DNA of 64,000 bases, from assembly GCA_951406725.2 (NCBI GenBank), contig OX597833.1:58466001-58530000 (forward strand). The letters run 5' to 3'. Origin of the DNA: Octopus vulgaris (Eukaryota). Below, one piece after another: positions 1 through 64,000 of the stretch. Below the pieces are notes generated by a model that worked only from the letters and a program-made list of their open reading frames with translations, made no database searches and was not told the DNA's origin. The position numbers were made by a program, and so were the translations under genes. Positions within the stretch are counted from its first letter, which is position 1. Each line of letters opens with the position of its first letter.

Positions 1-66
1 CATATACTTAATCTCTGCTATGGTATCGAGTACTCTCTATTTTCTTTCTGACAGCCAACACTAAAC

Positions 67-86
67 AGGTATATACATATATATAC

Positions 87-151
<65 letters not shown>

Positions 152-169
152 AGCAAATATATATGTGAA

Positions 170-203
<34 letters not shown>

Positions 204-208
204 CATAC

Positions 209-243
<35 letters not shown>

Positions 244-290
244 CATACATACATACATATATATATATATACATACATATATATATATAC

Positions 291-322
<32 letters not shown>

Positions 323-356
323 GTGTATGTATATATGTACATACATATATATATAT

Positions 357-402
<46 letters not shown>

Positions 403-461
403 GTATGTATATATATATTTATATATATATACACATACGTGTATGTATGTATGTATGTGCA

Positions 462-500
<39 letters not shown>
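67..500. repeat. (TA)n/(TACA)n/(CA)n compound microsatellite
   Basis: Directly visible; source of the YI/HT ORFs at 8-573. Confidence 0.95.
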
Positions 501-503
<3 letters not shown>

Positions 504-984
504 TAAATGAATAAATGATATGTATATGTTGTTGGTGTTTCCTGTTTGCATAGTTTACCATGCTTTTTGTCAAACTGTTTAATCTGAAAACAAACCCTCG
601 TGTCTTGCCTTACCAGTATTTTAGCTGTGAAGCACCGATCGGAACTGAAATCTCTTTATCTACCTTTCAGATTTCGTCGTTGTTCTTTGTAATCTCTCTT
701 GTTTCCTAGTTTTGTTTGCTTTTTCAGTATTAACTCTTTTAATGTTGTCCATTTCCAGCATTACCCATAACCCCCCACCCTGCACTATGTTATTATTATT
801 TTTTTTTTTTTTCGTATTATCTTAACCTTGCACTATGAAATGTTCATGTTTATAACCCCGAGGTGAAACTGATTTTGATGTCTTTTTTTTCTTTTGCCCT
901 GTGACATATTAATGCTCTGCCGCGTCATCAGTGCAGTAGTCTGAAGCTGGCCCAATGGAAAAAGCAGCATCCAAATTCTTCATT

Positions 985-1245
985 TGTGGCATCACTATGC
1001 AGTAGTGAAACACTAAGCCATACCAATATCATAACATTATTGCAATAATTCTTCACTATAACATAGTGATGTCACAAAGCTTTAATTGCTACATAGTTAC
1101 ATCATAATGCTTATTTATGACATAGCTGCATCATAACACTTCTATATGATGCATCCGTGTCATAATGCTTCACTATGACACAGCGGTTTTATAATGCTTC
1201 ACTTGGACATAGCCGCATTCAAAAATGCTTCCCCTGTGACACTGG
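985..1245. repeat. Degenerate ~30-bp tandem repeat
   Basis: Recurrent TCACTATGACATAGC...CATCATAATGCT-like units. Confidence 0.6.
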
Positions 1246-1294
1246 ATCTTTATTTTTCTATATTGCCTTATTTTCAATGTGTGGTTTTGTGATA

Positions 1295-2001
1295 CAGTGG
1301 AATCTTGGTTTACGAAAACATTTTTTGAACACAAAACATCTTGGGTGACAGACGGTGTCTTGAGTAACAAACACACAAGCTAGCGCCAACGGATGGCTAC
1401 AAGTTTGGAGTATCAGCAGGAGACCATCAGCTGGTGTCAAATTTTATTTAGCTCAGTGCATATCCATGCTTGAATTTACCTTACCTTTTCTTGAATTTCC
1501 TATGGGAAAAATAGTGGATCTTTTCGGTTTGAACGGCAGTTTTTTCTAGTGGTGTCATATGAAATTGTCACCCATAATTATGACCCTAGTATCGATCTAT
1601 TGCATTTCAATCTCTTTTAGGGTTAGGGGTGGGGGGAAGGGTATCTTTTTTCTTCACAAATGTAAATAAACCCAATCTGTTTCTTAAACGAGGGACATAT
1701 TCATACGGCACAGAATGTTTTTTACCTCAATTAAACGTCATTGATTGGTTGAAATTGAAGAAAAAAAAACAACAAATATCTTACAAACTATAGAATTTTC
1801 TCAATAAAGCCAAGAGAAAAAGATATTTTTATAAACACATTCTACCAGTATACGAAGTTTAAAATTGTTTAGTTATGTGGAAATTATTTTAAAAAACTGC
1901 CATTCAAACGGAAAAGATCCAAAATAGTTTCAATTTACAAATGCTTCAGGTGATGGACAGCATTCAGGATTGAATTAAATTCATAAACTGAGGTTCCACT
2001 G
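1295..2001. mobile_element. Tc1/mariner (pogo/Tigger-like) MITE hosting a nested MITE
   Basis: TA + CAGTGGAATCTTGGTTTACGAA ... TTCATAAACTGAGGTTCCACTG imperfect terminal inverted repeats. Confidence 0.65.
1516..1920. mobile_element. MITE with GGATCTTTT..TTTGAACGGCAG TIRs and 8-bp TSD
   Basis: TIRs at both ends; AAAATAGT duplicated at 1508-1515 and 1921-1928; relatives at 31423 and 50448. Confidence 0.85.
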
Positions 2002-2349
2002 TGTTTTAATAATCTAGTTTGTCACAATGTTGCCATTGTGGCATCGTGTTATTTCAACATTCCATACTGATATGATGTCTTACAAAGATTTTAGCAATAT
2101 CTTAGTTATTAATTACTCTTTTGTATATGATGTTTGTTTTTTGTTTTTTTCTATGTTGTAATGTTGTACTTATAACACCAGTCTCAGACTTAAACCCACT
2201 AAAAACAAGTATGAAAACGACATGTAGTCCCCATATACATTGCCGTGTCCCCTTATACACTGCTGTGGCTGATGTCCTGAAGCATCGTAGAGCACTCTTT
2301 CAATAACATCACAATATCGCACATGCATTATTATCATCATCATCATCAA

Positions 2350-2458
2350 TGTGGAGGCACATTGCCTTGTGGTTAGAGCAGCGGACTCGCGGTCGAGGGA
2401 TCGTGGGTTCGAATCTCAGACCGGGTGATGTGTGTGTTTATGAGCGAAAACACCTAAA
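2350..2458 (+). mobile_element. tRNA-derived SINE family D, head fragment
   Basis: A box TGGTTAGAGC, anticodon-like GGACTCGCGGTC, B box GGTTCGAATC; same family at 2758, 20720, 47705. Confidence 0.8.
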
Positions 2459-2757
2459 ATACGTCTATAGATGGTAAAGTATGGCCAGCAGCCACTACAG
2501 AGTGTGATTATCTGAAGCAGCTGTTGGCCACTTTTTTTCCGTCTCTAGGAGTATTTTTCTCAGCTGTTCTCCAGTGACTGAAAATTTCTTGATTTCTAAG
2601 AAAATGTCAACTCATTTGAAGTGTCAATGTTTGTTTGTATATATAACAGACAAGGAATAGCACAATAAAATGTTACATAAATTTGATATTGAATGAACGA
2701 AAGAAAAGAAATTTAAAAAATAGAAAAGAAAAAGACGCTAATTAATCCACTTGCATT

Positions 2758-2998
2758 TGTGGGGCACATGGCCTAGTGGTTAGAGCAGCAGACTCGCGGT
2801 CGAGGGATCGTGGGTTTGAATCTCAGATCGGGTGATGTGTGCGTTTATGAGCGAAAACACCTAAGCTCCACGTGGCTCTGGCAGAAGGTAATGGCGAACT
2901 TCTGCTGACTCTTTCGCCACAACTTTCTCTCACTCTTTCCTCCTGCATCTTGCAGCTCACGTGCGACGGACTGGCGTCCCGTCCAGGTGGGGAAACCT
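2758..2998 (+). mobile_element. tRNA-derived SINE family D
   Basis: Same head as 2350, plus body GAGCGAAAACACCTAAGCTCCACG. Confidence 0.8.
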
Positions 2999-3217
2999 TT
3001 AACCCTTTAGCTTTTAATCCGGCCAAAAGTATTCTGCCTGTTTTATGTTCAAACTGGCCAGATCTGGTCTCTCACACCAACCCTACAATATCGCTTTAAA
3101 AATTAACAGCTACCTCATCAAAATCTCATAGCTACAAGATAATGCATGATTAGTTCAAAACAAAGTGGATGAAAAAGCATCAATTTTTGCAGAATAATGC
3201 GAATACTAAAGAGTTAA
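2999..3217. mobile_element. TTAA-flanked (piggyBac-like) MITE
   Basis: TTAACCCTTTAGC ... ACTAAAGAGTTAA ends. Confidence 0.55.
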
Positions 3218-3442
3218 AGGCAACAGAACCACAGTCCAGGGGATAGAAACTAGGGAAAGCCTGAGACTATGTAGCAGCAGCTGCACAACATACTGAACTG
3301 CATACCAGAAAGTATTCACACACACACACTAATAACCCCCACCCGTGTTCTGTCTGACTGGTGACTTAGTATTTCACTTTTTCCTTCATCATCTTCATTT
3401 TCTTCCTTTTTTTTTTTTCTTTTTTTCTCTTCCTCCCAACAG

Positions 3443-3711
3443 GTTACCTCGAAGAGGTCACAGGAGATGTGAATGCCACTTTTTACATGAGCGGCATCAT
3501 GCTCACCCTGTCTGGCGTGATTTCGCTGCCCCTCAACCGACTCAAGAACTGGCAGATGCGGCGTGACCAACGAGACTTTGAAAGGCAGCAGCAGCAGTTC
3601 CAGCAGCAACAGCAGACTGCTGCTGCCGCCAAGAAAGAAAAGCAGCGGGCAATGATGCACGTCAAACAAGCCAACGGACTCCCTTCAGACAATGTCCCCC
3701 CTGTCACATAA
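3443..3711 (+). CDS. Terminal coding exon of an MFS transporter, probably SLC16/monocarboxylate transporter (last TM helix plus polyQ tail)
   Basis: Long polypyrimidine tract and CAG acceptor ending at 3442; phase-1 frame (G)YLEEVTGDVNATFYMSGIMLTLSGVISLPLNRL resembles the MCT TM11-12 pattern G.L.D.TG.Y...FY.SG; GC3-rich codons; stop at 3709-3711. Upstream exons not seen in window. Confidence 0.8.
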
Positions 3712-3963
3712 TTTATCCATATTGGAGATCAACAGTGAGACGGGGTGGGGGGGGGAAGGGGGCTTGTTTTTTTTTTTTTCCTTTTCTTTTTTCGTTTACT
3801 TTATTGTGGGGGAGTCGGGAAATGGTTTATGGAAAGAGGATTCTTGTTGTGTACCTCACCCCAAAAAACAAAAAGGATTTTTTTCCCCCCCACTCCGCAT
3901 CCACATGTACAAACACATGCATAGAAACATATCTATCTAGCTAGCTATCTATCTATCTATCTA

Positions 3964-3998
<35 letters not shown>

Positions 3999-4258
3999 AC
4001 GTATGTATATATATATATATGTATATATATATATGATGATGTGTGTGTATTATATATATAGTGTATGTATATAACATATGTTTCTGATTATTGCATACAG
4101 ACATTATACATTTGTGGGAGAGAAATAGAGAATTATACAGTATATACTGTATATGTGAATATGCAGTATATATATAAATATATTTGTATGCATAAAAAAG
4201 TATATGTATATTTATGTACACACACACACACATATGTATATGTACATGCACATATTCA

Positions 4259-4289
<31 letters not shown>

Positions 4290-5275
4290 TTATATATATA
4301 TACGTATATATATGTCTTTGTGTACATATTTATACATACATACACAGACAAGAAAAAATCTTTAAAAATATTAAAAAATCCTACAAAGAAAGAGAAAAAA
4401 AAAAAGAAAAAGAAACGAAACAAGAACCCCCCGACCCCTCAGAATGTTTTATTGAAAAAAAAAAAAAATTTATATCATAAATAGGGGGAAGTAATCCAGT
4501 AAATGGTTAAAAAAAAAATAAGCAGAAAAAAAAACAAAAATTGAAACAAAAAAAAAAACACAGAAGGAAAATATGAAACTTATTTTCAGCAATCTTGGTA
4601 AGAGCTTCTGTTCTTCATATCTCAGAGAAATATTTTCAAGTTCTACAGAAAAATTATATGGTTATATATAAGTGGTGTGTGTGTGTCTGTGTGTGTGAAT
4701 TATACATAATTTTCTGAGTAGTATGTCTGTATGAATATACATGTGTGTGTATGTTGGTGTGATACCACGGGTTGTATACCCTCCTCATGAGTAATATATA
4801 TACATAAATACACACATAAATGCATACATTTTATATATATATGTGCCCCAGCATGGCCACAGCTCATGAGCTGAAACTAGATAAAATAAAAAATATATAA
4901 TGTATGTGTGTATACATATATATATATATATATAGATAATGTATGTGTGTATACATATATATAAAATCAAAGTTTTTGTACATTAACCATATGTAATTAT
5001 ACAGACACATATATACATGTATGTATGTATGTATGTATGTATATTTAGTTGCGTTTGCATTTGCAAACAATGGAAATTTCACATAATTGTTTTGTTTTGT
5101 TTCGGAGTTTTTTTTTCCATATGTATTTATGTATGCCTGTTTCCGTGTATGTACATATATATATGTGGGCATGTATGTATATTTGTGTAAACTACTTGTA
5201 ATTTCCATGCGTGTTTATAGATGTGCCTGTACATTTATGTTAGTATGTATATATGTGTATGTATGAGTGTGTATA

Positions 5276-5314
<39 letters not shown>

Positions 5315-5679
5315 TAACTTGTGTATGCATAATGTTTGTTTATCTGTGGAAAACCCCTTTTTTTTTTTTACTGCTTCTACATTAAAATCAATATTAACAA
5401 CATTGTTAAAAATGAAACATTTTTAAAACGATATGTATGGTTTGTATAAATGTATAATCTATCTTATATATATACATATATATATATGTATAGATATATT
5501 TTGTGTGTGTGTTTGGTTATACATATTTACATGTATGCGTGTGTGAGAGTGCATGCCTGTTAACAAAAAAAAAAGATGATCTCTTACACCCATTGTATGC
5601 TGTTTTAAGCTTTCATGGGTTGACTGTGTATGTAAATATACATTTTAACGCATGTGTATCTATATGCATACATATATGC

Positions 5680-5710
<31 letters not shown>

Positions 5711-6139
5711 ATTGGGTAAATTCTCACTCTTCATTCTCCCATCTCTGCCTCACCGAAATAAAGAAGAAAGCAAAAAAAAGGGCTGCCCACCCCTGCTTCT
5801 GTCACAGTAACTCAAACGGGATAGTCTGCGGGAATATATATTTTTCTTAATTATCTTTGTCCAACTTGGGTCTGTATTCCCTAAAAGATATATCGACAAC
5901 ATTCGTCGGAAAACTACTGTCGCTCTCTCTGCCACTCCCAGCCCACCCTCCCAGTTCTCCTGGAATCACAATTATTGGATTACAATTATCAAAGATGAAG
6001 GACTAAGTCCTAAAAAGACCATGCTTTTAGTTGTGTGCTTTCTTATATACATGAGTAAGTGGACAAGCAAAAGGAAAGGGCAACTCAGCAACTCAACAGT
6101 ACATTTAGTAGGAATTGCATGTACTTTTTAAAAGTACAT

Positions 6140-6346
6140 ATATTGAACTAGAGATAAAACCACTATTGGGCAAATCAAACAGTGAAAAACATAAACCAAA
6201 ACATTGAAATAAAATTAATTAATATATTGATTTGCCTAATAGTGGTTTTATCTCTAATTTAATATATATATCTTTATACTGTAAAATTAGATTTAATCAT
6301 AAATCTAATTTTTACCTGTAAGTTTGGATTTACTCCCTATTATTAT

Positions 6347-6350
<4 letters not shown>
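6140..6350. mobile_element. Fold-back element family P (Penelope-like architecture)
   Basis: AGAGATAAAACCACTATT.GGCAAATCA and its reverse complement; same family at 40180 and 52705; abuts (TA)n. Confidence 0.6.
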
Positions 6351-6386
<36 letters not shown>

Positions 6387-6722
6387 ATACACACTATTTA
6401 ACACAGTGTGATTTGGCTCCATGCTACATCAAGTTTCACAGTTTCCTAACAGGAGCCCGATTCCTTCAGGCTTCTAGAATGCTGAATGGAGAGACCCAGG
6501 AAGTCCAAGATGGTGACTGGATGAACTTCCTGGACCTCCCCATTCAGCATTCCAGAAACCTAAGTATGACCATAAAAAATAACAAGGTAAAAGTTTTTAT
6601 TTTTCATTCCCTTCAAAAACTGCTCTTAAAATGTGGTTTTGGTCGTTTTGACTGCTTCTTCTAGCCTGTAAAAATTACCTGTTAAAGGTAGTTTTCTCTT
6701 GTGTTTAAATGTACACTATTAT

Positions 6723-6757
<35 letters not shown>

Positions 6758-7550
6758 CTTTGGTCCTGGTAGGGTGTAAAGGTAGGGTATTTTCAGAGAA
6801 GCACTCAACCTAAACATGGGGCTAACACTTGGGTTTCCAACACTGACCAATGCCAGAATTCTTCAAGTGTAGAAAATGCTTGTTTCACAAAGGTCCCACT
6901 GTAATTTTTGAGTTTGGCAAATAATAAATTATAATCCAAATAATAAGACAAAAGAAATTCTTTAAAACATCTTTAATGATTTGTTACAGTGGTTTCCGTA
7001 CCAACTCTGCTTGCAACATAAACTGGCATTGCCATTAGAGTTAGGACAGAAGCAATTGAACGTCCACTTAAAGATGTGTTAAAGAATTTCTTGGTCTTAT
7101 TACTATTATTTGGTGTATATATATATATTGGTGCCCCAGCATGGCCACGGCCTTCGGGCTAAAACATTTTTAAGGATTTAAGGATATATATATATAAAGT
7201 GATATGTGTTTGTGTCCCCTAAAAGTAGGGAAGCCACCTAGTGTCAATAATGTTAAGAGTTTCACTAGGGAAGAAGCCTTAGTCTAGCAACAAACAAAAC
7301 ACCTTTTTCTCAGACATGACACCTCACCACAAAGCCAACAGAGGTGCCGCAATGTGTTCACATGACTTACTAGAAATAGAAGCCAAATCTCCTTCAAGGA
7401 TCATACGCGATCATTGTATAAAAATGAGACACACACTGAATAATGTATAGGCTGTAGTAGCAGTTTTAGTAACGGTACTAGATACATAGTGTTTGAAAAA
7501 AATGATCCAAAAAAGGCTGGATTGTCGTGGCTGGTTCCCTTTTAATCAGG

Positions 7551-7783
7551 GAGGCGAGCTGGCAGAAACGTTAGCACACCGGACGAAATGCGTAGCCGTA
7601 TTTCGTCTGCCGTTACGTTCTGAGTTCAAATTCCGCCGAGGTCGACTTTGCCTTTCATCCTTTCGGGGGTCGATAAATTGAGTACCAGTTATGCACTGGG
7701 GGTCGACGTAATCGACTTAATCCCTTTGTCTGTCCTTCTTTGTCCTCTCCCTGTTTAGCCCCTTGTGGGTAATAAAGAAATAA
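7551..7783 (+). mobile_element. SINE family A
   Basis: GGCGAGCTGGCAGAAACGTTAGC head, GAGTTCAAATT B box, GCCTTTCATCCTTTCGGGGTCGATAAA core, AAAGAAATA tail; many copies in window. Confidence 0.9.
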
Positions 7784-9387
7784 GCAGCTGTTAATGTGAG
7801 GACTGACCAGGGTGGGGGTGGCCCAGGGGGGTTTGTTGCCAAGCAACGACATACCTGAGAACGATTTCCTGATTAAACTAGACACAGATCTTCGCAGTCA
7901 CAAGTAAGATAGAGATGGGGAATGAGATGTTGTGGATTTCATGCTGTTTATTATTCTATTTTTTTTCCCTCTATATCAATGCTGTTGTATGTATGAGCGT
8001 GTGGTAAATGCATTACTAGTGATGACGGCAATGATGATGACGATGACGGTTCTGTCTGTCGCCTGTCCTCTTCTTCCTCTTTTTCTCCTCGTCCCATTAA
8101 ACCATTGCCGGCACCACCACCACCACCACACTTTGGTATTGCTGGTGATGGTGGTGGTGGTGGTGGTGGTGGGGTTGGAGGTGGAGGGTGAATAAATAAA
8201 CTAAACTAAATATTTGATAAAAAAAAAAATAATAATTAAAACGAAAATAATTAATAATTACCTGCATCTTCCCTCTCCTCCTGAATTCATCTGCAAAGAA
8301 AACAAAAAAAAAAATAATAATAATAAAAGAAATACAAGGAAGAAAGAAAGAAAGAATGGTAAGATTGTGTGAAACAATTATTTTAACAAAAAAAAAAACA
8401 AACAAATACTTTAAGACGATGCTGCTACTGCTGTTGCTGATGATGATGATGATGATTTTGTTGATGAATGAAACAAGGATGTTGGTGAATCATGATAGTA
8501 AGGTAAACAGTGATGATGTTAATGATGATAACGATGGTGATGATGGTGATGAAGATGATGATGGAGTTGGTCACAGTGATGATGACAACGACTCTGGTGA
8601 TACAGAAAATGGTGATGATGATGACAACATCAAAGGTGGTGGTAATGATGATAATGGTATAGTTGATATTAATGATGATGATGATGATGATGATAATGAT
8701 AAATGTTCTATTTTTCACCCCACTTTGCTTTTCGTTGTAAATTTACGATTTTCTCAGAATATGTATATGTGCGTTTCAATATATGTGTGTATAATCTTTT
8801 TCCGGAAACAGTGGGTCCAGAAGCACACTCAAAGCTTCAAATAATAAGTTGCAAATATTGAATTGAAAAAACCCTTTTAGATAGAAAAACAAACCATGCT
8901 GTTGTTTATAGCATTATATGTGCTTCTTCAAGATCCGCTGTTCCCGCCCCCAACTCCATAAAAAAAATTATTTCACATTCTCTCAAAATTCTATAAATTC
9001 TTATGATGTCAGTTATATATATATACATGGATGTATATTAGGTGGTAATGCTTCAACGAGTAAAAAAAAAAGCACTTGATCAGCTCTGAGAGTAAAGATA
9101 ATCTTATAATAATAAAACGCAAATCTTGTAAATGCTGCTACCCAGGGTTTCCCCCCCCCCCCGGTTGAAAGAATAATTTATTCTGCCATTTATCAAGCTT
9201 GAAAGACAACTGACAAATAGTCATGTTTTCATCTTGATAAGCGGCAGAATAAATTATTTTGACCTGGACACCCTGGGTAGCTGTATTTACAAGATTTGTA
9301 AGGTTTTTTTTATTGTAAGATTACATATATATTCATACATATATGTGTGTGTGTGTATATATATGTGTGTGTGTGTATATATATATA

Positions 9388-9438
<51 letters not shown>

Positions 9439-10178
9439 GTGTGTGTGTTTGTATACACATATGTATATGAAAAAAACTAATCTTCAGCGAAAGAAATAAC
9501 CAACTACAAAAAAAAAAAAAAAAAGACAGTGTTATTTACTCACAGAGTTTACAGAATTCATTCATAAATTTCTGGCAAAATGCCAAAATACAGTTTGTAA
9601 GAAAATTGCATTCACATATACACACACACACATGCATTCAAATATCCACTCGAATTGCATTCTGGAATTGTGAAAGCTCAGTATTATATACATATCTATT
9701 TTAATACAGGCATACTGCATACACATATATTCAAATTTTTATCCAGAATCATGTGTGTGTGTGTGGTATCTATGTATCTATGTATGTATACATATCTATA
9801 CAGCAAATGTTTATTACAGATACAAGCACTTATACATCTACTTCTGTGTGGGCATTTGTACATTAGCTCTTATCCTGTGACTGCAATGTGTGTGCATATA
9901 TATTGTACATAATTTATTTAATGTCCACTTTTTATGAGTCGGACAGAATTTGTTGAAGTGGATTTTCAACAGTTGGATGCTCTTCCTACTGCCATCTCTC
10001 CCTTATTTTTTTTCAAGCAAGGTGATATTTTCCCCATAACTATACCTGGCAACAAATAACTTTGCTTATATGATGATGATGATGCTCATTTACAACCATC
10101 ACATGATGTCGTAACAAGGTACACACAAGCGCTCACCACATACATAACACTCACCTATATATATATATATATATATAT

Positions 10179-10440
10179 GATAAAAGTCCAAGTTTCGGAT
10201 ACCGAGGTGGAAATCCATGCTGCCATCTCTTCAGTTATCCGGATATCGGAAAAATGCAATGAAAAAAAGGCCGGATAACTGAAGAGATGGTGGTGTGGAT
10301 TTCCACCTCGGCATCCGAAACTTGGAGTTTTATCATGGCTACCGAATAATTTTTACATATTACATTTACAGATAAATTCCTCTATTTACATAATATTGAG
10401 GTCTCTTTCATTCTTTTGTTGTCTTACCAATTTTATCAAT
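10179..10440. mobile_element. Penelope-like pLTR fragment with two inverted hammerhead-like motifs
   Basis: 10179-10242 is an inverted copy of 10271-10334; embedded in (TA)n. Confidence 0.6.
10274..10334 (+). ncRNA. Type I hammerhead ribozyme-like motif
   Basis: Stem I GATAA/TTATC, CTGAAGA, stem II GATG/CATC with an extra C, GAAA, stem III ACT/AGT, cleavage triplet GTT. Confidence 0.55.
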
Positions 10441-10699
10441 ATATATATATATATATATACATATATATCAACCTACCAGGGCATGCACAAAACTGATATA
10501 GGCTTGTGATTCTCATGGCAACGTGGTATAAACAATTATATTCTTGAACCTTGATGCAAAACCTTTTGATCTCTAAAGTTTATCAAAATATATGTATGTG
10601 TGTGTGTTTACTTTTTTTAGTATGTTTATATATATATATATATATATACATATGTGTGTGTATATTCATGAAAATTCTGTGTTAAAAGATTTATACATA

Positions 10700-10763
<64 letters not shown>

Positions 10764-11430
10764 TATGTAAATACTTGTATTTGTGTAAGGTCAGCTGATG
10801 ATAGCTATTTTGCCAGAAAAGTGTCTCTTATCTCCAGACACTAAGCATGTCCTCTTCTCAAATGACATCAATTTTTAGAGAATTCTGGAGTCTTATGATT
10901 ATCTCCCCTTCTCAAACAAATCTGGTCTTCATTACCATTTGGCAATTATGATACAACCCCCACCCCGAAGGTGGAGATAATTTTAATAAATCAAGAATTA
11001 TGTTGTACAATATTTGACATGTTAATACATGTCTGTTCCTCTGGTAATTTGTTATGGAAAATTGTGAGATCTCTGTCTCTGACAAGTGCTGTTTGGTAAA
11101 AGAGTCACAGAAAAGTTCTGAGAAAACTGAAAATGTGTTCTGATTCTTAGAGGGTCAAATATTACATGCGCTTTACGGTATTTGGTCAAGGCTCTTTTTT
11201 ATATCCTGAGTCCAAATACCAATAAGGTTGACTTTGCCTTTCATCTTTCCAGGTGTCAATTAAATCTTATGATACCAAACCACCTGTGACTACCTTTAGT
11301 CTTATGATACAAATTTCCTCTTTTAAATGGATCTGAATTAGAAACCATCCATTAAGATTTCGTGCTAATTCGTGTTCCAAACACTAGCTTCATAATGACG
11401 AAAGTTATTTTGCTAAATTCTTCATTTTTG

Positions 11431-11761
11431 GCTTAACGACCGTATCACATTGAGTGAGCCAGTTCTCGTCTAATCACCGAAGCTAAACAACATCAAGCCT
11501 TAGTTAGTACTTGGATGGGTAACCACTTCAGAAGTTAAGTTAATTTTTTGGCTCAAAAAGCAAAAAGCAAGGCCATGTAGGGGGACATGGAGTTGTGTAC
11601 AGGGAGGGTGTTCATGCGAAGAGTTCAGGCCATTTCTGGTCAAGAGAGACTTTGAACCGAGCAGTCGTCGGCATCTTCACTATCTCATCCGGCAGCTTAT
11701 TCCACGGATCCGCAACCCGGACGGAGAAAGCCCCTCTCCTTTCTCCTAGGTGCTGTAAGCA
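11431..11761 (+). pseudogene. 5S rRNA pseudogene split by a CR1-type LINE fragment
   Basis: GCTTAACGACCGTATCAC...AGTTAGTACTTGGATGGGT (11431-11533) and 3' end TCCTAGGTGCTGTAAGCA (11744-11761); the termini can pair as 5S helix I. Confidence 0.85.
11534..11743 (-). mobile_element. CR1-type LINE 3' fragment
   Basis: Minus strand encodes RRGAFSVRVADPWNKLPDEIVKMPTTARFKVSLDQKWPELFA*, a CR1 ORF2 C-terminal pattern; second copy at 17941-18140. Confidence 0.8.
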
Positions 11762-12300
11762 TCTTCCTTTTTACATGGTGGTGCCCCAGCATGGCCCAGT
11801 GTTAATGACTGAAACAAATGAAAAAATTATTTTCAAAATTAACTGAAACAAAGGTAATATATTTAATTAGAAATCGGGTAGCAAAACTGTTAATTAAAAT
11901 ACTGGGGTTGATTTAATTGACTACTCTACTTCCTCCTCTCCCCTTCACTTCAAAGCTCCTGGCATTATTTTTATTGGATGGGTGTGGGGAAGGGTATATC
12001 AAGGAATACCCTTTCCAGAACCCTTATGTTAAATATGTGTCGGTGAGGGGAATTTGCTATAACCCGCTTCCTTCATCCACAAATATCTGGATTTGTGTCT
12101 ATCTCACATTTGTTGAGGTTTTCTTTTTCTTTTTTTTTTATAATTTTTTTCTAAAGCCATTTCACCTATCCTCATGTTAATTATTAATGATTCTGGAAAG
12201 GCATGAACATCTTCATATCCCATCCTGCTCTCTCTTGTAAACATAGTGATTCTTTATGCCCAGTTATTGAAACTATTATTATTATTATTATTATTATTAT

Positions 12301-12515
12301 AAGGCAATGAGCTGGTAGAATCGTTAGCACGTCGGGCGAAATGCTTAGCGGGATTTCATCTGCCACTACATTCTGAGTTCAAATTCTGCCAAAGTCGACT
12401 TTAACTTTCATCCTTTCAGGGTCGATGAAATAAATACCAGTTACACACTTGGGGTCAATATAATCGACTAGCCCCTTTCCCCCCAAATTTTCAAGGCCTT
12501 ATGCCTAGAGTAGAA
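12301..12515 (+). mobile_element. SINE family A variant
   Basis: Family A head and core between (ATT)n tracts. Confidence 0.85.
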
Positions 12516-13304
12516 ATTATTATTATTATTATTATGTCAGTTTATTATCACAATATCAGTCTCTCTCTTTCCCTTTCTCTTTATTTTTTCCTTCGTTTCT
12601 TTCTTTCTTTCTTTCTTTACATATGGTGGTTGCTGTTTGAAATCATTCGGCTGTGAAAAACAAACAAAAAGAAAAACATGAAACTAACAAACAAACAACA
12701 AACAAAAAAAAAAAATATATATACAAAAACTTGCTCCACTTTAGACATTTTCTCAGGTCCAACAACACAACACACATTTCCATTATACTTTTTTTTTTTT
12801 ATTTTGTAAGATTAATGATGATGATGATGATGTTGATGATTTTAAAGCATGTACATAAAATCAATATTTTTTTTCTTTTTCATTTTTTTGTTTTTTTTTT
12901 TGTTTTCAACCTGTTAGAAATTGCAGCTAATTTTCTTCCCCCCCCCCCCATCACACCTCTCTTAAAAAGAAGAAGCTAACTGAGACCCTGCTGGCTAATG
13001 TAATTTTAGGGACATGATATCTGGAGGGAAGGCAAATCGGACCTTACGATGCAGACACTCCCGGAGCACATTAAGTCCCTTGTTCTTGCATTATAATGGG
13101 AAATGAGTGGTTATAATATATCCAGAAATGACTTGGACCAAGATCTTGAGATGTGTGGGGCAGATGCTAAGATCACCAGGTGAGGTGGGGTGGCAGATAA
13201 CCCTTTTGGTCACTAATCTCTGTCTCTTTCTTGGATAGCTGTTGCTGCTGCTGTTGTTGTTGTTGTTAAGCAACAAGACGGGTAAGGGTGATTTGGTGAT
13301 GGTC

Positions 13305-13515
13305 TAGGGCTTAGGGGCAGGAGACCCCAGACTTTGGGAAGAAAAAAAAAACTTTGGTTGTCTTGTAGTAGTCAAGGGCTTAGGGGCAGTAAACCCCAGA
13401 CCTTGGGAAAAAAAAAACTTTGGTCGTCTTGTTGTAGTCAAGGGCTTAGGGGCAGGAGAGCCCAGACCTTGGGAAAAAAACAAAAAACTTTGGTTGTCTT
13501 GTTGTAGTCGAGGGC
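13305..13515. repeat. ~65-bp tandem repeat, about 3 copies
   Basis: AGGGCTTAGGGGCAG...CCCAGAC.TTGGGAAAA...CTTTGGT.GTCTTGT.GTAGTC repeated. Confidence 0.85.
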
Positions 13516-13601
13516 TCTTCGTTGATGCCCGACACCACTGGGAGGTGGCCCTCGAAGTCGCTGGAAATGGAGGTCTCCAGGCCCGAATTCTTGAACGGCT
13601 G
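13446..13601 (-). CDS. Possible terminal exon of an unidentified minus-strand gene
   Basis: CAGCAG acceptor; GC3-rich frame QPFKNSGLETSISSDFEGHLPVVSGINEEPSTTTRQPK...; no recognisable family and no partner exons found. Confidence 0.2.
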   Translation of the reverse strand, partial: QPFKNSGLETSISSDFEGHLPVVSGINEEPSTTTRQPKFFVFFPRSGLSCP

Positions 13602-13647
13602 CTGTTGTCATTGGAAAGATGACTAACCACTACCACTGCTGCTATTT

Positions 13648-13678
<31 letters not shown>

Positions 13679-14232
13679 AACTACCAGCACCATCCACACC
13701 ATTGTTGATGGTGCTTCCACCATCACCTTCAGTACCCACTACTCTCACTGTCACCATTTCTCCCTCCGTGTTATCTATACCTCCTACTGCTGCTATTATC
13801 GGCACTCCTACTTCTACACCCATGCACACACACATCACTACTACTACTACTACTACAACCTGAATGTATGACTGCTAGAAGCCTGCATAGGGACTTGATG
13901 GAGTTGCTTCATTCACTAGAAATAGTAGGCAAATCTCCCTCAAATCACACCCAAACATTTTGGAAATGGAAGGACACATCAGATAATGTAGTTTTAGATA
14001 TACAGTGCCTGATATATAAATAAAATTGAGTCAAATAAAGCTGTCCTTTTCCTTCATGGTAGGTCATCTTTGGATTGGAGAATTCATAAATCTTGATATT
14101 ATCTCCCTTTCTCAAGTGGAGTTGATTTTAATTGGCATTTAGTAATTATGGTACATCCTCTAGAAGCAGCGATAATTATATAAATCAAGAATTTATGTTG
14201 TGTGGTATTTGATATACCTATATTTGTGTGTT

Positions 14233-14271
<39 letters not shown>

Positions 14272-15594
14272 CTTACATCCCCCACCAGTGGCAACTAACC
14301 CTACAACCATTTACTTAGATTTAGTCATAATCCTCATCATCATCATTTATTAAGCTCATATAGGCCCTTTCTCATTTTTATATCTCACTGTCAAAACCAG
14401 CATCCTTCTCCATCATCATCATCATCATCATCACTGCATTTATGGTGCTCTTTCCACCCTTATTCTTACACTCTCCATCTCTCTCCCTCTCTTCGTTTTC
14501 TCCACCTCCCTCTCTTTTCCTCTCATTATCTCTCTGTGATTAACACCAGCTGTTCTGTTGTAACCCATAAAAACAAATATAGATAATGGTGAAACTTATT
14601 GCCTTTGTTTAGCTATTTGTTAATTAATTAGGAGAGAAGAAGAAATTAACACTTCACTATATATGGCCACCCCTCCTTTATCTACCTTTCTTCTTTACTG
14701 GCAGATGAGTTGTCTGGAATAAGAGAATGGGCTGAGATTTAATTAATGTTTTGGTTTAAAAGTTGCTAGTGTATATATTATATGTGTATGCAATTATAAA
14801 GTGTGTAATTACAAAGTTTGTTGCATATTTGTAAATAATATTTGATCCAGCCCCTCTCTTGTCTCTCTCTCCCTACTCCTGTCTCATTTCCTACACGCAT
14901 ACATATGTACTATACTAAAGAAAGCTGCTTTTTAATCAATTATGAGTATGTAACTTTTACTAAACGAAAGCAATTATAAAAAGTGTATATTGTCTAGAAA
15001 ATTCTGAAAAATTCCAATTTTGATATATTTTTATCAAAATGTGGTTCTTAACTTTCTTTCATTTATATGTGCATAATATAGGTTTGTTCACTCCAGAGCT
15101 AACATACACACACACACACATTTTGTATATGTTTTTGCTTAAAGTTGATAATTCACTATTATTGAAGGATCACATCAGCTTTGAATTTATAATACTTTCT
15201 AATATTTGTATTTTTATTGAGTATTCTTTGTCCTGTTTGTAATTCCAGATGATATACATACATGTGTATGTGTATACACATACAGATGCATGGCAGTTTT
15301 CCTTTTTGTCATTTTGGAATTATAATGAATGGGATTCATTGTTTGGGTACTAGGGATAGTAAGGCATTATAATAAATAAATAAAATAACAAAAGGGTAGA
15401 ACTAAGCTAGAGAGGGAGAATGTTGATACTGTTGTGAGAATGATGCATAGGGCAAAGTATTCAGCACACATTTTCACACATCCATACATGTATACTGAAA
15501 CAGATCTCTGTATAAAACAAACTCTCTTTTTCCTTGACTAGATTTATAAATATGTATGTGTGTATAAAATATATATATATGTGACCGTGTGTGT

Positions 15595-15771
15595 ATCGTT
15601 GGCAATTTTCTTTCTCTGTCTTCCCTTCCTTGGACTTTTCCTTTTTTCTATGTTTCTGATGAAGAGCTCTGCTTAAAACGTTAAATCCTCTTTCTTTCTT
15701 TCCTTTCCTGAGCATCCAATAACACTATACTTGTTCCACATCCTCGTGTTGTTGTGTTTTCATGTTTGGAT

Positions 15772-15775
<4 letters not shown>
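15595..15775 (+). mobile_element. Penelope-like pLTR fragment with decayed minimal hammerhead (15652-15686)
   Basis: GTTT CTGATGA AGAGC TCT GCTT AAAA CG TT AAAT; same family as 39955-40135. Confidence 0.55.
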
Positions 15776-15815
<40 letters not shown>

Positions 15816-17097
15816 CATATGAACTTGGGTATGATTCTGTCAAAATTAACCCAGGCCATGTCTTACTTAATAGCAGTACCTGGTGGAATCTATTAAGTCA
15901 TTTTTAATCCAGGTCTTGTAGTATCATAGCCCATTCAAGTCAGGAATCAGGAATGGCTTGTCTGATATCCCTTGAAGAAATTTGTCCTGGTATCATTTGA
16001 AGTTGATGGGATCTTTGTCTTCTTTGATTTCTTTTAGGATAATATTAATTTCTTCACTGCAAATGGTCCTTCCCTTTTCAATGTTATCCCAAAAGAAATT
16101 TAAGTAGAAAAAGATAATATTAAATAGAGCAAGGCTCATTGAGAAATTGTCTTGCTGTGTGATACGTTATGATCCTGAATTCGTGTAGAGGGATTTGGCA
16201 CAGGGTCCCAGCTTTTGTATGAATTATAACCTTGATGTTAAGGCTATTTGGGCATGGCTGGTGGTATATTCTTCACGTAGCACTCACAGTAACCCGCAAG
16301 AAAAATGATTTTGAATATTTTCCAGTAACCCTAATAACAAAGATCAGACATGCCATGTTGTGTGTGTGTGTTTGTTTTTTGTGTGTAATTGGTCTCTGGG
16401 GGTGTCTCAATTCTTATGTTTTGTTTGGTGGGGGGGGGGGCCTCAATGGGCAAACAGTATTCTAGATGTGTATATGTATGTGTTTTGTTGTTTTTCTTTT
16501 TTTTTTTTTTGTAAAGCAAATTGGCAAATGAACTTTTAACAACCACCATGATGCAAGTAACAACAACACCACCAACAACAACCACAATGAAACCTGCTGT
16601 GAAACATTTGTCTTCCATTATATGAACTAATTCATAGATACTAATGTCCATCCATCCATCCATCTATCCATCCATCCATCCATCCATCATATTAGTGTGT
16701 TAGTAAACTTCTTTTGGCTATTGTTGTCCTTTGGTTCTCTGCGGTCAACCGCGTCCTCCGCTTCATTTTTTGTTAATCACTCATTCTCATTTAATTGTAT
16801 ATATTTTAATTATTTGTTTATTCATAGGTTTCGTGTCTTATTCGATACCCTGACCCCAACGTTTGTTTTGTCTGTCCCCGTATTGTCCCCTCTTTTTCTC
16901 AACCTTATGGTGAATAAAGAAATACTCTCTCTCTCTCCTCATCACTTTGAGATGTAGAATTTTGATGTGTTGTTTGCAGTCATGTTCTTTGGCCAGTTAT
17001 CGCTTTGATCCGAGTTGTTTCTACTCACTGACCATCACCACCACCACCACCACCACCACCTTCAACCTCCTTCCCCATCACCTTCTTGCTCCTCTAT

Positions 17098-17133
<36 letters not shown>

Positions 17134-17940
17134 ATTCCGGTTCCCCAAACCCTTTCAAAGGCCAGTATCTTAATTGTCACATATTTTTTATGAACCCTTG
17201 TTATATTTTGGTGGTGGTGGTAGTGAAGGTGGTGCTGTAGTTGGTGAAGAAGTGTGTGTGAGTGTGTGTATGTGAATGTATATGTAGGTCTCCACTTGAT
17301 ATTTGGCATTACTTTATCATTGGTTATCTGGGGTATCCATCAATGGGGTGTCAGTTATTATTGATTAATGCTTTTCATAGAACCCTTAACATTTTTTAAT
17401 ATTTAGCTATTGTTGTTGTTGTTGTTATATAATGATAATAATGATAATAACGATACTAGTGGTTAGGGTGTTGTGCTCACGGTCACAAACTAGAAGAATC
17501 ATGAAACAGGTACTAATTATAAACTGGGGTTGACTTAATCGGCCGGCCCCTTCCCACCAAATTTCAGGCCTTGTGTGTATAATAGAAAGGATTATTATTA
17601 TTATTAGTAACAAATTGTAAGAATGTTAGACAAAGCAGCCTTGCAGTATCTAGTTGGAACCTTTTACTGTTTAAGTTCAAATCCCATGAGAGCTATCCTT
17701 GCTGTTTATCCTTCCAAGGTCAATAAGACAAAGTACTGATCAAGAACTGGGGTTCAGGGATCAATTTAATCAAGTAATGGCCCCTCTTTCTTGAATTTGA
17801 CCATATACCTATGTAAGAAAGCATTAATTACACTGTTCATTTTTAAGGGTCAGCTCCTGTTTCTGTATTTATCCCCTTGGGAAATTAAAGTAATTTGTGA
17901 TAATTAGCATTCATTATAGAAACTGTGTAGGGGAGAGAGA

Positions 17941-18140
17941 TTCAATTCAATTTAATTTTTATTGGCTCAAAAAGCAAAAGCAAGGCCATGTAGGGGGACA
18001 GGGAGGGTGGTCATACAAAGAGTTCAGGCCATTTCTGGTCGAGAGAGACTTTGAACCGAGCGGTCGTTGGCATCTTCACTATCTTGTCCGGCAGTTTATG
18101 CCACGGATCCACAACCCGGACGGAGAAAGCCCCCTCTCCT
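17941..18140 (-). mobile_element. CR1-type LINE 3' fragment
   Basis: Closely matches 11534-11743. Confidence 0.8.
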
Positions 18141-18529
18141 AGTAATGGTGGTAGCAGTAATCTGTATTAGATTTTGGACTTTGATCTACCGTGAGTCCTT
18201 GGACTCACAGGGCCAGGACTCTACTTGGTTTGTGTAACATATAGGTGACTGAGATTATAAAGACTCCTCCATCACCGCTGAACAAGATGCGAGTCTGTTG
18301 CAGAGTCAACTCCCCAGCTGTCACTGGAACTCAGTTTTCGGCTGAGTGGACCTGACCAACATTAAACGAATGAAGTGTTCTGCACAAGGGACACAATGTA
18401 CCGCCTGATCCAGGAATTGAAACCACTACCTTAAGATCAACGAGTGCAACATCTTAACCACTAGGCCATGTGCCTTTACTTTCTGTATTAGCAGGATGAA
18501 AAAGAAAAAAATTAATTTTCAGTTTTTGT

Positions 18530-18890
18530 ATGTGACTTTCAGGGCATCCTTGTGTGCCTGTTTGCCCCCACCTGTGTCCCCATCTGTGTGTGTGTGTGTG
18601 TCTGTCTCCACCTCCGTCAGCACTTGACAACCAGTGCTGGTGTGCTTATATCCCTGTAACTTAGTAGTTTGGCAAAAGAGACTGATAGAATAAGTCCTTG
18701 GGTCAAATCCTTCAAGGTGGTGCTCCAGCATGGCTACAGTCAAATGACTGAAACAAAGAATATATGAATATATAAAATGTGTGTGTGCATAAAATATGTG
18801 CATAAAATATCAAATGTTAGTAAAGTCCTGGGGTCAAATCCTTCAATGTGGTGCTCCAGCATGGCTACAGTCAAACGATTGAAACAAAGA
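18530..18890 (+). mobile_element. SINE family B 3' half with duplicated tail
   Basis: GGTGCTCCAGCATGGCTACAGTCAAA.GA.TGAAAC occurs twice. Confidence 0.8.
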
Positions 18891-18899
18891 ATATATGTG

Positions 18900-18934
<35 letters not shown>

Positions 18935-19659
18935 CATAAAATAATCAAATGTTAGTAATTCTGAAATTACTGCCATATATAATTGCTTGTATGCAGTAAA
19001 ATATTGTTTAGGCACAAAGAATCTTTGGGGGTGGTCATCCAGGCTTTCTGTTTTATCCTTAATCTTCCAATAAGAGAAAGTGTGTTGTTTTGAATCATCA
19101 AGCATTATTAGCAATAGGCATCAGAGACAAGTTTGTTGACAGACTATGATGAGGGCTTCTTTTTTTTTTTTTTTCTCTGTTGTCATTATTATTGATAGAT
19201 CTACTGGTTCATTATCGTTAATAAACAAATATATTATGAGAGACTGGTTTTTTTTTGTTTATCTGTGTGTGTTTGCATGTGATGATGTGTGAAGATATGA
19301 CTGAAGCGTTGTAGTGAAATAATTGTTTTTGTAAGCAGAAATTTTTCCCCATGATTTGCTCTCTATCTGGTTCTTCAAATGGCCCCCACAGCCCCGTGTT
19401 GTATTTTTGTAGAGTTACTTAAACGTACAGATCACTGCTTGAACCATCTCAACTCTTACTCAGTTGCAAACGAGTACCCCACCCACCCACCCACCTCTTT
19501 CATTCTCCAGCTGTCACACTCTTGAGGTGCCGCACTGGATCTAAGGTAGAAGAGCCAAGAGGCTGTTTGTGCCCACTTGCGACTTCATTGACACCTAAAA
19601 GAATTACTGAAAAACATTGTATAAACTGAGACACAGTCTTCTGCAAGTGACAGCAAAGC

Positions 19660-20033
19660 TAAGCCGGGCGAAATGCATAGCTGTATTTCGTCTGCCGTTA
19701 CGTTCTGAGTTCAAATTCCACCGAGGTTGACTTTGGTAATCAACTTAATCCATTTGTCTGTCCTTGTTTGTCCTCTCTGTGTTTAGCCCCTTGTGGGCAA
19801 TAAAGAAATAAGAAACGTTAGCATGCCGGGCGAAATGCTTAGTGGTATTTCATCTGCCGCTACATTGTGAGTTCAAATTCCGCCGAGGTTGACTTTGCCT
19901 TTCATCCTTTCGGGGGTTCGATTAAATAAATACCAGTTACGCACTGGGGTCGATGTAATCGACTTAATCCGTTTGTCTGTCCTTGTTTGTCCTCTCTGTG
20001 TTTAGCCCCTTGTTGGTAGTAAAGAAATAGGTA
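19660..20033 (+). mobile_element. SINE family A dimer
   Basis: Two tandem family A units. Confidence 0.85.
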
Positions 20034-20719
20034 TGTAACTAGGCACCCAGAGAGGATGTGAAAGATCATTTCATTATTCTACAACTTTTGATATTCATGT
20101 TCCATCTTCCTGTTTTATATTTGTAAGTGTTTATGGCTAAGCGTTGGTGTTGTGCAGCTAAAAATCAAATTCCCCCCGTCTTTTAAACCATTGTTGGATT
20201 TCAATTTGGTCCTGCTTCCTCTTCATCGAACCCAGCAGGGTATTATTGGCTCTGGTGTAGAAGAATAAACAAGCTTTCACTTTACCTGTATTTACCTGAT
20301 GAAAGTTCACTGATTGCAATAAAAAATTTTTTGAATAGGGCATCATTTTTTTCAAAATTAACTTTATTTTTCTTCCACAATTAAAACTCCAAGCTGTTGT
20401 ATGAATTTCCTCGTCCCCCCTTCTCCCATCTCGTCCCACAAAATTTATAAAATAAACAAAGAAATGTTGTTGTAATTACTGTTGTTGTGTTGATTCGCTC
20501 AGCTATAAATCCCTTCAACCACTAATATACGTTGCTGCAAGTGAGGCTACCCCAACCCCCATTGATGTTGAGGTTGTGATTGCTCCCCAAAATAGAAGTG
20601 GTTGTGGTTGTCTTACAATAGAAGCTGTTGTTGTTATTGATGTGGTGGTTGTTACTCCATTCTCTTCTCAAATAGTTATTGTTGTTGTTGCTGTTTGTTT
20701 GTTTGTTTGTTTGTTGAGT

Positions 20720-21060
20720 GAAGCGGTCTTCGTCCTAGAAGTCCGAAACGTGGTCCTTTGCTATTCGTAAGACCCGCAGAAGAGAGCAGGTCAACCCCCG
20801 ACACCGAGAGCATTGACGGATGGATGAATGCGCATCCAGACTCAGCGGTTGCGTAGGAAGTCGGGGACAAGAAACAGGAAGAAAGAGTGAGAGAAAGTTG
20901 GATCGAAAGAGTACAACAGGGGTCGCCACCACCCCCTGCCAGAGCCTCGTGGAGCTTTAGGTGTTTTCGCTCAATAAACACATGCAACGCCCGGTCTGGG
21001 AATCAAAACCACGATCCTCCGACCGCGAGTCCGCTGCCTTAACCACTGGGCCATTGCACA
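20720..21060 (-). mobile_element. SINE family D
   Basis: Reverse complement of the 2758 head and body. Confidence 0.8.
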
Positions 21061-21499
21061 ATCCACTGTTGTTGTTGTTGTTGTTGTCGTCATGGTTGAC
21101 CCAATAGAAGTCCAATATTGCCATGCAACAAGCAGTAGAGAATTGTCTTCAAGATGAACTGAATTTGAGATTTGAATTTCTCAGACAAAACATGAGAATT
21201 GTACTGAAGGCACCTGTGGTAGAGAGGAACAAACGACAAGCATTCCTCTTGGAATATAGTCCCAAAATGAGGAAATGCCATGCCTCGTTAACACTTATTT
21301 CACTTATCACTTATTTCATTATCAGTTGTCAAGGGTGGTGAGTGGATTGTTTTGGTGAGGGTGGTAGGTAAAAGTTACTTTGAGCTTTTGGTTACATCCT
21401 TTTATGATTTGAGTTCAAATTTACCAGGAAGTCAAATTTGCATTTCTCATCACTCCAGGTGTGGTGGGAGTGAGAGGGGTAAAATAAAGGGTTATTCAA

Positions 21500-22040
21500 G
21501 TCCTGGGTTTCAATGTAATCGGCTATCCCCTGGAAATTTTCAAGGCCAATTCTGCCAAGGTCGACTTTTCCTTTCATTCTTTTGAGGGTTGATAAAATTT
21601 GTACCTCTTACACACTGGAGTCGATGTAATCAGCTATCCCCTTTCCCCTGGAAATTTTCAAGGCCAATTTTGCCAAGGTCAACTTTTCCTTTCATTCTTT
21701 TGGGGGTCGATAAAATAAGTACCTGTTACACACTGGACTCGATGTAATTGGCTATCCCCTTTCCCCTGGAAATTTTCAAGGCCAATTCTGCCAAGGTCAA
21801 CTTTTCCTTTCATTCTTTTGGGGGTCGATAAAATAAGTACCTGTTACACACTGGACTCGATGTAATTGGCTATCCCCTTTCCCCTGGAAATTTTCAAGGC
21901 CAATTCTGCCAAGGTCAACTTTTCCTTTCATTCTTTTGGGGGTCGATAAAATAAGTACCTGTTACACACTGGAGTCGATGTAATCAGCTATTCCCTTTCC
22001 CCTGGAAATTTTCAAGGCCTTGTTCCCTAGAGTAGAAATA
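21500..22040 (+). repeat. ~119-bp tandem repeat derived from the SINE A core, about 4 copies
   Basis: GGAAATTTTCAAGGCCAATTCTGCCAAGGTCAACTTTTCCTTTCATTC...GGGGTCGATAAAATAAGTACC repeated. Confidence 0.9.
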
Positions 22041-22517
22041 ATTATTTTTATTAATGTCAATGTTGTGGCTGTGAGTAGTAAACTCTTGCTGGGTACCGAG
22101 ACCCAAAACCTCAGAAAAAAAAAGATTTAGTTTGATTCTTCATCCAAAGTTCTCATCATTTCCCTCTCTGAATTCTAATGGCTGGAAAACAAACAAAAAC
22201 AATGACAAAAGTTTCAATCTTCAGAGCCTGTATAAAAAAAAAAACAGAAGTATATTTAAAATTATTGTTGTTTGTTGTCGTCATCACTATCGTCATCGTT
22301 GATGTCGTTGTTGTTAATGTTTTTGTCTTGGTGACCATAAGAAAATAATTTGTTCCTCCTCCTCATCATCATCATAATCACCACCATCGCAAAATGTATC
22401 AAAGTGTATGTGTCTGTGGGTGTATGCATTCATGTATGTATGTAGGAATATCCGTCTGTCTTTTTTTTTGTACTTTTCCTTTTATTTTTTTAGGACTTTA
22501 TGATTCTCTAAAATGAC

Positions 22518-22560
<43 letters not shown>

Positions 22561-22597
22561 GCATGTATACATAAACATCCATGTGTTTTTATATATA

Positions 22598-22632
<35 letters not shown>

Positions 22633-23489
22633 GAATGATATATCCATGTTCAATATATATATGTGTGTATATATATATATATGATATATCCATGTTCAAT
22701 ATATATATATATGTGTATATATATATATATATATATTAATAATAATAATAATAATATTTCTCTAGTAATGATAGTTATTTGTCATTACTGGCCAAATATT
22801 TACTATCACCATCAGTGCCACCCTGACTCTTTGTTAAAAAAAAAATCACTGCCACAAAAAAAAAAATAATTAATAATAATAATGATGATGATTATGATAA
22901 TGATATCAATGATACGAAAAAAAAAATGAGAAAAAATCACTTGGATAAAAAAAACTTAACTTTTCTTCATTCACTGACAAAAGAAATAGAAAGAAAGAAA
23001 GAAGTATTATTATTATTACTACTTATAATGATGATGATGATGATGATCACAATACAAAATGACTTCTTGCAGAAACGTGAAAAAAAAAAATTTAAAAAAA
23101 AACAACAAAACAATAATTGAACTCGAGAAAAAATACTTGCAAAAAAAAAAAAGACCAAAAGAATATAAACTAAAAAATTTAAAAAATAAATTCGAATATT
23201 ACTCCCCCCTTCTTCCCCCCACAAAAAAAACATCAAAACGGAAAAAACAAAAAAATTATAAAAAATTTTTAAATGATTTAAATAAATATAAAAAAAAATT
23301 TGAAAATAAAAAAAAAAAATTCAAGGAATGTTGTTACTGTTGTTTTTATTGTTGTTGTTGAGCTTTCAAGTCAGTTCTGATTGAAGACAATCAAGCCAAG
23401 CACAGGGTCCCAGGGAAAGAAAATTAGCTGCAATTTCTAACAGGTTGAAAACAGCCATTGTATAAACCAGATATGGGTAGCATTTATCG

Positions 23490-24272
23490 AGAAGGAAGGA
23501 ATTGTGCCAAATTTTGGCATTGTAAGCTACACCAATGCTAGAACAGGACGACACTGCATAGTACCAAAGATCCCAGCAATGCTATCACGCTTTAAGACCA
23601 GTTTCTGCAACAGCCTGGGTTCCAAGGGCCCACAGCTTTTTAATATTCTCCCAAAGAGTCTGAGGAACTTGCACAAAGTAGATGTAGGGATTTTTAAATC
23701 AAAGCTGGACATCTTCCTGTCGAGAGTCCCAGATGAACCTACCTCATGGCAAGAGGTGCAAATGAGAGTAGCTACATCAAACTCCCTTCCTGTCGAGAGT
23801 CCCGGATGAACCTACCTCATGGCAAGAGGTGCAAATGAGAGTAGCTATATCAAACTCCATTCTTCACCAGTGCCAAATTTTGGCATTGTAAGCTAAACCA
23901 ATGCTAGAACGGGACGACACTGCATAGTACCAAAGATCCCAGCAATGCCATCACGCTTTAGGACCAGCTTCTGCAACAGCCTGGGTTTCAAGGGCCCACA
24001 GCTTTTTAATATTCTCCCAAAGAGTCTGAGGAACTTGCAGAAAGTAGATGTAGCGGTTTTTAAATCAAAGCTCGACATCTTCCTGTCAAGAGTCCCAGAT
24101 GAACCTACCTCACGGCAAGAGGTGCAAATGAGAGTAGCTGTATCAAACTCCATTCTTCACCAAGTGCCACATATTAGACGAGGTTCTTCACAGTAACAGT
24201 GTAGCACAAAACGGCGGTGCATCAGCATGGCCGCAGCTCTGAGCTGAAACTAGGGAAAAAAAAAAAAAAAAG
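23490..24272 (+). mobile_element. CR1/Jockey-type LINE 3' end, tandemly duplicated, with tail and poly(A)
   Basis: PNFGIVSYTNARTGRHC...KGPQLFNILPKSLRNL..VDV..FKSKLDIFLSRVPDEP present twice. Confidence 0.85.
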
Positions 24273-25559
24273 AAGTGGGGCCACATGAGACAGCTCATCA
24301 TGAAAAAATTTCAAGGTAATTATTTTGTTAGGCTTGCCAGGGGTAAACTGCAGGCTACAGTTTACTCCCAGCTGGGGTAAACCCAAAAGACAATATTTTC
24401 TAACGAGTTGTTTGTACATCAAATAGAATGCTTGGCAAATATTTTTCCAGTTATTTGTGGGTTCTAAGTTCAAATCCTACCAAGGCCAACTTTGTCTTTC
24501 GGTCTTCAGGGATTTATTAATTATGCAAAAGACTTGTACCAGGGATTGGAGCTAATTGTTCTTTCTCTCGCTTTCTTTCCTTCATACCTCCCTCACTCTC
24601 TCACTTTCTCTCTCCTTTTATCCCTCTCTTTCTCTCCCTCTCTCTCCCTTTTTCTCACTCTTCCAATCTATCTATCTCTCACTCTCATTTCCTCTATCTC
24701 TCCTCCCTCTCACGTACACACTCATTCTCCTTTACTCTCACTTTCTCATCCCTCTTTGTCTCACTCAATCTCTTTCTTTCTCTCCCTCTCTGTCTGTCTT
24801 TCCCTCATCTCTCTCTCCCCCCATTCTCTCTCTGAATCGGTTACATTGTGCTCTGAGAATTGTCTTGCATGTGAGGGTGTGGCAAGGGGGAAGGAAGCAC
24901 ATTCAACATCCATTTTTATTTTGTTTACAGAAATGGGGAAGGATTGAACAAAGATGATGGGAGAAAAAGGGACAGATACCCTATGGGATCTGTCCTAAGA
25001 TGGTCACTCTGTGTGAAAGAATTGCACAGAATGGAAATAAAAAAAACACATCAAAGAACTGGACCCTAAAACTATGTTATCTCATGTATCCTTCCCCTTG
25101 TTGTTTAGCCCCTCAAGTAGACCCTGATCTAGCAGACCAATGACCAAATGTACTCAAGTTGGAACCATTCCACTTTTGGTTGTTTTTTTGTTTCCTTTTG
25201 TATTGTTTGATGCTTATTTTTGCACTGGACTATATTAGCCATCGAGTCCGTCCCCTTTAATTGAAATTAAATTTCATGGACTTTTAAATAATGTTCTACA
25301 AGTCACATTGCCTCAATGAATTTGGATATATCTCAAGAGAAAAATGATTTCAAACATAACATTCCTCAACAAAATATAAATTGGTACATATAAACTGTTT
25401 TCCACTGTTAAGGGTGATAAAACTTTGAGTGGCCACCTCCACAGAAATATGGCTATAAGCATTTGGGTGTCATTCGAAGGAGATTTGGCTTTATTTATAA
25501 CCTATTGAAGGACTAGAATTTTGTCCACACTTCTCTACCACCACCATCACCAACAATGG

Positions 25560-26225
25560 TTTCAAATTTTGGCACAAAGGCAGGAAGTCGAGTACATCGA
25601 CCCTAGTGTCTCAATGGTACTTATTTTCCAGTTTACCGACCCTGAAAGGATGAAAAGCAAAATCGACCTCAGTGGAATTTGAACTCAGAAAGTAAAGACA
25701 GACAAAATGCTGCTGAGAATTTTGCCTGCTACGGTAACGATTCTGCCAGCTCACCACCTTTGTCATCTCCAATAATCCTTTCTATTATAGGCACAAGGCC
25801 TGAAATTTGTGGTGAGGGAACTCATCAACTACATCAACCCCAGTAGGCAACAGGTGCTTATTTCATCGACCCCGAAGGCAAAGTTGATTTGAGCAGAATT
25901 TGAACTGAGAACGTGAAGACAGATGAAATACCTATTTCTTTATTACCCACAAGGGGCTAAACACAGAGGGGACAAACAAGGACAGACATAGGTATTAAGT
26001 CGATTACATCGACCCCAGTGCGTAAACTGGTACTTAATTTATCGACCTCGATAGGATGAAAGGCAAAGTCGACCTCGGCGGAATTTGAACTCACAACGTA
26101 ACGGCAGACGAGATACCGCTAAGCATTTCGCCCGACGTGCTAACGATTCTGCCAGCTCGCCGCCTTTTCGGACGAAATACCGCTAAGCATTTCATCCGGC
26201 GTGCTAACGATTCTGCCAGCCTTTA
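25560..26225 (-). mobile_element. Cluster of SINE family A copies
   Basis: Reverse-complement family A cores, three or more units. Confidence 0.85.
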
Positions 26226-26519
26226 CGATCGCCAATAGTTAGAATATTTGCAGAAAAGGGTCATGGAGGATTTCCTAATAGGAAAAGGTTCCTGTCGGGG
26301 CTTAACCCCCCCATGGAGCCGTAAAAGTGCTTGCGAAATGTACATGATGTCTGGGATATTTTATGGGTTTGATGTGTTATGAACACAAAATATATCTGAG
26401 AGAGATGATATATTACCTGTTGTCATGAATCTCGGGTCGTTATTGAAAAAATACGATTGAAAATATAAATAGCAGGAATACAGTTCGTCTGATGGGTCTT
26501 TGGAGTATCGTGACTTGAT

Positions 26520-26933
26520 AGAGTGGCGTCCCCAAAGTCCATCCCCTCCTCACCGTGGTGGGGACGCTGGCAACGGATAGTGTCAGAGCTATGCCGTCGG
26601 GAACTTCGGTTCCTGGTAGGGCTACCCAAGGCGGATTGGTCTGACACCGAGTGGTATTAGGGCCACACAACCTGGCAGACAGGGCTCTGGTGAAAATCCT
26701 CGGAGTGTCTGCTTCGGCAACCGGCGGCTCCTCGGTCGTTCTGTGTCTGCGTCTGCGGACAATCTGCGGCAAACAGGATGTCTCTACATGCGTGATTGTT
26801 GGGGACCGCTTGTGAAATCCACATATTCCCACGAAACTTCTTCCACTGCCATGGTTCGAAATGCCTCGAGGGTGGTGGAAGAAGCCGACTCAACCCGCCC
26901 AGGGTGAATGTCGCCACAAGTACAAGTAAGTAT
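26520..26933 (+). mobile_element. Non-autonomous RTE derivative (5' UTR joined to 3' end)
   Basis: GAGCTATGCCG...GGTAGGGCTACCCAAGGCGG resembles RTE/BovB 5' ends; ends ...STRPG* followed by a CAAGTA/AAGT repeat tail. Confidence 0.55.
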
Positions 26934-27235
26934 TGGATAGTTTGCGAATTTTGCTAATTTAGCCATTGATAAAGTCGACCCTGTGAAAGGTAGGAGAGTC
27001 CAGTTTGCTGGACATTGTTGTAGAGCTGAAAACGAGGCAATTTCTACTCTTCTCCTCTGGAAGCCATCTACTCGCAATACCAGAGGGCGCACACTCTCCT
27101 ACCCTGATGTAATCTCCAGGGATACAGGCATCCAGCAACAGGACCTCCGTAATACCATGATGGACCGTGAAGTCTGGCGTAGCATGGTAAATTCCATTGT
27201 CTCAACCACGGTCGAACAATGATGATGATGATGAG
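26934..27235 (+). mobile_element. 5'-truncated RTE-clade LINE with (GAT)n tail and 10-bp TSD
   Basis: RRVQFAGHCCR...LLLWKP...RGR...M.DREVWRS; AAGTAAGTAT at 26924-26933 and 27236-27245. Confidence 0.85.
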
Positions 27236-27254
27236 AAGTAAGTATAGAGTAAGT

Positions 27255-27540
27255 AAACTAGGAGATCAGAGATGATCTCCAGGTGGAAACAGTATCTCTC
27301 TGAATTGAGAGGTCACAACTCCAATATTACGGACTTGTGGCAAGAATGTTGCAGGAAAGAAGTACCGAACAGGTCTTATGAGCAAAACCAACTGGCGAGG
27401 AAGATGGTTGGATACCATTGGTGAGATCGGTTGCTCTTGCTTAGAGATCCAGTTGAATCAATCGGAGATGGTTGCTTGTGACAGAACCCGATGGAAGGCC
27501 TACTTGAGGACTCTTACTGCAAGACCTTCCCAGGAGTAAG
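27255..27540 (+). mobile_element. Degenerate RTE (Rex3/Expander-like) 3' fragment
   Basis: IERSQLQYYGLVARM...RWLDTI...DRTRWKAYLRTL. Confidence 0.65.
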
Positions 27541-28288
27541 TGCTACTTGAAACCATGTCTTTCGGAATCAAGCTTCTGTATAGCAATCACCATAAAAAGA
27601 TAGATGTGGCAATTGTTAGAATGTTAAATTTGATTATCTACACACCCATGCACACACACACACACACACGCATGCACACACGCGCACGTACACACACACA
27701 CACACACACACGCACGCAAACACATACACACATTTGGTTAAATGTATGCAGAGATCAGAGGAAGACAAGGGAAATAACTCTAAATAGCAATCCAGTAAGG
27801 GAGATGACTCCGTTGTTCTTTGGCATGATAGCTGAATTATTTGCCTTTATTTTAAAATGGTTTACTATTTATTTCATTCATCAGTTGTGTTGACACACAT
27901 GTACAATTTCCTATTTTTTGTTGGTCGCAAGATTCAGGTGTAACAAGATTCAGGTGAATAAGGTACTTATTGAGGCACCTGGTTAGGTCAGAATAAACTG
28001 CACACAGCAATTAAGGATGAATACCAACTTTGTTACAGAAGTACTGGCAGAATGATTTTCGGGTAATGTAAGCAGTTTATTTGACCCATCGAAAGTGAAA
28101 GTGAGTAATGAGCGTATATGCCATATTTCGGGGGTTTTTTTTTTCACTCCTTCATCAGCTCCCTTAACGAAATACCACGCCCCTACAAATCATTAGTATT
28201 TACGTACTAGCTTCCAGGTATGCCTTTCATATGTACATTGGTATATCCTATAACTTTGCACCGTTATGTACGGAGGCTATTTATTTAT

Positions 28289-28702
28289 AGGCGTGGGAGT
28301 GGCTGTGTGGTAAGTAGCTTGCTTACTAACCGCATGGTTCCGGGTTCAGTCCCACTGTGGGGAACCTTGGGCAAGTGTCTTCTACTATAGCCTCGGGTCG
28401 ACCAAAGCCTTGAGAGTGGATTTGGTAGACGGAAACCGAAAGAAGCCCGTCGTATATGTGTATGTATATGTATATATGTATGTGTATGTGTATACGTCTG
28501 TGTGTGTGTTTGTCCCCCCGCCCCAGCATCGCTTGACAATCGATGCTGGTGTGCTTACGTCCCCGTAACTTAGCGGTTCCGCCTAGGAGACCGATGGAAT
28601 AAGTACTAGGCTTACAAAGAATTATTCCTGGGGTTGATTTGGTGGACTAAAGGCGGTGCTCCAGCATGGCCAAAGTCAAATGACTGAAACAAGTAAAAGA
28701 GT
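28289..28702 (+). mobile_element. Full-length tRNA-derived SINE family B
   Basis: Head GAGTGGCTGTGTGGTAAG...GGGTTCAGTCCC, internal microsatellite, tail GGTGCTCCAGCATGGCC...TGACTGAAACAAGTAAAAGAG. Confidence 0.9.
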
Positions 28703-29104
28703 AATGTGTTAGAGGATGATTAATGGGTTAGCTGGGTGCTGATGAAGGGGCAACCCCACCCCAACGAAATATGGCATTTGCGACTATTACCCATTTTCAT
28801 CTTTGATCTCTGACATCTCGTATATGAAAGGTTGTAGCAAAAATCAATACTGGCTATAATTAGTGTAGAAATAACCTTTTCTGTTGGCACTCCGTCGGTT
28901 ACGACGATGAAGGTTCCAGTTGATCCAGTTAACGGAACTGCCTGCTCGTGAAAGTAACGTGCACGTGTACCCTTAACGTTGTTCTTGGGGGAGATTCAGC
29001 GTGACACAGTGTGTGATAAAGCTGGCCCTTTGAAATACAGGTACAACAGAAACAGAAAGACAAAGTGTGAGAAAGTCATGGTGAAACAAAACATGCAAAT
29101 CCGC

Positions 29105-29465
29105 ATACATACATACATACATACATAAATACATACATACATACATACATACATACATACATACATACATACATACATACATACATACATAAATACATAC
29201 ATACATACATACATAAATACATACACACACACATACGTAAAACGTAGGTAGGTAAGTAGGTAGGTTGGTAGGTAAGTAGATGGGTAGGTAGGTAGGTAGG
29301 TAGGTAGGTAGGTAGGTAGGTAGGTAGGTAGGTAGGTAGGTAGGTAGGTAGGTAGGTAGGTAGGTAGGTAGGTAGGTAGGTAGGAAGGCAGGTAGGCAAG
29401 TAGGCAGGTAGGCAGGCAGGTAGGCAGGCAGATAGGCAGACAGATAGATGGACGGACGGATGGAC
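29105..29465. repeat. (TACA)n followed by (GGTA)n tetranucleotide arrays
   Basis: Directly visible. Confidence 0.95.
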
Positions 29466-29940
29466 ATACCGACAGCATTCTTCTTAATGTGGATATAGAG
29501 TAGAAAGCCATAAAACTGCAGTATTCGTCTCGAGAAAGAATATCGTATAGAAATATAGTGTTAAAAGTCACAGAAGTAGCAGATATAAAGCAACTTGCTG
29601 GGGTGGCAATATTACTAAGTCTAGATTCCCAGGATTTTTCTTCTATACCTGGACTTTATTTCCCATTTACTCCTACTACAACTACAGGGGTTTTTATTTC
29701 TATAAGAGCATGGTCATCAGCATATAGCAGTTTCCAAAGGCAAGCTGTTTAATTTCCTCTGTTATGGTCTGGGGTGAGCTGTAAACCGTGGAAAATCTGC
29801 CCAAACAAATTCCGTCCGGCCCGTGCTTGCGCGACAAAGTGGACGTTAAAACCATGATGATGGTGATGATGATGGCGGTGGCGGCGGTGGTGGTGGTGGT
29901 GGTCGTCGTCGTCATAATGATGATAACTGTTTAAAATTTA

Positions 29941-30349
29941 TAGCTGGCAGAAACGTTAGCATGCCGGGCGAAATGCTTAGCAGTATTTCGTCTGCCGTTA
30001 CGTCCCGAGTTCAAATTCTGCCAAGGTCGACTTTGCCTTTCATCCTTTCGGGGTCGATAAATTAAGTACCAGTTACACACTGGGGTCGATGTAATCGACT
30101 TAATCCCTTTGTCTGTCCTTGTTTGTCCCCTCTATGTTTAGCCCCTTGTGGGTAATAAAGAAATAGGTATTTCGTCTGTCGTTACGTTCCGAGTTCAAAT
30201 TCCGCCGCGGTCGACTTTGCCTTTCATCCTTTCGGGGTCGATAAATTAAGTACCAGTCACGCACTGGGGTCGATGTAATCGACTTAATCCCTTTGTCTGT
30301 CCTTGTTTGTCCCCTCTATGTTTAGCTCCTTGTGGGTAGTAAAGAAATA
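29941..30349 (+). mobile_element. SINE family A dimer
   Basis: Two tandem units. Confidence 0.9.
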
Positions 30350-30773
30350 TATTAGTTTATAAATATGAATTACAGTTCCATGTTAAATTCCTATGTTAAA
30401 ACAAATTGAGACGGAGCTTAGTTTTCATTTAAAAAATGTTAAATCTGAAAAAAAAAAAAAATGTTTTTTATTCAAGTTCTTTGACAGTGGATGTACACAA
30501 AAAAACTATAAAATTTAGACCATTTTCCAATAAAATAATGGATAAAATATAAAGGGAAATAACTCATATACGTTTACAGTTTCATCTAAGTTATTTCCCT
30601 TACTTCGTTCACTAAAGTTATTTTACAATTTGAACGATTCGTTTATTTCTAAAGCTAATTTTTATATTACCACAACAGCGCTTGAAGATTGTCTTTGACG
30701 AGTGGCACCACATATATTGTAGTCTAGGTGGTCTCTAAGGAAACTAGGTCCGCGATGAATGGCTTGCGAAGAA

Positions 30774-31008
30774 GGCGGCGAGCTGGCAGAGACGTTAGCA
30801 CGCTGGGCGAAATGCTTAGCGGTATTTCGTCTGCCGTTACGTTCTGAGTTCAAATTCCACCGAGGTCGACTTTGCCTTTCATCCTTTCGGGGTCGATTAA
30901 ATTAAGTACCAGTTACGCACTGGGGTCGATGTAATCGACTTAATACCTATGTCTGTCCTTGTTTGTCCCTTCTATGTTTAGCCCCTTGTGGGCAGTAAAG
31001 AAATAGGT
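30774..31008 (+). mobile_element. SINE family A, full length
   Basis: Intact head to AAAGAAATAGGTA tail. Confidence 0.9.
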
Positions 31009-31051
31009 ACATTCAACAAAATGAATGAGTGTGTATGCATGTGTGAGTGTG

Positions 31052-31085
<34 letters not shown>

Positions 31086-31229
31086 AATAGAGATATGCTG
31101 TTTAGTTTAACGTCATGTCCTTATGCTGCTACTGATTTTAGGAATGTTATTGTTTAGCTATAAATCTTTGTAATCAGTATTAAAACATCCAGATAAGCTC
31201 AGGAGTTTGTAAATAAGGAAACAGCGAAC

Positions 31230-32100
31230 GTATTAAACTAGAAACCGGTGAAGTAGAGGATGTAACCGAGTTTACGTATTTAGTATTGTAAGAAAACGTT
31301 TTCAGGTGGCACCGACGAAGATATTAAGACGAGAATAAGTAAGGCAAGGACAGCTTTTTCACCTGTTAAAGAAAGGTATGGAGCACAAGTGTAATTTCAA
31401 TAAAGAACAAAATAAAAATTTTGGATCTTTTCCTTTTGAACGGCAGACAATTTCTAATTAACTAAACACTTTAAAACTTCGTATACTGGTAGAATGTGTC
31501 AAAATAAAACATTTTTTCTCTTGGATTTCTTGAGAAAATTGTAATTTGTTTGTTTAACGTAGTTTAATTTTTCGAATTTTAACCAATCCTATGCTCTCTT
31601 TTGAGCTAAAATCATTTGCTGCGTCTAAACCTGAGACAACATCCTGTAACTAACCCTAACCCTAACCCTAATCATTTTTTTCTTAATTGTTAAATTGATT
31701 TAATTGTTACACATGTAAAAAAAAACTAAAACAATGGAATTAAATTAATTTAACAATTAAGAAAAAAAATTTAGGGTTAGGGTGAGGTTTAGACAGGATG
31801 TTGTCTCAGTTTTAGACGCAGCAAATGATTTTAGTTGAATGGAGGTAATTGATTGGTTAAAATTGCCGAAATGCTCGGATTTTCAGACAAAATATCTTAC
31901 AAACTATAGAGTTTTCTCAATAAAACCAAGAGAAAATGATGTTTTATAAACACATTCTACCAATATACAAAGTTTAAAAGTGTTTAGTTTACTAGAAATT
32001 GTGTTGACATCTGCCGTTCAAAAGGAAAAGATCCAGAATTTTTAAGACTAATGTAAAAGCAGTGTTATTCTATGGGGCTGAGACATGGCGAACAACAGTT
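31230..32100 (+). mobile_element. RTE LINE fragment interrupted by a MITE
   Basis: VEDVTEFTYL..GGTDEDIKTRISKARTAF; after MITE removal KIKIFKTNVKAVLFYGAETWRTT. Confidence 0.75.
31423..32034. mobile_element. Long palindromic MITE with internal telomere-like repeats
   Basis: TIR GGATCTTTTCCTTTTGAACGGCAG; ~300-bp arms; (CCCTAA)n/(TTAGGG)n; TSD AAAATTTT/AGAATTTT. Confidence 0.9.
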
Positions 32101-32369
32101 AAGTCAAATGACTGAAACAAGTAAAAGACCTAAGAAAACGTTCAGACTTAAACTTTAATGGCACAATAGATGTATTGTGTAAAATCTTCAGTGAAACAAG
32201 CTCATTGTTCGACACACATTGGAAACATCTGAACACAGAGAAAAACAATGATGAGGACTACACCTCATAATCTGGTTGGGTAAATAAGGGAATGTGAGAA
32301 GTTCAAGCTGGACGAATTAATGCCAGATATGTTCAGATGCCTGATTTTTACGTGGCCAATGCCAGCACC

Positions 32370-32613
32370 GCCTTGAATGGCTTCTGTTCCGGTGGCACGT
32401 AAAAAGCATCATCCGATCGTGGCTGCTGCCAGCCTCCCCTGGCACCAGTGCCGGTGGCACGTAAAAAGCACCCTCTACACTCATGAAGTGGTTGGTGTTA
32501 GGAAGGGCATCCAGCTGTAGAAATACTGCCAGATCAGACTGGAGCCTGGTGCAGCTTTCTAGCTTCCCAGACCCCTGTCGAACCCGTGCTAGCATGGAAA
32601 GCAGACGTGAAAC

Positions 32614-32673
<60 letters not shown>

Positions 32674-32804
32674 GGTGGTGGTGGTGGTGGTGGTGGTGGT
32701 GGTGGTGATGATGATGATGATGATGATGATAATGATGATGATGATGGTGGTGATGATGATGATGATGATGGTGGTAGTGGTGGTGGTGATGATGATGGTG
32801 ATGA

Positions 32805-32838
<34 letters not shown>

Positions 32839-32966
32839 GGTGGTGGTGGTGGTGGTGGTGGTGGTGGTGGTGATGATGATGATGATGATGATGATAATGA
32901 TGATGATGGTGGTGGTGGTGATGATGATGATGATGATGGTGGTAGTGGTGGTGGTGATGATGATGG

Positions 32967-33004
<38 letters not shown>

Positions 33005-33052
33005 GTGGTGATGACGACGACGACGACGACGATGATGATGATGATGATGATG
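32370..33052 (+). mobile_element. SINE-like family C with tail expanded into a ~440-bp (GAT/GGT)n array
   Basis: GGCACGTAAAAAGCACC repeats, GGAAGGGCATCCAGCTGTAGAAA core, then the trinucleotide array. Confidence 0.85.
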
Positions 33053-33323
33053 GACTTACTGCAGAAAAGGACACAGAAGTTAGAAATAGAATTCTCAGGA
33101 AGCTGTAACAAAATCAGAATGTAACCCTACAGCAAGTGTCAGAAGAATGTGAAAGGATGGTCAAATTAAGACGCAACCGAGAGGGAATTTAAAGTAAACA
33201 TTGTTTCCAAGTAAAACAAGTGTGAAATGGTCAGAATAGAGATAAAAAGTGTTTTCTGAAAAACACAACAAAAATCAGGAAATATACCCATGTTTTGTAT
33301 GTGGAGGTATACACCAGTGGGAA

Positions 33324-33405
33324 GTCATCGTAGCCGAGTGGTTAAGGCGATGGACTAGAAATCCATTAGGGTCTCCCCACATAGGTTCGAATCCTATCAG
33401 CGACG
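33324..33405 (+). tRNA. tRNA-Ser(AGA), probably a pseudogene or retrocopy
   Basis: GCCGAGTGGTTAAGGCG ATGGA CTAGAAA TCCAT, long variable arm, GGTTCGAATCC; two acceptor-stem mismatches; TTTTT at 33412-33416. Confidence 0.85.
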
Positions 33406-33424
33406 TGTTAGTTTTTAAAAATTA

Positions 33425-34030
33425 AGGCTGCAAGCTGGCAGAAACGTTAGCACACCGGGCGAAATGCTCAGCGGTATTTCGTCTGCCGTTAAGTTCTGAG
33501 TTCAAATTCCGCCCAGGTCGACTTTGCCTCTCATTCTTTCGGCATCGATAAATTAAGTACCAGTTACACACTGGGGTCGATGTAATCGACTTAATCCATT
33601 TGTCTGTCCTTGTTTATCCTCTCTGTGTTCAGCTCCTTGTGGGTAGTAAAGAAATAGGTATTTCGTCTGCCGTTACGTCTGAGTTCAAATTCCACCCAGG
33701 TTGACTTTGCCTTTCATCCTTTGAGGGTCGATAAATTAAGTACCAGTTACACTCTGTGGTCGATGTAATCAACTTAATCTGTTTGTCTGTCCTTGTTTGT
33801 CCTCTCTGTGTTTAGCCCTTTGTGGGTAGTAAAGAAATAGGTATTTTGTCTGCCGTTACGTTCTGAGTTTAAACTTCGCTGAGGTCGACTTTGCCTTTCA
33901 TCCTTTCAGGGCTAATAAATTAAGTACCAGTTACACACTGGGGGTCGATGTAATCGACTTAATCCGTCTGTCTGTCCTTGTTTGTCCTCTCTGTGTTTAG
34001 CCCCTTGTGGGTAGTAAAGAAATAGGTATA
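33425..34030 (+). mobile_element. SINE family A trimer
   Basis: Three tandem units. Confidence 0.9.
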
Positions 34031-34111
34031 CACCTGAGGAAAAATTATCTATTTAAAAAAGTAGAGTGCTTTCGTTGTGGAAATATAGGACATATAAAGA
34101 TGCACTGTAGA

Positions 34112-34303
34112 ATCATCATCATCATCATCATCATCATCTTTTAACGTCTGCTTTCCATGCTAGCATGGGTTGGACAATTTTGGCTGTCGAACCAGATGGC
34201 TGCACCAGGCTCCAGTCTGATCTGGCAGAGTTTCTACAGCTGGATGCCCTTCCTAATGCCAACCACTCCGAGAGTGTAGTGGGTGCTTTTTACGTGCCAC
34301 CAA
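34112..34303 (-). mobile_element. SINE-like family C
   Basis: (CAT)n followed by TTTAACGTCTGCTTTCCATGCTAGCATGGG. Confidence 0.85.
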
Positions 34304-34475
34304 GATGACAAAACAGCAGAACAAAGGAAGGAAAATAAATAGTATGTCATCGGAAGAAATTAGTTATATAACGATGAAGAAATTCATAAAGGTGAAAATC
34401 AGAAATAAAGGTGTTAAAATGCAGTTGTACACAGGTAGTGATATTACCATTATAAACGAAAACATTTGGAAATAT

Positions 34476-34651
34476 AGTTCTATATTCAAGAGATGAGGAA
34501 TTATGTACATTATTTACATTCGACAGATATTTGTCCTCATCTTGTTTGTTGTTAACACAACGTTTTGGCTGATATACCCTCCAGCCTTCTTCAGGTGTCT
34601 TGGGGAAATTTCGAACCTGGGTTCTCATTCCTAAGGGATTCTTCGATGTTG

Positions 34652-34703
<52 letters not shown>

Positions 34704-34744
34704 CATCATCATTATTATTATTATTATTATTATTATCATCATCA

Positions 34745-34784
<40 letters not shown>

Positions 34785-34938
34785 CATCATCATTATTATT
34801 ATTATTGTTCAGGTCACTGCGTGGAATCGAACTCGGAATCTTGGGGTTAGTAGCCCACGCTCTTAACCACTACGTCATATTCCCAAGATTCCGAGTTCGA
34901 TTCCAAGCAGTCACCTGAACAACAATAATAATAATAAT
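34476..34938 (-). mobile_element. tRNA-headed element with a hammerhead-like motif and inverted 5' duplication
   Basis: Minus strand: tRNA-like head 34880-34807, (AAT)n, hammerhead-like motif 34599-34554; 34882-34920 is an inverted copy of part of the head. Confidence 0.65.
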
Positions 34939-35479
34939 CCAGAACCATGTGATTGGGAAGCTAGCTTCTTACCACACAGCAGCACCTGTCCCAAAGACAC
35001 TAGCCCCAAATTTCCAAATTTCCACACACAATGGGACTGAATCCCAGACCATGTGGTTGGGATGCAAATTTCTTACCGCTCAGCCATGCCCACACCTGAC
35101 GGCCACACCTGTATCAGAGCTCTACACCTAAACCTCATTTATTGATATAGACGCTTTTGGCATCTGTCTAATCAATATCAGTAATAGTGCAGAATAGATA
35201 TCTTTATCTAATGTTTGGTCTTCAGAGGGAATCCCAGATTTTCCTGTCTTTCAACAGCTGTTCTCAAAAGCATGATTCAATGTAACCATAAGCAAAATGT
35301 TGCCAGTATATTGATTGATAGGTAGTGTTTCATAATATGCTGTATCACCATCTGGGCTCTTATCTTTTGCTGTGAGGTTATCGTACGTAACAGCTTATTA
35401 CTTTTACACTTTTAAACTATTTATCCTTCAGAATACTCTGTCAAAGGTAATGTTTACCATAAATCGTAAGCACGGCAGC

Positions 35480-35547
35480 ATCGGTTGTCAAGCGATGTTG
35501 GGGGGACAAACACAGACACACAAACATATACACACACACATACATAC

Positions 35548-35588
<41 letters not shown>

Positions 35589-36092
35589 CCGTTCGTGGCC
35601 ATTACCAGCCTCGCCTGGCCCCCGTACCGGTGTCACATAAAAAGCACCATCCGTTCGTGGCCGTTGCCAGCATGCCTGGCTCCCATGCTGGTGGCACGTA
35701 AAAAGCACCATCCAACCGTGGCTGTTTGTCAGCCTCGTCTGGCACGTAAAAAGGCACCCACTACACTCACAGAATGGTTGGTGGTAGGAAGGGCATCCAG
35801 CCGTAGAAACATTGCCAGATCAGACTGGGCCTGGTGCAGCCTTCTGGCTTCCCAGACCCTTGTTGAACCATCCAACCCATACTAGCATGGAAAGCAGACA
35901 CTAAACGATGATGATGATGATATACATATATACGACAGGCTTCTTTCAGTTTCTGTCTACCAAATCCACTCACAAGGCTTTGGTCGGCCTGAGGCTATAG
36001 TAGAAGGCACTTGCCCAAGGTGTCACGCAGTGGGACTGAATCCGGAACCATGTGGTTCATAAGCAAGCTACTTACCACACAACCACTCCTAC
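35480..36092. mobile_element. SINE B (-) with nested SINE C (+, ~35590-35920)
   Basis: Family C unit inserted in the internal microsatellite of a family B copy. Confidence 0.8.
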
Positions 36093-36201
36093 ACCTAAAA
36101 TCCTTAATGATTTGAACAGATGGATAGAGGAAATAGGCATAAAACCTACAAAACCTTATAAAATACAAGCTATTAAAATTACAAAATATAATACTATTCG
36201 G

Positions 36202-36418
36202 CAGTGGTTTTCAACCAGGGTTCCGTGGAACCTTAGGGTTCCGCCAGTACAGTCCAGGGGTTCCGCAAGAAGTTACAAAACTGCTAAAATCGGTAGTAAT
36301 TTTTAATTCTCCTGTGCAGATATGTGTGCATAAGACTATTAAATTATTGCACAGGGGCCTCGAGCCAGTGGAATGTTTCCTTGGGGTTCTGCTCCAGCAA
36401 AAAGGTTGAAAAGCACTG
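36202..36418. mobile_element. hAT (Charlie-like) MITE
   Basis: CAGTGGTTTTCAACC ... GGTTGAAAAGCACTG; 8-bp flanks CTATTCGG/CTATAAGG. Confidence 0.75.
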
Positions 36419-36914
36419 CTATAAGGTATAGATATTATGACGGCAGCTCTATGTGTGGAGATCATGTGGAAGAATTGTAAGGTCTTAAGGGATTATGTAG
36501 ACCAATCCTTGAATGACAGGTTCTGGCACACTTGGGGCAAATATGTAAGCTTTGACATTTCTCATCCGCTGCAGTTGCTCTAGCCTTCTTAAAGATGTAT
36601 GTAGTGGACTGGATGCAGTCCCACAACGGTGTTCCACTATGTGGGGGGCCTATCCCTGCTAGGTAAGCTGGCATTTCAGCTGTATTTGTCGCTACCTCTT
36701 AGCTTACTGACAGCACCCAAGCCCATGTCTTGCACAACTCAGAAGGCATTCATCTGCAATACGTCCAGGTTTTAGTGCTGGCCAAATAACTAGCTGTGGA
36801 ACCCCCGTCAAAAGTACTTCAGACAGCTCACTTGGGAAGGCCACATCTCAGGCATGGACAAATCCAGATAAATAATATATTATAATAATATATTATAAAT
36901 AATATATTATGTAA

Positions 36915-37380
36915 TCAGAATCGAAATCGATCAATGGAAATTGCAGCTGAGATACCAGTGCCGGTGGCACGTAAGAGAACCATCCGAACGTGGCCGTTGC
37001 CAGCGCCGCCCCAACTGGCCTCGTGCCGGTGGCACATAAAAAGCACCATCCGTTCGTGGCCATTGCCAGGCTCGCCTGGCCCCCGTGCCGGTGGCACATA
37101 AAAAGCACCATCCGATCATGGCCGTTTGCCAGACTCGTCTGGCACCTGTGCCAGTGGCACATAAAAAGCACCATCTGATCGTGGCCGTTTGCCAGACTCG
37201 ACTGGCACGTAAAAAGCACCCACTACACTCACGGAGTGGTTTTTGTTAAGAAGGGCATCCAGCTGTAGAAACACTGCCAGAGCAGACTTGGCCTGGTGCA
37301 GCCTTCTGGCTTCCCAGATCCCAGTTAAACGGTCCAACCCATGCTAGCATGGAGAACGGACGTTAATCGATGATGATGAT
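36915..37380 (+). mobile_element. SINE-like family C with internal tandem repeats
   Basis: Five GTGGCAC.TAAAAAGCACC-like units; (GAT)n tail. Confidence 0.85.
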
Positions 37381-37689
37381 GTAAAATATTAGCATTATAA
37401 TAACAACATTCATCATCATAATCACTTTTTATATGTGTTTTTCTCTGCGGCATGGGTTGGACAGTTTAACATGATCAAACGTATCGGATGACGGTGTTGA
37501 GTTCTAATGTCCTACATTACAGCTGACTCATCTCACACCCAGGGTTTCTTAGTTCATTTACACTAGCATTCATGCATGTTATTAGTATTACACATCTAAC
37601 AAAGCAAGCTTGTCCCATTTTATTCCCAGCCTTTGCTTACCTTCCACATTCATTGCTTCTTTTTCCACCGTGTAATTTTGGACCTTGCA

Positions 37690-38205
37690 TAGCAGCCCCA
37701 GCCCATCCCAAGTACCTTGGATCGCAGGACATCCTGCTGTGCTTACTTTGGATCGTAGGGTGACCTGCTGTGCTTGAGGAGACCAATTGAGTCAAGTACA
37801 TCAACATCAAAATAAATATCAAATGGAAATTGTAGTTGTGATACCTGTGCTGGTGGCACGTTAAAAACCACCATCCGAACGTGGCCGATGCCAGCACCGC
37901 CTTGACTGGCTTCCGTGCTGGTTGCACTTAAAAAGCACCATCCAATCGTGGCCGATGCCAGTGCCGCCTTGACTAGCTTCCGTGCTGGTTGCACGTAAAA
38001 AGCACCAACTGATCGTGGCTGCTGGCACGTAAAAAGCACCCACTACACTCACAGAGTGGTTGGTGTTAGGCAGGGCATCAAGCTGTAGAAATACTGCCAG
38101 ATCAGACTGGAGCCTGGTGCAGCCTTCTGGCTTCCCAGACCCCAGTTGAACCGTCCAACCTGTGCTAGCATGGAAAGTGGACGTTAAACGTTGATGATGA
38201 TGATG
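37690..38205 (+). mobile_element. SINE-like family C, longer 5' region
   Basis: Same core and tail as 36915. Confidence 0.85.
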
Positions 38206-38510
38206 ACAGTTACTAAAGTATATAAAGTCAAATTCATTTCACAGCATTTTAGGTTAAAAAAATTGCTCAGACATCAACTGCTTGTAAACTCTTAATAAGT
38301 ATATCTAAGAACAGCAAAGAATAAAAAATAATGAATTAGATAATATCAATAGATTGATCCCAAGTGGTCAAATATAGTAGAAAACTTTCTTGTTACTTAT
38401 TTGGCTAAGTTACGTGACTGACTCTGAAAGTCTTTCTGGAAATATTGTAGTTGCTTGCATTCAACCTTATTTGCCGCTATACAAATTGAGGTAGTATATA
38501 TTATTAATAA

Positions 38511-38985
38511 GGCAGTGAGCTGGCAGAAGCATTAGCACGCTGGGCAAAATACTTACCAGTATTTCATCTGTCTTCATGTTCTGAGTTCAAATTCTGCCGA
38601 GGTTGACTTAGCCTTTCATCATTTTAAATAAAAAAATAAATGCCCCCTTTTTAAAGACTAGCCAGGCTCATGGGCCCAGTTTCCCAGTTTCAAAGCTGGA
38701 CGGGACGCCAATCCATCGCAGTGTTACTCATTTTTGCCAGCTGAGTGGACTGGAGTAACGTGAAATGAAGTGTTTTGCTCAAGAACACAACGTGTCATCC
38801 GGTCCAAGAATCGAAACCACAATCTTACGATCATGATGCTGACACCCTAACCACTAAGCCATGCACCTCCACTTTCATCCTCTTGGGGTTGATAAATTAA
38901 GTACCAGTTGCATACTGAGGTCAATCTAATTGATTGGCACCCTTCCCCCTAAATTTCGGGCCTTGTACTTAGGGTAGAAAAGAGT
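38511..38985. mobile_element. SINE A (+) interrupted by another tRNA-derived SINE (-)
   Basis: CTTTCATC occurs on both sides of the ~38620-38872 insert; insert related to 18290-18480. Confidence 0.7.
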
Positions 38986-39133
38986 ATATATTATTAATAT
39001 GTAGTGTAAATATTCAAACATTGTCCCTATGTTTCCAAATCTTGCTGCATTTTCCATGGAACTTTTAGTCCTCCAAAATTGTCTTGGTGTATAGGTCGAC
39101 CTACCAGTTTTTTACAGTAAATTTTCGTCTAAA

Positions 39134-39250
39134 AAATTTGACTAGAAATTTGACTAGAAAAATTTGACTAGAAAAATTTGACTAGAAATTTGACTAGAAA
39201 AATTTGACTAGAAAAGTTTGACTAGAAATTTGACTAGAAAAATTTGACTT
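39134..39250. repeat. (AAATTTGACTAG[AA])n minisatellite, about 9 copies
   Basis: Directly visible. Confidence 0.95.
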
Positions 39251-40006
39251 GAAAAAAAAACAGTAGTTGTTTGCACTTAAATTTATCTGAATGTTGCAAG
39301 TCTAACAATGCAAATTTTTTTATGATGTCTCCAAAATAAAATAAAATAATATAAAAACTTTAAAAAAAAACCCCCCACACTTTTACAAAAATACAATTTT
39401 AAGTGATTTGATCTGAGACCACGTGTGACACTAAAACGATTACAGCATAGAAGACATATGTTAGCCATTCTGTTAACTTCTCTTAACCATTTATTATTTG
39501 GCATCAAAATTTCCTTTGCACCAGCTGTGACCCAGTTTATAACACAATTCCACTGCATCTCTTCACTTTGTGTAAAATATCTGATGTTGCATTTATTTTT
39601 CTAGGTGTGTCATCATAAAGGAAGATTTGTGAGGTTCACTTTTCAATGTCGTATACTTCAATTTTTTTATTGTTTTCAGTCATGAATTAGCGGCCATGCT
39701 GGAGCATTCTATGCATTTTCTTTCACTTGTTTCAGTCATTCGATTGTGGCCATGCTGGGGTATCGCTTTGAAGGGTTGTATTTGAATAAATCAACCTCAG
39801 GACTTATTTTTCAAGGCCTTACACTTATTCTGTTGGTCTCTCTTACTGAACCACTAAGTTATGGGGACGTAAACACACCAACACCAGTTGTCATGTGGCA
39901 GTGGGGAACAAACATGGACACAAAGAGACACACATACACATAGATATTAACCACATGCGTATCGGCGATTATCCTCCTCCGTCTTAACTTTTTTTGACTT
40001 TCCTCT

Positions 40007-40041
40007 ATTTCTGAAGAAGAGCTTTGCTCGAAATGTAAAAT
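40007..40041 (+). ncRNA. Minimal hammerhead-like motif in a Penelope-like fragment
   Basis: ATTT CTGAAGA A GAGC TTT GCTC GAAA TG TA AAAT: core intact, stem I ATTT/AAAT. Confidence 0.55.
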
Positions 40042-40179
40042 CCTCTTTCTTTCCTTTGCTGAGTGTCTGATAATACACTACTTGTATCACGTCCTCGCAT
40101 TGTTGTTTTTTCTTATTTGCTCTTCTTTGTATGGATTCCATACACACACACACACACACACACACACATAATAATAATA

Positions 40180-40567
40180 ATATTAGGGAGTATAACTCCA
40201 AACTTACAGGGAAAAATTCAATTTAGTATTAAATCAAATTTCACAATATAAATATATAAAATATAAATTTGAGATAAAACCACTATTATGCAACTCAAAC
40301 AGAGATAGACATAAACCAATACATAAATAACAAATAAAAAATATTTTTATAAAACATATAACTCAAAAAGTATAAAAATGAATGATCAATATATAATAAA
40401 CATATGTAGTTTTTTTACTTATTATATATTGATCACTCATTTTTATACTTTTTGAGATCTAGTTATGTTTTATAAACATATATAATATTTGTTATTTATG
40501 TTTTGGTTTATGCCTATCACTGTTTGAGTTGCATAATTGTGGTTTTATCTCTAATTTATATATTATA
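40180..40567. mobile_element. Fold-back element family P
   Basis: Long inverted repeat; same family as 6140 and 52705. Confidence 0.65.
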
Positions 40568-40812
40568 TCATCATCATCATCATCATCATCGTTTAACGTC
40601 CGTTTTCCGCGCTAGCACGGGTTGGACGGTTTCGACCGGGGTCTGGGGAGCTCGGGACTGCCCCAGGCTCCAGTCTAGTCTGGCAGTGTTTCTACAGCTG
40701 GATGCCCTTCCTAACGCCAACCACTCCGCGAGTGTAGTGGGTGTTTTTTACGTGCCACCTGCACAGGTGCCAGAGGGGTCTGGCATCGGCCACGTTCGGA
40801 TGGTGCTTTTTA
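40568..40812 (-). mobile_element. SINE-like family C 3' part
   Basis: (CAT)n GTTTAACGTCCG... ending at GGATGGTGCTTTTTA. Confidence 0.9.
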
Positions 40813-40813
40813 T

Positions 40814-41254
40814 GGGGGGGTGCAGAAATATAGGGGAGCACCAGTGGGAGGGGTGGTTCAGAGGACAGGTACTAGGCAAGTAGAACGTAGGATATCGAGA
40901 GAGGGGTAATGCATGGTGAAATAGCGTATTGAAGAGGGGGTTCAAAGAGTAGACACCTATAATGGTGGTGGGGGGTGCAGAAATATAGGGGAGCACCAGT
41001 GGGAGGGGTGGTTCAGAGGACAGGTTCTAGGCAAGTAGAACGTAGGATATCGAGAGAGGGGTAATGCATGGTGAAATAGCGTATTGAAGAGGGGGGTTCA
41101 AAGAGTAGACACCTATAATGGTGGTGGGGGGTGCAGAAATATAGGGGAGCACCAGTGGGAGGGGTGGTTCAGAGGACAGGTTCTAGGCAAGTAGAACGTA
41201 GGATATCGAGAGAGGGGTAATGCATGGTGAAATAGCGTATTGAAGAGGGGGGTT
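40814..41254. repeat. 155-156-bp unit, ~2.8 near-identical tandem copies
   Basis: TGCAGAAATA at 40821, 40976 and 41132. Confidence 0.95.
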
Positions 41255-42457
41255 TCTTTACTTTGGTCAAATGGAAAGGTCTCTGTTGGCGTATTAGTGA
41301 AGTCAAACTCTGCTAGGATACACTTGGAAGAGCTGGTTACCAGTGGGCAGGAAGTGTAGCCATTATATTTAGACTTAAAGTCATTGCTTCCTTTCATTTT
41401 TGCCATCAAGTTTTTAGACAGAACATCACACTGACCGGCAGCAGCAGCCGCTGTCTTTGATGTAGGAATATTTGTACAGTCTCCAACGCCAAAGATGTTG
41501 TCGTATTTCACGTGTTGCAATGTCTCTTTATTCACGTTCAGGAAACCTGCTGCATCACTCAATACACTCTTACTGATGACATCGGGAGCCGACATTGGTG
41601 GGGTCACATGAAGGAAATCATATTTAAAAGTTGCTGTTTCACCACTCTCACTGTCTAGCTTCTTAAAAATTGCCTCTCCAGTCTCTGGTCGCACTTCAAT
41701 AAGACTGTGTTTGAAGTTCACATGAATACCGCGGTCTTTGGCAATCACATACAGCTTTTCAGAATAGTGTTTCACAACAAACATCACACCCAGAGAAGTG
41801 TTGAATAAAACGTTGGCTTTATCACGCTTGCCAGTCTTATTAAAAATATTCTTCAGCTAAATACATAATCTTCTGTGGGGCTCCCCCACATTTAATGGGG
41901 GTAGCTGGTACTGTGAAAATAGCATTACCTCCTTCAAAGGCCTGCAATGCAGGAAATGTTTTGCCTACAGTTCTAATACTGTAATTGGAACAAATTCGGG
42001 GATCTGACTTCAAACCTTCAATCAAGCCTTTTACCAAGTGAAAGTTTAGTTGTAAACCTAAGGCAAGCACCAAATATTCATAATGAACCTTGCTGCCATC
42101 TTTGAGAGTAACAAAGTTTTTGTCTGGATTAAAGCCGACAACTGAATCGTTAATCCATTCACTGTTTGGTGGTATCACTGAAGCCATGGTTCTCCTGGAA
42201 TCGCTTAGTTTTTTCAGTCCTCCACCAACTAATGTCCATAATGGTTGATAGTAATGCTCCTTGTTTTTTTCGATCACGGCGACACTTCCCTTGTCTAGGG
42301 ATCGTGAAAAGGTAGATGCTATGCTAGATCCAGCGGTGCCAGCGCCGACCACGACCAATTTATAAGATCGGTCTTGTGAAGCATATCTGAGGCACTGATG
42401 AACGGTTTTCGGAAGGACATTAGTCCTTAATGTAACTGCTGAAATGTTAGAGAGCAT
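41253..42457 (-). pseudogene. SQOR: Intronless mitochondrial-type sulfide:quinone oxidoreductase copy; 1-nt frameshift at ~41842 and C-terminus missing
   Basis: VVVGAGTAG FAD motif, HYYQPLWTLVGGG, IKCGGAPQKIMYL, GDCTNIPTSKTAAA, YTSCPLVT, ETFPFDQSKE; removing one T in TATTTTTAAT joins the two ORFs as EEYFNKTGKRDKANVLFNTSLG. Confidence 0.92.
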
Positions 42458-42530
42458 TGTACTGACTGAGCATTTGACTGACTGACTAGCGGCGCGTGTG
42501 TATGCACATATAATGTATATTATACTACGT

Positions 42531-43708
<1,178 letters not shown>

Positions 43709-44674
43709 TAGTCAGAATAGTCAGAAGGAAACTAATCACCTTCCTTGAAGAAAATGACTTGCTGCCTGACACCCAACATGGTTTCCGACCAGGAAGAAGC
43801 TGCTTAACTCAGCTCCTGCAGCACTATGACTGGGTGCTGAAACAACTGCTCAACCACTCAAATGTGGAAGTCATATATCTCGACTTCGCAAAGGCCTTCG
43901 ATAAAGTCGATCATGGAATGATATGTCACAAACTGCGTGATCTTGGCATAGTTGGAAAACTAGGAGAATGGCTTCACGACTTTCTGAAGAATAGAAGTCA
44001 GGTGGTAGTAGCAAATAGTGAGCGGTGTTCCACAGGGCACTGTTTTGGGACCACTACTGTTCATAATGGCCCTCTCAGACATGCCCTCAGCCACGCGGAG
44101 AGCCACGATCACAAGTTATGCAGATGATACAAAAGTTTCACAGGCAATACAGAACCCTGAAGACACTAGGCACCTGCAATATGAGCTGGACGAAATATAC
44201 AAGTGGGCTGAAAAGAATAGCATGCAGTTCAATGCTGAAAAGTTTCAAGCTTTATACTATCAGCATGCAAAACTGAATGCAATACCCAAGGAATACACTG
44301 GACCCGGAGGGATTGCAATCCCAGAGGCACAATCAGTGCGTGACCTGGGTATTCACATGAGTGATGACGCGACCTTTCATGTACATGTTGCTAAACTGAC
44401 AATGAAATGCAGACGGCTGGCTGGATGGATTCTTAGAACCTTTAGAACAAGAGAACAAGAAACCATGATGGTCCTCTGGAAGACACTTGTCCTAAGTCAC
44501 TTTGACTATTGCTCTCAGCTATGGTCACCATCCAGTGTCAAGTTGATCACAGAACTTGAGGCGATCCAACGAAGCTACACGAAGAAGATAGCCTCCATGC
44601 AGAATGTAAGCTACTGGGAAAGACTCAAGAGATTAAAATTATATTCGCTGGAGCATAGGCGGGAAAGATATGCC

Positions 44675-44680
<6 letters not shown>
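43709..44680 (+). mobile_element. CR1/Jockey-type LINE reverse transcriptase fragment
   Basis: [45 protein letters not shown]; frameshift near 44017. Confidence 0.95.
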
Positions 44681-44718
<38 letters not shown>

Positions 44719-44759
44719 GGTGAGAAAGTTGGTGTGTGAAAGCACGTGGTTGAATATAT

Positions 44760-44979
44760 AGAAAATAGTAAAAGTGAAAAAACTACAGAAGGCTTGTTTT
44801 AAAAGGTTAAAAAATATATATTTGAGTCATTATGTCTGAAGAATGTTATAAACCGGTCATTTCTTCAAAAACTATGTCATTGTATGAAAAAAATTTATAA
44901 CATTCTTCAGACATAATGACTCAAATATATATTTTTTAACCTTTTAAAACAAGCCTTCTGTAGTTTTTTCACTTTTTAC

Positions 44980-44990
<11 letters not shown>
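44760..44990. mobile_element. Near-perfect fold-back element in (TA)n
   Basis: ~90-bp arms AAAATAGTAAAAGTG...GAATGTTATAAA and its reverse complement. Confidence 0.7.
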
Positions 44991-45015
<25 letters not shown>

Positions 45016-45017
<2 letters not shown>

Positions 45018-45420
45018 TTTTTACTCTTTTACTTGTTTCAGTCATTTGATTGTGGCCATGCTGGAGCACCACCTTTAGTCGAGCAAATCGACCCCAGGAT
45101 TTATTCTTTGTAAGCTTAGTACTTATTCTATCGGTCTCTTTTGCCGAACCGCTAAGTGACGGGGACGTAAACACACCAGCATCGGTTGTCAAGCAATGCT
45201 AGGGGGACAAACACAGACACACAAACACACACATACATATATATATATACATATATACGACAGGCTTCTTTCAGTTTCTGTCTACCAAATCCACTCACAA
45301 GGCATTGGTCGGCCCGGGGCTATAGCAGAAGACACTTGCCCAAGATGCCACGCAGTGGGACTGAACCCGGAACCATGTGGTTGGTTAGCAAGCTACTTAC
45401 CACACAGCCACTCCTGCGCC
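45016..45420 (-). mobile_element. SINE family B, full length
   Basis: Reverse complement of the family B consensus. Confidence 0.9.
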
Positions 45421-45433
45421 TAAATTAACATGC

Positions 45434-45505
45434 CTCCCCGGAGGGGAATCGAACCCCGGTCTCCCACGTGACAGGCGGGGATACTTACCACTATATTACC
45501 GAGGA
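45434..45505 (-). tRNA. tRNA-Asp(GTC), possibly a retrocopy
   Basis: TCCTCGGTAATATAGTGGTAAGTATCCCCGCCTGTCACGTGGGAGACCGGGGTTCGATTCCCCTCCGGGGAG; one T-stem mismatch; no T4 terminator nearby. Confidence 0.88.
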
Positions 45506-45535
45506 CAGCTACCGAGGACAGCTACCGAGGACATG

Positions 45536-45648
<113 letters not shown>

Positions 45649-46199
45649 GACAGGCTTCTTTCAGTTTCCATCTGCCAAATCCCCACACAAGACTGGTCAG
45701 CTCATGGCTGTAGTAGAAGACACTTGCCCAAGGTGCCGCACAATAGGACAGAACCCAGAACCATGTGGTTTGGAAGCAAACTTCATACCGCACAGCCACG
45801 CCTGCACTTAGTAACTCTTCCAAAGTAAATAATACCAATTAGTCGCTTTCAATGCTGAAAATTAAGTGTTTGAAAGGCAGCAACTTTATAATGCTATCAG
45901 TGTTCTATCTTTGCATTCATTTGTTTCAGTGGACTGTGGCCAGCCTGGAGCACTGCCTTCATTGGTTTAGTCAAACGAATCGATTCTAGTGTTTATTTTT
46001 AAGCCCGGTACTTACTTGTTCCATTGGTCTCTTTTTGCAGAACTGCTAAGTTACAAGGATGTAAACAAACCGACACCAGTTGTCAAGTATTGACGGGGGT
46101 CGAAGTGGGGCTGTTAAACATAACACACATACACATACATACATCCATACACACACACATGATGGCTGTCCCTTCGTAACCGAGGAAGACCATTGCTGA

Positions 46200-47645
46200 C
46201 CTTCAGGAACATTGTGCACTGTAGGACTAATATTTTGCATTTGTGGCACCGTTGGTGGCTAATGAGCCCTGATCTTGACAAGCATACACAACTGCAAACT
46301 CTACAAACCAAGCTTTCAAGCAGCATGTTGAAATTCTTCATGCATAATACGTCCTCTCTCAAAGGTGTCGATCCCCTCCTTAGCCCTTTTGTTACTGTAT
46401 TTATTTTGTGATGCTCTGTGTTTCTTTCAATTACTTTAAATATTACAAAGAATTTAGTAAAATAACTTAGTTATCACTAAGCTAGTGTTAGGAACATAAA
46501 TTGTGACTAAGGTTTGGTGGAAGATTTTAATTTAACACTTATGGAAACAAGACATTTGTACTACAGAGCCAGAGGCGGTTTCAGCTGGGTTGGTATTAAA
46601 AGGGTTAAGAATTGTTCCTCTATTATATATTTAACCCTTTTGTTACCATATTTATTTTGAGATGCTCTGTGTTTCTTTCAATTACTTTTAAATATAACAA
46701 AGAATTTAGTAAAATAACTTAGTTATCATTCAGCTAGTGTTAGGAACATAAATTGTGACTAAGGTTTGGTGGAAGATTTTTAATTCAAAACTTATGGAAA
46801 CAAGACATTTGTACTCAAAGCCAGAGCCGGTTTCTGCCGGGTTGGTATCGAAAGGGTTAATCTGCTTCCTCCATCTGTCGTGATGACAAGCATTGCTCTC
46901 CCAGTCAGTCTCCTTCATATCAGAGGCCTTTACTGAGGACTTGACACAGTCCTTAAATCGCAGCCTTGTTTTCTCCTGTGGTCTCTTTCCATTAACAAGT
47001 TCCCCATAGAGCATCTGTTTAGGGATCATGTTATCCTTCATTCTAATAATATCCCCAGTCCAACGTAACCGGTGCTTGTGCCCCATTACCTCAATACTCA
47101 AGATATCAGCTGTCCTCAGGACCTGTGTGTCAGGAGCTTTTAAAGTCTGGCTGAAATTCAGAATACATCTCAGACATCTTTGATGAAAGCATTCAAGGAT
47201 CCTTACATGAAGTTTGTAAAGGGTTCATGTCTCATATGAGTAAAGGAGCAATGTCAGTACACATGCATGGTACACAGCAATTTTTGTTTGCTTTGTGATG
47301 CCATGCTGGGGCCAGACACAAGCCTGGAGAGGCTGGAAGGAATCAGTTGCTCTCTGCAGCCTGAAAGATATTTCATCATCCAAGGAGCAAGAAAATGAGA
47401 AAGAGAGATAGAGTTAGTGATCGAAAGTGTGTGTTGCGATGATTGCCCAGTATTGTTCCTTCAACCAAGGTAGCTGGTTCCACATATGGATTTCTTGGTG
47501 CAGGCTGGAATATTACAACAGTCTTGTCTAGGCTAATGCTGAGTCCAAATGCCCTGCAAGAAGCAGAAATATGATTCATAAGTATTTGCATGTCATCTAC
47601 TGTATATGAGTGACTAAGTCACAGTCGTCTGCATAAAGGAGGTCA
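46200..47645 (-). mobile_element. RTE/BovB-like LINE 3' portion
   Basis: LLYADD region, FGLSISLDKT, HRLRWTGDIIRMKD..IPKQMLYGEL..GKR...RLRFKD; C-terminal CRVC..VCLSRSGLISHQR. Confidence 0.9.
46384..46856. mobile_element. Two adjacent TTAA-flanked (piggyBac-like) MITEs (46384-46604, 46635-46856)
   Basis: TTAACCCTTT...AAAGGGTTAA; near-identical bodies; related to the host MITE at ~11265-11893. Confidence 0.8.
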
Positions 47646-47704
47646 CGAATAAGAAACCAGAAAACTTTTGAATTGGTAGCAAACTGGTGCAGATTGGATG
47701 GATG

Positions 47705-48003
47705 GAAGCACTCCGTCGGTTACGACGACGAGGGTTCGACGTAGTTCTCGGGGATATTCAGCGTGACACAGAGAGTGACAAGGCCGGCCCTTTGAAATAC
47801 ATGTACAACAGAAACAGGAAGTAAGAGTGAGAGAAAGTTGTGGTGAAAGAGTACAGCAGGGATCACCACCATCCCCTGCCGGAGCCTCGTGGAGCTTTAG
47901 GTGTTTTCGCTCAATAAACACTCACAACGCCCGGTCTGGGAATCGAAACCGCGATCCTACGACCGCGAGTCCGCTGCCCTAACCACTGGGCCATTGCGCC
48001 TCC
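47705..48003 (-). mobile_element. SINE family D
   Basis: Reverse complement of the tRNA-like head and body. Confidence 0.85.
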
Positions 48004-48344
48004 TGGTGCAGATTAGAGAGGCGGCCACAAGGTTGATACCTTACGTATATTCCCAGAGAGCTAACCTTAGCAAACGCATGAGTGAAAGCAGCATCGAAGT
48101 ACAAAGTATAAGCCAAATATCAGAAATCACCACAAACCACTCACGTGCACACAACATCCCAATCCCGTGAACACCCCCAAACCCACACACAAACACACAC
48201 ACACACACACGCATACACAATTGTTGTAGATGTCAAGTAAGGATTAAAATCAACATGAGTGACATAAGTTTTCAAGTCGTAACAAAACAAATTACATGAT
48301 TAATTCCTCATTGATGGAGCTTGCCCCCTCACCCCCACAACCCC

Positions 48345-48774
48345 CACACACCACCACCGCCACCGCCGCCGCCACTACCACCGCCACCGCCGCCACCACC
48401 ACCACCACCACCACCACCACCACCACCACCACCACCACCACCACCACCATCACCACCACCACCGCCGCCGCCGCCACCACCACCACCACCACTGCTACCG
48501 CCACCATCTGTTGAATGCTATTGTTTGTATTGTTTCCTAAATACGAAATGCTTTTGTTCCATGTGGGTATTATGTTGTAATCAACACCAGCCAGCTACTA
48601 ATTAAATATTGCACTTGCTTTACTAATAATCTTAATTAAATGCTGTTTTGAATTATAATGACTGATTGTAATAGTGTTCGTGTTCAGTAGGACATATCCA
48701 CCCCGTCATTTTCTCCATCTCTTATTCCTAGAAGAGGTCATCATCATCATCATCACCATCATCATCCTCATCAC

Positions 48775-48832
<58 letters not shown>

Positions 48833-49112
48833 GTCATCGTCACCACCATCGTCATCGTCGTCGTCGTCGTCATCATCATCATCGTCGTCGTCATCATCAC
48901 CACCACCACCACCATCATCATCGTTGTTGCCGTCATCATCATCATCATCACCATCATCATCGTCACCATCATCATTATTTTCATCGCCATCGTCGTCGTC
49001 ATCATCATCATCATCGTCATCGTCATCGTCATTCTCCCCCTCATCATCATCATCGTCATCGTCATCATCATCATCATCATCATCAACATCATCATCATCA
49101 TCATCATCATCA
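48345..49112. repeat. (CAC/CGC)n array (48345-48508) and (CAT)n array (48738-49112)
   Basis: Directly visible; the second array adjoins a family C tail. Confidence 0.95.
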
Positions 49113-49299
49113 TTTAACATTTGTTTTCCAGATTGGCATGGATTGGTCATCGGTTTGGCTGGAGTTGGTCAGCTGATGAGCTGTCCAGACTCCAGTTGTC
49201 TGGTTTGGCAGGATTTCTAAGGCTCGATGTCCTTCCTGATGCCAAATACTTTATAAAGTGTGCTGGGTGATCTTACGGGCCAGTGGCACAAGTGTGTTT

Positions 49300-49890
49300 A
49301 CCTATTTCTTTACTACCCACAAGGGGCTAAACATAGAGGGGGCAAACAAGGACAGACAAAGGGATCAAATCGATTACATTGACCCCCAGTGCGAAACTGG
49401 TACTTAATTTATCGACCCCGAAAGGATGAAAGGCAAAGTCGACCTCGGCGGAATTTGAACTCAGAATGTAGCGGCAGACGAAATACCTATTTCTTTACTA
49501 CCCACAAGGGGCTAAACATAGAGGGGACAAACAAGGACAGACAAAGGGATTAAGTCAATTACATCGACCCCAGTGCGAAACAGGTACTTTATTTATCGAC
49601 CTCGAAAGGATGAAAGGCAAAGTCGACCTCGGCGGAATTTGAACTCAGAATGTAGCGGCAGACGAAATACCTATTTCTTTACTACCCACAAGGGGCTAAA
49701 CATAGAGGGGACAAACAAGGACAGACAAAGGGATTAAGTCAATTACATCGACCCCAGTGCGAAACAGGTACTTAATTTATCGACCCCGAAAGGATGAAAG
49801 GCAAAGTCGACCTCGGCAGAATTTGAACTCAAAACGTAACGACAGACAAAATACTGCTAATAATTGTGTCTGCCAGCTCACTGCCTTTTA
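49300..49890 (-). mobile_element. SINE family A trimer
   Basis: Three tandem ~184-bp units. Confidence 0.9.
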
Positions 49891-50447
49891 AATACATTTG
49901 TATAGGCTCCAGAATGTTATGTTTTACAATTTGAAACTGTAGTGAGATGGCTAAAATGTGTGCCTTAAATACATTTGTGTAGGCTCCAGAATGTTAAGTT
50001 TTGCAAACTGCATTCTGACCAATCAGTATGTGGCTTCACTAAATTACTTAAGTTGATTGGTGTTTGGTTTAGGTGTCAAGGTTTATTGAACATGTCAAGA
50101 AACCTGTATTTTGACCCTGGCCAAATTGCATGGCTATTTTTAGAAATGTTGTAAACAAAATTTTCTAGCGATTTATACATTTCAATTATCAACATCACCA
50201 TTATCATCACTTTTATTATTGTTGTCATTGGTGAAGGTGGTGGTAGGAGTAGTTGTGGTAACAGAACTTTAAACCCTAGCTAAGATTATTTTTATTAACT
50301 TTTGTCTTGACTTAGCTAATATTTCTCATCATGAGAACCTTTAGTATTGTTGTTGTTGTTAGTGGTAGTGTTCATAGCAGTCGAAATAGTACCTCTAAGT
50401 ATCAGTAATATTGTTTATTTAGCTTGGGTTGGATATTATCAATAAAG

Positions 50448-50998
50448 GGATCTTTTCAGTTTGAACAGCAGTTTTTTCTAGCGGTGTCATATAAAATTGT
50501 CACCCATAATTATGACCCTAGTATTGATCTATTGCATTTCAATCTATTTTAGGGTTAGGGTTAGTTAGGGGTGGGGGAAGGGTATCTTTTTTTCTTCACA
50601 AATGTAAATAAACCAAATCTGTTTCTTAAATGAGGGACATATTCATACGGCACAGAATGCTTTTTAACTCAATAGACGTCACTGATTGGTTGAAATTGCA
50701 GAAATTGAAGAAAAAAACAACAACAAATATCTTACAAAGTATAGAATTTTCTCAATAAAGCGAAGAGAAAAATATGTTTTATAAACACATTCTACCAGTA
50801 TACAAAGTTTAAAAGTTTTTAGTTACCTAGATTAGGTTTATTTACATTTGTGAAGAAAAAAAAGATACCCTTCTCCCCACCCCTAACCCTAACCTAAAAC
50901 AGATTGAAATGCAATAGATCGATTCTAGGGTCATAATTATGGGTGACAATCTCATATGACACCGCTAGAAAAAACTGCCGGTCAAACCGAAAAGATCC
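50448..50998. mobile_element. MITE of the 1516 family with its right end replaced by an inverted left end
   Basis: 50448-50830 matches 1516-~1880; 50832-50998 is the reverse complement of its first ~170 bp. Confidence 0.85.
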
Positions 50999-51529
50999 CA
51001 AGCCTTTTCTTTCAAACCATTCTCATATGTTAACGCATTACATCCAGTAATAAATGTTATGAATTATTATGAACGTCTCACAAGTTCTTATTTTTCTTGC
51101 CGTTTTACGTACAAGATGGTGACCCCTCTTTCTCGCATGCAATTGTAAAATTGTAGGTCGTCACATCCTGACATCACTACAAACTTAAAATCATGGTCAT
51201 TCACACATACAGGCATGTCCTGTATGACCATCGCCTTGCCTGTACTTCTTTGTATCTCCACTGGCACTGGCAACCCCATTGGTGCTGGTGCCATGTAAAA
51301 TGCACCTGTGCCAGTATCAGGTGGAGATGCACCTTCGCTGGGACAACATAAGAAGCACCCAGTACACTCTGTAAAGTGTTTGGTATTAAGAAGAACGTCC
51401 AGCAGTAGAAATTTGGACGGCTGGAGCCTGGTGCTGCCCTCCAGCTTGCCAGCTCTTATCGAACTGTCTAACCCATGCCAGCATGGAAAACGGACGTTAA
51501 ATGAGGAAGATGGTATGTAGTGATTATAT

Positions 51530-52232
51530 ACTCTTTACTCTTTTACTTGTTTCAGTCATTTGACTGTAGCCATGCTGGAGCACCACCTTTAGTCGAGCAA
51601 ATCGACCCCAGGACTTATTCTTTGGAAGCCCAGTACTTATTCTATTGGTCTCTTTTGCTGAACTACTAAGTTACGGGAACATAAATACACCAGCAGCGGT
51701 TGTCAAGCGATGTTGGGGGACAAACACAAACACATAAACACATACATCATCATCATCGTTTAACATCCGCTTTCCTTGCTAGCATGGGTTGGACATATAT
51801 ATATATACATATTTATGACAGGCTTCTTTCAGTTTCCGTCAACCAAATCCACTCACAAGGCTTTGGTTGGCCCGAGGCTATAGTAGAAGACACAATCGCT
51901 CAAGATGCCATGCAGTGAGAATGAACCTATTTCTTTATTACCCACAAGGGGCTAAACATAGAGGGGACAAACAAGGACAGACATAGGTATTAAGTCGATT
52001 ACATCGACTCCAGTGCGGAACTGGTACTTAATTTATCGACCCCGAAAGGATGAAAGGCAAAGTCAACCTCGGCGGAATTTGAGCTCACAACGTAACGACA
52101 GACGAAATACTGCTAAGCAGTTCATCCGGCGTGCTAACGTTTCTGCCAGCTCGCCGCCTAATGCAGTGAGAATGAACCTGGAACCATGTGGTTGGTAAGC
52201 AAGCTTCTTACCACACAGCCACTCCTATGCCT
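51530..52232 (-). mobile_element. SINE B with nested SINE A (~51925-52158) and a family C fragment
   Basis: ATGCAGTGAGAATGAACCT duplicated on both sides of the family A insert. Confidence 0.85.
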
Positions 52233-52234
52233 AT

Positions 52235-52640
52235 ATATATATGAAAGATCCTGGAAGGTGTATCTCCCAACTTTGGAATTGAAAACTATATCAACCACCA
52301 AAATGGACAATACTGCATGATACCAAAGATCCCATCTTCTCCATCTCAAATAAGGACTCACCCAGTACTCTAACAGCTTGTGTTTCAGGGTCCGCAACAG
52401 TTCAACATCCTACCAAAAGAACCCCAGAGATTAGCGACATGTAGTTGTGGAGGTCTTCAAAGAGAAGTCTGGACAAATTTTTATCTGAAATCTCAGATGA
52501 ACCCACTTAACGGCCGGAGGCACAAGGGAGAGCGGCTCCGCTCAGCTCGCTGCTTCATGTAAAACAATACAGAAATAAAACTGAAACACACTGAAAGGCC
52601 GTACTCCAATTGCCCCTGCCTTTGGGTGAAACCAATTAAA
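52235..52640 (+). mobile_element. Degenerate CR1/Jockey LINE 3' fragment
   Basis: KILEGVSPNFGIE...CMIPKIP...FQGPQQFNILPK. Confidence 0.75.
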
Positions 52641-52663
52641 TATAAAAGACATGCATATATGTA

Positions 52664-52704
<41 letters not shown>

Positions 52705-52711
<7 letters not shown>

Positions 52712-53011
52712 TAAATTAGAGATAAAACCACTATTAGGCAAATCAAACAGTAAAAATCATAAGCCAATACATAGAAATACAATTAATTAAAAAATATAAA
52801 ATATAAATATAAAAAATATTTTTTATATTTATATTTTATATTTTTTTAATTAATTTTTTTTTACTATATATTGGCTTATGATTTTCAGTTTGATTTGCCT
52901 AATAGTGGTTTTATCTCTAATTTAATATAATATATATTTATACTATAAAATTGGATTTAATCCTAAATCTAATTTTTTCCTGTAAGTTTGGATTTACTCT
53001 CTAATATTATT

Positions 53012-53020
<9 letters not shown>
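52705..53020. mobile_element. Fold-back element family P
   Basis: ~110-bp inverted arms plus the family end; in (TA)n. Confidence 0.7.
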
Positions 53021-53047
<27 letters not shown>

Positions 53048-53049
<2 letters not shown>

Positions 53050-53470
53050 TCTTACTCTTTCTCTTTACTCTTTTACTTGTTTCAGTCATTTGACTGCGGC
53101 CATGCTGGAGCACCGCCTTTAGTCGAGCAAATCGACCCTGGGACTTATTCTTTTGTAAGCCCAGTACTTATTCTATCGGTCTCTTTTGCCGAACCGCTAA
53201 GTGACGGGGACGTAAACATATCAGCATCGGTTGTCAAGCAATGCTAGAGGGACAAACACAGACACACAAACATATACACACATACATACATATATATACA
53301 TATATACGACAGGCTTCTTTCAGTTTCTGTCTACCAAATCCACTCACAAGGCTTTGGTCAGCTCGAGGCTATAGCAGAAGACACTTGCCCAAGATGCCAC
53401 GCAGTGGGACTGAACCCGGAACCATGTGGTTGGTTAGCAAGCTACTTACCACACAGCCACTCCTGCGCCT
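53048..53470 (-). mobile_element. SINE family B, full length
   Basis: Matches the consensus. Confidence 0.9.
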
Positions 53471-53479
53471 ATATATATA

Positions 53480-53850
53480 TATAATTAATAATATCAAAGG
53501 GTAATCTGAAATATTAGAAATTTCCATTACCAGTGGCCTAGCGTGTAAAAATTTAGTCAATAGATTATATATTATTCATATAAATAGTGTACATTTAAAC
53601 ACTTAAGAAACATCCATCATAGGACTCCTTGCACGCTAGAGAGAACAGTTAAGAAGACTTCGCCTAGCAAATTATTTTATTTGCTAAAACAAAGTGTGAA
53701 ACCATTGGTCCTGGAGTTAGATGGTAAATGCTTTTATTTTTCCTTCCCTTCGAAATTTTATCCTTATTAATGGTTTGGAATTTAACTGTTCTCTCTAGCG
53801 TGCTAGGAGTCCTATGATGGATGCCTCTTATGTGTTTAAATGTACACTGT
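53480..53850. mobile_element. Fold-back element (arms 53587-53652 and 53782-53848)
   Basis: GTGTACATTTAAACAC...GAGAACAGTTAA and its reverse complement. Confidence 0.6.
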
Positions 53851-54189
53851 ATACATACATCCATCCATCCATAAATACATACATACATACACACATACAT
53901 ACATACATACATACATACATACATACATACATACATACATACGTACTTACATACATACGTACATACATACAAACATACATACATACATACATACATACAT
54001 ACATAACATACATACATACACACACACACATACATATATATACATACATACATACATACATACATACTTACATACATACATAAATCCATACATACATACA
54101 TACATACATACATAAATCCATACATACGTACGTACATACATACATACATACATACATACATACATTCTTGCCACTCCTAAATCAAATAT

Positions 54190-54580
54190 TCTCTTCTACT
54201 ATAGGCTCAAGGCCCGAAATTTTGGGGGAGGGGGCGAGTAGATTAGATCGACCCCAGTATGTAATTGGTACTTAATTTATCGACCCCGAAAGGATGAAAG
54301 GCAAAGTCGACCTGGGCGGAATTTGAACTCAGAACGTAAAAACAGACGAAACACCTATTTCTTTATTACCCACAAGGGGCTAAACACAGAGAGGACTGAC
54401 AAACAGATTAAGTCGATTATATCGACCCCAGTCATTACCTGGTACTTATTTAATCGACTCCGAAAGGATGAAAGGTAAAGCCGACCTGGGCGGAATTTGA
54501 ACTCAGAACGTAAAGACAGACGTTACACACGGCTGAGCATTTCGCCCGGCGTGCTAACGTTACAGCCAGCTCGCCGCCTT
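54190..54580 (-). mobile_element. SINE family A dimer
   Basis: Two cores. Confidence 0.85.
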
Positions 54581-55985
54581 TAATATGTCAAATATTGTCA
54601 TTTGCTCGTCTTCCGCATTTACTTCGTCTTAACTTGACTCGAACTTATGTCATTCTGTTCCCATTCTTTTCAGCGCCAAACCCCAACCATTCACTCCCAC
54701 GAAACACAACATTAACTGCAGACAGACACATTTAACACTGCTCGGGCCGCACATCTCTTTCTCTCTCGCTTGCTCGCTCACTCACTCTGCCAAGTTAAGC
54801 GCCTTTGTCCCACCACTATTACACACAGTCATACATAGACACGTCCACATTCACATCTACATCCACGCACACAGTCACACACTTTTCTTCCACCACTATT
54901 ACACACACACACATACATTCACATCCACGCACACACACTTTTCTCACACCACTATTACACACACACTCATTCACAACCACGCACATACACTTTTCTCCCA
55001 CCACTATTACACACAAACTCATACATAGACACGTCCACATTCACATATACACACACTCATTCACATCCACATCCACGACAACAGTCACACACTTTTCTCC
55101 CACCACTATTACACACACAAACACACTCATTCACATCCACACACACACAAACACACTCATTCACATCGACACACACACACAAACACATACACACACAGTG
55201 TTATACATAGACACATCCACACACACACTCATTCACATCCACGCACACAGTCACACACACTTTTCTCCCACCACTATTACACACACACACACACACACTC
55301 ATACATAGACACGTCCACATCCACATATTACACACACACACACTCATACACATCCACAGTCACACACACACACTTTTCTTTCCTCGCACTCACACCGTCA
55401 CTCAAGCAGCCTTCTCTCACTTACTACGACTACTTCGTGCTCACTCTTTCCTCCTCCCAACACTCCCTCTACAAGCCTACCTCCGCGACCACCACCACCA
55501 TCACCACCATCATCATCAATCTCCCAGACATTGGTCGCTCTCTCACTCACTCACTCACCGGCCGCCGACACAGATGTTTTTCGCTTTTAGTTTCTATATA
55601 TAACAGGCGTGCGTGTGTATAAAGATAACGGCAGTATTATTACTACACCCAATAATAATAATAATAGTAATTATAATAGTAATAATAATAATAAATTTTG
55701 CATTACTATTGTTGCCAGATAAGCGACGGATGAGGGGATATCACAGGGACAGATTACAAAAAGTATTGGAGTTTACACTGAGATCGGATGAACCTTTAAC
55801 TAACCTGAGCAAGAACAATGTTATAGCAGCTTTCATACCTTTCACTTTTATCTGAAAAAGACTCTCCGGAGACACATAAGCCATTCAAGACCATACATAT
55901 TCATTCACATAAACCACAAGACATACATACACACACACACACATATATATATATTTACATTAGTACACACGTACACCTCTGCCTG

Positions 55986-56076
<91 letters not shown>

Positions 56077-56152
56077 GTCTATCTTTCTGCCTGTCCTTAC
56101 ATTAAGTATACACAGACACACACTCATATATCTTTACATTAGTACACCTCTG

Positions 56153-56203
<51 letters not shown>

Positions 56204-56212
56204 GTCCATCTG

Positions 56213-56260
<48 letters not shown>

Positions 56261-56624
56261 CCCATCTATCTGTCTATCTATCTTTCTATCTCTCTCTCTC
56301 TCTCTCTATCTATCTGTCTGTCTATTCTTACATTAAGGACACACATACAAACATAAACACCTAGAAAACCATTAGCGTCAACCCCTACGAATTTTGTTCA
56401 TCTTCAGCATTTTCTTCTCTTCATCGCCAAGACTACTGCTGCTGTTTATCTCATCCCCCATCTCCATCACCACCACCACCACCACCACCATCCCCACCAC
56501 CACCATCATCAACATCATCATCACCACCAACATCATCACCATATAAATCAGTAACAATGTTCCCGTCCTGCCGTCTGTAGTAGATGTGGTTCTTCAGCCG
56601 GTCTCACCACCTCACATTGCCATC

Positions 56625-56697
56625 ATGGCTGCAAAGATCACCAGATTTCTTGCCTACTCCTTATTCAGGGTTGTCTTACCGTTAACTCTACTCATAG
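56625..56697 (+). CDS. Probable first coding exon (signal peptide) of an unidentified secreted or membrane protein
   Basis: ATCATGG start context; MAAKITRFLAYSLFRVVLPLTLLI (basic N-region then hydrophobic stretch); consensus AG|GTAAGT phase-1 donor. Confidence 0.55.
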
Positions 56698-56809
56698 GTA
56701 AGTCAATCAACCTTATATATCATTATTATTATCATTATTATTATGGTTATTATTATTATTATTATTTGTTATTAGGGAACAGTGAAATACCCTGTCTCAT
56801 AATATATAC

Positions 56810-58250
56810 ATACACACACACACACACTTCTGTATGTATATGTGTTTGTATATATGTGTGGATGTATGTATAATATGTATATGTGTTTGTATATATGTTG
56901 GATGTATGTATAATATGTATATATTCGTGGCTACACACACACACACACACACACACTTCTGTATGTATTTGTGTGGATGTATGTATAATATGTATATATT
57001 CGTGGCTGCACATACACACACACACACACTTCTGTATGTATATGTGTGGATGTATGTATAATATGTATATATTTGTGGCTGCACATACACATACACACAC
57101 ACACACTTCTGTATGTATATGTGTGGATGTATGTATAATATGTATATATTCGTGGCTGCACATACACACACACTTCTATATACATATTATACATACATCC
57201 ACACATATATACAAACACATATACATACAGAAGTGTGTGTGTGTATGTGCAGCCACGAATATATACATATTATACATACATCCACACATATATACAAACA
57301 CATATACATACAGAAGTGTGTGTGTATGTGTATGTGCAGCCACGAATATATACATATTATACATACATCCACACATATATACAAACACATATACATACAG
57401 AAGTGTGTGTGTGTATGTGCAGCCACGAATATATACATATTATACATACATCCACACATATATACAAACACATATACATGCAGAAGTGTGTGTGTGTATG
57501 TGTATGTGCAGCCACGAATATATACATATTATACATACACACACATATCTGCATGTATATGTGTTTGTATATATATGTGTGGATGTATGTATAATATGTA
57601 TATATATTCGTGGCTGCACATACACATACACACACACTTCTGTATGTATATGTGTTTGTATATATATGTGGATGTATGTATAATATGTATATATTCGTGG
57701 CTGCACATACACACACACACTTCTGTATGTATATGTGTTTGTATATATGTGTGGATGTATGTATAATATGTATATATTCGTGGCTGCACATACACACACA
57801 CACACTTCTGTATATATATATGTGTGTGGATGTATGTATAATATGTATATATTCGTGGCTGCACATACACACACACACACACTTCTGTATATATATATGT
57901 GTGTGGATGTATGTATAATATGTATATATTCGTGGCTGCACATACACATACACACACACACACTTCTGTATGTATATGTGTGGTTGTATGTATAATATGT
58001 ATATATTCGTGGCTACACATACACACACTTCTGTATGTATATGTGTGGATGTATGTATAATATGTATATATTCGTGTTTGTATAATATAATATGTGTTTG
58101 TATATATGTGTGGATGTATGTATAATATGTATATATTCGTGGCTGCACATACACACACACACAGACACACACACTTCTGTATGTATATGTGTTTGTATAT
58201 ATATATGTGGAAGTATGTATAATATGTATATATATATATTCGTGGCTGTA
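56810..58250. repeat. ~55-70-bp minisatellite with an internal inverted block (~57178-57540)
   Basis: Units with ATTCGTGGCTGCAC flank units with GTGCAGCCACGAAT. Confidence 0.92.
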
Positions 58251-59115
58251 ATTTCTTATGTTCACTTCCATTTCTCATGTTCTCGACTATTCGGCCACTA
58301 TATTTTTTTTCACCCCCCCTATTTATATCTGTTTTCATTATTCATTCATTGATTACCAATAATTTCTTCCATTCGTCACCAATCAACCACAAGTCCGTCT
58401 CCTTCACAAATCAAGTTTGTTTTGATTTTTAAGCAAGGAAACATTTGATATAATATAAAAAATTTGTGCCCCACTTAAAAGTCTGTTTGTTTATATACGT
58501 GTTTATATGTCTATGTTAACATAATGATGCAATTGTTATATATGTAAGTTACTGCTCAGGTGTGAATGAATTAAAAGAATTTCCAGGTGTGGATAAATTA
58601 GGAGAATTTCTAGGTGTGTGGAAAAGCACAACCCTAGAATTAAAAGGCTTTTTCTAACAGAAAGCCGATCAAACACCAAACTTTTCTTAAGAAAGAAGAC
58701 AATTTTATTTCCGTCTTCGAAGCGACTTAGGTTGAGGTGCAGAAAGGTGCAGCCAAGAATGCAGTACAGCATTGCTCCTTAAACATTTTCCTGGGCCTTG
58801 TCCCTTTGTCTTTTTACTTCAACAATCCCGTATAATATACAAGACCACTTGGCACCACCCTGCTCTAAGCATAGGTGGTACATATTTGTTTTTTATTGTA
58901 ATATACTTATTCATATGTCAATGTCCATTATAAGTATTACTGTTATTCCCCCGTGGTTGTTCTGATTGAGGTTATCGTAATATTACAGGTAACTTTTCGG
59001 AGAAACTATGACAAGTAGAAGTATTTGTTCAGCATTTTCTTAATTTTTTATTTTAATTTTTAAAATTCTTTTCCCATCTGAAGTGCTTATGTTTTTGTGT
59101 GCGTGTATGTATGTT

Positions 59116-59201
59116 GGCGGCGGTAAAGAATTACGCACACCACCCGTTTTCGGCGTAACCCTAACCACAAACATCGGGTGTGTGTAGTCTTTACCTTCGC
59201 C
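59116..59201. mobile_element. Small palindromic MITE-like element
   Basis: GGCGGCGGTAAAGAATTACGCACACC ... GGTGTGTGTAGTCTTTACCTTCGCC with internal TAACCCTAACC. Confidence 0.55.
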
Positions 59202-59339
59202 TGTATGTATTTGTGTGTGTATGCATGTATGTATGTATGTGTGCGTTTTGTATGCATGTGTGTATGTATATATGTGTATGTCTGTCTGTCTGTCTTTTAA
59301 AGATTAATATCTAAATAGGTGTCAAAGACTAAAAGAAAA

Positions 59340-59765
59340 AAAAGCTGCACAGATGCATCTGTAATCCCAACGGCCCCTTTTGTTCCCCCAGTGCCCAAAT
59401 ACAATTTCCCCCCCACCCCGCCCACTTTGAGAAGCACTTCCAATTTCAGTATACCGAAAAAAACCCTGCACTGCATGGTGCACAAGAACGGATGCAGCAA
59501 AGTCGCAGGCACGCTGACACCAAAAAGATTTCGTGTATAACAGAGGGGAGACGGGAGTAGTAGTCTGTAAGAGAGCACTGATGGTGATAAATTCTTGCCT
59601 GCTTCCGTTGCCTTGGTAACCGAATTAGCAGAAAGAGGAGAATGTTCCGAAAGCAATCATCGTGAGCCTTAGTAAGAACGGGGTTCCAAAAGTTTCATAG
59701 GGCTGTTGTTTACTTCTGTTATATAGCAGCCGCGGGATTTCTCTCTCTGTCCCCCGAACGAAAGG
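59340..59765. promoter_or_regulatory. CpG-richer unique segment with GC box, RFX X-box-like palindrome and TATA-like motif
   Basis: CCCCGCCC ~59416; GTTGCCTTGGTAAC 59607-59620; TATATAA on the minus strand ~59719-59725. Confidence 0.3.
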
Positions 59766-60529
59766 CAGGTTTATTATTATTATATGATGACGAGTGTACG
59801 AAAGTGTATTTATTGTATTATTGTAGTGAAAACATTGGCGTTGAATGATGTGGATGGAGTGTGTGTGTGTGTGAAAGCTGGGAAGAGATGAGGAGAGCAC
59901 ACACATCGTTGGATGCATGATTGACTGAACACAAATAAATTGAGGAAGAAAGAAAAGAAGTGTAAAAGGAATCACACACACAAAGACACACACATTTTGG
60001 TGTAATACAAGAACGAAGGCTGAATAGAGTGTCGTTGTAGGGCCCAGTACAATAAATATGTACGGTGTATGTGGATTTATTAAGGGGTATAAAATACCCG
60101 AGAACGAAGTAGTTGTTTCGATATAACTATCGATTCGAACTGTGCAGACTTTTTTTGCTTTTAACTAAATATAAATTTTCGTTATTATAAGCTGATATTG
60201 TTTGCCTTTTTCCTTCGTAAATTATAATAATTCTATATTTCTTTTTAGTTAACCCATATATATATATATATAACTGCGAAGTAATTAAGTATGCTTAAGT
60301 ACCGCATATGTGCCGAGTCCACATATACGCGGGTGCACTAGGTACGTATACGCTCGTACACACGCGCAGTTATATGTATACATAAACATACAATTATATA
60401 GATGTTCGTGCATATAAATATATATATATATATATATATAATAGTGGGACAACAATGCACCAATATTTACTGGAAATAGCAGTCGATAATATACGACGCT
60501 ATAGTAAAGCTTGACTGTATGTATGTATG

Positions 60530-60583
<54 letters not shown>

Positions 60584-60869
60584 GTGCAGTTGTAAATTGT
60601 AAAGCATAACTGTCACCACTACCACAGGAATCTGGAGATTGCATATTTTAATGCAGGAAAGCACCAGTTCAATCAGAATGGACATTTAATATTCTATCAT
60701 TTCATTATTTTATGTTATAATAAGATTGTATATAAAAAGTGAAAATCAAAGTTGGAATTTCTTTGAATTATATATACATGTATATTTTGGTGCAAACTGG
60801 AAAAATAGAACTCAAAATACGAATATATATATATTTTTATTCTGCTAATTATATATATATATATATATA

Positions 60870-61196
60870 TTGTCAATAATAACAAAGGGTAAAATTAATT
60901 AATTAAGAAGTAATCAGTAATTTCACCAAGTAGAATTCGGCATGAAAAAAGGACAATTTCACGGTAAACTTAAGTAATACTTTATAAATTAGGGTTCAGC
61001 AAAGATTTGCTTTACCACATACCGAAGTTTAGAAATAGCAGCCAAAAAAACCTTAGCTATTTCTTCTACTGCGTGGATTGTTTTCAAGCATTTTGGTTTT
61101 TCTGGGAGTCCCTTTTTAAAGTAGAAGTTTTTTTGGCTGCTATTTCTGAACTTCGGTATGTGGTAAAGCAAATCTTTGCTAAACCCTAATTATAAA

Positions 61197-61200
<4 letters not shown>
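60870..61200. mobile_element. Fold-back element in (TA)n
   Basis: Arms ~60987-61051 and ~61127-61192. Confidence 0.65.
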
Positions 61201-61234
<34 letters not shown>

Positions 61235-61264
61235 TGAAAGATGGGGAGGGTGGAAGTGACTTAA

Positions 61265-61660
61265 CCTTTTTATAATACAAAGTAGCCAGCACTTCGTTAA
61301 TTTAGCAGTCAGGTGAATACACTAGCCAGGAAGACATTATTCTCATTAAGGAACGTGATTGACAGCGTGCAAATGCTAAGTCATTCGAAGGCGAAGAATT
61401 TGTCACCCAGCATAGATTAGTGGTTTGCGATTTCATAATATCTGGATGAGCTGTGAGATGCAAATCCCTCTGGAGATAGAAGATATGGATGTTGGAAGAA
61501 CCATTTTGGTCCAGTCATTGGTTAAGAGAAATTCTAGTTGATGGTTATGACAGAAAAGAGGCACAAGATATGGACCTTACAGCAGAGGGGAAACTATGGG
61601 TTGGTGTTTGGATCTGTGGGTGGTGCAAGATGACATCATGGTAGTGCGAAGATAGAACTA
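61265..61660 (+). mobile_element. Degenerate RTE endonuclease-region fragment
   Basis: NAKSFEGEEFVTQHRLVVCDF. Confidence 0.6.
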
Positions 61661-61761
61661 TGAAAGCAAAAGACAATATATAATGTCCTGTCCTGTGGTT
61701 CTTGTGTCGTCTCCTAGGTGTTTCACATTCTTGTCCCAGTTTGTATATATTTTTTACTTTT

Positions 61762-61796
<35 letters not shown>

Positions 61797-61937
61797 GTGA
61801 TTATTTGGTAAGCGATGCCGATTTTACACTTCTGTAAATAATAATAATAATAATAATAATAATCATATTTTATAAGCTTAAAGCTTATATGCGGTCACCA
61901 TGCATTAACTAAGATAAAGAGTCTTATATATATTATA

Positions 61938-62456
61938 TAGAAACACTGCCAGATCAGACTGGAGCCTGGTGCAGCCTCCTGGCTTCCCAGACCCCAGTTG
62001 AACCGTCCAACCCATGCTAGCATGGAAAGTGGACGTTAAACGATGATGATGATATGTATATATATATATGTTAGCTAGGAGTTGCTGTGTGGTAAGTAGC
62101 TTGCTAACCAACCACATGGTTCCAGGTTCAGTCCCACTGCGTGGCATCTTAGGCAAGTGTCTTCTGCTATAGCCCTGGGTCGACCAATGCCTTGAGAGTG
62201 GATTTGGTAGACGGAAACTGAAAGAAGCCTGTCGTATATATATATATATATGTGTGTGTTTGTCTCCCTAGCATTGCTTGACAACCGATGCTGGTGTGTT
62301 TACGTCCCCGTCACTTAGCGGTTCGGCAAAAGAGACCGATAGAATAAGTACTGGGCTTACAAAGACTAAGTCCCGGAGTCGATTTGCTCGACTAAAGGCG
62401 GTGCTCCAGCATGGCCGCAGTCAAATGACTGAAACAAATAAAAGAGTAAAAGAGTA
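61938..62456 (+). mobile_element. Family C tail followed by a full-length SINE B
   Basis: Consensus matches. Confidence 0.85.
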
Positions 62457-63056
62457 TGTCATTATCATTTTAATGTTCATTCTGCTATGCTTGCCGTGGG
62501 TCAGATGGAGTTTATCGAGATAGATTTTTCCTGTTGTCAAAACTTACTTGTTTTCTTTGCAAGTTACTGTTTCTCCTTGGTCGGACATGTCTTCACGAAA
62601 TATCGGCGACGAACGACACTGCTTCTATGACAGTGACACTCATTTACAACTTTCACGTGATGTCCAGACAAAGCCCCCCCCCAACACACACACACACATG
62701 CACGCATACACGCGCGACAGGCTTATTCCAGTTTCTGTCAATCAGATCCACTTGCAACGCTTTGATTATCCTGGTGCTTTGGGATATGTCCTACATGCCA
62801 CACAGTGGGACCGAACTTATAACCATGTATGTATATGTATATATATATATCTTGGGCTGGCCAGATTGGAGCAATCTCAAGATTAATCAGCTGAAATTGT
62901 GAGGATGATCTGGTTCTTGACTGACGATAAAAGGCTTCAAATGACCCATCCTTGTTTTTTGGTATCATCTATCTGGATGTTTTGTTGTCCCTTTTTATAT
63001 CACCTAGTTGTCCAGATGTTTTGCGTTCTTGTCCCATTTTGTATATATATATATAT

Positions 63057-63845
63057 AGCCTCGAGCCGACCAAAGCCTTGTGAGTGGATTTGGAAGACGG
63101 AAACTGAAAGAAGCCTGTCGTATATATGAATATATATATGTGTGTGTATATGTTTGTGTGTCTGTGTTTGTCCCCCCAACATCACTTGACAACCGATGCT
63201 GGTGTGTTTACGTCCTCGTAACTTAGTGGTTTGGCAAAAGCGACCGATAGAATAAGTACTAGGCTTACAAAAGAATAAGTCCTGGGGTCGATTTGCTCGA
63301 CTAAAGGCGGTGCTCCAGCATGGCTACAGTCAAATGACTGAAACGAGTAAAAGAGGACTAATATCTGAGTCTTTGCAACACTATCTGGAGTTGTTCGAAG
63401 TGGTTGATTTTCTGGGACATATATGCATATTCTTGTTATAGGCGCAGGAGTGGCTGTGTGGTAAGTAGCTTGCTAACCAGCCACATGGTTCTGGGTTCAG
63501 TCCCACTGCGTGGCATCTTGGGCAAATGTCTTCTACTATAGCCCCGGGCCGACCAATGCCTTGTGAGTGGATTTGGTAGACGGAAACTGAAAGAAGCCCG
63601 TTGTATATATGTATATATATATATATGCGTGTGTGTTTGTGTGTCTGTGTTTGTCCCCCTAGCATTGCTTGACAACCGATGCTGGTGTGTTTATGTCCCC
63701 GTCACTTAGCGGTTCGGCAAAAGAGACCGATAGTATAAGTACTGGGCTTACAAAGAATAAGTCCCGGGGTCGAGTTGCTCGACTAAAGGCGGTGCTCCAG
63801 CATGGCCGTAGTCAAATGACTGAAACAAGTAAAAGAGAATGAGAA
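63057..63845 (+). mobile_element. Two SINE B copies (63057-63355 truncated; 63440-63845 full)
   Basis: Consensus matches. Confidence 0.9.
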
Positions 63846-64000
63846 AGAGAATAGAAAATGATCTCTCACAGATGCCTTTAATGCTTAGGTTTGGGTAGAT
63901 CTGCAAATTACTGTTCATGATGTCATATCCTGCTTGTGGCATTTCTGTGAAAAGCCAGAAGTACTTCATACCCAAGTGGTTTACAGTTTTTACAAAGAAG

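Follow-up and report, generated by a model that had tools for sequence, protein, structure and literature searches.

Ordinary processed pseudogenes retain their 3' end and lose the 5' end, and the locus described here raises the question of how a copy can keep the other end. An ordinary processed pseudogene has lost its introns, is near-identical to the mRNA of its parent and is flanked by a short repeat. The SQOR copy on the minus strand of Octopus vulgaris contig OX597833.1 differs from such a pseudogene, as its 5' end is kept whereas its 3' end and poly(A) are missing and a foreign tail is present. It lies within the 64,000-nucleotide stretch of DNA that was analyzed in full and is here referred to as the window. 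Read on the minus strand, the order of the parts is a 9-bp repeat, a leader, intronless SQOR, a 155-bp unit repeated 2.8 times, a SINE-like 3' fragment, (GAT)7GA and again the 9-bp repeat, and these parts are fused without spacer. The features of the locus and its flanks are as follows.

42534..42579, unstranded: (TA)23 tract, the 5' flank of the insert
42516..42524, minus strand: 5' copy of the candidate target-site duplication, 9 bp long and made up of A and T only
42458..42515, minus strand: leader of 58 nt, a putative 5' UTR; the RNA-like contig of X5 covers only 42474-42458
41253..42457, minus strand: processed SQOR coding sequence; the ATG is at 42457, and DQSKE ends at 41254 and is followed by one matching base, 41253
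41842..41842, minus strand: additional base within a T-run, which shifts the reading frame; missing from the contigs of all four runs compared
40814..41252, minus strand: tandem array of a C-rich 155-bp unit, 2.8 copies, 99% alike; a high-copy genomic tandem repeat
40591..40813, minus strand: 223-bp 3' fragment of a SINE-like or LINE-end family, here called family C; the join lies inside the internal repeat of the family
40568..40590, minus strand: (GAT)7GA tail, the same type of tail as on other family C copies
40559..40567, minus strand: candidate target-site duplication, 3' copy, 9 bp; coincides with the outer end of the palindromic element
40255..40567, unstranded: AT-rich palindromic element, here called family P, the 3' flank of the insert

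The three-part anatomy described in the initial annotation is present where that annotation had placed it in the assembled sequence of the window. SQOR and the SINE-like tail are co-oriented, as had been claimed, and there is indeed no poly(A), the chimera ending in (GAT)n. The SQOR body is intronless from its ATG to DQSKE, also as described; what had been overlooked is that its open reading frame is split by the one-base frameshift at 41842.

The SQOR portion is a processed copy of an intron-containing gene

The SQOR part of the window is the same as Octopus sinensis SQOR (P0004) at 335 of 336 compared residues and as the O. vulgaris protein at 309 of 311, and the Pfam family Pyr_redox_2 matches its first open reading frame. 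The window copy ends 40 conserved residues short of the C-terminus of the O. sinensis protein. For comparison with independent sequence, contigs from 4 of the 24 listed sequencing runs (X1, X2, X5 and X19) were aligned with positions 40420-42533 of the window, with 40558-40597 excluded as repeat. The run types are guesses by the tool, and none of the listed matching runs is annotated as RNA: X5 is RNA-like, while X1, X2 and X19 are DNA-like, and any of the DNA-like runs may be the source of the window.

In X1 and X2, the SQOR contigs break at 42261, 42087/42116, 41836/41837, 41732/41761, 41410/41439 and 41368/41397, and four of these six breaks coincide with exon edges that are implied by proteins. 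The O. sinensis and O. bimaculoides models diverge from the window just before KEHYYQ (42262), the O. bimaculoides model jumps from 41623 to near 41439 relative to the window, and in a protein alignment bird SQOR isoforms break at positions equal to 41836, 41623 and 41368. A fifth break (42087) ends on a shared GT, the break at 41732 has no explanation, and the protein-implied edge at 41623 is without a contig break in X1 and X2. Spliced paths, each flanked by 31 nt or more on either side, run across 41623 and 41439 in X1 (record 5) and across 41623 (record 21) and 42088 (record 23) in X2. Furthermore, the first junction is present in spliced form in contigs of X1 and X2 that extend through the leader as far as 42533, with a short side of 28 nt that is below the bar of the tool; these contigs would fit the presence of the insertion in both samples or parent sequence that spans the 5' repeat. 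Because breaks at exon edges and spliced paths are found in the same DNA-like runs, both a parent with introns and one or more processed copies must exist. From these alignments, we infer that the window SQOR is a processed copy that lacks at least five introns of such a parent. The initial annotation had predicted a parent with introns and an intact C-terminus, and the contig breaks at exon edges, the spliced paths and the 40 further residues of P0004 bear this out. SQOR depth varies 2-fold between contigs and for this reason was not read as copy number.

A parent that is itself intronless and shares flanking DNA had been named as the finding to look for against this interpretation. We regard an intronless parent, or a locus that is the working gene or a segmental duplicate of it, as very improbable. 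Such a reading would agree with the omission of the first ~66 residues, which the window and Argonauta have, from all three Octopus models, and with unforked exon-1 contigs that follow the window up to 42533. However, the exon-edge breaks and spliced paths in the DNA-like runs favor the initial annotation: together with a near-identical model that parts from the window at the first edge, the breaks point to an intron-containing gene of the same sequence. In addition, the window copy is without the 40 conserved C-terminal residues.

The omission in the Octopus models deserves comment in its own right. The residues absent from P0004, P0123 and P0124, the three Octopus models in the database, extend through the first FAD-binding stretch; besides Argonauta, they are found in the window (42457-42263) and in the RNA-like contig. 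SQOR exon 1 thus seems to have been overlooked in three Octopus annotations, and our guess is that a long or repeat-rich first intron is the cause. A protein search for a short octopus protein made of exon 1 only found none. As a separate observation, record 15 of X19, an SQOR contig without introns, shows a 2-base deletion and one substitution (41476, 41831) that are absent from the other runs; it may represent another processed copy or be erroneous.

Over ~1,260 nt, the window differs from the contigs by three listed substitutions (41426, 42302 and 42437) and one indel (41842), or ~0.3%, and the 5'-most contigs show one more mismatch beyond the three. The letters of the window at these sites occur in no covering contig, including contigs that span the splice junction near 41842 and 41426. 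They may represent assembly errors, private changes or contigs tracking another allele or copy, and the extra base at 41842 would be either an assembly error or a private change. On the sense strand, each of the three substitutions reads G-to-A, the direction opposite to that expected from copying of A-to-I-edited mRNA, although a sample of three is too small for inference. The SQOR copy is young and is likely a dead pseudogene.

The middle part is an abundant genomic tandem repeat

The array (41254-40815) has a period of 155-156 bp, with 2.8 copies and 99% matches. The summed contig depth of the unit relative to SQOR depth was ~960x in X1, ~540x in X2, 84x in X19 and 2x in X5, values that are crude ratios and not copy numbers. 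The 155-bp unit is an abundant genomic tandem repeat, with no other copies in the 64-kb window. The initial annotation had derived this part from a small RNA, an origin that the data do not support: an Rfam search of the unit returned no credible match (eight weak hits at E values up to 5, no ribozyme), and in the DNA-like runs the unit is a high-copy genomic repeat. The possibility that the unit is a known RNA, ribozyme or retrozyme was rejected, as Rfam gave no ribozyme and folding was weak (z = -2.6 and -0.9). In the RNA-like run X5, 97 of the 155 nt of the unit are found in one contig and part of the unit reaches a depth of 152, and transcripts related to the unit may exist.

The G-rich strand of the unit (41100-41254, plus strand) contains six runs of at least three G, which could form G-quadruplexes in first-strand cDNA. 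Elsewhere in the window, pieces of repeats 118 to 252 bp long are amplified in tandem at 21526-22019, 29983-30349, 33473-34029, 46380-46860 and 49299-49854. In view of these several local amplifications, short tandem arrays of repeat fragments appear to be common in this genome.

The 3' part is a truncated family C element with its own tail

The 3' part is a 5'-truncated retroelement that brings its own tail, 223 bp plus (GAT)7GA, giving a 246-bp noncoding tail. The window contains several relatives of ~71 to 86% identity; all family C copies in the window are 5' truncated, with other copies reaching further 5' than the one in the chimera. The tail of the chimera adjoins an AT-rich site, as do those of three of the seven other listed family C copies. 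The segment 40615-40706 is identical to record 9 of X19, which has a depth of 743 compared with 7 to 11 for SQOR in that run, and this identity to a deep contig argues for a young, high-copy tail subfamily. Judged by sequence, family C is a SINE-like or LINE-end family, its status as a SINE being putative. Metagenome, viral and plasmid collections held no match to the unit or the tail and no family C copies from outside the window, and the accessible portions of PMC5786205 and PMC4824008 do not identify the family. ARAGORN reported two tRNA-like hits in the window, at 33324-33405 (plus strand, Ser) and 45434-45505 (minus strand, Asp), which may be SINE heads or tRNA genes.

The two joins

The initial annotation had proposed that both joins be confirmed in long reads. 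In the contigs, the outcome was divided: a variant of the unit-tail join is found in one of the four runs and the SQOR-unit join in none. At the latter, three runs continue with other sequence, and X19 is without cover at 41272-41342. Record 4 of X1, record 19 of X2 and record 32 of X5 follow a spliced path through 41253 and then read 294, 28 and 233 other letters, respectively, and in these three runs the depth at 41272-41342 is that of a single contig alone. Since contigs drop minor paths, the missing join is not proof of its absence, yet X2 does retain a repeat-tail join and not the SQOR-unit join. The SQOR-unit join is located in mid-exon, with DNA and RNA contigs all matching one base past DQSKE, and shows a 2-base microhomology. 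It is unlike a splice site, as no AG precedes it in the unit. A protein search with the junction peptide returned SQOR models (3 of 3) and two unrelated repetitive proteins (2 of 2), and no protein that spans the join.

These features bear on the possibility that the parts were fused as RNA before copying, whether by cis- or trans-splicing, by read-through transcription of a parent allele with the repeat and the SINE, or by ligation of cleaved mRNA, and were then retroposed through the SINE tail. Fusions of mRNA 5' exons to LINE-1, often at splice donors, and ligation as an accepted route for U6 chimeras are described in the accessible text of PMC13174262, and part of the unit, as noted, reaches a depth of 152 in X5. 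Splicing, however, fits poorly with the lack of an AG before the join in the unit and with contigs that match one base into the next codon; moreover, none of 13 aligned proteins has an isoform break at the join, and X5 contains the normal continuation only. Ligation and template switching leave the same sequence, with the 2-base microhomology mildly favoring switching. Taken together, we consider an RNA-level fusion improbable.

The unit-tail variant is a single X2 contig that links 40813 to 40965, with a depth of 41 and a short side of 25 letters. It differs from the join in the window by ~4 to 5 more unit bases, may hold unknown letters and, by our reading, has a 3-base microhomology. It represents either a donor locus, with the tail already lying inside an array, or the window locus itself, whose C-run would then contain an error. 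As the variant join occurs once, a ready-made repeat-SINE donor, which would need only one switch, is no less likely than a double switch.

Alternatively, the assembly may have mis-joined a processed SQOR locus to a repeat-SINE locus, for which we see a small but real probability. Consistent with a mis-join, the SQOR-unit join is missing from all runs, no covering contig has the frameshift or any of the three substitutions, the repeat-tail join has a C-run that differs from that in the X2 contig, and a TA array of 1 kb is found next to the site. On the other hand, SQOR and the unit have no common repeat that could seed such an event, neither matching 9-mers nor co-orientation is expected from it, and contigs show presence rather than absence.

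Flanking sequence and the candidate target-site duplication

Between the 3' flank and the 125 nt that precede the ATG, no shared match is longer than the 9-bp repeat. Its 9-mer is present in 32 of 6,394 sliding 60-nt windows overall (0.5%) and in 5 of the 92 such windows beside (TA)8+ tracts, the chimera site included (~5%). Since 5 of 92 TA-adjacent windows carry the motif, the repeat is only moderately above chance. The target-site duplication of the initial annotation is a candidate: the 9-mer stands at both ends, but it consists of A and T only and has a chance of ~5% beside TA tracts. The element at the 3' flank (40255-40567) has two further copies in the window, at 6138-6343 and 52693-53007. 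Family P is AT-rich and palindromic, has a one-sided unique tail and lies beside TA tracts; in one of the two paralogues (52693), the end that corresponds to the insertion point also borders on a TA tract. Our guess is that it is MITE- or Helitron-like.

A rival account is a two-step history, in which a full-length SQOR retrocopy came first, its 3' end was later replaced through a repeat-plus-SINE insertion with target deletion or through microhomology-mediated repair, and the matching 9-mers arose by chance. Such a history would explain why the spliced path continues past 41253 into other sequence in X1, X2 and X5 and why the 5'- and 3'-end contigs of X1 have near-equal depth (167 and 166). 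It would also agree with spliced paths that lack the private changes of the window (the extra base and 41426), which may belong to another allele or processed copy, and the accessible part of PMC4476161 states that three-part elements can come from two independent events. In graph contigs, however, parent and copy are collapsed wherever they have an exon in common, and the continuation may be that of the parent. The two-step history further requires the chance match (~5%); the P paralogue that abuts (TA)n has the arrangement that the two flanks would have; finally, the copy is very young, which leaves little time for a second hit. We regard two steps as unlikely.

Two other features of the window were noted. 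A reverse-transcriptase fragment (43708-44716, plus strand, two frames, Pfam RVT_1) lies on the strand opposite to the chimera and beyond the 1-kb TA array. An open frame at 3370-3708 (plus strand) has no Pfam family above the cut-off and resembles the last exon of a membrane transporter.

A model for the origin of the chimera

The chimera probably belongs to a known class of retrocopies, those made chimeric by template switching. We give about an even chance to the specific account in which the young intronless SQOR copy, the repeat array and the (GAT)n tail were laid down in one event of target-primed reverse transcription with a template switch. A putative LINE enzyme with specificity for the family C tail instead of poly(A) would have primed at the AT-rich site, and 223 nt of the tail and 2.8 units would then have been copied. 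At the 2-base microhomology, the enzyme would have jumped to SQOR mRNA, 40 codons before the stop, and copying to the 5' end of the mRNA and closure with a 9-bp duplication could have completed the insertion. Within this account, one switch, with the tail and the units taken from a single read-through RNA that had the tail already inside the array, is slightly favored over two switches, with the tail and the unit taken from separate templates; each of the two by itself seems somewhat unlikely. The initial annotation had argued for a single event primed on the SINE tail with two switches. Priming at (GAT)n is plausible, but the small-RNA template is unsupported, and the repeat-tail join in X2 may be that of a ready-made donor.

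More speculatively, a tail-specific octopus LINE might routinely jump from SINE-tail RNA via transcripts of the 155-bp repeat into mRNAs, a proposal to which we attach little probability. Were it true, a class of retrocopies would be expected that are intact at the 5' end and cut at the 3' end, with a start codon and repeat-encoded C-termini. When the base at 41842 that is absent from all four runs is left out, the SQOR frame continues into the unit for 46 codons.

Comparison with known systems

If the joins are real, this locus clearly shows, in an invertebrate, how a spliced mRNA of almost full length was mobilized via a borrowed SINE-type tail, a route that has been proposed where LINEs disregard poly(A), and how a tandem repeat was moved by reverse transcription. 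A literature search at the level of titles, with subscription papers mostly outside its scope, found no cephalopod example and no description of the 155-bp repeat. For cephalopods as a whole, the question becomes how many retrocopies end in family C tails and how many in poly(A).

Tripartite chimeric retrogenes formed by double template switching, namely, WEIRD-MgSINE-MGL in Magnaporthe and B2-U6-L1 in mouse, are described in the accessible text of PMC2104539. Like these, the octopus chimera consists of three directly fused, co-oriented parts with a 5'-truncated retroelement at the 3' end and one flanking direct repeat, here a 9-bp candidate. The chimeras of that report, as far as its accessible text goes, have a full-length RNA as the 5' part, duplications that are nonsatellite and 14 to 16 bp long, and no microhomology. 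In contrast, the octopus chimera has a spliced mRNA cut in mid-exon, a putative high-copy tandem-repeat template in the middle and an AT-only candidate duplication of 9 bp.

A second parallel is provided by the U6-L2, U6-Mon-1 and U6-AnolisSINE2 chimeras of platypus and lizard, which the available portion of PMC4476161 attributes to stringent LINEs and which end in L2, RTE or SINE tails; processed pseudogenes are said there to be rare under stringent LINEs. The octopus locus shares with these chimeras the union of a cellular RNA with the tail of a LINE or SINE, terminated by a simple repeat, a short duplication (1 to 9 bp in the chimeras, a 9-bp candidate here) and the lack of poly(A). It differs from them in its passenger, a protein-coding mRNA of 1.26 kb rather than U6, and in the repeat array that lies between passenger and tail; its partner LINE and the stringency of that LINE are putative.

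Finally, 5' chimeras of mRNA and LINE-1 have been catalogued in human (PMC13174262, accessible text). As in the octopus, the 5' portion of a spliced sense mRNA and a retroelement 3' part lie under one duplication, which is here a candidate. The human chimeras mostly carry a near-full-length L1 and often end at splice donors, whereas the octopus chimera is joined in mid-exon and carries a noncoding tail of 246 bp.
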